Shown one piece after another: positions 1 to 64,000 of a stretch of DNA of 64,000 nt. A program made the translations under genes and the position numbers. The stretch is from Eledone cirrhosa (Eukaryota), in assembly GCA_964016885.1 (NCBI GenBank), contig OZ024752.1, positions 14,012,001-14,076,000 on the forward strand, in the 5' to 3' direction. A model generated the notes under the pieces. It was given only the letters and a program-made list of their open reading frames with translations, had not been told where the DNA came from and did no database searches. How positions within the stretch are numbered: position 1 is the first letter of the stretch; every line of letters starts with the position of its first letter.

Positions 1-20
1 CGCCCTTGTTGCTACACATT

Positions 21-1043
21 TTATCTCCAGCCTGTATAGGTTGGCCACTGGTGTAGGAGGGAGTTTGTTGCTGCTGCCCTTAGGTTTCCCTCGTGTCTTG
101 CTGTGGGCTCATCCGGGATCCTGGATAACAAGGTGTCGAGATGTTTCTTAAAGACATCCACCTCCACGTCATGCAAGTCTCGCAGATGCCTCGGCAGCCT
201 GTTGAAGAGTTGAGGGCCCTTGAATCCCAGGCTATTGCAATACCTGCTCCTTATTCTAGATGTGGAAGACGGGACCTTTGGCACCACACAGTGACGTCCT
301 GTTCGACGGTTGGTCCAGCTCCCAATGCCAAAGTTTGGTGCTAGTCCCTCCAGGATTTTCCACATGTAGATCACTGCGTATCTCTCCCGTCTTCGCTCCA
401 AGGAGTAGAGGTTCAGTTCCCTCAGCCTCTCCCAGTAGCTTGTCTCCCTCATCTTGGCAATCCTCTTGGTGTAGCTTCGCTGGATTACCTCAAGCTCTGT
501 GGTTAGTTTGACACTATGGGGTGACCACAGCTGGGAGCAGTAGTCCAGGCGGCTTAGGACAAAAGTCCTCCACAGTGTCAACATGGTGTCTCGATCTCTT
601 GTAAGGAAAGTCCTCAAGATCCAGCCAGCGAATCGTCTACATGCTGTCGCCACCTTCATGATGTGTGAATAAAAAGATGCATCATCGCTCATGTCTATGC
701 CCAGGTCTCGTATCGATTTTGACACGGGGATATCGGTCCCTCCTGGTCCTGTGTAGCTGTGTTCCGCTATATTTGTGTTTGTGTTTGCAGGTTTGTATTG
801 TAGGGCTTGGAATTTGCCAGCATTAAACTGCATGTTGTTTTCTTCCGCCCATCTGTATATGGCATCCAGATCCTGCTGTAAGAGGGCAGCGTCAGCCGCG
901 TTTTTGATTGCCTGTGCTACCTTAGTGTCATCAGCATAGCTAGTGAGGGATGTTGTTGCATGCACCACAGAGGGCATGTCCGAGAGAGCCACCAAAAACA
1001 GTAGTGGTCCCAGGACTGTCCCCTGAGGCACCCCACTTGTCAT
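21..1043 (-). mobile_element. 5'-truncated non-LTR retrotransposon (CR1/L2-group-like), reverse transcriptase C-terminal half
   Basis: ORF with [35 protein letters not shown] and [11 protein letters not shown] motifs; 5' end abuts a (TA)n tract. Confidence 0.9.
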
Positions 1044-1054
1044 CGGTGTTTCCG

Positions 1055-1304
1055 TGTGTGTATATATGTATGTATATATATATATATGTATGTGTATATA
1101 TATGTATAATATGTATGTATATATATATATATGTATGTGTATATATATGTATAATATGTGTATATATATATATATATATATGTATGTGTATATATATGTA
1201 TAATATGTGTATATATATATATATATGTATGTGTATATATATGTATAATATGTGTGTATATATATATATGTATAATATGTGTGTATATATATATGTATAA
1301 AATA

Positions 1305-1378
<74 letters not shown>
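1055..1378. repeat. (TA)n/(TG)n compound microsatellite
   Basis: Seen directly; accounts for the YI-repeat ORFs. Confidence 0.95.
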
Positions 1379-1381
<3 letters not shown>

Positions 1382-1487
1382 AGTTAATTCCTCATTGACG
1401 TCAATATTATCAAACTGCAAGTGAGAGGAGTATCGAGCAAATAATGGAGTGAGGACATTTTAAGCTGTCCCCTTATATATACATATA

Positions 1488-2469
1488 CTAGCAGTGGTAT
1501 CCGGCGTTGCACGGGTAAGGTATTTTGGAACGCGGACCGCCAACAAACCTAATCGTGGAAAAACTGCATGCCTCGACAATATGTAAAGAAAATAAACTGA
1601 ATACTCTGATGGCTGGATAATCTTTAAGGTTTTCCCCGATGACGCAGGAAAGAAATACAGGTTTTCACCTAATGCAGGCCCTAGGGCACCAAGAAAATGA
1701 ATTTTTTTATGTTCATAATATGCCTTGAAATTTCGGGAAAATCGGCTAGACGTAACGCCAAAAAGCTCTAATAAACCGAAAAAATGAAGTTTTTCACCTA
1801 ATGCGGGTCCTAGGGGATCTAAAAGTCGAATTTTTTATGTGCATAACATTCACGAAATCCTGAAAGATTTGTCTTGAGCAAGGTTGGCAGAATAACCGGA
1901 AGCAGCAGACCGCCAGACATACAGACAGATATTATAAGGTTATTATTGCCACAACCACGGCTGGCAAAGAAGTAAGTGTCTGGTGGTACGTAACTAAGCA
2001 ACACTGGCTTAAAACGTGAGGAGGAAGTTGTGTGCACTTAGCAACTGTTTGGGGAATGAGTGTGAGATTTGTCTTGAGCAAGGGTGGCTGAATAACCGGA
2101 GGCAGCAGACACCCAGATATAAAGACAGATATTATAAGGGCGCGTTCTGGACGCATATGGAATTGTGGGAAGTGACGTAATGCAGACAGCCAGACATACA
2201 GATATTATAACGGCGCGACGTTATATGTATGTGTCTAGCTAAACAAGAAAAGGGAAAGACTAAGAATTATAGAGAGAGATCACTAAATCGCCTAATGCGG
2301 TCCCTAGGGCATGGAAAATTTGAAAAATGATTTGCTCAGAACACTCCCTGAAACATAAGTATTATATGTGTAAAGTTTGAAAAGGGTCGGTTGGGTGGTT
2401 CTCGAGTTTTGGGGATTCAAACTCACACACACACAGACAGACATCCTCAGTTTTTTATATATATATAGA
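1488..2469 (-). mobile_element. Non-autonomous Helitron-like element
   Basis: Minus strand begins a|TCTATATATA and ends cccgtgcaacgccgg hairpin...CTAG|t; internal ~200 bp duplication at 1865-2160; related 5' fragment at 28948-29180. Confidence 0.75.
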
Positions 2470-2546
2470 TAACAGGAATGTGTATAAGTGGAGATAACCA
2501 CTTAACTTATATTTAGCAAGATGATTAGAGGCTCAATGTGTCATGA

Positions 2547-2760
2547 TGGTTTCTGATGTAAGTACAAGGCCAGCAATTTAGGGAGAGGGGGAAAGTCGAT
2601 TAAATCAACCCGAGTACAACTCTGGTACTTTATTTTATCGACCTCGTAAAGATGAGAGGCAAAGCTAACCTCGGCGAGATTTGAACTCAGAACGCAAATG
2701 GACGTAACTATATCGTACAAATCATGTCTGGCGTTCTACCGATTGTGCCAACCCATCGAT
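2547..2760 (-). mobile_element. tRNA-derived SINE (older subfamily)
   Basis: Reverse complement of A box (tggca..cggtaga), B box (gagttcaaatc) and core cctttcatcctt..ggtcgataaaataaagtaccag. Confidence 0.8.
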
Positions 2761-3112
2761 ACTCACGAGTAATCATGCTAGTTAAACGAATCCCAGGTCT
2801 ATGGCGTAAGATCCAAACAAGTAACTATAAGCCGTCACTGAGCATGAAATATTGTTGAAAGATAAATATCCAAAGATTTCACTCAATAGAAAACGTTTTT
2901 TCTACGAACGTTTCAATTCAGGAAGGTAACTAAGTCGAGACTCGTGGTGTCCGAGGCACTTCAGTCACCTCCCTACTCCCTACCATTAACACGTGGAAGT
3001 TATTAAAGATAGAATTATATCTAGATATCTATATATTACATGGTTGCCGGGTACGGATCTGAACAGTTCGTCTAACCGCCTGCTTATCAAATGATGTCTA
3101 CATCTACCATGG

Positions 3113-3187
3113 TTTTTATCTGAAGAGAACATGTTTTGGATTATGTTATACATAAACCTTGCATCTTCGAAATACGTACAATAAAAT
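3113..3187 (+). ncRNA. Degenerate type I hammerhead ribozyme (PLE-type)
   Basis: ttttat-CTGAAGA-stem II-GAAA-tacgta-CA-ataaaa; the U of the cleavage triplet is mutated. Confidence 0.45.
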
Positions 3188-3239
3188 AAATTGGGGTGGT
3201 CTAAAGTAACTGTCGTTCGTTTATAATAAAGGCGTTAGA

Positions 3240-3420
3240 TTGGCAGTACCGGTAGAGGGTCGGACGCCTTGCTTTGCAGCATAGTTACGACTCTTTACGG
3301 TTTGAGTTCAAATCTCGACGAAGTTAACCTTGCCTTTCATCCTTACGGGGTTGATAAAATAAAGTACCAGTAATGCACTGGTTATTTGCTGGCCTAGTGC
3401 CAAAAGTAGAAACAATTATT
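3240..3420 (+). mobile_element. tRNA-derived SINE
   Basis: A box tggcagtaccggtaga, B box gagttcaaatct, conserved core, agaaacaattatt tail. Confidence 0.9.
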
Positions 3421-3583
3421 ATAACAAAACTAAGGTTAAATATATACTGCAAAGTGCGTGAAATCTGTTATATACAAGTCAGCTGATTCTAAATCAAATA
3501 ACTCTTTGTCATTGAACACACACACACACAGACACACACACCCACATCCACACACCCACACACCACACACCACACACCACACA

Positions 3584-5095
3584 CGATTAAGAAAGATCTG
3601 GTCATCGGAACTCTCTGCGCAAAACAAAACAGTGGCTCACAATGTGTTTGCTGTGCCTGTCCTAACACCAACGTTTGGAATACTCAATTGGACGATAGAC
3701 GAAATCCGAGCAGTTGGTGTTGGAACTCGAAAAATACTGAACAACACCGGAAACGTCCACATCAACAGTGACATAGACCGCCTTTACTTGAAACGTAAGC
3801 AGGGAGGCAGAGGACTAACATCAGTCCAGACAACATTTGAATGTCGCATCATATCTCTCCGACAACATCTACGAACCTCGAAGCGTAGGAGCCCGCTTCT
3901 CGAGCAAGTCTATCTGCATGACACAGATAAGATCATGAGAGTTGGGAAGGAACTCCTTGAGAGATATTCCCTGTGTGAAAATCAAAAACTCACACCCAGG
4001 GATGTCGCTCAGCAGTATCGCAGTGAATCCATGAATGAAAAACTGCATGCCTATCAGCAAAAATCATACATGGTAATGTTGCCAGGAAGCTCCAGAGTGA
4101 GAGTAATATAGATAAGGAAAGTAGTCTATCTTGGACCAACAACCGCTATATTGGCCCCCACTTTGAATGATACGCTTTTGCAATCCAAGAACAGGAGATT
4201 AGCATGAAATACCTGATTCACAAAAGAGATAGGGATGCAGGCAAAACACCTAGATGTGATAACAAGTGCAGACTCTGCAGAACTAACATCGAGGATATCA
4301 CCCATGCCATCAGCAGCTGCTCAAAGATGTCATCGCGGTACTATCTATCTATGAGGCATGATGTAGTGGCCAACACACTGTACAATGCAGTTCGTAAAAA
4401 AGATAGCCCCGATAATAAACACATTAAAAGCTACAACAATGTGGAAGACATCCATGTACATAATATGAAAGAGTACTGGTGGAATGTTCCAGTAAAACCC
4501 CCAATAAAATGCAGGCATAACAGACCAGATATTATGATATGGGACAGGGAGAAGAAAACATGCACAGTAGTGGAAATTAGCTGCCCAGCAGATGCCAATA
4601 TAATATCAAAGATTAGTGAAAAGGAGAATATTTATGCAGAACTGATGAGAAATCTGCAGATAGTCCACTCTGATTACACCTTCAGATTTATGCCTGTGAT
4701 TATTGGGGCACTGGGATATGTTAGTAACTGCCCCAATACAAATCTTGAGAAGCTAGGCTTCACAGGAACAGAAAGAACACAACTAGTTAGGAAATTACAA
4801 GTACAATCCATTAATGGAGCAGTAAAAATATGTAAAACATTCCAAAGATTTTGCATCTAATAACTGCATATACACATGTACAGATACAAAGCATATACAC
4901 ATGCACACATACAACTCAAAACATCCACATCCACACATACAATAATATCCATATCTACACATGCATGCATGCAGACATACATACATATCTACCTAGTTGA
5001 TGTTGTGTAAATTCCAATGAGAGAGTCTTGTGTCTATGTTAAAAACCGACTCTCTCTCTATTGGTAACACTTTGTGAAATTATAAAACCAGAAGA
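3584..5095 (+). mobile_element. 5'-truncated RLE-type non-LTR retrotransposon (R4/Dong-like), disrupted
   Basis: DIDRLYLKRKQGGRGL thumb motif, CCHC knuckle CRLC..H..SSC, RHD, RPD..VEISCP..K..Y restriction-like endonuclease; frameshift/stop near 4080-4170; 3' UTR hairpin at ~5013-5064. Confidence 0.85.
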
Positions 5096-5317
5096 ACACG
5101 CACGCACACACGCACGCACGCACGCACGCACGCTCATCCATTCACTGATAAAATAAGCTGTACAATGAAAGAGAAGGTAAACAATCAAAATGACACTAAA
5201 AATCTCCGACAAAATTCCGAAAGGAAGATAATTAAATAAGTCCAAAGGCCAAACAATAATTCTACAGCTGAAGACTATCCCGTTAATTCAGTAAACAAAA
5301 ATAAAACGATTATTAAA

Positions 5318-5500
5318 TAATTGTTTCTACTTTTGGCACAAGGCCAGCAATTTTCCCAGTAAATTACTGGTACTTTATTTTATCGATCCCGTAAGAATGA
5401 AAGGCAAAGTTAACCTCGGCGGGATTTGAATTCAGATCATAAAGGAGGTAACTCTATGCTTCAAAGCATAGCGTCCGACTCTCTCTACTGATAATGCCAA
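5318..5500 (-). mobile_element. tRNA-derived SINE
   Basis: Reverse complement of the SINE at 3240. Confidence 0.9.
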
Positions 5501-5914
5501 TTTTTATCTGGCTAATTAGATACAACAATATACATAAGAAGTCCTGGTATTATAATCAATTAATCTCTCTATACAAACAGGAAGATAAATATCCGAACTT
5601 CACGCAACTTATTAGCTTACATCAAATTGTTCTCCTCTACCTAGGCATTGCATCCGAAATATGATCAAAATATAAAGCTAACAATATACAATATAATAAC
5701 CACCATAATAATGTTTGATATCAATACTGTAACTATGAGATGTTGTCTACGGAATCAAATATTAGATATAAAAATACCCATCACATATATTTTCAGATAA
5801 ACATTATTTTTCTCTATAAATACTAATATTTTCATGCTCTGAATCACATTCTGCGTGACTTGGTTATTATAATTTATTGTAAAAAATTGAAGTATCTTTT
5901 GTGGTTATGAAAAC

Positions 5915-6157
5915 GGGAAGGGAAATGTAAGGGCTCTAGGGTCACAGAAGAATGGGGAGGGGGAAGTGGGACGGTGATGGGGTCTAGACCTAGGGCGTGG
6001 TGGTATTGGTTCTATGCACCGCAGACAAGACCGCAAAAGCATTCCCGCTAACAATGGCCAGCGACAGCCGCTGCAACAGCTACCCCACCTTGCAGGGCTC
6101 CTTCCTCAGACGGACTGCTAACGTTCCGATCTTGCGGAGGAGATCGTCAGTACGGCT
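5915..6157 (-). repeat. GC-rich interspersed repeat, diverged inverted copy of 9320-9545
   Basis: cttgcggaggagatcg vs cgatctcctccgcaag and further colinear matches. Confidence 0.7.
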
Positions 6158-6188
6158 TTTTCTAAAAGGAATGAATCAATATAAAATT

Positions 6189-6348
6189 AATTGTTTCTAC
6201 GTTTGGCACAAGGCCAGCAATTACCCAGTGCATTACTGGTACTTTATTTTATCGACCCCGTAAGGATGAAAGGCAAAGTTAACCTCGGCGGGATTTGAAC
6301 TTAGAATGGAAAGGGCTGTAACTCTTTGCGTCAAAGCATGGCGTCCGA
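6189..6348 (-). mobile_element. tRNA-derived SINE
   Basis: Core and B box on the minus strand. Confidence 0.9.
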
Positions 6349-6910
6349 TATATATATATATAATATAATCAATATAAAATTAATGGTAATGTGACTTTCT
6401 AGGGAAATGCCGTGTAACCTCTCAAATTAAATACCAATAGCCACTTATAATAGGTAATAAATATATCGAAAACTAAACATATCATATATAATTAGTTCAA
6501 AACCCGCCGAAGTTAGCCTTACCTGTCATCCTTACAGGGTCGATAAATTCCCCCTCTCCTTCAAATATATATATATATATATACACACACACTAATAATT
6601 AGGTATAATGTTATTTTACTAGCCGGTCGTTAAACTGTTGCATTACATACCTAAGTTATTATTTCATATATACATAGCCTGTGTAAATAGAATTCAAAGT
6701 TTCTAAAATTAAATTATAACTTGTAATTCATTCGTCTATACTAAAATATCCAGTATTTGATATTTCAAAGTCTACACGTCTATGAACTCGGAATATTCAA
6801 CCATTGTTAGTACTCATGGTTTGTGAGTAGATACATTTGTTCGTGTGTCGAATCCTTTGAATAATTACGAGAAGCGAGGAGAGTAAACTTGCAACTCTGA
6901 TTTTTTTAAA

Positions 6911-7090
6911 ATTTATTCTCGCCGTTTTGTCTAAGATCAAAGTGTAGTATCTGTCCTTGATCTGATACGGTCTCTATATGGGATCATCGATATTAAATTT
7001 GTTTTTTAGAAACAGGTGAAGAGCTAGGAGCTTGCTCCACCTTTACCATGGTTTGGCCTTTTATTACAGTACTTATTTGGTGACATGCTG
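6911..7090 (+). pseudogene. U2: U2 snRNA pseudogene
   Basis: ttctcgccgttttgtctaagatcaaagtgtagtatctgt (branch-point pairing GUAGUA), tctgatacg, Sm-like aatttgtttttt, taggagcttgctcc; a deletion and many substitutions. Confidence 0.85.
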
Positions 7091-7228
7091 ATTCTATGTA
7101 ACTTATATTCATCAAATTGTAACGCTATTTTCTGTTTCGCATTTTTTGTGCTTAACAAGTCACCCATGGGTGAATCTTATATATTGGAGGAATGCGAGAC
7201 TGTGTCAGGGATATGTTTTCTGAACACA

Positions 7229-7594
7229 TTATTAAAATAAGTTGGTGACTTGGCAGTATCGGTAGAGTTCAAATCCCGCCGAGGTTAACTTTGCCTTTCA
7301 TCCTTACGGGGTCGATAAAATAAAGTACCAGTAATACACTGATATAATTGCTGGCCTTGTGCCAAAATGTAGAAACAATTATTAAAATAAGTTGGTGACT
7401 TTGCAGTATCGGTAGAGGGTCGGACGCCATGGTTTGACGCATTGAGTTACGGCCCTTGCCATTCTGAGTTCAAATCCCGCCGAGGTTAACTTTGCCTTTC
7501 ATCCTTACGGGGTCGATAAAATATAGTACCAGTAATGTACTGGTGAATTGCTGGCCTTGTGCCAATAGTAGAAACAATTATTAAAATAAGTTGG
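7229..7594 (+). mobile_element. Two tandem SINE copies
   Basis: Copies at 7242-7382 (internal deletion) and 7392-7581; attattaaaataagttgg occurs three times at the junctions. Confidence 0.9.
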
Positions 7595-9319
7595 ATTTCT
7601 TTGAATAAATTATGAATGAATATTATATAATTTATCTACTAAATTTCGTAGCTGTTGATTAAACATAAATATTCGTATATATAATGATTGCTTATTTTAA
7701 GATTCACTTCTTAAAAAATGTTCAAATGTCAACACTTCCGGTTATGATTTAACGGACGATATATTATATCGCTTATATAAACATTCATATATTTGCATCG
7801 TTATATCATAATGTTTATATTTCCGTCGCTAATTTTCTCCATTTATGTTTTCATTACATTTCACCGTAATGCAGTTTATATAAAATATCGTCTTTTTTAA
7901 ATGTATCATGGATTACTTTACTGATTACAGAAGACAGTGTAACACAGACTCTCTTCAATTTCTGTGCATATTCTGTGTCAATTACGATTTTATTTGATGT
8001 ATCATATCTACATGCAAATATATTTGCGTATAATATCAACATGCACACTACACATGCTAGCAGAAAGCCACCCAATGATCTCTACTATAGGCACAAGGCC
8101 TGCAAATTTGAGGGAGGGGAAAGTAAATTAAATCGACCTCAGTGCATTACTGGTGCTTTATTTTATCGACCTGGGTGAATACTAATAATAGAATTTAAAA
8201 ACTACTTTTATACCTTGATTCCGATAGTGCAGATGAACTGATATTTTGTAGACACAACATATTTTCTTACCGATTTTTGTTTAATTTTCCATATTGTATC
8301 GAATATCAGGGATCGCATACATAAACCCACAACAGTCAATTCTGTCCATACACAAACGTAGATTTGACAGCAGTCAATTGTGTGCATACACAAACGTAGA
8401 TAGTATATATTGCGCAATTATAAGATTCATTATTTGATAGCCTTATTCAACATAAAACCGTAGCAATATTATAGAAGACAACTGAGGAGAGTTTAATTCA
8501 ATTTCCAATATTATCAAGAGAGTAATTAGTAAGGACGAATGTGATCTTCCATATATAATGGAATAATTAATTTGATCAGTCCATTGTTAGGATAAATGCA
8601 AATTCCTTTGGGTTAGTAACGAAGAATTCACAAATCTGATCTCTATAGCTTAAGGATTTTCTGATAATGTTTTTAATACACAAATTCATATGATTAAAAT
8701 TCTTGGAGTCATTCAGGAGATGGACAGATCGCTTTATTATCAACAACAAATCCCTCGCTGTGACAAATAATAATTATTTTAGTAATCCTCATGCAATTAC
8801 AAATCACCATGATAATACTGTATCATACGAAAGAGGACTACGTTGACCATGTATGCAACAATTCAATAAATATTTTCTTTTCTTAATGTTTGAATATATT
8901 GAAGTTTGAATATATGGCGCTGGAAACTTGTCACAGCATTCAGCACTTCAAAGAAAATTCTGTTAAAATAGTAAATGCTTCCCTTAATGTCGAATCTACT
9001 TTATTGTTCATTCACATTTCTAATTGTAACAAGGCGGTAGGCACTGCGGAATTCGAGCAGACAAAGACAATACACTTTAAAAAGATTATTCAGTCATTTG
9101 AAATACTGAATAATATACTTGAAATGGTTTTTCTCCTAGAAATGAGAGGTATCGCACTTCTCGTAATCGCTTGGATGTCGATTCCGTATTCCTTTTTGTT
9201 ATTTCCTTGTGCTATCATAACTTGTTCAAGCTGGATTAATAGTTTCTTGTCAGTATTTCTTTTCTATATGGTGTCTTTAATTCACTCCCATCGTCGAGAC
9301 CTCAGGCATACTTGGACCC

Positions 9320-9545
9320 TATATTGCCGATCTCCTCCGCAAGATCTGAACGTAAGCAGGCTGTCCGAGGAAGGAACTCTGCGAGGTGGGGTGGCTGTTG
9401 CAGCTGGTGTCGCTGGTCATTCTCCACGGGAATGCGGTCTTGTCCGAGGGGTTCAGCCCCAGTACCCCCGCACCCTAGACCCAGAGCTCATCACCTACCT
9501 CTTTCCATTGTTCTATAACACTAGAGCCCTTGTCTTTCCCTTCCT
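9320..9545 (+). repeat. GC-rich interspersed repeat (possible retroelement 3' region)
   Basis: Homologous to 5915-6157 in the opposite orientation; followed by a T-rich tract. Confidence 0.65.
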
Positions 9546-10149
9546 TTTTCATTTTTATATTCTCTTATTTTATATTCCATTCTTTCTTTTCAACCTATTT
9601 TTACTTTTCTATTAAATTGTTTTTACTATTATAAACTCCAATAAAGAATCATGATTTCAGGAGTTGGTAGCAGCATGAATCTCTGAGATATTTCATGTAG
9701 AGGAATCCCTAGTTAATATCACCAAGGTAATGGACAAGGGAAGAGTCTCAATGGAATAATTAAGAAACAACACTAGAGGCTTTAAATCACGTGGGCAGCC
9801 AATGTCCTATTAATCGCTCACTGCTCACATCGGTCATGTATGTATACTGCAACCAATGTCACCTCGACACACATGAGGGTATTTTCAATGTTTACCGTTG
9901 TCTACCATGTGGGAACTGCATAAATTTATATTTCTGTAATCAAAAACCAGTAGATAAAAATATTCATGCGGATTAACATGCTTTGTTGAGATTTCATCAG
10001 GCGAATGTCATTCTACAGTGGAAGTGCCGAGAAATTCTGCTATTGCCAGGATATATATTCTATTACCAGGAAGATGAATAACGAATTCAGTCCATCGTCT
10101 CCACCATTAACTTCCAAATATAATTAGGAATAATTTGTTTTGCAAGGTG

Positions 10150-10332
10150 TTTAGTATATCTATATGTTTAACTTTTGGTCAATCAATAATAAATATTGAT
10201 TGCCAGCTGAATTAATTATAGAAATATAAAACATACTGAAGCAAAAACCAACCCCAAACCAAACAGTGAGTGTGTTTTACTATATATTTCTGACAATACT
10301 ACAACAGGGCCCTCCCCAAATATAACAATATT
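10150..10332 (+). mobile_element. PLE terminal-repeat fragment (family of 11785-12231)
   Basis: ccaaacagtgagtgtgtt...ccctccccaaatataacaatat shared with 12150-12231. Confidence 0.75.
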
Positions 10333-10659
10333 AATAATTTCTCATTAATAACAATGATTTCAATAATTTGATCTATGCGAGTTGTAATATATGATTTTCA
10401 CATCAGTATATTCATGAAATTTCCGGATAAAATAGAATACTAATTCGTACGTGATTTGGGAAATATAGAGTAAGATATTTGTATATGTTGCGCACACAAA
10501 TCTAATGATTTCATACGGACATTCTTACACTTTGATATCTACCACCAAGACAGTTCTTCGTTGCTTTATTGATATAAATGTTAAAGATATCTCTCCGGTT
10601 AAGTTTTCTACGTATATGGGAAGAAACACAAACTGTTTGAATAACATCAAATCATAACT

Positions 10660-10667
10660 TATATATA

Positions 10668-10700
<33 letters not shown>

Positions 10701-11309
10701 ATATATATATATATATATGTGTATATATATGTATATATATGTATATATATGTATATATATATACATATATATGTATATATATGTATATATGTATATATAT
10801 ATACATATATATGTATATATGTGTATATATATGTATGTATATATATGTATATATATGTATATATATGTATATATGTATATATATGTATGTATATATATGT
10901 ATATATATGTATGTATATATATGTATATATATATATGTATATATATATGTATATATATATGTATATATATATATATGTATATATATATGTATATATATGT
11001 ATATATATATATGTATATATATATGTATATATATATGTATATATATATATGTATATATATATATGTATATGTATATATATGTATATATATGTTTATATAT
11101 ATGTATATATATGTATATATATGTATATATATATGTATATATGTATGTATATATATATGTGTATATATATATGTGTATATATATATGTATATATGTATAT
11201 ATGTATATATGTGTATATATATATGTATATATGTGTATATATATATGTGTATATATGTATATATGTATATATGTGTATATATATATGTATATATGTGTAT
11301 ATATATATG

Positions 11310-11382
<73 letters not shown>

Positions 11383-11384
11383 GT

Positions 11385-11417
<33 letters not shown>

Positions 11418-11783
11418 TATATGTATATGTATATATGTATATGCATATGTATATATGTATATGTATATATGTATATGTATATATGTATATGTATATATGT
11501 ATATGTATATATGTATATGTATATATGTATATGTATATATGTATATATGTATATGTATATGTATATATGTATATGTATATATGTATATGTATATATGTAT
11601 ATGTATATATGTGTATGTATATATGTGTATATATATATGTGTATATATATATATGTGTATATATATATGTGTATATATATATGTATATATTTATATATAT
11701 ATGTATATGTATATATGTATATATATATGTATATATGTATATATATATGTATATATGTATATATATATATGTATATATATATA
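10660..11783. repeat. (TA)n/(TATATG)n microsatellite, ~1.1 kb
   Basis: Seen directly. Confidence 0.95.
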
Positions 11784-11784
11784 T

Positions 11785-12223
11785 TTGTTTTGCGAGGTTT
11801 TTGATATGAAATCGTGTGTCGAAACAAATATTGTTATATTTGGGGAGGGTCATATTGCCAGAATTAATAACAGAACACACTCACTGTTTGGTTGGCTTTC
11901 GCTTCTGTATCATTTATATCAGTTAATTCATTCGGTCCTCAATGTTTACCATTGACTGACCAACGGTCAAAAATACAGATATAATATAGTACCACTGACG
12001 ATGTTGCAGATGTGCAACGAAAGAACTTTGTTAGACTATATATATGTGTTTGTGTCTATATTATATCTGTATTTTTGACCGTTGGTCAGTCAATGGCAAA
12101 CATTGAGGACCGAATGAATTAACTGATATAAAAGATACAGAAGCGAAAACCAACCAAACAGTGAGTGTGTTCTGTTATTAATTCTGGCAATATTATTACA
12201 TCAATATGACCCTCCCCAAATAT

Positions 12224-12231
<8 letters not shown>
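11785..12231 (+). mobile_element. PLE terminal fragment with inverted duplication
   Basis: Arms 11831-11989 and 12056-12231 are reverse complements; an HHR lies in the spacer; homologous to the GIY-YIG-bearing copy at 56698-57400. Confidence 0.8.
11990..12033 (+). ncRNA. Minimal type I hammerhead ribozyme
   Basis: tacca-CTGACGA-t-gttgca(gatg)tgcaac-GAAA-gaac-TT-tgtta. Confidence 0.7.
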
Positions 12232-12254
<23 letters not shown>

Positions 12255-12492
12255 GGAAAATGTTGTTCAAGACCCCGACGGCAGAGCTCAAGCCATTTCG
12301 ACGGCTATTTCTGGGCGGGGTCTTGAACATTTTCCTATGACCCACTCTACTAACCTAAGCATTGAGTACTCTGGTGCGTTATGGGCCATCTGGTACCTTA
12401 CCACACTTCATTCGTTATATATATATAACGGAATTGAATATACTGGAATTGAATAATCAAAACAGTAGCGGTATGTCGCATATCAAATCTTA

Positions 12493-12555
12493 TATTTTGT
12501 CTGATGAAAACGTACTTAAACACCATTGTACCTTTGAAATATGTATAATAAAATA
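12493..12555 (+). ncRNA. Type I hammerhead ribozyme (PLE-type)
   Basis: tattttgt-CTGATGA-aaacgtac..gtaccttt-GAAA-tatgta-TA-ataaaata. Confidence 0.75.
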
Positions 12556-12600
12556 TATATTTTGATTATGAGAATATTTTTCATTTATTAATATTTTACA

Positions 12601-12677
<77 letters not shown>

Positions 12678-12948
12678 TTAAAAGCCCATAAGCACTTATA
12701 TGCATCTATATCAATAACAATATTAATACCTATACAAATAAACGATATATGAGTACAAAGATATATTTAAAATTATCCACCTCATTTCTGACCCTGTTAC
12801 CGTGTGTCACAATATAAATTGTGGCTCATGTGAGTGACAAATATGTTTGGGTGGAGGTAGGCTTTGGAGAATTTTGTTACATAAACCAATAGTTATTTAG
12901 AATTTAGTGAAACAGTAGGGTCTCTGGAAACTAACAAAAATCGACAAA

Positions 12949-13090
12949 TAATTGTTTCTACTTTAGGCACAAGGCCAGCAATTACCCAATGCATTACTGG
13001 TACTTTATTTTATCGACCCCGTAAGGGTGAAAGGCAAAGTCAACCTCGGCGGGATTTGAACTCAGACGTAAAGGGACGTAACTATGCTGG
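12949..13090 (-). mobile_element. 5'-truncated SINE with target-site duplication
   Basis: SINE core; aaatcgacaaataat on both flanks. Confidence 0.9.
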
Positions 13091-13164
13091 AAATCGACAA
13101 ATAATGAAAGAAGTTCAAACACTGAAATACATTTTGAAGTAATGTTACTCGATTGAATCCGTAG

Positions 13165-13470
13165 CTCGGTGATCAGAGGGTCACTCCAGGTATATCTGCT
13201 ACTTGTCCGAATAGAGAGATCACAGCTCCGATACTATGGGCATGTGGCTAGAATCTCACAGGAAAGAATTGCTGGACAGATTTTACGTGCACAACCAATC
13301 GACAGAAGACCCAGAGCAAAATAGTTGGATAGCATCCATGAACTCTGCTGGTCTCACTTGGAGATCTAGCCGGATCAAATGGAGACGTTTGCTTCTGACA
13401 GGACCCGATGCCAGGAGTGTTTCAGGATCCTGTCCCCGCGACCCTCTCAGGAATAAGTGAACGAAGAAGA
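13165..13470 (+). mobile_element. RTE-clade LINE 3' fragment
   Basis: Encodes RIERSQLRYYGHVARI; shares the tail aggaataagtg..cgaagaa with 16400-16715. Confidence 0.75.
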
Positions 13471-15961
13471 GAATAAAAAAGCGAAATCCAATATTTCGGG
13501 TAGAACGGATATTCGGAGACAGATGACGATTTACGAGAGTTTGATAGTGAATAGCTTGGGGGGTGGTGAGAGTGAGAAAAAAAAATTACGACACAACAGT
13601 GAGGAATACGGTTGCAGAATGGAGGGATCTCATGGGGAATAAAGAGGTTACACGAGAAAACAAGAGTTATTTAGAATGTTTTGAATTCTCTCTTTTGCAA
13701 ACTGTAAATATAAAACCAAGGATTATATATTTCTTTACCGGTAAAGAAATATATGTTAGGTTCGTAAATGCATAAAGATTTACAGTTTTCCGTAAACAAT
13801 GGCACATATTTGGGATAACAGAAGTGCTCGCTATCATATCTTTGTTTCTATTCATGAGATCTTTATTCAGACCAACATTGGAAACCGACATTGGTGCCAT
13901 GCCTTGATTCACTTTTGTATTATATCCAACCTCAACCTTTCCAATGATGAATCAACACAGAAGAATATAATTCTTGTGGAACGTTTTTTTTTTTTGTTTC
14001 TACCGTAGTTCTAGTAATATAGTCAGCGAAATACATTAAAAGTCATGTCACTGGTTCTCTGTAAGAACTAAATGAAATATGCTTTCAATCATAGGAACAT
14101 TCTCCAATGTATTGAAAGTCCATTACATAGTAATAACATATTTTATCCAGTTGCAAATGGAGAATGTCTAAATAAAAGTGGCCATATAATTGCAAGGAAG
14201 ACATCATTCTTCTTCCGTATTAAAAGTTCACCAGGAGATAATTGTCTTGATAATGTATATTTCATATACAGATGGGACTGAAAATATGGAAATATCATAC
14301 ATTTTTATATACTAACATAAAAAGTATCACGTACTCTGTACCTGAATAAGAATAGATTCTGGGAAACATTTACTATAGTTTTCTCGAAAGAGATTCAAAT
14401 CGCCATGTTATATTGACTATTCACGCTTCAAAATATAATTATGCTGTTATATTTTGAATTTAATTTCTTCAATTATATCTATATATGGACATATAATTGT
14501 GTGTGTTCTTGTTCAGTTTGCGAACTGGCGTCAAAGAGATAAACATATGTTACGGTGGAAAATGTGCCCCTCCGTGTGCATGTGAAAACCCGTGTTCAAA
14601 GCCCCCCTTTCAATATCAGTGTGTATGTTTAATACCATGCTTATAGACGTAAGTGTCTTTGATATAATTTCTATTTCTATGAGAAAGTGTAATGGGGCCT
14701 GAGTAGTTTATATCTAAAAGCCTTAATCATTGTTCTAAAATTCCAATTGTTTCGCTCCGATCGGTACGGGCTACCCGAATATAATCATTTCTATGACGCT
14801 CTGAAATCTAAAAGGTAGGGACGTGTCAATGATATTTCAGTTGAAATGTAAGATGGTCGTAATAATATTCGCTGACGTTTTAAATACCGATGTAGGTTCC
14901 AGGATGTTGGCGTTTTTATCCACTAGATCATTGAGAAAGTCGCTACATTGATAATAAATAATATAATTGGACATCATTAAATGATAATGCTCTCTTTGAT
15001 TAGTACTCTCTGACATTGCTGCAAGTTTACACTATTAACACTAGTTTCTTATCCCAATCTACAGAACATAGAAGTTACATATGCAATATATTACAAATGT
15101 TCCAGACCGAAGCTTAGATATTTGTGAGTTTATAATTTTATAAAAAATATTTGCACATTTTTTGAGTAAATAAATTTAATCTACCAAGCACTAAACCAAT
15201 CAGATTAACATTCGATGATGCCAATTTTAAATACATTAGTCTGAACAACAATTTATAAAATTCATAACATTTTGACAAATATAATTTCTATATTTAGCGA
15301 GCAAAGACTTTGTATACAATAAACAAGTTTCAAATTCTAGTTGGATTTATTTGCATTTATTTGCAAAATGGGATTAATGCTGACTTCGGAGTTAAAAGAA
15401 TTAAGAACTGAACAGAATAGGAATTATTCACGAACATGTCATAAAAGTTATTAGACTACGAAATGATGAAATTATTTATTAAAAGAGCATAAACATTAAA
15501 TTACAAAATAAAATATAAACCAGGAAGCTTCTATTTATCTACAGTCGCTATGTTCGATATCAAGCAATAGAACATCTTAAATAATATGGTGCACAAGTTA
15601 TTTGTGTAAAAGGTGGACTAGTCGAAACTGGATTGTCTTTCATCATAAGGTGTGTACAATTAGGTTTAACTTATAGTTAAAAACTGCAACAATAACTGCA
15701 AGGAAAGATATATAAATGTATATAAAAGAGAAGATTATTAAAGCTAAAAGTTCCTTCTTCAACAAAACCAGAGGAGGACATGCTGGAGAATGTAATCTGA
15801 AATAAACTATATCAGCAGTTAGTATGTAGTATAAGTGGAATCAATGCGGACGACATGGGGCTAAATTACAGTAGTGTTACTCGTGATGTTAGCTTAACTA
15901 TAAATAGGTTTTAATAGCGATAGAATATACGGAAGAACTACTGCAACACAACCAAACGATT

Positions 15962-16135
15962 AGGAACAAGACCAGCAAATACCCCAGTGCATTACTGGTA
16001 CTTTACATTATCGGCCCCGTAAGGATGAAACGCAAAGTTAACCTCGGCGGGATTTGAACTCAGAACTTAAAGAGCCATAACTCTATGCTGCAAGGCATGG
16101 CGTCTGGCACTCTACCGATACTGCCAATCCACCAC
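15962..16135 (-). mobile_element. tRNA-derived SINE
   Basis: Core and A/B boxes on the minus strand. Confidence 0.9.
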
Positions 16136-16399
16136 CACGACTATGGTAATAATATCTTAAAGTTAGGTAACTTGATTAAATACAATTGCTGACTTTCCGG
16201 AAGTGATAAAACTAGTAGCTATAACCTCCATCACTTTTCTTTTTTTTTCTTTCATTTATGAGCAGCCCAATAAAAGCAAAAATGTCCTCAAGTACTAACC
16301 GAAGCTCATTTCCAAGTTAAATTGAAACGTTTAATTAAGGATTTACAACATAAGAAACCTTTGAGAAAGAATATTTTTATCTACCAATAAAATGTGTAA

Positions 16400-16715
16400 C
16401 TCGGAGATTCACTCCAGGTGGAGTCGCTACTTTTCTGAATTGAGAGATCACAGCTCCGATACTATGGTCATGGAGTTATAATGTCTCAGGAAAGAATCAC
16501 TGGAGAGATTCTACTAACGAAACCAACCGGTAGGAGGCCCAGATATAGAACCTGATTAAGATGGTTGGATAACATTCATGAGCTTGGCTGGTCATGCTTC
16601 GGGATCCAGCTCGATCAGTTGGAGACAGTTACCTCTGAGACAGGACCCACTCGAATGAGTGTTTGAGGACTCTGCCCCCACGACACTCTCAGGAATAAGT
16701 GGGCGAAGAAAAGAT
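16400..16715 (+). mobile_element. RTE-clade LINE 3' fragment
   Basis: IERSQLRYYGH..TGRRP..RWLDNIHELG. Confidence 0.75.
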
Positions 16716-17099
16716 GAATTTCGAAGATATGTATTTTGGTCAAAACCAACATAATCAATAATAACTGTATATGTAGGCGATTATAAATGTATATGTAGTA
16801 GATTCTTGAAACTAATTGTAGGTAGATATCGAAATTTCAAAATCATTTAGTTTAGAACAGAAATATACATTCCTTAGATTACAAATGAAAGAAGGCTGAA
16901 ATTACAAACTTGCGTGGATGTAAAAAAACAATCTAAACATAGAAAATCTATACATTTAATAAAAATTATTCCATTATTTAGTTAATAAATTACTCCATTA
17001 TTTAGTTAAAAATAAGGTCGATGAAATAAAGTACCAGTTTAGCACTGGAGTCGATTTAATCGAATCCCCCTCCCCCAGAAAAAAAGTGTTGGCCATTTT

Positions 17100-18370
17100 G
17101 TAGACGAACGCAGAACCGGCGTACGCAATAGACTGACAATGCAGGAGGATTACAGATAAGGTTTAGTATATAGACGAGGTTTATTGTGATACATAGGGCA
17201 GACAAATTATTTCAGCTGTCTTTAGTGAATGTCTGTGAAAGAAAAGTAATGCGGGCTTCATTATTTGAGGAACAATCAAGACCAATTGCGAGTGGATGAG
17301 TATAATGGTTTAATGATTATCTAAACAGAGTAGATAATACTGAGAATGGGGTGCCAGTTATTTTGTCATCGTCCTTCACTAGAAGCCTAGGACACATGCA
17401 TCATTACTTTCAGGAGGATATAACAACTGTTGTAAAATACGGCAAGCCAGATAATTTTATAGTTTATAGATGCAACCCTAAATATTCAAAATAATCTAAA
17501 TCAAAATGAAGCAGCAAAAAACAAACCAGATTTAGTTGCCGAAACTTTTAAAGTTCAGCTTTCTGAAATAATGAAGGATATCAAATAAAGATACATTCTT
17601 GGCGTGCCGGTGGCTCATGTTCATGTCATTGAGTTCCAAAAAAGAGGACTGCCTCATTGCCGTATATTGGTCAACTTAAGAAACAAAGACAAGCTTCAAA
17701 ACAGAGAAGACATTGTCAACAAAAATCACTGCATTGGAACAGGATCCATGAGCCATGTGGTTCTGGAAATCCTTCTTCTCCATGCATACACAATGGAGTT
17801 TTCCATATGAACTGTACAAAAACCTGTTGAGAGGAAAATTTATTGACCCTAAAGAACATCCAGCGTTCAGGCGGGGCAAGACAGGGACTAGTGCAAATTG
17901 AACGACTTTCAGTAGACAACGTGAATGTTTAATATTATTCTGCTTAAGGAATATCCTGTGTAAATTAATATTGAAGTTTGCATTTCTGTAAAATGCGTCA
18001 AGTAAATCTTTAAATATGTTTACAAGGGGCATGATTGTGCGCTATAGACGTAAGCAATAATACATTACAAAATGATGCTAGGAACCAATGCAACCATGAT
18101 GAAATAAGAAATGATCTTAGTTGCAGGTATGTGTCTCTGCGAGAAGCAGTATGGCACCTCTCTGAATCTAAGCTTCACGGTACCCCACATACAATGTACA
18201 GGTTAGACATACACCTGGAGAACAAACAGAGTTCACTTTCAAAGAGGCAATATCCAGGTCACGGTAGTAATGCAAGTACACCGAGACACGACACTTACTG
18301 CCTATTTCAAGCGGGATGAAGAGGTGGGGAAATGTAAGCATCTACTTATATTCAGAAATTTTGGAAAACT
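17100..18370 (+). mobile_element. Decayed Helitron Rep (HUH) coding fragment
   Basis: PVILSSSF, YGKPD, HVIEFQKRGLPHC, FKYVYKGHDCA, DEIRN..RYVS..EAVW..RLDIHLENKQ; multiple frameshifts. Confidence 0.85.
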
Positions 18371-18457
18371 ACATACAAATGAGCCTCTTCTGCACATGTT
18401 TGATTAGCAAAACCAATATAAGCTGTAGCTTAACCTTGACTCAGTTCCAAATGATTA

Positions 18458-18506
18458 AACGTTACTGAAGATGGATACAAATCCTGAAACACTAGTGTTT
18501 GGCGTT
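18458..18506 (+). ncRNA. Type I hammerhead ribozyme
   Basis: aacgtta-CTGAAGA-t-ggat(acaa)atcc-t-GAAA-cactagtg-TT-tggcgtt; palindromic stem III. Confidence 0.8.
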
Positions 18507-18675
18507 CCAAGAAAGTTACTGCCATAGCTGTCACGTGATCGCAGGTTACAACAGCCTTGGCGAGACTTATGGTTAGTTTTGTTGTATTGCACATATATAT
18601 ATATCGTACACACTCCACATATAATATATATATAAATATATACACACACATACACATACATACACACACATAAAT

Positions 18676-18728
<53 letters not shown>

Positions 18729-18734
18729 AATGAC

Positions 18735-19011
18735 TCAACAGGTAGACAAATCAGAGAAGCCACTAAAATAGAACTAAGAAAACCGAAGTTGAACAGAAAT
18801 AATGAATGGAATAACAACAACAACCATACACAAACACACAATACTGACCTAAGACAAATACAAAATTAAATAAATATATACAGGTACAATGATAACCACA
18901 CATAAACGCACCTTATTGAGCAAAGATAGAATACAAACACACTCTGACTCAGACACGAGAATACACCAAATAGAAAACACACACACAAACGCATGCGCAA
19001 CCAGACAAGAA

Positions 19012-19046
<35 letters not shown>

Positions 19047-19245
19047 ATAGAAATAACAATGGCATATACATTACAATATAACGGGAGGAAACATAATAGT
19101 GCTACTGATGATGTCACAGGTGTGTGATGAAAGAACTTTGAGAGACTATATATATATATATATATATATTTATATCAATATTTTTAACCGTTTGTCAATC
19201 AATGATAAACATTGATTGCCATCTAAATTAACTATGGAGATATAA
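18735..19245 (+). mobile_element. PLE 3' fragment (GIY-YIG C-terminus, UTR, degenerate HHR at ~19100-19145)
   Basis: RQIREATKIELRKPKLNRNNEW; CTGATGA-t-gtcaca(ggtg)tgtgat-GAAA-gaac-TT. Confidence 0.7.
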
Positions 19246-19363
19246 AATATTTATATATTATGCCACTCTTAGTGTGGAAGGATTTCGAAGCTTCTGGTGA
19301 TTATGGAGAAAGTTCAGGTTTAGTGTGTGGAGGCCTAGATTGACGCACATTATATGTGTATGG

Positions 19364-19547
19364 GGGATTGGCAGTATCGGTAGAGGGTCGGACGCCATGC
19401 TTTGACGCATAGAGTTACGGCCCTTGCCATTCTGAGTTCAAATCCGGCCGAGGTTAACTTTGCCTTTCATCCTTACGGGGTCGATAAAATAAAGTACCAG
19501 TAATGCACTGGTAATTGCTGGCCTTATGGCAAAAGTAGAAACAATTA
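19364..19547 (+). mobile_element. tRNA-derived SINE
   Basis: A and B boxes, core and tail all present. Confidence 0.9.
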
Positions 19548-20159
19548 TATGTGTATACAGAAGGAATAATGAATAAAAGATCTTAATAGGATTAAACGTA
19601 GCAAGAGGTGATATCAAGCAGATCATAAAAAAGTGCAAAAGGAAGAATAGCCGATATAATCTTACGTTGTTGGATGACGAGCCATAATCCAGATAGAAGA
19701 TCATAAGCATAAATTGAAGTGATGTAACGTGAGATGAGGTTTCCCAATATGTATGCGATATTAATTAATCTTAATACAGCCACATAGAAAGAACATCTTT
19801 TACACGTTTTCATTAACAATTATTCAGCAATCGCTCTACTGGATGTTGAAAGAAATAGGATTATTACGCTTCAAATCTTTTGAAGTCTTGTTCTCCTCTA
19901 TGAAGTGAAACTGTCCAAATTGAATTTGTTACAGTCTTAATTAACAGAGACTTCGCTTATAATAAATGATGAAGCATGTTCAAAGTAACAGCATACGTAC
20001 ACACAAACATACACACAAACATACACATACAAATATGCAAACATGTACGAAACACACACAGATTATATTTTTCAAGAATACCAATTACAATCAAAATTAA
20101 TTCAATACATATTCATTTATTAGATTGGATATTTATTCATTAATTGTTATATAATTTCC

Positions 20160-21330
20160 AATGGCAACCTGGAGTGTTAATCACAATTTTCAAAAAAGAA
20201 GGGAAAGAGAGATTGCTGAAATTATAAAAGAATCTTCTATGCTAAGTGACGGGGAAAGTGATGTAGGGAGATTGTCGAAACCAAGTTAACTGATGAACAG
20301 TGTTGTTGTTATCCATGATGTAGTGCAGCCCTCCAAATAATCACTCTATGACAGGTCTTAGAAAAATCGTGGGGCTATTGCCAAGAGCTCTTTGTGGACC
20401 TCGAAAATGCATACCACCGCTTCCACGCGACTCATTGGAGAAGGTTCAGTATGTGTATGGGATCGATGGACAGTTTCATGTTGCCTTGCAGTCTCTATAC
20501 GAATGACATTATTTATATTGGGATAAATGGGGCTGAATCTAATCCATTCAATATGTGCTTCTGACTCTGCTAAGCGGCCATATTTTCATCTCTCTTGTTT
20601 ATAATCTTTATGGACAGGATTGAGAAGCACAACTGAACGAGAAGTGGTATCAAGACTGGCGGGTCTAGGATCAGATGGCTGAAATTTTCAGCGGAGATGG
20701 TGCTACTTAACTCGCCGGAACAGGATTTCCGACATGCACTGAATAGGTTTGCTTGCAAGTGCTGCGTGGCTATTGTGAAAATCAGTGCTGCGAAGACTGA
20801 CATTTGTCCACACAAGGAAGCCTGCGCAATGCACTCTATATGTGAATGGAGTTCCAGTAATACAGGTGGAAATGTCCTGGTATCTCGGGACCATATCCAC
20901 GAGTGATGGAAGGGAGGAAGCTGAATGAATGAATGCATGCGTTGCAGGAGTTGATGCAGTAATACATCAGCTTCAATTCTTGGCCACCAGAGAAAGGTTG
21001 GTTTACGCTTACTCTTACCTATGGTTATTCGGTACTGTTCGAAAACACGAGATCGTGAATACAAAGGGCTTCGAATCAAGAGAAAACAGCTCCGATAACA
21101 TGGATATTCGGTTAGAATGACACTGGACAGAATTCAAGGGCAAAACTAATCTGCAAGAGCCCCAAGGTAGACCTCGAGCAAAATGGCTGGATAAAATCCA
21201 TGAGCTTGGTTCATCTTGCTTGGCGATCCAGCCAGATCAGTTGGAGACGGTTGCGCCTGGTAATATTCTCTAGGAGGCGTGTCTAAAGACTCTGCCTCCT
21301 CGACCATTCCAAGAATTGGTTGATGAAGGA
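20160..21330 (+). mobile_element. Highly decayed RTE-clade LINE (RT and 3' end)
   Basis: WQPGVLITIFKK, NYKRI, FVDLENAY, SLLFIIFMDRI remnants; 3' end homologous to 13165-13470 and 16400-16715. Confidence 0.75.
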
Positions 21331-21473
21331 GAAGAAATATATACTTTATATTCGTACAAATGTTTCTATGTGCAATGTTCTGAAGCTCTCGTACAAATTT
21401 AGTTTTTACCTATTATATTTATGCAGATACATATATATATATATCAATTACTATAATACCAATACTATGTGCG

Positions 21474-21535
<62 letters not shown>

Positions 21536-21623
21536 CAGGTTAAGGTGTAAGCAAAGAATCGCTGCTTTCAGCCTTAACGGGATCTTCTGAAAGATAAAGA
21601 TATTTATATATATATATATATAT

Positions 21624-23616
21624 TAGGGTGTTCCAGAATCCCACATTTTACACATTTAGTGTGTTTTTCTTAGCTCCCTATGCATTTTCTCATGCCATTT
21701 TGTATATTATCAATTTATAATGTAATTTCGATTATTTCAGACTAATTTAAGTTTTGCCTAGTAGTTGCAAATTGGCAGAATAATGGCGGAAACCAGTGGG
21801 CCTAGTTGTAGCTACTCGCTCCGTTGTGATGATCGAGAAATATGGCTCCTGGGGCAATATGTTACATCCTTTTCACCAAACAAAATACCAACAAAGGGGG
21901 ATGTTCTAAGATAATTTTTCTACTTGAAAGATGGTCCTGTGAAACACGAAAAGATCAGAACTGTGAGGGCTGAACACGTAAAAGAACAATTTACTGTACC
22001 AGACTTTGTTACCTTGCATGGGATGGCAACATAATTTCTGGTGACCACGAGAGGTTAGGTGTGCTAGCTGTTGGAACTCCGGACTTCAGAGAAGGTAAAC
22101 TCCTCGGTGTTCCCATGATTCCTGATGGCACTGGAACCACCCAAGCCAATGCATCATTTGATCTTGTTAAAGATTGGAATGTTGATGGGTTTGTTGTGGG
22201 CTTGGTCTCCGACACAACTGCTTCGAATTCTGGATGGAAAAATGGTGCCTGCGTGAAACTAGAAGAGATGCTCAACAAAAAGGTGTTTTATTTTGCTTGT
22301 CAGCAAATCTTGTGTGCATTGTGGCAACAACTATTCCGAGCAATGTCCAGTCCAGACACCCCAGAGTTCAAGGAGTTCAAAAAAGATTGGGTGTCACTCA
22401 TGGACAAGACCAACTTTAAAACATTGAACATTGTCGACCGGAGACTCAAGCGTCTGTGTTCTGAGAACATCAAGTTCCTCCAAAGATTTGCTGACATCCG
22501 ACGATGGGAAAATGAGTTCTCTTCCACGGGACGACTGCCGAGAATGTGCCGAGTTGATGTTGATCTTGTTTGGTGTCACGCCTCCTCCTGGAATTCATTG
22601 GATGCTGCCTGGTGCACATCATAACACTCGGTGGATGTCCACAATCATCTATAGTGCAAAGATGTATGCATTTGGTGAGCGACTCGATGACGATCAAGCT
22701 AAAATGGAAAAGTGGCGCCGGATCTGTATGTTCAATTCTCTGTTGTACGTGCGATACTGGCTGTCTGCAGTCAAGTGTTCTGATGCACCATCCAATGACC
22801 TTCAGTTCTACGTGGAGTTACCACAGTACAGTAAGGTTGACAGAGATCTGACGCAAGCAGCCACTACTGCTCTGAGCAGGCATCTTTGGTACCTCACGGA
22901 GGAAGCCATTCCGCTAGCGCTGTTTTCAAGAGTCCGAGAATAAACAAGTAGCACAACGTCTTGTCAAAACGAAAACGTCTGGGCCTCTCGACCGTGGTGC
23001 TCTAGTATTTCCCGAGTTGATGTCGTCCACGAAGCTGCCTCATCTAGTTGGGAAGAAATCAAGGCTTGTGTTCGATCTCCTTGGTCTCGACGATACTTGG
23101 CTTGAGCTGTCACCTACAACTTGGTCATCACAAGCGTCATATCAGAATGCTTGTGCTGTTGTTCACAATATTAAGGTAGTCAACGATCTGGCGGAGAGAG
23201 CAGTCAAGTTGATAACTGATTTTGTTGCCATCACTAAGAATGAGGAGGAGAAGCAGTGTTCTTCAAGTAGTCGAAGTTCATCGTCGCAAGGTCCCGGATT
23301 TCAAAAAAGAAACTCTGAAAAAAATATGACTGGAGTTAAATTAACTGAACTTGTTTCTTCCCTGTACGCCTTTATATTCAAAGCTGGTTTACTAAATATA
23401 ATGGATTAATAAAATAAACAATTATTGTATGGTCGTATTTGGTTTCACATTTTCCTGATTTCATGCAACATAATCACTCTTTCTACGATAATCACCATGA
23501 CTCAGAATAATTTATTTTATACAAAATATGTTTTATTTTACCAATTGGGGCATTTATAATGGGAAAATACGCAGGGAGCGTTAGTATCGTGACCTTGCTT
23601 TTTATGGCACACTCTA
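21624..23616 (+). mobile_element. DDE DNA transposon, hATm-like, frameshifted transposase
   Basis: Imperfect TIRs TAGGGTGTTCCA / TGGCACACTCTA; subterminal inverted repeat; motifs DTTASNSGWKNGAC, PGAHHNTRWM, HLWYLTEE, VVNDLAERAVKL; atatatat on both flanks. Superfamily assigned from recalled motifs. Confidence 0.8.
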
Positions 23617-23894
23617 ATATATATATATTCATATGTTTAGTAAAGGTATATTTTGAATGTAAAGTGTAATGACTCCTTACGTATTTACTTATAATCAGCG
23701 CTGTAGTGGTACTCCACTTCTTTTAATCTGTGTCGACCGAGTATTACATTCTTTTTTTCCCTGTAACATCTAAAAGAGTTAAGGGGCGCCGGACTGACAT
23801 ACGGCATTACTAGAGCATTTTAAGCTTGGCAGAACCCACCTCCTCTCCATTTCTTCACATGTCAACTGAGTATCTATAATATCGTTATACTAAT

Positions 23895-24372
23895 CCAGCC
23901 GAGGTTAACTTTGCCTTTCATCCTTACGCGGTTGATAACATAAAGTACCAGTAATGTACTGGGATAATTGCTGGCCTTGTGCCAAAAGTAGAAACAATTA
24001 TTAGGGCAGTGTGGAGTGGTGGACAGGCAGTATCTGTAGAGCATCGCACAACATGCTCTCCAGGAGAGATTTACAGTCTGAATTCAAATCTCGCCGGGGT
24101 CGATAGAAAAAGCACCAGTAATGAACTGAGGTTGATTTAATCGACCCCCTAAAATTGTTGGCCTTGTGCCTAAATCAGAAACCATTATAAGGACAGTGGA
24201 TTGCCAGTATCAGTAGAACGTTGGACATGCTTTGTGACAGATTCACGGCCCTTTACGCCATGGTTAGATTTGCCTTTCATCCTTGCGGGGTCGACAAAAT
24301 AAGCTCCCAGTAACGTACTGGGATAAATTTAATCGACATTCCTCTGATGGCCTTATGACAAAAGTAGAAACA
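23895..24372 (+). mobile_element. Three consecutive SINE copies of different ages
   Basis: Cores at ~23895-24002, 24004-24188 and 24191-24372. Confidence 0.85.
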
Positions 24373-24690
24373 GATGCCACTTGCAGCGACACTTTCTCCA
24401 GCCGCAACCTGGTGCAGTCTGCCACTAACACAGATTTTGCTGCACTTCGGGCTAAGGAGGGCGAACTCCTCAAGTATCGGTCGCTCTCCGATAGATTTGC
24501 GGCCGTGCCCTTGGGGGTGAAGAATTCTGGTGTCATTGGCACTAGGGCTACCTCCCTACTTACCACCATAGGCGTTGAGCTGACTAGCCACAGCTGTGAG
24601 CTCGCGAGATAGAATGGCTCTTTCAACGCATCTCCCTTGCTATATATCTCGAGAAACGCCTTCTCCATTCTGTCCACCGGGACCGCGGGG
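24373..24690 (+). mobile_element. CRE-clade-like non-LTR retrotransposon, RLE C-terminal fragment
   Basis: DATCSDTF...LKYRSLSDRFAAVPLGVKNSGVIG...WLFQRISLAI resembles CRE-type C-termini. Confidence 0.7.
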
Positions 24691-25021
24691 CTACCAGCAC
24701 GTGGCGCCCCATTTGCTCACTATACAGAGAGTTGGGGAGGGTGAGAGAGATGGAGGCGATGACAGTGGGAGTTCGACTCTTCCGTCTTTGGACACATTTA
24801 CCAATTCTATATTATTGTATTTGAGATAAATATTTTTACTAACTCTCTATCTAGGTGTCTTCATTATTAGTTGTTTATAGTTTTTAACTTCGAGAGATTA
24901 AAAAAGACAGACAGTTAATCGGATCCTGGTGAATATTTAATCAGTCAATTCACTGTTCATTCCCAGCTAACCATGAGTTTTACTTTTACTGCAAACCTAC
25001 CCCCGTCTATCTATCTCTCTC

Positions 25022-25081
<60 letters not shown>

Positions 25082-25096
25082 ATATATATATATATA

Positions 25097-25190
25097 ATAA
25101 TTGTTTCTACTTTAGGCACAAGGCCAGCAATTACCCAGTGCATTACTGGTACTTTATTTTATCGACCCCGTAAGGATGAAAGGCAAAGTC
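25097..25190 (-). mobile_element. SINE 3' fragment
   Basis: Core and tail only. Confidence 0.85.
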
Positions 25191-25259
25191 ATAAGAAATT
25201 TGAACACTAAAATCCAAAGAGGGCTCGATAAGGATAAATATATATCAATTATATAAGAA

Positions 25260-25376
25260 CTCTCTCTTTCTCCTTTCTCTCCCTCTCTCTTTCTCCTTTC
25301 TCTCCCTCTCTCCCTCTCCTTTCTCTCCCTCTCTCCCCCTCTCCCTCTCTCCCCCTCTCTCTCTCTCTTTCTCTCT

Positions 25377-25407
<31 letters not shown>

Positions 25408-25544
25408 GTTCTCTCTCTCTCTCTCTTTCTATCTCTCTTTCTATCTCTCTTTCTCTGTCTCTCTCTCTCTTTCTCTCTTTCTATCTCTCTCTCTCTTTCT
25501 CTCTTTCTCTCTCTCTTTCTTTCTCTCTCTCTCTCTCTCTCTCC

Positions 25545-25602
<58 letters not shown>
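25260..25602. repeat. (CT)n microsatellite
   Basis: Seen directly. Confidence 0.95.
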
Positions 25603-25606
<4 letters not shown>

Positions 25607-25752
25607 ATATATATATAATATATTTATATTTTTTTCCGTTCATTGCCAGGGAACATCTCCACCAACCACCTAAATAGAATATTAGTCTACGACTTCATTT
25701 ATACCATAAACGTGGTTTTGTCTACGCGTATAATTGTTCTCACCGCTCCAAA

Positions 25753-25940
25753 TAATTGTTTCTACTTTGGGAACAAGGCCAGCAATTACCCAGTGCACTA
25801 CAGGTACTTTATTTTATCGACTCCGTAAGGATGAAAGGCAAAGTTAACCTCGGCGGGATTTGAACTCAAACCATAAAGGGGCGTAACCCTTTGCTGCAAA
25901 GCATAGCGACAGACCATCTACCGATACTGCCAATCCACCG
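25753..25940 (-). mobile_element. tRNA-derived SINE with target-site duplication
   Basis: caccgctccaaataat on both sides. Confidence 0.9.
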
Positions 25941-26039
25941 CTCCAAATAATGATGTATTATCTTCGTTTTTTTCCGTTCTTTGCCAGGGAACGTTTCCAC
26001 GAACCAAAGTATCGTCTTCCTGTCTTCCTTCGGTTGCAA

Positions 26040-26155
26040 TGTTTTTCGAAATATTTACTTCTGCGTTCACAGATTGATTTTTTTTAGTTTCAGAAGATCC
26101 CGTTAAGGGTTAAAGCAGCGATTCTTTGCTTAAACTTTAATCTGTTATTTTAATA
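26040..26155 (+). repeat. Short TA-associated repeat family with an HHR-like fold
   Basis: Copies at 21533-21592(-), 29252-29371(+), 46683-46745(-), 56102-56135(-), 58722-58780(+), 60691-60762(+). Confidence 0.8.
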
Positions 26156-27271
26156 TATATATATATACATGTTACTATATTATTCTCAATATTAAGAAAA
26201 CAAATGTTAAAGATATCTTTATAATATATTTGTATCCAAAAGCAACATTTATTTCCTGTCTGTTTTCAGGTAACAAACATCTGGACTCAAAGTGGTATTT
26301 ATCATACCTTGATATGGGTAGGTGCTGAAGTCATCTCTTTTCTTAGTTTAGATTTCAGAATATGAAAAAACAGCTCTACGTAAAATTCAAATAGAAAGTA
26401 CATATTTATGAAGATCAATATGGTGCTTATAGAAATTAATATATATCTATTAAGGTCGATTCTTTTAAATTTGATATATACCATATGGTGATGAAAATAT
26501 TTTCACATACACCTGGGAAAAATATATAGAATTGCTTATACAAATATTGAACTGGATATTAGCGCCTGTATATATAAATATATTTCTATTTACATACAGC
26601 ATTAAGCATTTTTTTTTCGGTAATTAGATACTTTTACTATCAAGTTCTTTCCATCTCTCTCCATTCGTCTCTCTGACTCATTCCAGCTCTCTCCCTCCTA
26701 CTCTGCTTCAATGAGGCGGGACAAATCTTTGGAAGACGTTTAATTGAAACGAACTTCGTCGATTTCCCAGATCTGTGAAGATTCAAGTTGTTCGATCAAC
26801 AGAACAGCCTACTCTGGAACTTAACATTTACGCGTATGAGCTTTCCATAATGACATGAACTCTTATCGTTATCCTCATTGAAATTCAATAGGACACACTG
26901 TGTCAAGGCTGGCCTTTTGAATTAGTTTCAGCAATGTTTCCATCAACCCAATTCCATTAACAAACCTTGGGTCAATACGAGTCTATAATAAATGACACCT
27001 ATCAACGATGCAACAAAGTGTGGTCGCACATGAGACTTGTTGGTTGTGAAACGACTGAATTCAAATGCAGCCAAAGGTAGCTTTGCCTTTCATCCATTAC
27101 GGGGTTGATGAAATAATGCACCAGTAATGTAGTGGGGTCGATTTAACTGACCCCCCCTCCTACCACCGAAAAGTTGTTGGCTTGTGCCTAACTCAGAAAC
27201 CATTATTTACTGATAGGAACCACATACCTTTAAAAGCCTGAAAGAATTAAGATTTATTCACCTACTCGTTA

Positions 27272-27392
27272 ATAATTGTTTCTACTATTGGAACAAGGCC
27301 AGCAATTACCCAGTACATTACTGGTACTTTATTTTATCGACCCCGTAAAGATGAAAGGCAAAGTTAACCTCGGCGGGATTTGAACTCAGAAT
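27272..27392 (-). mobile_element. 5'-truncated SINE with target-site duplication
   Basis: ctcgttaataat on both flanks; an older + strand SINE lies at ~27055-27205. Confidence 0.88.
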
Positions 27393-28342
27393 GCTCGTTA
27401 ATAATGCTTTGTATTTTTGTATACGAGAAGAGCAAATGTGTGTGTAAATATAGCATCTTGAAAGATTTGGATTCATCGATGAAACCTATACTTGATAAGT
27501 TCACCTGCTAGAAATAGTAGCCAAATTCATTTAAATCTCATCATATTGCGTGAAATATCGAAATGATACATTAGACAATATAGTATAAGATATTCCGGGG
27601 TTTATCCGAATGTCAGGAGTAGAGTGGCCTTGAATACATGCGTACATTGTCCATTTGTATCTGGTACTAAACGTATTAACAAATTAGGCTATATATTCAG
27701 ACAGTGCTCGTTTAATCATAACTGCTATAAGTGCTGCGAATGTCATAGACGAAACATCTTCCTTTTCCCTTACATACACTGTTGGATACAACACCTGTAT
27801 TTGCATCACCTACTCCACAGTATTGAATTCCTTCCAGTCGTGAACATTATACGACAAGAAACGTTACATACTGTATTTCTAGTAGCGTTAACAATCTCCA
27901 AAATCCACATACACCAAATAATCAATATGTAATCTTGAACAAGCATATATCCTATATAATCAATATCCAATCACAATGGCACCATTTCGTCTCGAGAGCC
28001 ACATCAGTTTTCAAGTAGAAAAAGTCGTTAATCCTTTAGAAAACAAAAATACCCACAATACTGGATCAAACGTACTAATACCGTCTAACAATTTGTTTCA
28101 TTTTGTTTTTTACTGTATCTACCTTTCTCTTTCCCAATCACACTCCACTCTCTGTCCGTTCTCTCAAACACCTTCCTCTTCATTTGTCTGATTCTTCTGT
28201 TGGTTCTATAATATTACCATCATTATTACACGTATAAATGATTCTTCGTCTGGAAGGCGTATCCGATTTGTATGAAAAGAATCCAAAATCAATTGTAGCA
28301 AGTAATGTTGTTGAGAGAATTCAAATATTAATCGGTATAGAT

Positions 28343-28636
28343 CAATGGTTCGCAACCTTTTGTGCACCATGTCCCTCCCACCCCGATTTATATGAAAACA
28401 GCAATTAACAATTGCAAAGTGTAAACAAATTGGTGTATAGGTGATGCAAGATTCACAGTAACATGTGTGGAGAAGGTGAGACGTGTTTCTGACAGTAATG
28501 CGCAGCAAAGTTTTCTTGGTGTAAAACAAATAAGGTAAAACCTGAAGTTTGTCTCATTAACATCATTTTAAAATAGGCCCCTTAAATAGTTTATTTGCTC
28601 CCTTGTGGCTTGTGCGCCCAACGTTGGGAATTATTG
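28343..28636. mobile_element. hAT-type MITE
   Basis: Imperfect TIRs caatggttcgcaac / gttgggaattattg; 8-bp duplication gtatagat on both sides. Confidence 0.75.
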
Positions 28637-28730
28637 GTATAGATAGAAATGTTTACCATATAAAGTTTGTTACAAATGTATGTCAATCTTATCAAATTCC
28701 TAACAAAGGTTAGTTAATTCCCAATATTTC

Positions 28731-28945
28731 AGTGGATTGGCAGTATTGGTAGAGCGTCAGACACCATGCTTTTCAGCATAGAGTTACGACCCTTTGCGTT
28801 CTCAGGTCAAATCCCGCCGAGTTTGGCTTTGTCATTCATATCTATGGGGTCGATAAAATAAAGCACCAGTAATGCACTGGGGTCGATTTAACCGACTTTC
28901 CCCTGCCTGCCCAAAATGGTTGGCCTTGTGCCTAAATTGAAACTT
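28731..28945 (+). mobile_element. tRNA-derived SINE
   Basis: A and B boxes and core. Confidence 0.85.
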
Positions 28946-28947
28946 CA

Positions 28948-29180
28948 TCTATATATCTAAAACAGAGAATGTCTGTCTGTCTGACTCCCTAAAAATCGAG
29001 AACCACCCAACCGATTTTTTTCAAACTTTACACATGTAATACTTATAGTTGTGAGAGTGTTCTGAGCAAAGAATGTTTAAAATTTTCCATGCCCTAGGGA
29101 CCGCATTAGATAGCTATAACGTCGCTCCCTTATAATATCTGTCTGTATGTCTGGCTGTTTACATTACGACATTATGACAC
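28948..29180 (+). mobile_element. Non-autonomous Helitron 5' fragment
   Basis: Reverse-complement homolog of ~2170-2469. Confidence 0.75.
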
Positions 29181-29389
29181 TATCTGTGTGTGTGTGTGCA
29201 TATATGTATACATATAGTGTGTATATATATATATATATATATATAGTATGTAACGTTTTTCGAAATATTTACTTCTGCGTTCACAGATTGATTTTTTTTT
29301 TAGTTTCAGAAGAGATCCCGTTAAGGGTGAAAGCAGCGATTCTTCGCTTAAACTTTAATCTTTTATTTTAATATATATACATATAATTA

Positions 29390-31275
29390 TATACAATATA
29401 TTAATAAATGGAAACTATATTTATATAACCATAATTATTTTATTATATATATTTCAAGGGCGACCAAGGTAAATTATGGTGCGCTTTCATCAGATAAAAT
29501 ACAGATTTGTTTTATAAATAAATATTGACATACCCTGAAAATAGACAGCCTCAACGGTTGAAATTCACTGGATAGTGGAGATAATTGAGGGTGATACAAA
29601 GTTGTGAGTGAGTATGCAAATGAGTGTCCGAAAAATTGAAAATAACAACGGTTTATTTAAATTAAATTGTTGGAAGAAAATAGATGTAAAAGGGAGAGAG
29701 ACAAAATAGATGTAAAAGGGAGAGAGACAAAATAGATATAAAAGGGAGAGAGACAAGATAGATTTAAAAGGGAGAGAGACAAAAAATTGAGAGGGAGAGA
29801 GATAAAGAGAGAAAAAATTAAGAGGATGAGAGATAGAGAGAAAACATTTATTGAAAGGAGGGAGATAGAATAGTGAGATGGGAGAGAGAAGATAATAGAA
29901 AGAGAAAGAGAGATATACAAAAAAAAAGAGAAAAGATATAATATTGAGAGAGAGTGAAGGAAAGAACAAATATTGAGATGGAGAGGGAACGGAAAAAGTA
30001 TTGAGAGGGAGAGAGAAAAGAATATTAGTGAGGGGGGAGTAGAGAAAGAGAAAAATGGGCGAAGTGGGCGAAGAAATAAATTTTATATGGATGAGTAGTC
30101 AGAATGTAAAAATATCATTCATTATGTTATGTTTATATTATTTATAAATGGAAAGTTAAAAAATGTTATTAATGATAAAAAATCTTTACAAAAGAATATT
30201 GTTATAACTTAGTTAAACATTTAGCCAGAAATTTAATTAAAATTTAATTAGAATTTAATTAAAATTTAATTAATTACAATAAGATATATTATAAAAAGAT
30301 GTATTTAAACATTTATTAAGATGTACTAATACTATATAGGTTTAGATGGGTATTTTATGTTATAGGTTATAAATTATTTGAATGTATAATATTTTGCATT
30401 GGAAATAAAACAAGTATAGTTTAATTGATTAAAGTAAGTTTGGCAAAATTATATTTAGCCAGAGTTTATTAATAGTTATAAGTAAAATCTTAAACATCAA
30501 ATATTTATGAAGATTTACGAGAGTTTAGAAAGGAAATATTATTTAATTAGGAGTATATATTAAAACAATTTACAATTTCGACTATAAATTAAACCTATAA
30601 AGATTGAGATTATAAAAACAATAAGGAAGTTTAATGGAAGTTAAAAGGGATTTTTAAAAACCCAAATGACTCCAAGGATAGGTAAAAATCACTACGAAAG
30701 TTATAAGAAGTTATAAAATTTCATCTTAAAATATAATTAAAATATAAGACATAATTATTCCACATATATATAAATAATATAAATTGGATATATATAAAAA
30801 TACATATGTATTAAAAATAGTTGGATATATATGAAAATACATAAGTATTAAACATGTTTAGAATATTGGAAGATGTAGGGGTAATGGAAGATAAGAAAAT
30901 AGTGGTTTGTCGTATCTTTCAAAACAACCTTTCAAAAATTTAATCATAAGTTTTACAAAAATTTCCAGGAGGTGTTTCTAAGGAAATTTTTAGAGTTTTT
31001 TAAAACCTTTATTTAGTTCTTGTAAACATCGGTTAAACTCAACTTTTAGATATATATATATATATATTATTTAATATATGTTCATTTTTCCTTACATAAC
31101 GTTTTCTACATCAAAACACCTGGAATCTCTTCGCTCAGATTATATATATCAATATAATTCTAACCTTCCTAAATATATAAAGTAAACTTATTAATTTTAA
31201 TTAACTACTTAAAACCTTTACTTTCTAATATTTATATTATCGCACTTTTCAATCCTACCTCCAGAAATTCTTTTA
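29390..31275. mobile_element. PLE remnant: inverted terminal region plus sense ORF end
   Basis: HHR on the minus strand at 29436-29501; 31008-31055 encodes LFSSCKHRLNSTFRY, matching the C-terminus of the PLE ORF at 54327-54372. Confidence 0.65.
29436..29501 (-). ncRNA. Type I hammerhead ribozyme (PLE-type)
   Basis: tattttat-CTGATGA-aagcgcacca..tggtcgccctt-GAAA-tatata-TA-ataaaata. Confidence 0.8.
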
Positions 31276-31278
31276 TGA

Positions 31279-31367
<89 letters not shown>

Positions 31368-31428
31368 TATATATATAATTATATATACGATATTAAACAA
31401 ATGGAAACTATATTTATAAAACCATATT

Positions 31429-31494
31429 TATTTCATTATACATATTTCAGGGATACCATATTAAAAATATGGCATGCCTTCTTCAGATAAAATA
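31429..31494 (-). ncRNA. Type I hammerhead ribozyme
   Basis: Inverted copy of 32599-32664. Confidence 0.8.
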
Positions 31495-32598
31495 CAATAT
31501 ATACGCAGTTTTATAAATAAATTTGACGTACCATAAATATTGTTCAACTTCCATTTAAAGAAGTTGGTTTGGTAGTGAAATGTTTGTAAATATTTAGTGT
31601 TAAGCACAGTTAAAAAGAAACACGGAGAGAAGGAATAAATGTATGTAAAGAAATGTATGTGGTTGATATGGGGCGCATACTGTGTTTTTTTATGGCCCTA
31701 GATACTCTAGGGAGTGATGAAAGTATTCTTAGCGTTTTGATATATTAATATCTGTTGTCTATTCTATACATGAACGATAATCATGTATGTGAGTGCAGGA
31801 ATATTAATATTAATATATATTTTTATGCATGTGTATGTATATATATATATAGTAGAATCTTTTATAACGCAAGGGAAATTTTTTTCATGTGAAATAAGAA
31901 ATTACAGAGCTGATCACGTAAGTTCACGTGTATATCTATAGTGTCAACTAGAACTTTCCGGAAAGTACATATATACTTATGTATTTTTGAAGTATTATCT
32001 CAGTTTTTGATATATCGACCTAAGAATTTTTAAACTAAACATATGGTCATTATTTTTCACACATTATATATCTATGTCTCATTCATGAATATTGATATTT
32101 GCATTATAATACCCAATTCATATGAATTGATAATTCAAACTGATAGGACATAACGTAAAGTTATAAATCTGTCATCCTTCTCTCTAGATATAACTCTTTC
32201 TTCTCCACCCTCTATACATGATGAAATTTAAGTATCGCTGTTTTCTTTTTATTTCTCTCCGTCTCCTTAACACTATAACTAAATAAATAAATGAATAAAT
32301 AATTACAGTACTCCCTCCCTACTAAATCTCTCAATTTGTATGATGAAATATTATTATTATTCATCTGTTGCCTCAGCTGCCTCTCATTTTTCACCCCCTC
32401 ACTATTTCTCTCTCCCATATCTCTCTCTATCTCTCTCTGTTTTTCTTTACATACATTTTCTTTACATACGTCTTTCTTTTTAACTGTGCTTAACACTAAA
32501 TATTTACAAACATTTCACTACCAAACCAACTTTTTTAAATGGAAGTTGAACAATATTTATGGGACGTCAAATTTATTTATAAAACTGCTTATATATTG

Positions 32599-32664
32599 TA
32601 TTTTATCTGAAGAAGGCATGCCATATTTTTAATATGGTATCCCTGAAATATGTATAATGAAATA
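32599..32664 (+). ncRNA. Type I hammerhead ribozyme
   Basis: tattttat-CTGAAGA-aggcatgccatatt..aatatggtatccct-GAAA-tatgta-TA-atgaaata. Confidence 0.85.
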
Positions 32665-32799
32665 AATATGGTTTTATAAATATAGTTTCCATTTGTTTAA
32701 TATCGTATATCTACTCCAAAACTTGTTGAGTGCTTTATATCAGTTATAAAATATTTATTCGTTGTAACCCAATAATTTTAAATAAAACTTTTGCATATA

Positions 32800-32885
<86 letters not shown>

Positions 32886-32926
32886 TTCAAAATATTAACA
32901 AAAATAGACATTCGTGTGATCAAGTA

Positions 32927-32993
32927 TATTTTATTATACATATTTCAGAGGTACTGAGCTATCTTCAACAGTACGTCCTCATCAGATAAAATA
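32927..32993 (-). ncRNA. Type I hammerhead ribozyme
   Basis: tattttat-CTGATGA-ggacgtactg..cagtacctct-GAAA-tatgta-TA-ataaaata; same family as 46285-46350. Confidence 0.8.
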
Positions 32994-33119
32994 AGATGAT
33001 GAATGACATACCCTGACATAGTATATGGTTAAGATTCTGTCATGGTAGTGAATATGTTATGACAAGACTCAATATTTATATACCTTAAGATTGAGACATA
33101 AAAAAACTTTACATATAAT

Positions 33120-36830
<3,711 letters not shown>

Positions 36831-37413
36831 TATAATATATTTATTATATTTTATTGTTTTTATTTTTTTTATTTTTCTTAATTTATAGATACATTTATAT
36901 TAGGCTGTCTGGTCTGACAATCTAATACTGACCCCTCCCCCCCCCTCCCACCTAATTTCTGTATCTTGATCTTGAAATGTGTGTACCAGTGGTTTTATGT
37001 GAGTGACTTAATTTCTATTTGCTTATGATTTTATATCCACATATATAAATGTGAGTGGGGGAGTGTGTGTGTTTGTATGTTCGTGGTTATGTGTATATTT
37101 ATGCATATACGCACATGTATGTGTGATTATACTGATATGTGTGAGTATGAAAAAATATATTTATATGCTTGACTCCATAAGTATCATTGCGTATCTTATC
37201 AGCGCATTAAGCTTACAGAGATATTAACCTTGAAATTTTGTGTTTGCATCCATCTTTTTAGTATGCACATACAAATTATACACACATTATTGTAAAATAT
37301 GTGTAAGGTTTTTACATGTATATACACACACCAAACTGCTTTTAACCCTTTGTGTTTTCATTGGTCAATTTTGAACTGATATTTTGAATTGTTGTTATTA
37401 TCAATAAATATAC

Positions 37414-37568
37414 TTCATTATTTCTGAAGACGGCGTATATATGAGTTAGGTATGTATATTTAATCTTGATAATTTGTATAATTTTGTATAATTTTGTACA
37501 TAGATCTGTTAAATATGCATACCAATTATAACACATATATACCCTAGAAACGATCGTTAAATAGTGAA
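37414..37568 (+). ncRNA. Type I hammerhead ribozyme with very long stem II
   Basis: ttcattattt-CTGAAGA-[~115 nt hairpin]-GAAA-cgatcg-TT-aaatagtgaa; 10-bp stem I. Confidence 0.8.
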
Positions 37569-37779
37569 CTTTTTTTGTTTAATATAAGGAATTGTTTGTT
37601 CATTATTTGTTTAATATTTTATCTTGACTCTGTATACCGTTTATCTTTCACCGAAAGTGGATTTTCATTACATCTCTTCTTTCCATGATATCCGGAATAC
37701 ATTGAGTTCTTCATACGGATTGGACACTACCGTAAACTCTTGGTAGATTTATCTACATATATTTATATATATATATATT

Positions 37780-37890
<111 letters not shown>

Positions 37891-37895
37891 ATATT

Positions 37896-38912
37896 TATAA
37901 TAGAAGAAGTTAATATGCCCGTAGGTACTAAGTACCTCTGGAAATATATAGGTTGTATATGATTTAAGTTTGTTCTATGGTATTAATTTGACAGACCAGA
38001 ACTATAATATTAAGATAAGCAGAACAAGCAAAATTCACCCAATTTTTTAAAATAAATAAAAAAATATAATTTAGATATTTACCTATTCTTTTGGCCCTTA
38101 CCGTTCGGTTTCGCTTTGTAAAACATCAGAAATCCAATGGATTTCCAATGGAAAATCAAAGTTCATCAGAGAAGCATTTTCCTTCCCTAGGGGTAAAGAC
38201 CCAGGAACGATAAAATATATTGTTATCTGCCAGCTAGCACAGATCCAAAAGGCCGAAAAATGACCTGTACGTGAACTACCCGAGGTGAAAGCGGGAAAAG
38301 CATAGACGTGTTGTCTATCTCGTTACTAAAAATAGCAGCTAAATATACACAACAGATTTGTTCTCAACATAACGGAGTATAATAATAGAAGAAGTTAATA
38401 TGCCCGTGGGTACTAAGTACCCCTGGGAATATATAGGTTGTATATGATTTAAGGTTGTTCTATGGTATTAATTTGACATACCAGAACTATATATTTCCAG
38501 GGGTACTTAGTACCCACGGGCATATTAACTTCTATTATTATACTCCGTTATGTTGAGAACAAATCTGTTGTGTATATTTAGCTGCTATTTTTAGTAACGA
38601 GATAGACAACACGTCTATGCTTTTCCCGCTTTCACCTCGGGTAGTTCACGTACAGGTCATTTTTCGGCCTTTTGGATCTGTGCTAGCTGGCAGATAACAA
38701 TATATTTTATCGTTCCTGGGTCTTTAGCCCTAGGAAAGGAAAATGCTTCTCTGATGAGCTTTGATTTTCCATTGGAAATCCATTGGATTTCTGGTGTTTC
38801 ACAAAGCGAAACCGATCGGTAAGGGCCAAAAGAATAGGTAAATATTTAAATTATATTTTTTAATTTATTTTAAAAAATTGGTTGAATTTTGCTTGTTCTG
38901 CTTATCTTAATA
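37896..38912. mobile_element. Retrozyme-like element A: ~485-bp HHR unit in two divergent arms
   Basis: Direct repeat with period 485 (37901 vs 38386), inversion at ~38490, HHRs at 38094-38175(-) and 38745-38826(+), (TA)n flanks. Confidence 0.8.
38745..38826 (+). ncRNA. Type I hammerhead ribozyme
   Basis: gcttct-CTGATGA-gctttg..caaagc-GAAA-ccgatcgg-TA-agggc. Confidence 0.88.
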
Positions 38913-38920
38913 TATATATT

Positions 38921-39020
<100 letters not shown>

Positions 39021-39068
39021 TATTTATATATATATATATTTATATATATATATATATTTATATATATT

Positions 39069-39101
<33 letters not shown>

Positions 39102-39331
39102 ATATTTATTTATATATATATATAATATATTTATATATATATATATATATTTATTTATATATATATTTATATATATATATATTTATATATATATATATAT
39201 ATATATTTATATCAAACATATGTGCTAAGTTTAGAATTCATTAAATATTTCGTCAAAGTTTGTAATGAAAATAAATGAACTGGGTTACTTCATTAGTTAC
39301 TCTACTTAAAGGTATCTAAATATATAAAGAT

Positions 39332-39500
39332 AGTTTCTGATTTAGGCACAAGGCCAACCATTTTTTGTGGATGTCGGTTAAATCAACTCCAGTGCGATGC
39401 TCGTACCTTATTTTATCAACGCCGCAGAGATGCAAGGCGAAGCATTTGAACTTAGAACATAAAGGGACTTAGCTAAATACCGCAAAGGATGTTCTGCGAC
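39332..39500 (-). mobile_element. Old SINE copy
   Basis: Diverged core and B box. Confidence 0.7.
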
Positions 39501-40081
39501 GCAATGTGGAAATTTAGTAACTAATTCTACACTGACAGAACCTAATTGTCTAATGGTATTTGGTAAATATATAAAATAACTTCTTTGAATCTAAACCACA
39601 GTAAGAAAAAAGCTAAATAATTAATAAGATTGCTAATTTAGCTGCATTTAACTTTACTATTTCAAAGCTGAATGTTCAGAATCAGTATAAAATCTGTTAG
39701 AATTATATAATATTCAAGGGTTTCACTGGAAGAAAATAAAATCTTCTTAAAATGGTGTTATTGGAGCTAGTATTCACTTTCTATAGTTAGAAAAGAAAAA
39801 AAAACGATTTCCTCTTTCAGTGCACACAATGTCTGAGACATGCTAGGAATATTCTGGTAGTAAATAGAATTAGTGTTAATAATATTAGTGAATTACAAAA
39901 ATTACAGAGATATTTAACATCCAAATAAACATAGGAAAACATACCTTTGAAGAAGGAAAATGAGAGGAAAATATTTCACTCTAAAATGACAAATGCTACT
40001 AAAAATCAACACACTAAAAAAAATAGAAATAGCATTTTTCAGTTACTAAAATATGTCCGGCAGAATCATGGTCTCTCTCTT

Positions 40082-40112
<31 letters not shown>

Positions 40113-40389
40113 TTTCTCTCTCTCTTTTCTCTCTTTCTCTCTCTTTTCTCTCTTTCTCTCTCTATTTCTCTCTTTCTTTTTCTCGTTCTTTTTCTTTTTC
40201 TCTTTCTCCCTCTTTCTCTCTCTCTCTTTCTACCTCTCTTTCTCATAAAGGAATAAAATAACAAGGATTTAATTACATTAGATTATTTAATTGATTTACA
40301 AATGATTCTATCAATAAAAAAGTTGAGCTTTCGTTATTCTTTGCCTTATATGGTTATTGGTTATGTTATTAATTTGTCTAAACTATTAT

Positions 40390-40700
40390 ATGGCCTGGTC
40401 GCTCTCGAGTGCTACTTGTAACATGTAACTCAGTACAACCTGTCCCATGGTCGATCCGTCGGCGACTAAACCGGCAACACCACCAAGCTAGCTGGGTGAG
40501 GTGGGTGATATTGGACACCCTGCGGGATGAAATACAAGACCCAGAAAAGGGCGGAGGAACTCAGCAGAGTCAACGGCCTTGTTTGTTTGTTTTTTCACCT
40601 GGGAGTGAAAGGCTCCCAATTTGTTGTCACAACATATTTCTAGGAAACTCTGACAAAAACCCGTGGCTTCGGAAGTATCCGATGATGTTAACCATTTCTC
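40390..40700 (+). repeat. GC-rich structured repeat, probable RTE LINE 5' leader
   Basis: Homologous to 61222-61530 (gtgctact..gtaacatgta..ggtcg..ggcgactaaac.ggcaac). Confidence 0.55.
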
Positions 40701-40729
40701 CTTTTCGCTAATCTTTGATATTATATTGG

Positions 40730-42205
40730 CATGCCTTATTTTCCCTGAACCCTATCATTGTATCTGGTCTGTTACCCCTGAATTTTATTGGTGTTTTTAC
40801 TGGAACATTCCACCAATTCTCTTTCATATTATGTATATGTATGTCTTCCACATTGTTGTAGCTTTTAATGTGTTTATTATCGTAGCTTTCTTTTCTACGG
40901 ATTGCATTGTACAGTGTTTTGGCCACTACATGATGCCTGATAGGTAGATAGTACCGCGATGCCCTCTTTGGACACCTGCTTATGACATGGGTAACATCTT
41001 CGATGTCAATTCTGCAGAGTCTGCACTTGTCACATCTAGGTGTTTTGCCTGCATCCCTATCTCTTTTTTGAATCAGGTATTTTGTGTTGATTTCCTGTTC
41101 TTGGATTGCAAATATAGCGGTTGTTGATCGAAGATAGACTACTTTGTTTATCTATATTACTCTCACTCTTGAGCTTCCTGCCAACATATTAATGCATGAA
41201 TTTTGTCTGATAAGCATGTAGTTTTTCATCCATAGATTACTGCGATACTGCTGGGCAATTTCCAGGGAGTGAGATTTTGATTATCATGCAGCGAGTATCT
41301 TTCAAGGATTTCCTTCCCTCTCAAATGATCTTATCTGTCTCAGGCAGAGATATTTGCTGAATAGATGGGCCCCTAAACTTGGAGGTTCATAGATGTTGTC
41401 GGGGGATATGATGTGTCATTCAAAGGCTGTCTGAAGTGATGGTAGGCCTCTGCCTCGCTGTTTACGTTTCAAGTACAGGTCGTCTATGTCACTGTTGATG
41501 TGGAAGAGACCGGTGTTGTTTAGAATTTTTTGTCTATTGTCCAATCGAGTATTTCAGACGTTAGTGTAAGGACAGTCACAGCAAACACACTGTGAGCCAC
41601 TGTTTTATTGTGCACAGAGAGTTCCGATAACCATATTTTTCTTATTCGGGTGTAATATTCCCTGGTTATGCGTTCTTTATTACAAATACCATTATAAAAT
41701 ATATTCTCAGCTGTCCCCAGGTATCTGTAGCACTCCTCGTCAGATATCGGTGAAACAGTTAGGCCATTGATAAAAATGTTGCTAGATTGGGTTGTAGTTT
41801 TTCCCGCTTTGAAGTCATATATGAACATTTATCTTGGCCAAACTCTATTCCTATATCCTTTGAGAATGTAACCAGTTCAAGATTTGTCTTCATCCCATTT
41901 ATGTTCTTAGCATATAGTTTCAGGTCATACACAAAGAAATTACGGGTTAAGTTCGTATTTCTGTCCTCCTATGAGCCAATGATGTATCCTTCACATTTCT
42001 TTAGCAGAAAGGACAAGGGTTTTAATGGCAGGATAAATAGTAGCACAGAGAGACTGTCTCCTTGAAATAAATCTCTGTGATATTCTATTTTTTCAGTGAA
42101 AATAGAGTCCTCCTTCTCTGTTTTTAACTCTGGGATAGTAGCCCAAGAAGTAGACAGCTTCTCTAATGTTCTGATAATAATGTCGGGCGAATTGGTCCAG
42201 AGAAT
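40730..42205 (-). mobile_element. Decayed R4/Dong-like LINE, second copy
   Basis: Reverse-complement homolog of 3584-4550 plus upstream RT (FQGDSLSVLLFI, FFVYDLKLYA). Confidence 0.85.
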
Positions 42206-42321
42206 GCTTTGTTATTCGTTCCCGCTCTCTACTCTCTGAGTTCAAATCTTGCTCAGGTCAACATTTCTTTTCATCCTTTCGAGGTCGATAAAAAAGTACC
42301 AGTCTAGTACTAGGGTCGATT

Positions 42322-45232
42322 CTTCCTCTATATCTATTTCTCATTTCCTATTTCTCATATCCTCTCTCTCATATCCTCTCACTTCCTCTCTCTTACATCC
42401 TCTCACTTCCTCTCTCTTACTTCCTCTCTCTCACTTCCTCTCTCTTACTTCCTCTCTCTCACTTCCTCTCTCTTACTTCCTCTCTCTCACTTCCTCTCTC
42501 CCATATCCTCTCTCTCATATCCTCTCTCTCACTTCCTCTCTCCCATATCCTCTCTCTCATATCCTCTCTCTCACTTCCTCTCTCTCACTTCCTCTCTCTC
42601 ATATCCTCTCTCTCACTTCCTCTCTCTCATATTCTCTCTCTCACTTCCTCTCTCTCACTTCCTCTCTCTCATATCCTCTCTCTCACTTCCTCTCTCTCAT
42701 ATTCTCTCTCTCATTTCCTCTCTCTCACATCCTCTCTCCCATATTCTCTCTCTCATATCCTCTCTCTCATATTCTGTCTCTCACTTCCTCTCTCCCAGAT
42801 CCTCTCTGTCATTTCCTCTCTCTCATATCCTCTCTCCCATATTCTCTCTCTCATATTCTCTCTCTTATATCCTCTCTCTCATATTCTCTCTCCCATATCC
42901 TCTCTCTCATATTCTCTCTCCCATATCCTCTCTCTCATATTCTCTCTCTCATTTCCTCTCTCTCATATCCTCTCTCTCATATCCTCTCTCTCACTTCCTC
43001 TCTCTCACTTCCTCTCTCTCACTTCCTCTCTCTCACTTCCTCTCTCTCATATTCTCTCTCTCATTTCCTCTCTCTCACATCCTCTCTCCCAGATCCTCTC
43101 TCTCATTTCCTCTCTCTCACATCCTCTCTCTCATTTCCTCTCTCTCACATCCTCTCTCCCAGATCCTCTCTCTCACTTCCTCTCTCTCACTTCCTCTCTC
43201 TCACTTCCTCTCTCTCACTTCCTCTCTCTCATATTCTCTCTCTCATATCCTCTCTCTCACTTCCTCTCTCTCGTTTCCTCTCTCTCACTTCCTCTCTCTC
43301 ACTTCCTCCCTCTCATATTCTCTCTCTCATTTCCTCTCTCTCACTTCCTCTCTCCCATATTCTCTCTCCCATATTCTCTCTCTCACTTCCTCTCTCCCAT
43401 ATTCCCTCTCTCATATTCTCTCTCTTATATCCTCTCTCTCATATTCTCTCTCTCATATCCTCTCTCTCATATTCTCTCTCTCACTTCCTCTCTCTCACTT
43501 CCTCTCTCTCATATTCTCTCTCTCATTTCCTCTCTCTCACATCCTCTCTCCCAGATCCTCTCTCTCATTTCCTCTCTCTCATATCCTCTCTCCCATATTC
43601 TCTCTCCCATATTCTCTCTCTCACTTCCTCTCTCCCATATTCTCTCTCTCATATTCTCTCTCTTATATCCTCTCTCTCATATTCTCTCTCTCATATCCTC
43701 TCTCTCATATTCTCTCTCTCATATCCTCTCTCTCACTTCCTCTCTCCCATATTCTCTCTCTGACTTCCTCTCTCCCATATTCTCTCTCTCACTTCCTCTC
43801 TCCCATATTCTCTCTCTCATTTCCTCTCTCTCATATCCTCACTCTCATATTCTCTCTCCCATACCCTCTCTCTCATATTCTCTCTCTCATTTCCTCTCTC
43901 TCATATCCTCTCTCTCATATCCTCTCTCTCACTTCCTCTCTCTCGTTTCCTCTCTCTCACTTCCTCTCTCTCACTTACTCTCTCTCATATCCTCTCTCTC
44001 ACTTCCTCTCTCTCATATTCTCTCTCTCATTTCCTCTCTCTCACTTCCTCTCTCCCATATTCTCTCTCCCATATTCTCTCTCTCACTTCCTCTCTCCCAT
44101 ATTCTCTCTCTCATATTCTCTCTCTTATATCCTCTCTCTCATATTCTCTCTCTCATATCCTCTCTCTCATATTCTCTCTCTCATATCCTCTCTCTCACTT
44201 CCTCTCTCCCATATTCTCTCTCTCACTTCCTCTCTCCCATATTCTCTCTCTCACTTCCTCTCTCTCATATTCTCTCTCTCATATCCTCTCTCTCACTTCC
44301 TCTCTCCCATATTCTCTCTCTCATTTCCTCTCTCTCATATCCTCTCTCTCATATTCTCTCTCCCATATCCTCTCTCTCATATTCTCTCTCTCATTTCCTC
44401 TCTCTCATATCCTCTCTCTCATATCCTCTCTCTCACTTCCTCTCTCTCGTTTCCTCTCTCTCACTTCCTCTCTCTCACTTCCTCTCTCTCATATCCTCTC
44501 TCTCACTTCCTCTCTCTCATATTCTCTCTCTCATTTCCTCTCTCTCACTTCCTCTCTCCCATATTCTCTCTCCCATATTCTCTCTCTCACTTCCTCTCTC
44601 TCATATTCTCTCTCTCATATCCTCTCTCTTATATTCTCTCTCTCATATCCTCTCTCTCACTTCCTCTCTCCCATATCCTCTCTCTCATATTCTCTCTCTC
44701 ACTTCCTCTCTCTCACTTCCTCTCTCCCATATTCTCTCTCTCATTTCCTCTCTCTCATATCCTCTCTCTCACTTCCTCTCTCTCACCCCCTCTCTCTCAC
44801 TTCCTCTCTCTCACTTCCTCTCTCTCACTTCCTCTCTCTCATATCCTCTCTCTCACTTCCTCTCTCCCATATCCTCTCTCTCATATTATCTCTCTCATTT
44901 CCTCTCTCTCACTTCCTCTCTCTCTCATATTCTCTCTCTCATATCCTCTCTCTCATATCCTCTCTCTCATTTCCTCTCTCTCATATCCTCTCTCTCACTT
45001 CCTCTCTCCCAGATCCTCTATCCCATATACTCTCTCTCATTTCCTCTCTCTCATATCCTCTCTCACTTCCTCTCTCTTACTTCCTCTCTCTCACTTCCTC
45101 TCTCTCACTTCCTCTCTCTTACTTCCTCTCTCACACTTCCTCTCTCTCACTTCCTCTCTCTCACTTCCTCTCTCTCATTTCTTCTCTCTCATATCCTCTC
45201 TCTCACTTCCTCTCTTTCACTTTCTATCTTTC
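42322..45232. repeat. Polypyrimidine minisatellite, 14-bp unit (tctctctcacttcc / tctctctcatatcc / tctctcccatattc)
   Basis: Seen directly; begins right after a SINE fragment at 42235-42321. Confidence 0.95.
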
Positions 45233-45967
45233 TCTGGAAGAAATCTGTGTACTCAATCCTGGAGAGGTATGAGGTCCGCCAGGTAAAAATGTCGAGGAAA
45301 TGGCGTATGTCAATACGACGCAACCCTACAACCCTATTGTGAGCTAGGGGACCATACCATACATATTAGCAATAAGATCATATATCAGTTGAGTAGTATA
45401 GTAGAATTAATTAGAAGACTCATTTTGTGAGAGTATACTTGATGGATGCTTGATGTATTATTGTACAATAAGTGTCGTCGGCAGGATGAAAGGAAAAGTC
45501 GAATGTACGTGATTTGAACTTGGCATGATTGCTAATTTAACGATTAACTAGAGAAGACGAAAGGAACATACAAACAACGAACATTAAACACATAGAGATA
45601 TCCAAATAGTACAACTATAAGACGTTAATACAAATATACAAGAAGTAGAACTATATACATCCTATACATACATATACATATATTTCAAACACATACATAT
45701 ATACATATGTACACAGCACATATACACACGTATATTTTTTCTACATACATGTATATACATACATACACACATATATCATATACACACCCCGTATATATAT
45801 ATATATTTTTTTTTTACGCATATACCATACATACATGTTATATACACACCATATATATCCTATACATATACCACACATATATCCCACACATATCATATAC
45901 ATCCTATATATACATTATACATATCCTACATACATATTATATATATCTCCCACATATACACACACGC

Positions 45968-45998
<31 letters not shown>

Positions 45999-46284
45999 GT
46001 GGTAGAACACTGGAAGGTAATATCCGTAGTAGTAGAGCACTCAGCCAATGGGACGAGTTAGGTAGAAGTAGATTACGAGGTGAGGATCCGCTAAGGTGAA
46101 ACAATTGTTCTCGGTATGGTGAAGATTAAAAGTTTAACAAGGTTCAATGAATTCATCATCTGTATTATATGTAATTTTTCATGTTTCAACTTAAGGTATA
46201 TAAATATCGAGTGTTGTCATAACTAATCACAGCCATGACTAAATTATAACCATCAACATAGTCAAGGTATGTCAAGCATAAACT

Positions 46285-46350
46285 TATTTTATCTGATGAG
46301 GACGTACTGTTGAAATAGCTCGGTATCTCTGAAATATGTATAATAAAATA
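46285..46350 (+). ncRNA. Type I hammerhead ribozyme (PLE-type)
   Basis: tattttat-CTGATGA-ggacgtactg..cggtatctct-GAAA-tatgta-TA-ataaaata. Confidence 0.8.
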
Positions 46351-46411
46351 TATTTGATCACATGAATGTCTATATCTATTAATATTTTGAAGTAATATTA
46401 TATATATGTAA

Positions 46412-46601
46412 GGGCGATGGGTTGGCAGTATCAGTAGAGGGTCGGACGCCGTGCTTTGACGCAAAGAGTTACGTCCCTTTATGATCTGAGTTCAAATCCC
46501 GCCGAGGTTAACTTTGCCTTTCATCCTTACGGGGTCGATAAAATAAGGCACCAGTAATGTACTGGTAAATTGCTGGCTTTGTGCCAAAAGTTTAAACAAT
46601 T
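46412..46601 (+). mobile_element. Full-length tRNA-derived SINE
   Basis: A box, B box gagttcaaatcc, core, tail. Confidence 0.9.
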
Positions 46602-47594
46602 ATATATATATATATATATACATATATATTTTATACATACAAACACACATACATATACACACATATATACATACACATATATTTATTAAAATAACAGATT
46701 AAAGTTTAAGCAAAGAATCGCTGCTTTCACCCTTAACGGGATATTCTCCACACATTTTATATACACATATATATTCCATATAAACACATTTTATACCTCC
46801 TACATATACATATTTTTTTTACATATACATATATATATATATACTACATATATATACATATAAATATATTATACACATATACACACATACATATATGCAC
46901 ACACATACATATATATACACACATATCTATCTGACACATTCGAACGTCTGTGGCGATTGTCAAAATGAGCGTTGATGATGATTAAGGTCCCGAGGAATTA
47001 AAGTATACATACATACACACCCATACACACACACATATATACACTCAAAAAATGGTGAGGTTGTAAGATAATATTACAATATTATAATATTATATTATAA
47101 CATTATATCATTATAATTGGGATTATATTTAGGTATATCCTAATGTTTGTTGAGTGAGATGGAGTTGGTCAGAGTATCGCTTAAAGCTTTCTCTGTTAAT
47201 GTATTAAATATTATACTCTTGGATGGCCAGATATGAACATTCCAGATATTTAGGTATGACTTTCTTTATTTATTCATTATATGAAATATTGATTGCATTT
47301 TCCTGTATCTCATGTCTGATATTTTTGCCTGAGAAAATAGCTATATGTATGTATAGATAGTGCGGACATATATATTTATTATTTTTTTTAATATCTCTTT
47401 GTGTGTGTGTGTATAGATGGTACATACATATATTTATCTTTTTAATATCCAACTGATTTCTTAAACACGTGGTTAAAATACCTAACAGGCTTCGATGACC
47501 AGCGTGAAATAACAACCCAACTAGGAACTGGCATTGATAAATATGGTGAGTCCGTCAACCCTTATATATATATAATATATATATATATATACAA

Positions 47595-47755
47595 GTAGTA
47601 GAATGTCGGACACCATGATTTGCAGCATAATTATGGCCCTATGATCTGAGTTCAAATCCCGCCGAGGTTAATTCTGCCTTTCATCCTTACGGAGTCGATA
47701 AAATATAGTACCAGTAATGCACTGGGTAATTGCTTGCCTTGTGCCAAAAGTAGAA
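47595..47755 (+). mobile_element. tRNA-derived SINE
   Basis: B box and core. Confidence 0.85.
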
Positions 47756-47770
47756 TAATAATATATATAT

Positions 47771-47817
<47 letters not shown>

Positions 47818-47823
<6 letters not shown>

Positions 47824-50800
47824 TAATTTAATATATCAACTAACATAAGCGCACAGATGCACGCCCATGCCAGCAAATACACAGGTTATGTCATAGTACC
47901 TAGGTGGTTCAATGCAGGAGAATGCAGAACAATAATATAAAGGACGTAAAATAAGAAAATATTTTTTTAAAAAAATTTAAAAAAAATTTTTTTCCTTACT
48001 TAAATTTTCACTCCAACTAATTAGTTTCTGCAATGGGATAAAGACAGTTACGTAATCCAACTGTCGAGAATTCATTGCGTCATCAGGAAGTCTATTCTCA
48101 GTTAAGTCTCCAGGCAATGCGCGGACACTGGCGGCTCATATAAAAATAATAATAATTCGGTAGATCGAACAGCTTGCGAGGACTGTATTCTATGTACCGA
48201 AATTCTCACTGCTTCAAGTCAAATGGCCGATTCAAAGAATCAATCACGTGACACAGAGGCTAGTTAGAAGGAATGGGATGGTAAGATGACTGACGCCTAC
48301 TAACACCCCAAAAAAAATTTTTTTTAGAAGTGGTTTTGACAAGTTTGCTCGACAAATCAGTGATTTGGAGATAAATATAGATAATTTAATATATCAACTA
48401 ACATAAGCGCACAGATGCACGCCCATGCCAGCAAATACACAGGTTATGTCATAGTACCTAGGTGGTTCAATGCAGGAGAATGCAGAACAATAATATAAAG
48501 GACGTAAAATAAGAAAATATTTTTTTTTAATCCAGTCCTCGCAAGCTGTTCGATCTACCGAATTATTATTATTTTTATATGAGCCGCCAGTGTCCGCGCA
48601 TTGCCTGGAGACTTAACTGAGAATAGACTTCCTGATGACGCAATGAATTCTCGACAGTTGGATTACGTAACTGTCTTTATCCCATTGCAGAAACTAATTA
48701 GTTGGAGTGAAAATTTAAGTAAGGAAAAAAATTTTTTTTTAAATTTTTTTAAAAAAATATTTTCTTATTTTACGTCCTTTATATTATTGTTCTGCATTCT
48801 CCTGCATTGAACCACCTAGGTACTATGACATAACCTGTGTATTTGCTGGCATGGGCGTGCATCTGTGCGCTTATGTTAGTTGATATATTAAATTATCTAT
48901 ATTTATCTCCAAATCACTGATTTGTCGAGCAAACTTGTCAAAACCACTTCTAAAAAAAATTTTTTTTGGGGTGTTAGTAGGCGTCAGTCATCTTACCATC
49001 CCATTCCTTCTAACTAGCCTCTGTGTCACGTGATTGATTCTTTAGAATCGGCCATTTGACTTGAAGCAGTGAGAATTTCGGTACATAGAATCCAGTCCTC
49101 GCAAGCTGTTCGATCTACCGAATTATTATTATTTTTATATGAGCCGCCAGTGTCCGCGCATTGCCTGGAGACTTAACTGAGAATAGACTTCCTGATGACG
49201 CAATGAATTCTCGACAGTTGGATTACGTAACTGTCTTTATCCCATTGCAGAAACTAATTAGTTGGAGTGAAAATTTAAGTAAGGAAAAAAATTTTTTTTA
49301 AATTTTTTTAAAAAAATATTTTCTTATTTTACGTCCTTTATATTATTGTTCTGCATTCTCCTGCATTGAACCACCTAGGTACTATGACATAACCTGTGTA
49401 TTTGCTGGCATGGGCGTGCATCTGTGCGCTTATGTTAGTTGATATATTAAATTATCTATATTTATCTCCAAATCACTGATTTGTCGAGCAAACTTGTCAA
49501 AACCACTTCTAAAAAAAATTTTTTTTGGGGTGTTAGTAGGCGTCAGTCATCTTACCATCCCATTCCTTCTAACTAGCCTCTGTGTCACGTGATTGATTCT
49601 TTAGAATCGGCCATTTGACTTGAAGCAGTGAGAATTTCGGTACATAGAATCCAGTCCTCGCAAGCTGTTCGATCTACCGAATTATTATTATTTTTATATG
49701 AGCCGCCAGTGTCCGCGCATTGCCTGGAGACTTAACTGAGAATAGACTTCCTGATGACGCAATGAATTCTCGACAGTTGGATTACGTAACTGTCTTTATC
49801 CCATTGCAGAAACTAATTAGTTGGAGTGAAAATTTAAGTAAGGAAAAAAATTTTTTTTAAATTTTTTTAAAAAAATATTTTCTTATTTTACGTCCTTTAT
49901 ATTATTGTTCTGCATTCTCCTGCATTGAACCACCTAGGTACTATGACATAACCTGTGTATTTGCTGGCATGGGCGTGCATCTGTGCGCTTATGTTAGTTG
50001 ATATATTAAATTATCTATATTTATCTCCAAATCACTGATTTGTCGAGCAAACTTGTCAAAACCACTTCTAAAAAAAAAATTTTTTTTGGGGTGTTAGTAG
50101 GCGTCAGTCATCTTACCATCCCATTCCTTCTAACTAGCCTCTGTGTCACGTGATTGATTCTTTAGAATCGGCCATTTGACTTGAAGCAGTGAGAATTTCG
50201 GTACATAGAATCCAGTCCTCGCAAGCTGTTCGATCTACCGAATTATTATTATTTTTATATGAGCCGCCAGTGTCCGCGCATTGCCTGGAGACTTAACTGA
50301 GAATAGACTTCCTGATGACGCAATGAATTCTCGACAGTTGGATTACGTAACTGTCTTTATCCCATTGCAGAAACTAATTAGTTGGAGTGAAAATTTAAGT
50401 AAGGAAAAAAATTTCTTTTAAATTTTTTTAAAAAAATATTTTCTTATTTTACGTCCTTTATATTATTGTTCTGCATTCTCCTGCATTGAACCACCTAGGT
50501 ACTATGACATAACCTGTGTATTTGCTGGCATGGGCGTGCATCTGTGCGCTTATGTTAGTTGATATATTAAATTATCTATATTTATCTCCAAATCACTGAT
50601 TTGTCGAGCAAACTTGTCAAAACCACTTCTAAAAAAAATTTTTTTTGGGGTGTTAGTAGGCGTCAGTCATCTTACCATCCCATTCCTTCTAACTAGCCTC
50701 TGTGTCACGTGATTGATTCTTTAGAATCGGCCATTTGACTTGAAGCAGTGAGAATTTCGGTACATAGAATCCAGTCCTCGCAAGCTGTTCGATCTACCGA

Positions 50801-51014
50801 ATTATTATTATTTTTATATGAGCCGCCAGTGTCCGCGCATTGCCTGGAGACTTAACTGAGAATAGACTTCCTGATGACGCAATGAATTCTCGACAGTTGG
50901 ATTACGTAACTGTCTTTATCCCATTGCAGAAACTAATTAGTTGGAGTGAAAATTTAAGTAAGGAAAAAAATTTTTTTTAAATTTTTTTAAAAAAATATTT
51001 TCTTATTTTACGTC

Positions 51015-51022
<8 letters not shown>
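47818..51022. mobile_element. Retrozyme-like element B: ~560-bp HHR unit, ~1.3 inverted units plus ~4.4 tandem units
   Basis: Units start near 48530, 49090, 49650, 50210 and 50770; inverted arm 47818-48528; one HHR per unit; (TA)n flanks. Confidence 0.9.
48627..48708 (+). ncRNA. Type I hammerhead ribozyme (also 49187-49268, 49746-49827, 50307-50388, 50866-50947 on +; 48010-48091 on -)
   Basis: acttc-CTGATGA-c-gcaatg..gacagtt(..)aactgtc..cattgc-a-GAAA-ctaattag-TT-ggagt. Confidence 0.8.
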
Positions 51023-51066
<44 letters not shown>

Positions 51067-51067
51067 T

Positions 51068-51830
51068 AGAATATTAATAATAATATTCGATTCGTTTACA
51101 ATTATGCAAACAGCCTCATTATTAAAGCCATTGGTTGTATACCAACACCTCAGTATGCAAGCTGGAGCACTCGACGAAGTGCGCAGATTGGTTTGGTTAC
51201 TCCGGAGTAGTGTAAAATAAAGTTATATAAAAGTCAAATGATTAAAATTTAGCTTCGTTTATTACTGCTATATATATTTCAGTGACAGCCATCTTTGGCT
51301 GTGACCTCTTCAGGCAGTTTGAATTAGTATGGTATAGATAAGTACATATGTTGTTTAGGTGTATGATATTGTCAATACTCTGATATGCCCAGTTCCTTGT
51401 TGGGTTGTTAATTCACTGAGGAACTGGAGTCATATCAATTCAAACAAACGAATTTCAGTGTCAAAGGTCCTCTTCTCATCTCATTGGTCAGTTATTAGAA
51501 CATTCCTCATTCTAAGTGTTGTTATTAGAATGAGGAATGTTCTAATAACTGACCAATGAGAGGAGAAGAGGACCTTTGACACTGAAATTCGTTTGTTTGA
51601 ATTCATATGACTCCAGTTCCTCAGTGAAATAACAACCCAACAAGGAGCTGAGCATATCAGAGTATTGACAATATTATACACCTAAACAACATATGTACTT
51701 GTCTATACCATACTAATTCAAACTGCCTGAAGAGGTCACAGCCAAAGATGGCTGTCACTGAAATATATATAGCAGTAATAAACGAAGCTAAATTTTAATC
51801 ATTTGACTTTTATTTAACTTTATTTTATAT
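51068..51830. mobile_element. HHR-bearing palindromic element (PLE/retrozyme-like)
   Basis: ~290-bp arms at 51213-51502 and 51512-51828; HHRs at 51264-51318(-) and 51722-51776(+). Confidence 0.8.
51722..51776 (+). ncRNA. Type I hammerhead ribozyme
   Basis: actgc-CTGAAGA-ggtcacagcca(aaga)tggctgtcact-GAAA-tatata-TA-gcagt. Confidence 0.85.
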
Positions 51831-51895
51831 ATATATATAAGTTTGGAGAACAGTCAAACAAAATATATCCAATTTTTCTTCTTCTTAGTCCGCAG

Positions 51896-52007
<112 letters not shown>

Positions 52008-52461
52008 TTTACAATAAGCAGAACAATAAACCCATAAAACTGTATACAATGAAGTTAGACGTAACAAAATCAAAAGAATTAAAAGAATATAAACAATATC
52101 GACCAAAAGAAGCCGAATGGAAATAATTGAATCTGAGACATATCTGAGACTCGAAATAACTAACTTCGACATTTTGAATATGAGCAATCTAAATGTGGAA
52201 ACATCTAAGGATTTAAAATCAATATATCTTCTGGTGGATGGAAAACATACTTAGGCAAAGAAAGAAGGTAATGAGAAAACAACCCCAAAATCATTAATGG
52301 ATCCAACCACGGTAGTCACACAGGAAAACGAGGATTTCCACAGAATCTTTCATTAAGAAATATCGAAATCCAAACAAACAAACACGAAATAGATGAAAAC
52401 AAATATCTATTAATCTTTCATGAGATCGATGATGAAATAAGTATGTAAATAATACAGAACC

Positions 52462-52558
<97 letters not shown>

Positions 52559-52569
52559 AATATATATAT

Positions 52570-52656
<87 letters not shown>

Positions 52657-52979
52657 CATATGAATATGTATATATATGTGTGTATATGTATATATATATA
52701 TGCATATCTGTATGCGTATGTATATGTATATATATGTATGTATATATATGCATATGTATATATATGTATTTGTATATGTATGTTTATGTATATATATGTA
52801 TATATATATGTTGATATATGTATCTGTATATGTATGTTTATGCATATATATATATGTATATTTGTATGTATATATATCTGTATATATATATATATATGTA
52901 AGTATATGTATATAATATATATTGTGTGTGTGCGTATATATATATATATATATATATACCTATAAATATATATATCCAT

Positions 52980-55512
52980 ATATGCAAAAGTTTTATTTAA
53001 AATGTTGGGTTACAACGAGTAAATATTTTATAACTGATATAAAAGCACTCAACAAGTTTTGGAGTATTTTACGATATTAAACAAATGGAAATTACATTTA
53101 TAAAACCATATTTATTTCATTATATATATTTCAGGGATATCATATTAAAATATGGTATGCCCTCTTCAGACAAAATACAATATATAGACAGTTTTATAAA
53201 TAAATTTGACATACCTTAGAGTTTACAACTTCCATTTAAAAAGTTGTTACGGTAGTGAAAATGTTAAGGACGGTTAGAAAAAAAGACGGAGAAAAAAGGA
53301 AAAAAGGAAAAATAATTTTTTAATTACCTTAATCTAAAAATAGAAATTGAGAATAACCATAGAATAGTCAATTTCCTAGATGTAACATTAAATCTCAACA
53401 CATGTCTTCACTATCCATTTCACAAGTTAAATGAAAACTTGAATTATGTCAACTTTAATTCCAACCACCCCAGATCTGTTAAAAATACTATAGTGAACTC
53501 TGTTCAAAAACGTATCTCTAGAATCTCATCTAATAAAAATATTTTCGACCAAAAAGCCCACTATTACAATGAAGCGTTAGCTAGAGCAGGATATAGTGAT
53601 AAAATTATGTACATCGATAATAATAGACAAACTAACCAAAATAACAACAATTTTAATTACGGTAACAACTTTAACAACTATAATAGAAAGAATTACAATA
53701 GTTCCAAAAACCAGAAAAGGAATAGAACTAGAAACATAATTTGGTTTGCCCCTCCTTTCTCACTAAACATTAAAACCCACATCGCTAAACTATTTTTTAA
53801 TGCTCTTGACAAACGATTCCCTAGAACACATAAGTATCACTCAATTTTCAATAGACATACTATAAAATAAACCTACTCGTCCACCAAAAATTTAGCCCAA
53901 AATATTAATAGAATAAATAATAGGAATCTAAAACCTAGCATAAACAATATTCAAGTAAGCAACTGTAACTGTAGAGATAGATCTAAATGCCCGTTAAATA
54001 ACAATTGCTTAGTTAAAAATATAATATACAACTGTAATGTTAAAACTGACTTAAATTCTTTTAATTATGTTGGTTCCACCTCGACAGAATTTAAACTTCG
54101 CTATAATAATCACAAGAATTCTTTCACAGATCCAAACAAAAAATCTTCAACATCACTATCAGGCTTACTCTGGCAACTTAAACATGACAACGTTGGATAT
54201 TCGACGGTTTGGAATATAGTCTCAAGAGGGATTCCTTTTAACTCCTCCTCTGAGACATGTGACCTCTGCGCAGAGGAGATATTCTTTATACTAAAATCTA
54301 AAAATTCCCTTAATTTACGGACCAATTTATTCAGTTGCTGCAGACATAGATTGAACTCAACTTTTAAATATAAATATAAGTTTAAAATGTAATATATTTA
54401 CTCAAGACTTTTAATTATTTTAGAAAACTTGGCGATAAATCTTTCGATTCCTTCAATTCTTTAAACCTTCTTCATGAATATATAATTAATAATGTAATTA
54501 AACTACCTTAAAACGATGATGATCCAAATCTATTGAATAAAATGTTTAAGCTAGATAAACTTCTAGAATAAATATAAGAGCATCTGTAGAACAACCGAGT
54601 ATCCTGAAGTTTTTTTTGAATGATTTCTGCTAAATAAGTTTGGTGAATAATTTTGGTTTTGTTTGCTTTTGACCCTGATTGCTTCTAATAAACTTGGCAA
54701 TATTGTCAAATAAATTGGAGGGATTGATTGATATGCTGGGCACACTGTGTTTTTATTACGGCCCTAGATATTCTGGGGAGGAAAGTATTCTTGGCGTTTT
54801 TACTATTTTAATATATTGATATCTGTTCTATTCTATGCTTGTACGATAATCATGTAAGAAAGGGCAAGAATATTATTATTATTAATAATGTATATTTTAT
54901 GTATATATATATGTATGTACACTTATGTGTATGGAAACATTTTTTTTTTGACGCAATGAAGATTTCCATTTGAAATAAAAATTTACAGAGCTGATCATGT
55001 AAACTCGCATGTGTCTATAATGTCAGTTTGAGATAACCTTCTGTTTTTCTTTCTCTTTTCTCTTTTTTCATGAAAATACATATATACTTATGTATTCCAG
55101 TATTTTTTGAGGTTTTATCTCAGATTTTGATTATAAACCTATGAATTTTTAAACTAAACATATAGTCACTATTTTTTTACACATTATTGATATGTGTCTC
55201 ATTCATGAATATTGATGTTTACATTATAATTCATATGAATTGATAGACTGATGAAACATAATATTTTAAACTATCATTTTTGTTTCTAAGTATATCTCCT
55301 CTCCTACTCCCTCTACTCTTATATCGGCTGTTTTAACTCTATCTCCTGTATATCACCCCTCCCCTATCTCTCCCACCTCGTATAATAGATATTACTCGAT
55401 CTACCTCACCTTATTTATTTTTGTTTTTATTTCTCCCCGTATCCTTAACACTAAATAAATAAATAAACAAATGAATAATTACAGTACCCCCTTCCCTCAT
55501 AGATCTCTCATT
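52980..55512 (+). mobile_element. 5'-truncated Penelope-like element with inverted terminal repeat at the 5' end
   Basis: Inverted arm 52980-53290 with HHR at 53113-53177(-); coding remnant 53328-54392; long AT-rich 3' region. Confidence 0.85.
53328..54392 (+). pseudogene. PLE RT C-terminus, Cys linker and GIY-YIG endonuclease (one in-frame stop at 53868)
   Basis: VNFLDVTLNL, SNHP, IIWFAPPFS, CNCRDRSKCPLNNNCL, NIIY..NYVGST..FKLRYNNH, CDLC..E. Confidence 0.9.
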
Positions 55513-55514
55513 TG

Positions 55515-56100
<586 letters not shown>

Positions 56101-56567
56101 TTATTAAAATAACAGATTAAAGTTTAAGCAAAGAATATATATATATATTTATATATATATATATATATGAATAAAGTTAGTCCTTCATCAGTGATCTTCC
56201 AACCTTCATTGGTATTTCATCGCTTTAAAGACCATATACATCCGGTTATTGCGAGCAACGGCTAAAGAAAGTCGTTGGGACACATACATAAGAGGAACGA
56301 GCGCGACTGTAAGCAAACAAAGATGGTAAAGCAACGAAAAGTGAGGAAGAAAGAGTCAAGTCCCAGATTCCATGAATATAAGTTCGTTGAAATCGTGAAC
56401 GAGAGAGAATAAAGACTATGAAACCTAGTCGAAATGTGAGCAAGGAAGGAATTCCGCACAGGTCAAACGGGAGGAAGATGGAGGCTAGTCCCTGAATTCG
56501 GTGAACATAAGTTCTGTGAAATATATATATATATACCTATATATATATATATTCATGTATATATATA

Positions 56568-56686
<119 letters not shown>

Positions 56687-56697
56687 TATATATATAT

Positions 56698-57397
56698 CGT
56701 TTCTGAATTTGTTTAGCAAGATTCTTTATCTGAAAACGTGTGTTGAAACCGATATTGTTATACTTTGGGAGGGTCATGTTGCCAATAAGAAACACACGCA
56801 CCGGAAGCTTTCACTTCAATTTATTATAATAAATTTATAAATTTAGGAATTTATAAATTTTCGGTTGGTTGGTTGGTTCCACAAACAGATGGTTGTTTAT
56901 ATATTGTCAAAGTTCTTTCGTCACCCATTCTGTGACCTCTTCAGTGACTGGGGATTCTTTTCTTTATTTTTTTTTGTTTTTTGTTTTTGTGCCTCTCCTT
57001 TGTTGTGTCCTACGCCATCTTGTTTCTGTGTGTGTGTCGTGTGCTCAGTCTACGCATTCGCCACATCCGGGTGTCTGTGTGTGTTTATATTCGTTTATTT
57101 ATTTTTTTATTTACATGTTACAGGTTTGTTCTATGTGCGTGTGTGTTTTCATTTTGTCCTTAATTGTAAGTTGTGATGTTGCTGTTCCACTCATGTTTTC
57201 TATTTAATTTTGGTTGCAATTCTTTTGTGTTTATTGCCTCTGTGATTGGTCTAAACATTGCGTCTTTTCTGTGTGTATATTCTATTTTTATTTCTATGTT
57301 CTCTAATTTACCCTTATGTTCTATTTTAGCATGTTGGTAGAGTACAGATGATTCTTTACTATCTTGAAGGTCTCGCCAGTGTTCATTTATAAAGTAT

Positions 57398-57400
<3 letters not shown>
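56698..57400 (-). mobile_element. PLE 3' fragment: GIY-YIG C-terminus, UTR, HHR, putative repeated ORF start
   Basis: INEHWRD..SVLYQHAKIEH..RPITEAINTKELQPKLNRKHEW; HHR at 56906-56948. Confidence 0.8.
56906..56948 (-). ncRNA. Minimal type I hammerhead ribozyme
   Basis: gtca-CTGAAGA-g-gtcac(agaatgg)gtgac-GAAA-gaac-TT-tgac. Confidence 0.8.
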
Positions 57401-57451
<51 letters not shown>

Positions 57452-57480
57452 AGATCAAAAGATGTTAAAAGAGCTCCATG

Positions 57481-57550
57481 TTAGTTATTATGCGCATTTA
57501 AAAACAAATATCATCATGCGATGACATTTGCGTTTTCGTCAGATAAAATA
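57481..57550 (-). ncRNA. Degenerate hammerhead ribozyme (PLE-type)
   Basis: tattttat-CTGACGA-stem II-TAAA(mutated GAAA)-tgcgca-TA-ataa. Confidence 0.5.
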
Positions 57551-57759
57551 GGGAGACATAATATGAAGGTTAAAAAACACTTGTGAATAGTGCAGTTTTA
57601 AATCATCATATGAAAAGTAGTTTTAGATTGATGTGTGATATTGGAAAAAAAAATGAAGGGGGGGGGGGGGTGGAAAGGATGAAAAAGAGGAGGAGATGAG
57701 AGTAAAGAATGGAGGGGGAGGATTATGATAAGGAAGGATGAGATAGGAGGAGATATGGG

Positions 57760-57845
<86 letters not shown>

Positions 57846-58138
57846 CTTTTATAACTGAGAAAAATATATTGTTTTACATAGAGCGGTTAAAAACCGTTGG
57901 AAGATAATATATAAATTAAAAGAATTTGAAAATTAACGAAGAGAAAAATTTTTAAATAATGTTAAATTAATGTTTGTATATTGAAGGGTTTAATAATATG
58001 TGCGATGAAAAGAAATTGTATATAATAATATATTATTTATACTCCAGTCCTACAAATTGTAGAGTGCTACTTATCCGTATTCTGCATTGCTTTATTGTAC
58101 TACAATAAAACCCACCTCCTAAATATACATATATATAT

Positions 58139-58183
<45 letters not shown>

Positions 58184-58442
58184 TGTATATATATATTCAT
58201 GTATATATATATTCATATATATATATATTCTTGTATATATATATTCATATATATATATATATTCATATATATATATATATTCATAATATATATATATTAA
58301 TATATATATATATATACATATTCATATATACATATTCATATATATATATATATATTAATATATATATATGTATATATATATTTATATATATATATATATA
58401 TATTCATGTATTTATATATTCATATATATATATATATATTGT

Positions 58443-58620
58443 AATTGTTTCTACATTAGGCACTAGGCCAGCAATCAACCAGTACATTACTGGTACTTTA
58501 TTTTATCGACCCCGTAAGGATGAAAGGCAAAGTTAACCGCGGCGGGATTTGACCTCACACTGTAAAGGGACGTAACTATACTAGAAAGCATGGCGTTGAA
58601 CTCTCTACCGATACTGCCAA
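58443..58620 (-). mobile_element. tRNA-derived SINE
   Basis: Core and A/B boxes on the minus strand. Confidence 0.9.
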
Positions 58621-58940
58621 ATAGTAATAATAATAAATTTGACGACAAAAATCCAAAGATAAGGATAAATATATATCAAAAATCCAAAGATAAGGATAAA
58701 TATATATCAAATATATAAGAAGCGTTAAGGGTGAAAGCAGCGATTCTTTGCTTAAACTTTAATCTGTTATTTTAATAAATATATATATATACATATATAT
58801 ATATATTCATGGATATATATATTCATGGATATATATATTCATATATATATATATTCATGTATATATATATTCATATATATATATTCATATATATATATAT
58901 ATATATACCTATATATAAATATTCATGTATATATATATTA

Positions 58941-59015
<75 letters not shown>

Positions 59016-59558
59016 TGTATATATATATTAATATATATATATTCATGTATATATATATTAATATATATATATATTTATATATATATACATATATATATGT
59101 ACCTATATATATTTATATATATATATATATATATGTTTACCTATATATATATATATATATATTCATGTACATATATATATTCATTTATATATAAACGAAA
59201 TGCCTGTTGAGAAAGTGGTTTTCCTCGTTCATCTTTCTGCCAGAAGCCGAATATTTTTTATGTAAGCTGACAGTAACTGATTTAGGAACCGCAGAAACCA
59301 AAAAGCTGGAATTTACCATCATTCTAGCGGGTCCAGGTAAAGATTTTTCATTCATTTATATTATTATTGTCTGAGCCGAATTTTCCTGGTCGTTTTTTTT
59401 ACGGCTGTGCGAGTGATTTTAAGCATTGTCTCCGTGTGTTGGTATTTAAACGATACTTATAGCTCTGGTTATCCAAACTATTGAGCCCTTTGCCACGCAT
59501 TTCGAAGATTGTGTTTCGTTATTTCGTGGGCCGAAATTCCGATTCACGATAATTTATT

Positions 59559-59628
<70 letters not shown>

Positions 59629-60136
59629 CATATATTTATATACATATATATATATACCTATATATATATATATTCATGTATATATATATATTCATGTATA
59701 TATATATATTCATATATATATATATATTCATGTATATATATATTCATATATATATATATATACCTATATATATATATATTCATGTACATATATATTCACA
59801 TATATATATATTCATGTATATATATATATTCATGTATATATATATTCATATATATATATATTCATGTATATATATATTCATATATATATATATATTCATA
59901 TATATATATATTCATGTATATATATATTCATAGTATTAGTTATACTATTTATGGTTATGTAAATACAAAACCTTATGCAGTTATAAGTATTTTACACACA
60001 CCCTAAATAGTGGTAGGCAGTAATGTATTACTACCTTATTACCAGTAAGTTAAGTAGCTCAATGTAAAAACATCAGATGATTTACAGAGCAGTTATATGA
60101 AATATAAGAATCAAAGAACTGTTCAAAACATTATTG

Positions 60137-60183
60137 TGCTTACAGCTGTTTCCTCCAAACCGAGGTTTGTATTCTTCGGAGCA
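60137..60183 (-). ncRNA. Degenerate hammerhead ribozyme
   Basis: tgct-CCGAAGA-..caaacc(tc)ggtttg..-GAAA-cagctg-TA-agca. Confidence 0.55.
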
Positions 60184-60637
60184 ATTTATTAATGCATGGA
60201 CAGTTATATGACCTCCTTTTCAGCCGAGAGACATACGGATATATATTCAAACATTGTGGGTCAACATTCATTACAGAATTTAGAGTGGCAGTACACACTT
60301 CGAGATTACATTTATATTAAGAGGTACAATCAAAAATCAAAAATACAGGTTAAAATACAACAAGAAGATAAGCGGTTATATAGTGCAGATGTTATATGTG
60401 TGGCACGCATGTGCGTCTTGTTTATATAGTGTGGCAGAGAGATATGTGTGGTAGAGGCACTTAGGTAGGTAAACAAGAGTGTTAGGTTGGTAGATCTGGT
60501 GGCAAATTCTTTATATGATTATATATATTCATATATATATATACCAATATATATTTGTATAATTCTTTATATGATTATATATATTCATATATATATATAT
60601 ATATACCAATACATATATATATTCATGTATATATATT

Positions 60638-60684
<47 letters not shown>

Positions 60685-60862
60685 ATATATAGTTTCAGAA
60701 CACCCCGTTAAGGGTGAAAGAAGCGATTCTTTGCTTAAACTTTAATGTGTTATTTTAATAAATATTTGCTCTACGGTTCTCATATATTTCATATATATTT
60801 ATCCTTATCGAGCCCTCTTTGGATTTTAGTCTTCAAATTTATTATTATTACTATACATATAC

Positions 60863-60893
<31 letters not shown>

Positions 60894-60925
60894 CATATAT
60901 ATATATATATACAAATATATATACA

Positions 60926-61158
60926 TATCATCATTATCATCATTTTACGTCCGCTTTTCCCTGCTTGCAAGGGTGGGATGGGAACTGATTCTGGGTTGAT
61001 TTCGACAGCTAGATGCCCTTCCTAACACCAACCTCATTTTAGAGTGAGTGCTGGGTGCTTTTTTGCCGTGGCACCTCCATGATCACTTTGCAGTGGAAAG
61101 ATAGGGACCCCAGTCCCTATCATCTCATTTCTAAAGCTGAGTAAACTGGAGCAATGTG
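60926..61158 (-). mobile_element. Fragments of other SINE families
   Basis: (CAT)n tail with acgtccgcttttcc..gatgcccttccta; ctggagcaatgtgaaataaagtgtcttgctcaa CORE-like segment. Confidence 0.55.
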
Positions 61159-61175
61159 AAATAAAGTGTCTTGCT

Positions 61176-61221
<46 letters not shown>

Positions 61222-61225
<4 letters not shown>

Positions 61226-61835
61226 CAGGTCACCAGTTGGTGCTACTGGTAACATGTATCCCAGTACAATCTGTCTCATGGTCGTGTCATTGGCGACTAA
61301 ACTGGCAACCCCACCAAGGTTTCTTGGTGAGGCGGATGACTTTGGACATCCTGCAGGACTAAAAGCAGAACCTGTCAAAGGGCAAAGGAGCTCGTAAGAG
61401 TCAATGGCTATCCAAAATAACCGGGAGAGATGACCCCTTAACCTTTGTCAAGGCAGAATTCTAGGAGAAGGAAAACTTTTATATAACACCTGCAACCCTG
61501 ATGGTATCCAATGATGTTGACTTGTTCTTCTTTTTGGTAAATATCATCTTGGTTAAGAGAGTGGGACTGGCTTTGTGCAGTGCCTTTGCTCACTATAAAG
61601 CTTCAGGGCACAGGCATTGCTTTATATCTGGAGATCTCTCTACACTTGTCTTCACATGGTACCATGGGCCAAGCACTATGCGTCAAATAATTGTCACAGG
61701 TGTAGTGTTTGTACCAGAGTTTTCAAGTCGCTGGCTGGACTAAAAAGTCACACTCATTCAGCGCATCGGTAGGAGTTCTCCTACATGGATATACAGTAGT
61801 GGCCGTACTCGAAAACGAGTTGGCAGCCAACATAA
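61222..61835 (+). mobile_element. RTE-like element: putative 5' leader joined to 3' end with C2H2 finger
   Basis: [23 protein letters not shown]; 3' stem gtactcgaaaacgagttggcagcc. Confidence 0.65.
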
Positions 61836-61865
61836 ATATATATATAAGTGTATATATATATGTAT

Positions 61866-61928
<63 letters not shown>

Positions 61929-61935
61929 GATAGAT

Positions 61936-61975
<40 letters not shown>

Positions 61976-62015
61976 GTACATGCACATATTTATATATATA
62001 TATGCATATATATAT

Positions 62016-62046
<31 letters not shown>

Positions 62047-62223
62047 CATGCACATATTTATATATACATATACATATATATATATATACATGTATATATT
62101 TATATATACATGTATATATATGTGTATATATATATATATATATACACATATATATACATGGATATATATATATATACATGTATATATATATATATATACA
62201 CATATATATACATGTATATATAT

Positions 62224-62278
<55 letters not shown>

Positions 62279-62293
62279 CACATATATATGTAT

Positions 62294-62358
<65 letters not shown>

Positions 62359-62404
62359 CACATATATATGTATATATAAATGTATATATATACATATGTA
62401 TATA

Positions 62405-63649
62405 TAGAATATAATATGTTGAGAAGGTAACACACCAGAGAGAGATATATAGTGCGTTATCAATAATACAGGGAAAAAACCCACCAGTGTATGGAATCTA
62501 TAACCTATGAAAGGCAGACTATAGACACGATAATTAAAAATATAAATTAAAGCGTAAATAAATACCTCTATAACTATATAACACACGTACAAATCCAGAG
62601 ATATGTTTCGCCAGAAAATTTGTTGAAAGAAATGTTAGTCTCGGCTCATCAGCGTGTGTAAGGCTATACATTTCAGACAACACTAAGAGAATTTTACAAT
62701 TGACTGTCCAGCTACACGTGGGAGAGAGAATTCACAGCGTGTTTAAGGGCAGTGAACCAGTGGCCTCTGAGAGACGAACTGCTAGAAAGGGCAGCCCAAA
62801 GCCACTCAGAGAAGAGTGCTCAACCAAACAGAGAGGGAAAAGGCTGTTGTTAGGAGCGAAATATCACGATAAATTAACGGAGGCATAGGCCGTCGTTATT
62901 CCCTGTAAATAATGTGCTCAAAGGGGAAGAGATCCTGAGCCCTTTAGAATATAATATGTTGAGAAGGTAACACACCAGAGAGAGATATATAGTGCGTTAT
63001 CAATAATACAGGGAAAAAACCACCAGTGTATGGAATCTATAACCTATGAAAGGCAGACTATAGACACGATAATTAAAAATATAAATTAAAGCGTTAATTT
63101 ATCGTGATATTTCGCTCCTAACAACAGCCTTTCCTATCTCTGTTTGGTTGAGCACTCTTCTCTGAGTGGCTTTGGGCTGCCCTTTCTAGCAGTTCGTCTC
63201 TCAGAGGCCACTGGTTCACTGCCCTTAAACACGCTGTGACTTCTCTCTCCCACGTGTAGCTGGACAGTCAATTGTAAAATTCTCTTAGTGTTGTCTGAAA
63301 TGTATAGCCTTACACACGCTGATGAACCGAGACTAACATTTCTTTCAACAAATTTTCTGGCGAAACATATCTCTGGATTTGTACGTGTGTTATATAGTTA
63401 TAGAGGTATTTATTTACGCTTTAATTTATATTTTTAATTATCGTGTCTATAGTCTGCCTTTCATAGGTTATAGATTCCATACACTGGTGGTTTTTTCCCT
63501 GTATTATTGATAACGCACTATATATCTCTCTCTGGTGTGTTACCTTCTGAACATATTATATTCTAAAGGGCTCAGGATCTCTTCCCCTTTGAGCACATTA
63601 TTTACAGGGAATAACGACGGCCTATGCCTCCGTTAATTTATCGTGATAT
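62405..63649. mobile_element. Retrozyme-like element C: ~540-bp HHR unit in two divergent arms
   Basis: Period 540 (62405 vs 62945), inversion at ~63092, right arm one unit plus ~19 bp; HHRs at 62581-62659(-) and 63312-63390(+). Confidence 0.85.
62581..62659 (-). ncRNA. Type I hammerhead ribozyme with full stem III
   Basis: acacacg-CTGATGA-gcc..ggc-GAAA-catatc(tctg)gatttg-TA-cgtgtgt. Confidence 0.88.
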
Positions 63650-63661
63650 GTATATATATAT

Positions 63662-63778
<117 letters not shown>

Positions 63779-63822
63779 TGTATATACATGTATATATATA
63801 CATGTATATATATATATATATA

Positions 63823-64000
63823 TGGTGGCTGCCAACTCGTTTTCGAGTACGGCCACTACTTTATATCCATGTAGGAGAACCCCTACCGATGCGCTGAACG
63901 AATGTGACTTTTTAGTCCAGCCAGCGACTTGAAAACTCTGGTACAAAGGCTACACTTGTGACCATTATTGACACATAGTGCTGGGCCCATGGTACCATGT
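63823..64000 (-). mobile_element. RTE-like 3' end, copy of 61655-61830
   Basis: Reverse-complement homology. Confidence 0.8.

Follow-up and report, generated by a model that had tools for sequence, protein, structure and literature searches.

Paired fixed termini in head-to-head insertions of a 485-nt hammerhead-motif repeat of Eledone cirrhosa

Non-LTR (metazoan) retrozymes appear, in the cited sections of PMC7229834 and 10.64898/2026.07.22.740005, as short, low-GC, non-coding tandem units, each carrying one type I hammerhead motif, which range from monomers to multimers and share their genomes with Penelope-like elements (PLEs). Those sections deduce mobilisation by PLEs from the ribozymes in common, from co-occurrence and from phylogeny, without recourse to insertion junctions, and the second of the two sources states that retrozyme mobility is unresolved. 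EN+ PLEs, as portrayed in passages of PMC3846280 and PMC8557442, show head-to-head inversion, a tail on one end, 5′ truncation, insertion into microsatellites and microhomology at their junctions, so one-sided tails together with inverted pseudo-LTRs are already known for PLEs in qualitative terms. The origin of the tandem and inverted insertions and of the tails is described as open in parts of PMC8557442 and PMC11167929. In vitro, according to the relevant sections of PMC11167929, Poseidon PAc extends both strands and has two internal reverse transcriptase (RT) start sites that bound the tail; it is predicted to be a dimer, uses an AT-rich target and does not need a hammerhead for insertion, and in the bulk assay the start site was no different between top and bottom strands. 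Poseidon PAc is autonomous, unlike the 485-nt unit described here.

We analysed a 64,000-nt stretch of Eledone cirrhosa DNA (the window) and found in it a single 1.0-kb insertion of a dispersed, non-coding 485-nt repeat, set in a (TA)n microsatellite (37757–37896 on the left, 38914–39212 on the right) that is abutted by both outer ends of the two-armed structure. Unit coordinates (U) were defined by taking U1–485 as the reverse complement of window positions 38007–38491. The left arm, on the minus strand (37897–38491), equals U1–485 followed by U1–110. Its full unit occupies 38007–38491 and is separated by an internal site A, between 38006 and 38007, from a 'tail' (37897–38006) that contains predicted hairpins at U5–35 and U60–94 and whose outer end, 37897, is the fixed terminus B. 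The right arm, on the plus strand (38487–38913), is a 5′-truncated unit, U56–485, and its outer end, 38913, is the fixed terminus A. The 5′ ends of the two arms meet head to head and overlap in the microhomology CTATA (38487–38491).

The initial annotation had read this locus as an interrupted palindrome of a 485-bp hammerhead unit, with arms of about 1.23 and 0.88 unit joined at ctata near 38490. The geometry agrees: direct repeats lie 485 apart, the opposed arms measure 595 nt (1.23 units) and 427 nt (0.88 unit), and the joint is the CTATA overlap. That reading did not name the element class and missed that the outer ends are the fixed termini A and B of the family. It also took the differences between the arms as a sign of a true insertion; we observed 15 differences in 435 aligned columns between the arms and 6 in 115 positions between the two tandem heads of the left arm, so the structure is not a read fold-back. 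Measured against the family majority, private changes are several in the left unit and few in the right arm. Across the palindrome, the innermost 193 nt (38194–38386 versus their mirror) are identical and the outer part has 10 substitutions, a pattern that may reflect chance or inner gene conversion.

Other features were noted in the window. The end of another abundant repeat lies at 37380–37760; this repeat is found beside many unrelated loci and likewise adjoins TA repeat. A U2 snRNA match with a damaged 5′ stem (6911–7096, plus strand; 84.9 bits) is possibly a pseudogene, a reverse transcriptase fragment lies at 21–1391 on the minus strand (RVT_1, E=5.5e-11), and a 2.9-kb array of 206 copies of a 14-nt pyrimidine-rich unit spans 42339–45219.

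Searching the 3.0-Gb animal genome with the repeat returned 1991 DNA-level candidates, 40 of which were scored and gave 56 matches at 93–100%. Exact patterns for the 3′ half of the hammerhead and for the 3′ end of the unit matched 715 and 1001 times, respectively, and their reversed controls not once, which disposes of the idea, raised with the initial annotation, that this might be single-copy sequence. Copies of the window type form subfamily A, with a median divergence of 2.5% from their own majority; subfamily B is ~80% identical to A and diverges by 0.6% from its own majority; further minor lineages are present beside these two, and a family D has a unit of 478 nt that is 69% identical to A. 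As in non-LTR retrozymes, the unit is short (485 nt) and low in GC (0.35, under the 50% mark), and tandem units are in register. Arms longer than one unit continue in register, the longest single arm comprising 8 units (3965 nt). At C1:382893018–382902103, of which part was fetched, matches at 485-nt multiples over ~9 kb suggest an array of up to ~19 units.

ATG frames in the tandem unit reach at most 26 aa in A, 34 aa in B and 78 aa in D, and on these three representative units the repeat is non-coding and non-autonomous; the RT plus GIY-YIG reading frame of an autonomous PLE was looked for in the unit and is absent. Plant-type LTR retrozymes have type III hammerheads in LTRs and a 4-bp TSD, whereas here we found type I topology, tandem units and no LTR pair. 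The element is very probably a retrozyme or a non-autonomous PLE, most plausibly a non-LTR retrozyme, a class already known, here with an unusually long tail. At 485 nt, the unit is slightly longer than the 150–450 bp quoted for non-LTR retrozymes in the pertinent part of PMC7229834, and its stem II is long.

Loci of subfamilies A and B were merged into 121 stretches holding 124 insertions, from which three segmental duplicates were dropped to leave 121; five of these (four complex, one at a stretch edge) fall outside the single-arm and two-arm counts. A position-ordered sample took in every match to site A within the first 218.7 Mb of C1 (59 insertions), and family D was sampled at 30 loci. 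Some of the locus searches favour B ends and the 3′-end pattern requires site A, but within its own set none gives mixed pairs an advantage over same-type ones. We found that the 5′ ends of the copies are variable and the 3′ ends fixed, lying at U485 (site A) or at U99–116 (site B; mostly 101–107 or 114). Sites A and B are ~102–114 nt apart, which is the tail length, and the A-to-B segment is a long version of the PLE 'tail': about three times the 30–40 nt given for EN+ PLEs in the quoted parts of PMC3846280 and PMC8557442, and in a 485-nt unit without a reading frame. Consistent with the (TA)n target of PLEs, TA repeat follows 150 of the 157 A/B ends. Single arms (n=74) mostly end at A (62), with 10 at B and 2 elsewhere; 54 of the 74 have TA repeat on the 5′ side as well. 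Target duplications are unreadable in (TA)n; this and the length of the tail count against the explanation that we favour.

All 59 two-arm inverted insertions of subfamilies A/B and family D are head-to-head, as in the PLE footprint. The 42 from A/B include 37 with one A and one B end, none with A+A, none with B+B and 5 with one unclassified end. Family D gave 15 A+B inversions out of 17 (2 unclassified, 0 same-type), and the position-ordered C1 sample 12 out of 14 (2 unclassified). Every inversion with both ends classifiable, 52 of 52, therefore pairs one A with one B and has its tail on one end; at the most favourable independent choice of ends, 50:50, P(A+B) is at most 0.5 and p=2e-16. By comparison, the cited passages on EN+ PLEs place the tail 'optionally' or 'often' on one end (PMC3846280, PMC8557442). 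Our search of the open-licence literature found no count of strict A+B pairing, no nesting test and no retrozyme junction analysis. B arms run past site A in 34 of 42 cases, and the arms overlap at their junctions by mostly 0–6 nt. In L1 twin priming, two target ends prime two cDNAs and an inversion results; the second cDNA is primed at a variable site, at which the first cDNA stops. In the present family, unlike L1, neither site varies, and B arms that start at site A, where an L1-type reaction would have stopped them, occur in only 4 of 52 inversions, so we rejected that model.

We regard it as likely that the insertion is a non-autonomous, non-coding retrozyme moved in trans by a (TA)n-targeting PLE reverse transcriptase-endonuclease, and two-primer synthesis is a strong likelihood for most of the inversions. 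A PLE enzyme, probably a dimer, would cut both strands of (TA)n, and each target 3′-OH would prime one cDNA on the RNA, one at A and the other at B. The two cDNAs would converge, stop at variable points and be joined by short microhomology (CTATA in the window). If only one cDNA were extended, usually that from A, a single 5′-truncated arm would result. Since most arms cross the predicted hammerhead cut site, the template would be a circle or an uncut multimer, with perhaps a minority of cDNAs running off 5′ ends left by the hammerhead cut. More tentatively, and with slightly less than an even chance in our estimate, one asymmetric RT-EN dimer, seated on the structured tail of a single, probably circular RNA, may commit one target end to A and the other to B.

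Two-primer synthesis has to be weighed against the improbable alternative in which the inverted arm is made when a single cDNA primes itself or folds back, or is copied from an antisense template, and the tail is left when the endonuclease resolves the intermediate, as proposed in passages of PMC3846280 for self-priming and of PMC8557442 for the tail. In a DNA fold-back, one of the arms is copied from part of its partner. The arms are nested in 33 of the 52 inversions, the window's element among them, and in 8 of 52 they start at the same unit position within ±11 nt (p=0.003), with one such junction centred on the stem III palindrome. However, in the 19 others neither arm is contained in the other, each holding sequence that its sister lacks, which rules out fold-back copying for those. 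This number is near that expected from permuted pairing (22.7±3.1), so the arms behave as independent copies of an outside template; the B end also lies on either side equally (21:21). A minority of inversions may be fold-backs, and the window's nested element alone does not decide between fold-back and two-primer synthesis. At diagnostic cells, sister arms match in 128 of 142, compared with 64% for unrelated copies, and so come from one lineage. They are closer to each other than to any other copy in only 4 of 28 cases and farther in 19 of 28, so one common RNA molecule is not supported by this nearest-neighbour test, in which post-insertion mutation dominates.

The copies have the architecture of PLE ends, and pseudo-LTRs and retrozymes are related in Xenopus according to the cited part of 10.64898/2026.07.22.740005, so they could be 5′-truncated pseudo-LTR remnants of the kind left by an autonomous PLE and not an independent retrozyme. 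We consider this distinctly improbable, because arms longer than one unit run in register into another unit, up to the 8 units already mentioned, and the longest frames of the A, B and D units are short (26, 34 and 78 aa). Frames of at least 100 aa were scanned in loci L001–L030, and the one distinct upstream sequence checked, that of L030, is an unrelated palindromic repeat and was rejected as an autonomous parent. The L030 repeat (L030:1180–1392) is itself abundant, short and MITE-like, with 1672 candidates in the genome. Spread of a minisatellite at the DNA level, by unequal crossover or DNA circles, with later local inversions and an incidental hammerhead, would fit the long arrays and the near-identical tandem sisters of the young subfamily. 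It is very improbable given the fixed 3′ and ragged 5′ ends, the strict head-to-head A+B pairing, the TA targeting and the compensatory stem changes over ~30% divergence. A sequencing or assembly fold-back seems extremely improbable: contigs of four sequencing runs, of unspecified kind, contain the family and none spans the junction at 38491, as short contigs of a repeat, but the arms differ at the 15 columns noted above and the same geometry recurs, with other breakpoints, at 58 further loci.

We applied to the unit the core words and numbering that we take to define a hammerhead. The right motif (38744–38828, plus strand) consists of stem I (38744–50/38822–28), the core CUGAUGA (38751–57), a 6-bp stem II base (38758–63/38802–07) with an extension, GAAA (38808–11), a palindromic stem III, ACCGAUCGGU (38811–20), and GUA. 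Its topology is type I, with a predicted cut after U393 (38821), and there is one such motif per unit, as in non-LTR retrozymes. The initial annotation called this motif canonical, which holds for the core elements just listed but not for the whole: stem II has a long extension, stem I is weak in A and B, and no Rfam hammerhead family was matched at gathering score or at E<=10. An Rfam match to MIR6027 was discarded, being to the central palindrome only. The left motif (38092–38176, minus strand) retains an intact core and a predicted cut after 38099; its first stem II pair is broken (38162) and the centre of its stem III palindrome is changed (38104). Of 173 segments, 162 have an intact core, a share inflated by loci that were picked with a pattern containing part of the core.

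Covariation had been named with the initial annotation as a check, and the hammerhead stems do covary, with compensatory changes across subfamilies at ~30% divergence. Among the first 100 matches listed, counted by eye, stem III pair 385–390 is C-G in 18, U-A in 82 and mixed in none, a switch that is probably a single event, and two-sided changes were also observed at pairs 332–377 and 347–363, so that stems II and III both show them. For 16 diverse copies, the proportion of cells that pair is 94.9%, a share reached by 0 of 500 shuffles with relatedness among the copies uncontrolled; two-sided changes affect 3 pairs. Family D keeps the core and has a fully Watson-Crick stem I.

Judged from these sequences, we lean towards real self-cleavage of the motif. 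Against activity, the hammerhead fold is less stable, by 5.5–9.5 kcal/mol, than the predicted lowest-energy state of the circular monomer (4 representatives), and the first stem II pair is A.C in 18 and A.G in 3 of 173 segments; the negative Rfam result and the weak stem I of A and B point the same way. Weak, dimer-dependent or protein-assisted hammerheads are described in parts of PMC7229834 and PMC11167929. Arm 5′ ends fall within U385–420 in 27 of 154 cases, compared with 11.4 expected, and no simulation out of 500 equalled the densest 36-nt window of 5′ ends when all arms were taken, compared with 26 of 500 for the position-ordered subset. Comparing the 15 nt downstream of the cut with the 15 nt upstream, we counted 13 versus 7 ends for A/B and 7 versus 0 of 43 for D (query locus dropped), or 20 versus 7 combined (p=0.0096, confounded by TA microhomology). 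As a footprint of cleavage this excess is suggestive only, and TA-like sequence just downstream could cause part of it.

Other hammerhead-like motifs were encountered in the same genome, which seems to hold many such families. A separate family with a 548-nt period lies in TA repeat, in tandem at L248:2074–2736 (minus strand) and head-to-head at L212:3031–3140, and the flanks of loci L059, L172, L186, L188 and L209 contain unrelated type I hammerhead-like motifs with a long stem II.

RNAalifold predicted that U200–212 (38280–38292, minus strand, in the left arm; 38628–38640, plus strand, in the right arm) pairs with the complementary U384–398 across the cut site. Positions 208/385/390 read TTA in 87, CCG in 45 and TCG in 4 of 139 segments, and the pair counts are borderline (6 of 500 shuffles). 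In family D, other letters could form the helix at the homologous place, but in energy this anti-hammerhead helix was not beyond shuffles (18/60 and 20/60). A functional blocking helix over the cut site is plausible on this modelling, although somewhat less likely than not. Most animal retrozymes are without a blocking helix according to the relevant section of PMC7229834, in contrast to the candidate in the 485-nt unit.

A first look for PLEs in the genome returned 35,935, 57,170 and 5,265 candidates for three queries. Locus L279 (744–3167, plus strand) holds an intact 808-aa PLE frame in TA, with direct terminal repeats, RWK, DKT and CxCX5C, and by its sequence this frame matches the Hydra diagnostics set out in the cited section of PMC8557442. 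The same section has the Hydra clade of PLEs inserting in (TA)n, and the paper calls hammerheads universal in Hydra PLEs. The L279 stretch is without a CUGANGA core. A PLE similar to that of L279 is present at L241; 3′ of the frame in L241 and its relatives, which make up a very abundant Hydra-type PLE, we observed a ~110-nt tandem repeat with CUGAUGA and no obvious GAAA partner. Locus L281, with a CX4CxxC linker and a small hammerhead-like motif, is Neptune-type by motif. Pfam named none of these PLE frames. Comparison of the two Hydra-type families and the one Neptune-type family with the unit revealed no clear common sequence, which counts against trans-mobilisation as the best explanation; the best match was 44 nt on the opposite strand (E=0.006; 38 loci of one family and 2 each of the others). 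A pair of site-A matches on C1, 2.8 kb apart and considered as possible pseudo-LTRs, proved to be a local duplication of TA-rich DNA with no frame.

An obligate asymmetric two-primer reaction, if true, would account for both the one-sided tail and the head-to-head inversion in a single step and amount to junction-level evidence for PLE enzymes moving animal retrozymes; on the same reading, the circle would be preserved as an uncut template by the covarying helix that lies over the cut site. The strict A+B rule, together with the non-nested arms, yields a sharp prediction for the existing in vitro PLE assay, read at the level of single molecules. A short non-coding family of about a thousand copies records many complete integration events, and its paired fixed end points hint at how a poorly understood class of retrotransposon inserts into DNA.

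Follow-up and report, generated by a model that had tools for sequence, protein, structure and literature searches.

The locus at positions 62405-63649 of the window, the whole 64,000-nucleotide stretch of Eledone cirrhosa DNA that we analyzed, is a head-to-head pair of one noncoding repeat unit of 539/540 nucleotides, set between two (TA)n tracts and carrying one predicted hammerhead per unit. We read it as a two-armed copy of a dispersed hammerhead repeat that was probably inserted in trans by the RT/GIY-YIG machinery of a Penelope-like element (PLE), from an RNA longer than the unit and uncut at the ribozyme. Non-autonomous mobility of the PLE type is a very likely property of the family as a whole. 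The class of element is already known, and the locus is an ordinary member of it that adds mechanistic detail. Unit coordinates (U) are window positions minus 63110, as counted on the right arm, with the strand of the hammerhead taken as sense, and the features of the locus are as follows.

61832-62404, no strand: left (TA)n-type target microsatellite
62405-63094, minus strand: left (inverted) arm, 690 nt or 1.28 units, U306-539 followed by U1-455
62405, minus strand: 3' end of the left arm, at fixed site A (U451-455)
62581-62659, minus strand: left copy of the putative type I hammerhead, expected to be cleaved between 62588 and 62587
63092-63094, no strand: head-to-head 5'-5' junction with CGT microhomology
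63092-63649, plus strand: right (direct) arm, 558 nt (539 + 19), U521-539 followed by U1-539
63312-63390, plus strand: right copy of the putative type I hammerhead, expected to be cleaved after 63383 (U273)
63450-63522, plus strand: U340-412, a zone in which the 5' ends of arms cluster throughout the family
63562-63649, plus strand: stretch of 84-88 nt that separates the two fixed 3' ends, termed 'tail' by comparison with the available text of PMC11167929
63649, plus strand: 3' end of the right arm, at fixed site B (U539)
63650-63823, no strand: right (TA)n-type target microsatellite

An earlier note on this DNA had described one 540-nt unit copied beyond full length in both orientations, and its measurements held: the left arm, put at about 1.27 units, comes to 1.28, the right arm is one unit plus 19 bp, with the same 19-mer present at 63092 and 63631, and the arms have exactly CGT in common at their junction. 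They differ by six substitutions and one indel. Separate template RNAs for the two arms were considered and set aside as unsupported, all differences being private except the 1-nt indel, which is also present at three other loci. The note had further concluded that the arms define a closed 540-nt circle; the permuted map on which this was based is correct, but any partial-tandem Penelope-like element also yields a circularly permuted map, so that a closed RNA circle is not established by it. Nor are the outer ends free permutation points, as had been supposed. Both are 3' ends, and both coincide with ends that are fixed across the whole family, so that the 'permutation points' of the window would correspond to two priming sites.

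An exact 20-mer of the hammerhead occurs at 394 sites in the 3.0-Gb genome, a lower bound on the number of units, and its reversed control at none, which argues that the motif is not there by chance; the dispersed copies, this locus included, number several hundred at least. Pooled matches were merged into 77 distinct loci, to which 10 were added later (87), all chosen non-randomly by best score or genome order; two of those sampled (L033 and L034) resemble duplicates of each other. Copies are between 100% and about 72% identical to the window unit, with both the unit and its ends retained in the old subfamilies (72-88% identical). Arms of one locus have alleles in common, lying a median of 0.6% apart compared with 2.9% between loci, and tandem units inside one locus are a median of 1.0% apart. 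Distant relatives of the unit were also seen at four places (L139, L149-L151); their stem I differs but is compensated, and their stem III has 7 bp.

Most of the 123 outer 3' ends examined lie within U443-456 (site A) or U525-539 (site B), two sites 84-88 nt apart, and 103 of the 123 adjoin AT-rich dinucleotide runs, as opposed to 10 of 31 outer 5' ends. The end sequences have ATAT in common with the target. Among the 77 loci, 46 are two-armed with a 3' end on both outer sides, and none has two outer 5' ends. In 37 of these 46 loci one end lies at site A and the other at site B, while pairs of two A or two B ends do not occur (p 7e-12 if the ends were independent); the remaining nine have at least one end outside both sites. 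Either arm can be the longer one in the A+B loci (17 vs 20), and the loci found later, five two-armed and one with two pairs, which are counted outside the 46, are all A+B. Site A itself is contained in a predicted domain closed by an inverted repeat (63497-63503 and 63603-63609), and several junctions of the family join near both halves of this repeat.

The palindrome could in principle have arisen by fold-back duplication of local DNA or as an assembly artefact, given that an outer inverted repeat (61223-61830 and 63826-64432) encloses the locus. However, the outer copies, 95% identical to each other, come from an abundant family of fixed length, the inner arms begin at different unit positions (U306 and U521), and they end at sites common to dozens of unrelated loci. 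Such an origin is largely refuted, and we give it almost no credence. The enclosing repeat is a 607-bp element in two inverted copies, the second of which extends past the window (L031:4432), with TG...CA ends and a solo-LTR-like appearance by eye.

A second alternative is that a coding PLE has the unit as its pLTR and gave rise to the loci as 5'-truncated insertions, which would account for a layout equal to that of coding PLEs in a genome with more than 10,000 GIY-YIG candidate places. Against this, U539 continues straight into U1 in every arm that is long enough, through up to 4.4 units, and never into an ORF; none of the 87 loci checked is joined to PLE coding sequence, PLE matches being present in the fetched flanks of five, the nearest 213 nt off and across (TA)n; and subfamilies only 72-88% identical keep the unit together with its ends. 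We regard the pLTR reading as very improbable. The earlier note had set its own proposal against the finding of other copies with fixed linear ends joined to a coding element: the fixed 3' ends were indeed found, the coding attachment was not, in line with the note's view of the copies as free of an attached coding element. The longest ATG frame in the unit encodes 45 aa. A 104-aa antisense stop-to-stop frame was rejected as a gene, as it contains no long ATG frame, and a tblastn search with one PLE protein matched the unit too weakly (E 0.049) to be accepted.

A search for the partner among 51 of the more than 10,000 GIY-YIG candidates (30 top-ranking, 20 with long frames and the PLE next to the window) revealed no pLTR similar to the unit, and one of the 51 contains only a separate small insertion of the unit. 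No partner could thus be named, and it is the insertion footprint that points to PLE mobilization in trans. Taken together, the PLE-like tail and head-to-head layout, with neither a coding link nor a partner found, suggest a non-LTR retrozyme, with a PLE as its likely mobilizer in trans. The neighboring PLE (L031:4432-8520), about 0.4 kb past the window, is a frameshifted, Neptune-like coding element in head-to-head arrangement, with RT, DKG, a CxxxxCxxC linker and GIY-YIG, and with two 3' ends about 40 nt apart; a scan of its 3' region gave no hammerhead of standard order.

Both hammerhead copies of the locus have the 7-bp stem I and the GUA site that the earlier note reported, together with CUGAUGA and GAAAC, a stem II loop of about 30 nt and a stem III that in the window's subfamily has one U.U mismatch. 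Of 96 copies, 91 retain an intact core. In an alignment of 19 sequences from several subfamilies, in which the stem III register is off in four young rows, 92.6% of cells are paired and five pairs show change on both sides, whereas slid controls reach a pairing of at most 48%; the figures come from related sequences, hence no probability is attached to them. The assignment of a type I hammerhead to the locus is supported by this covariation.

At the 10.1/11.1 position, the base of stem II, hammerheads favor G-C. The 96 copies have A-U in 56 cases, A.C in 28 and G-C in 12. Those with A.C are the 28 copies closest to the window and constitute the youngest subfamily, which the right copy of the locus (A10.1.C11.1) matches; G-C is found in 11 old copies and, as the twelfth, in the window's left arm, where a private G at 62645 makes a G10.1-C11.1 pair. 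The right copy had been described as carrying a G-to-A change, a polarity that is in fact reversed. A is the family norm, present at 10.1 (63326 in the window) in 100 of the 100 20-mer matches listed, and G is private to the left arm: the right-arm 17-mer recurs in 62 of 84 other loci and the left-arm 17-mer in none of them. A literature search on the effect of changes at 10.1/11.1 returned nothing usable.

Folding of the 540-nt circle, which the earlier note had recommended, gave a more favorable fold than that of shuffled sequences (z -4.0), with stems II and III not formed, at a pair probability of at most 0.05. The local fold z-scores are -0.6 and -0.9, with both stems absent from the computed folds, and an Rfam search at gathering and E-value thresholds returned no hammerhead match. 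The low pair probability in the circular ensemble and the Rfam result count against easy folding of the monomer; monomeric self-cleavage of the unit would be plausible.

The 5' ends bear on the nature of the template. As many as 107 unit passes run intact across the predicted cut site, and of 127 5' ends one lies at U272-276, the cut site itself (expected 1.2), with no enrichment within 10 nt of it (8 of 127, expected 4.9, p 0.12), which argues that the cut linear monomer is not the template. Uncut RNA and a ligated circle both fit this read-through. About 100 nt downstream of the cut site, at U355-410, 43 of the 127 5' ends accumulate (expected 13), and the somewhat wider zone U340-412 is a candidate for the 5' end of the RNA or for a stall of the RT. 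If the template is a finite RNA of some 1.3 units that begins in the zone, first and second passes should differ, whereas a circle with a stall site should give the same rate on each lap. Arms stopped in the zone on 25 of 37 second passes compared with 18 of 103 first passes, an asymmetry inflated by the selection of loci; in the least biased set the values were 7 of 10 and 7 of 31 (p 0.017), and shorter arms stopped there on the first pass in 16 of 36 cases (p 0.06 against 25 of 37). Considering that the zone was drawn after the data had been seen, this lends moderate support to a linear RNA.

The longest insertions place demands of their own on the template. Ten of 145 arms exceed 760 nt, the longest measuring 2356 nt (4.4 units), and the window locus crosses the zone twice and would span at least 2.43 units of one linear RNA, so that its template would have been multimeric or circular, unless two like RNAs were used. 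The ten long arms, and the window locus if it came from one RNA, require a multimer or a circle; for the insertions of the family, a circle is allowed but not required.

The same element and the same PLE machinery could therefore also be combined with a 540-nt circular RNA as template, produced by hammerhead cleavage of multimers and host ligation, with the arms as rolling-circle cDNAs. A circle would readily account for arms of several units, for the likeness of tandem units and the alleles common to the arms of one locus, and a single circle explains the window locus simply. The better fold of the unit as a circle than of shuffles and the retention of the hammerhead fold down to about 72% identity, with its five two-sided changes, also speak for it, as do the circles demonstrated for other animal retrozymes in the available text of PMC7229834, and read-through of the cut site suits a ligated circle equally well. 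Yet stops in the zone prevail on the second pass, the antisense strand of the circle folds nearly as well as the sense strand (z -3.7), the youngest 28 of the 96 hammerhead copies carry A.C at 10.1/11.1, and two tandem hammerheads, needed to release a monomer, are present in few loci. We consider this rolling-circle scenario rather unlikely. As to the main template in general, uncut linear RNA is the probable one, and a circle in that role is conceivable but doubtful. Contigs from three sequencing runs cover the unit in short pieces and are uninformative on circles or expression.

If uncut RNA was indeed inserted in trans, the insertion may be pictured as follows. Transcription of the unit would yield an RNA of about 1.3 units, at times of several units, with its 5' end near U340-412, and a PLE dimer would cut both strands of (TA)n. 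Reverse transcription would start at U451-455 on one target end and at U539 on the other, both cDNAs would run through the hammerhead site, and their ends would join, often at a few common bases. The 84-88-nt tail would then mark a pair of internal start sites for reverse transcription. According to the available text of PMC11167929, a purified PLE in vitro cuts AT-rich DNA, extends both strands and starts reverse transcription from two sites inside the RNA, which delimit the tail; its templates are mostly RNAs left unprocessed by its hammerhead. The paired ends of the coding PLE beside the window and of an unrelated 481-nt hammerhead family agree with such a mechanism. Two observations count against a PLE mechanism: the tail has double the length published for PLEs (30-40 nt), and the ends have ATAT in common with the target, while the PLE in vitro primed without homology.

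In the available portions of PMC8557442 and PMC3846280, a PLE insertion is described as a partial tandem that carries an inverted 5' copy and has a tail of 30-40 bp on just one of its ends. The window family resembles the EN+ PLEs (Penelope/Poseidon, Neptune) in all of these respects except tail length (84-88 nt vs 30-40), and also in its AT-rich targets and in a hammerhead that lies upstream of the 3' ends and is read through; it differs in having a full stem III, where EN+ PLEs have a minimal palindromic hammerhead, and in lacking the RT/EN ORF that they carry. With the Chlamys non-autonomous PLEs such as MRC1, as presented in the accessible part of PMC8557442, it has in common noncoding parasitism of PLEs, pLTR-like partial tandems and multicopy head-to-tail insertions. 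Animal non-LTR retrozymes, in the available text of PMC7229834 (Cervera and de la Pena 2020) and bioRxiv 10.64898/2026.07.22.740005 (Li, Clavereau and Pollet 2026), likewise have a noncoding unit with one type I hammerhead each, head-to-tail copies and PLEs in the same genome, and the GC content of the unit (40%) is a further likeness. Its length lies within the 51-972 bp range of the latter source and above the 170-400 nt of the RNAs in the former. The window family differs from them in consisting mostly of dispersed arms of 1-1.3 units instead of long arrays; neither head-to-head arms nor two fixed ends are described in the available text of the two sources. On all features testable here, the element appears to fit the animal non-LTR retrozymes while working like a non-autonomous PLE (cf. 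MRC1).

Earlier proposals that PLEs mobilize animal retrozymes relied on co-occurrence and on similarity of pLTRs; in the present family the PLE footprint is visible in the insertions themselves. A literature search, with most subscription journals outside its reach, returned no count of paired fixed ends in retrozyme insertions. The strict pairing of one A with one B end constrains how both target ends are primed. We put forward tentatively, as a possibility we hold to be short of probable, that the family spreads without ribozyme cutting or a circle, by way of a terminally redundant, uncut 1.3-unit RNA and a PLE dimer whose halves always start at different fixed sites, one on each target end, with a youngest subfamily that has expanded while its stem II is mismatched. 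If this is true, the model of a circular intermediate would be replaced for such elements, and the 540-nt unit would offer a minimal substrate for the unsolved integration step of PLEs. The natural series of G-C, A-U and A.C hammerheads makes it possible to test directly whether spread depends on cleavage.

Further hammerhead motifs and one snRNA match were noted elsewhere in the window.

12491, 29436, 31429, 32599, 32927, 46285, 51264, 51722 and 53113: minimal PLE-type hammerheads, nine motifs with a short palindromic stem III, in at least three repeat families
37900-38921: family of 481-nt hammerhead units (hammerhead 38747-38825; L137-L166), unrelated to the 540-nt unit
6911-7096, plus strand: match to U2 snRNA at 84.9 bits, several of its pairs broken, a gene or pseudogene

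The 481-nt family is two-armed too; 103 nt separate its fixed ends, its stem III is palindromic, and its arrays reach seven units.
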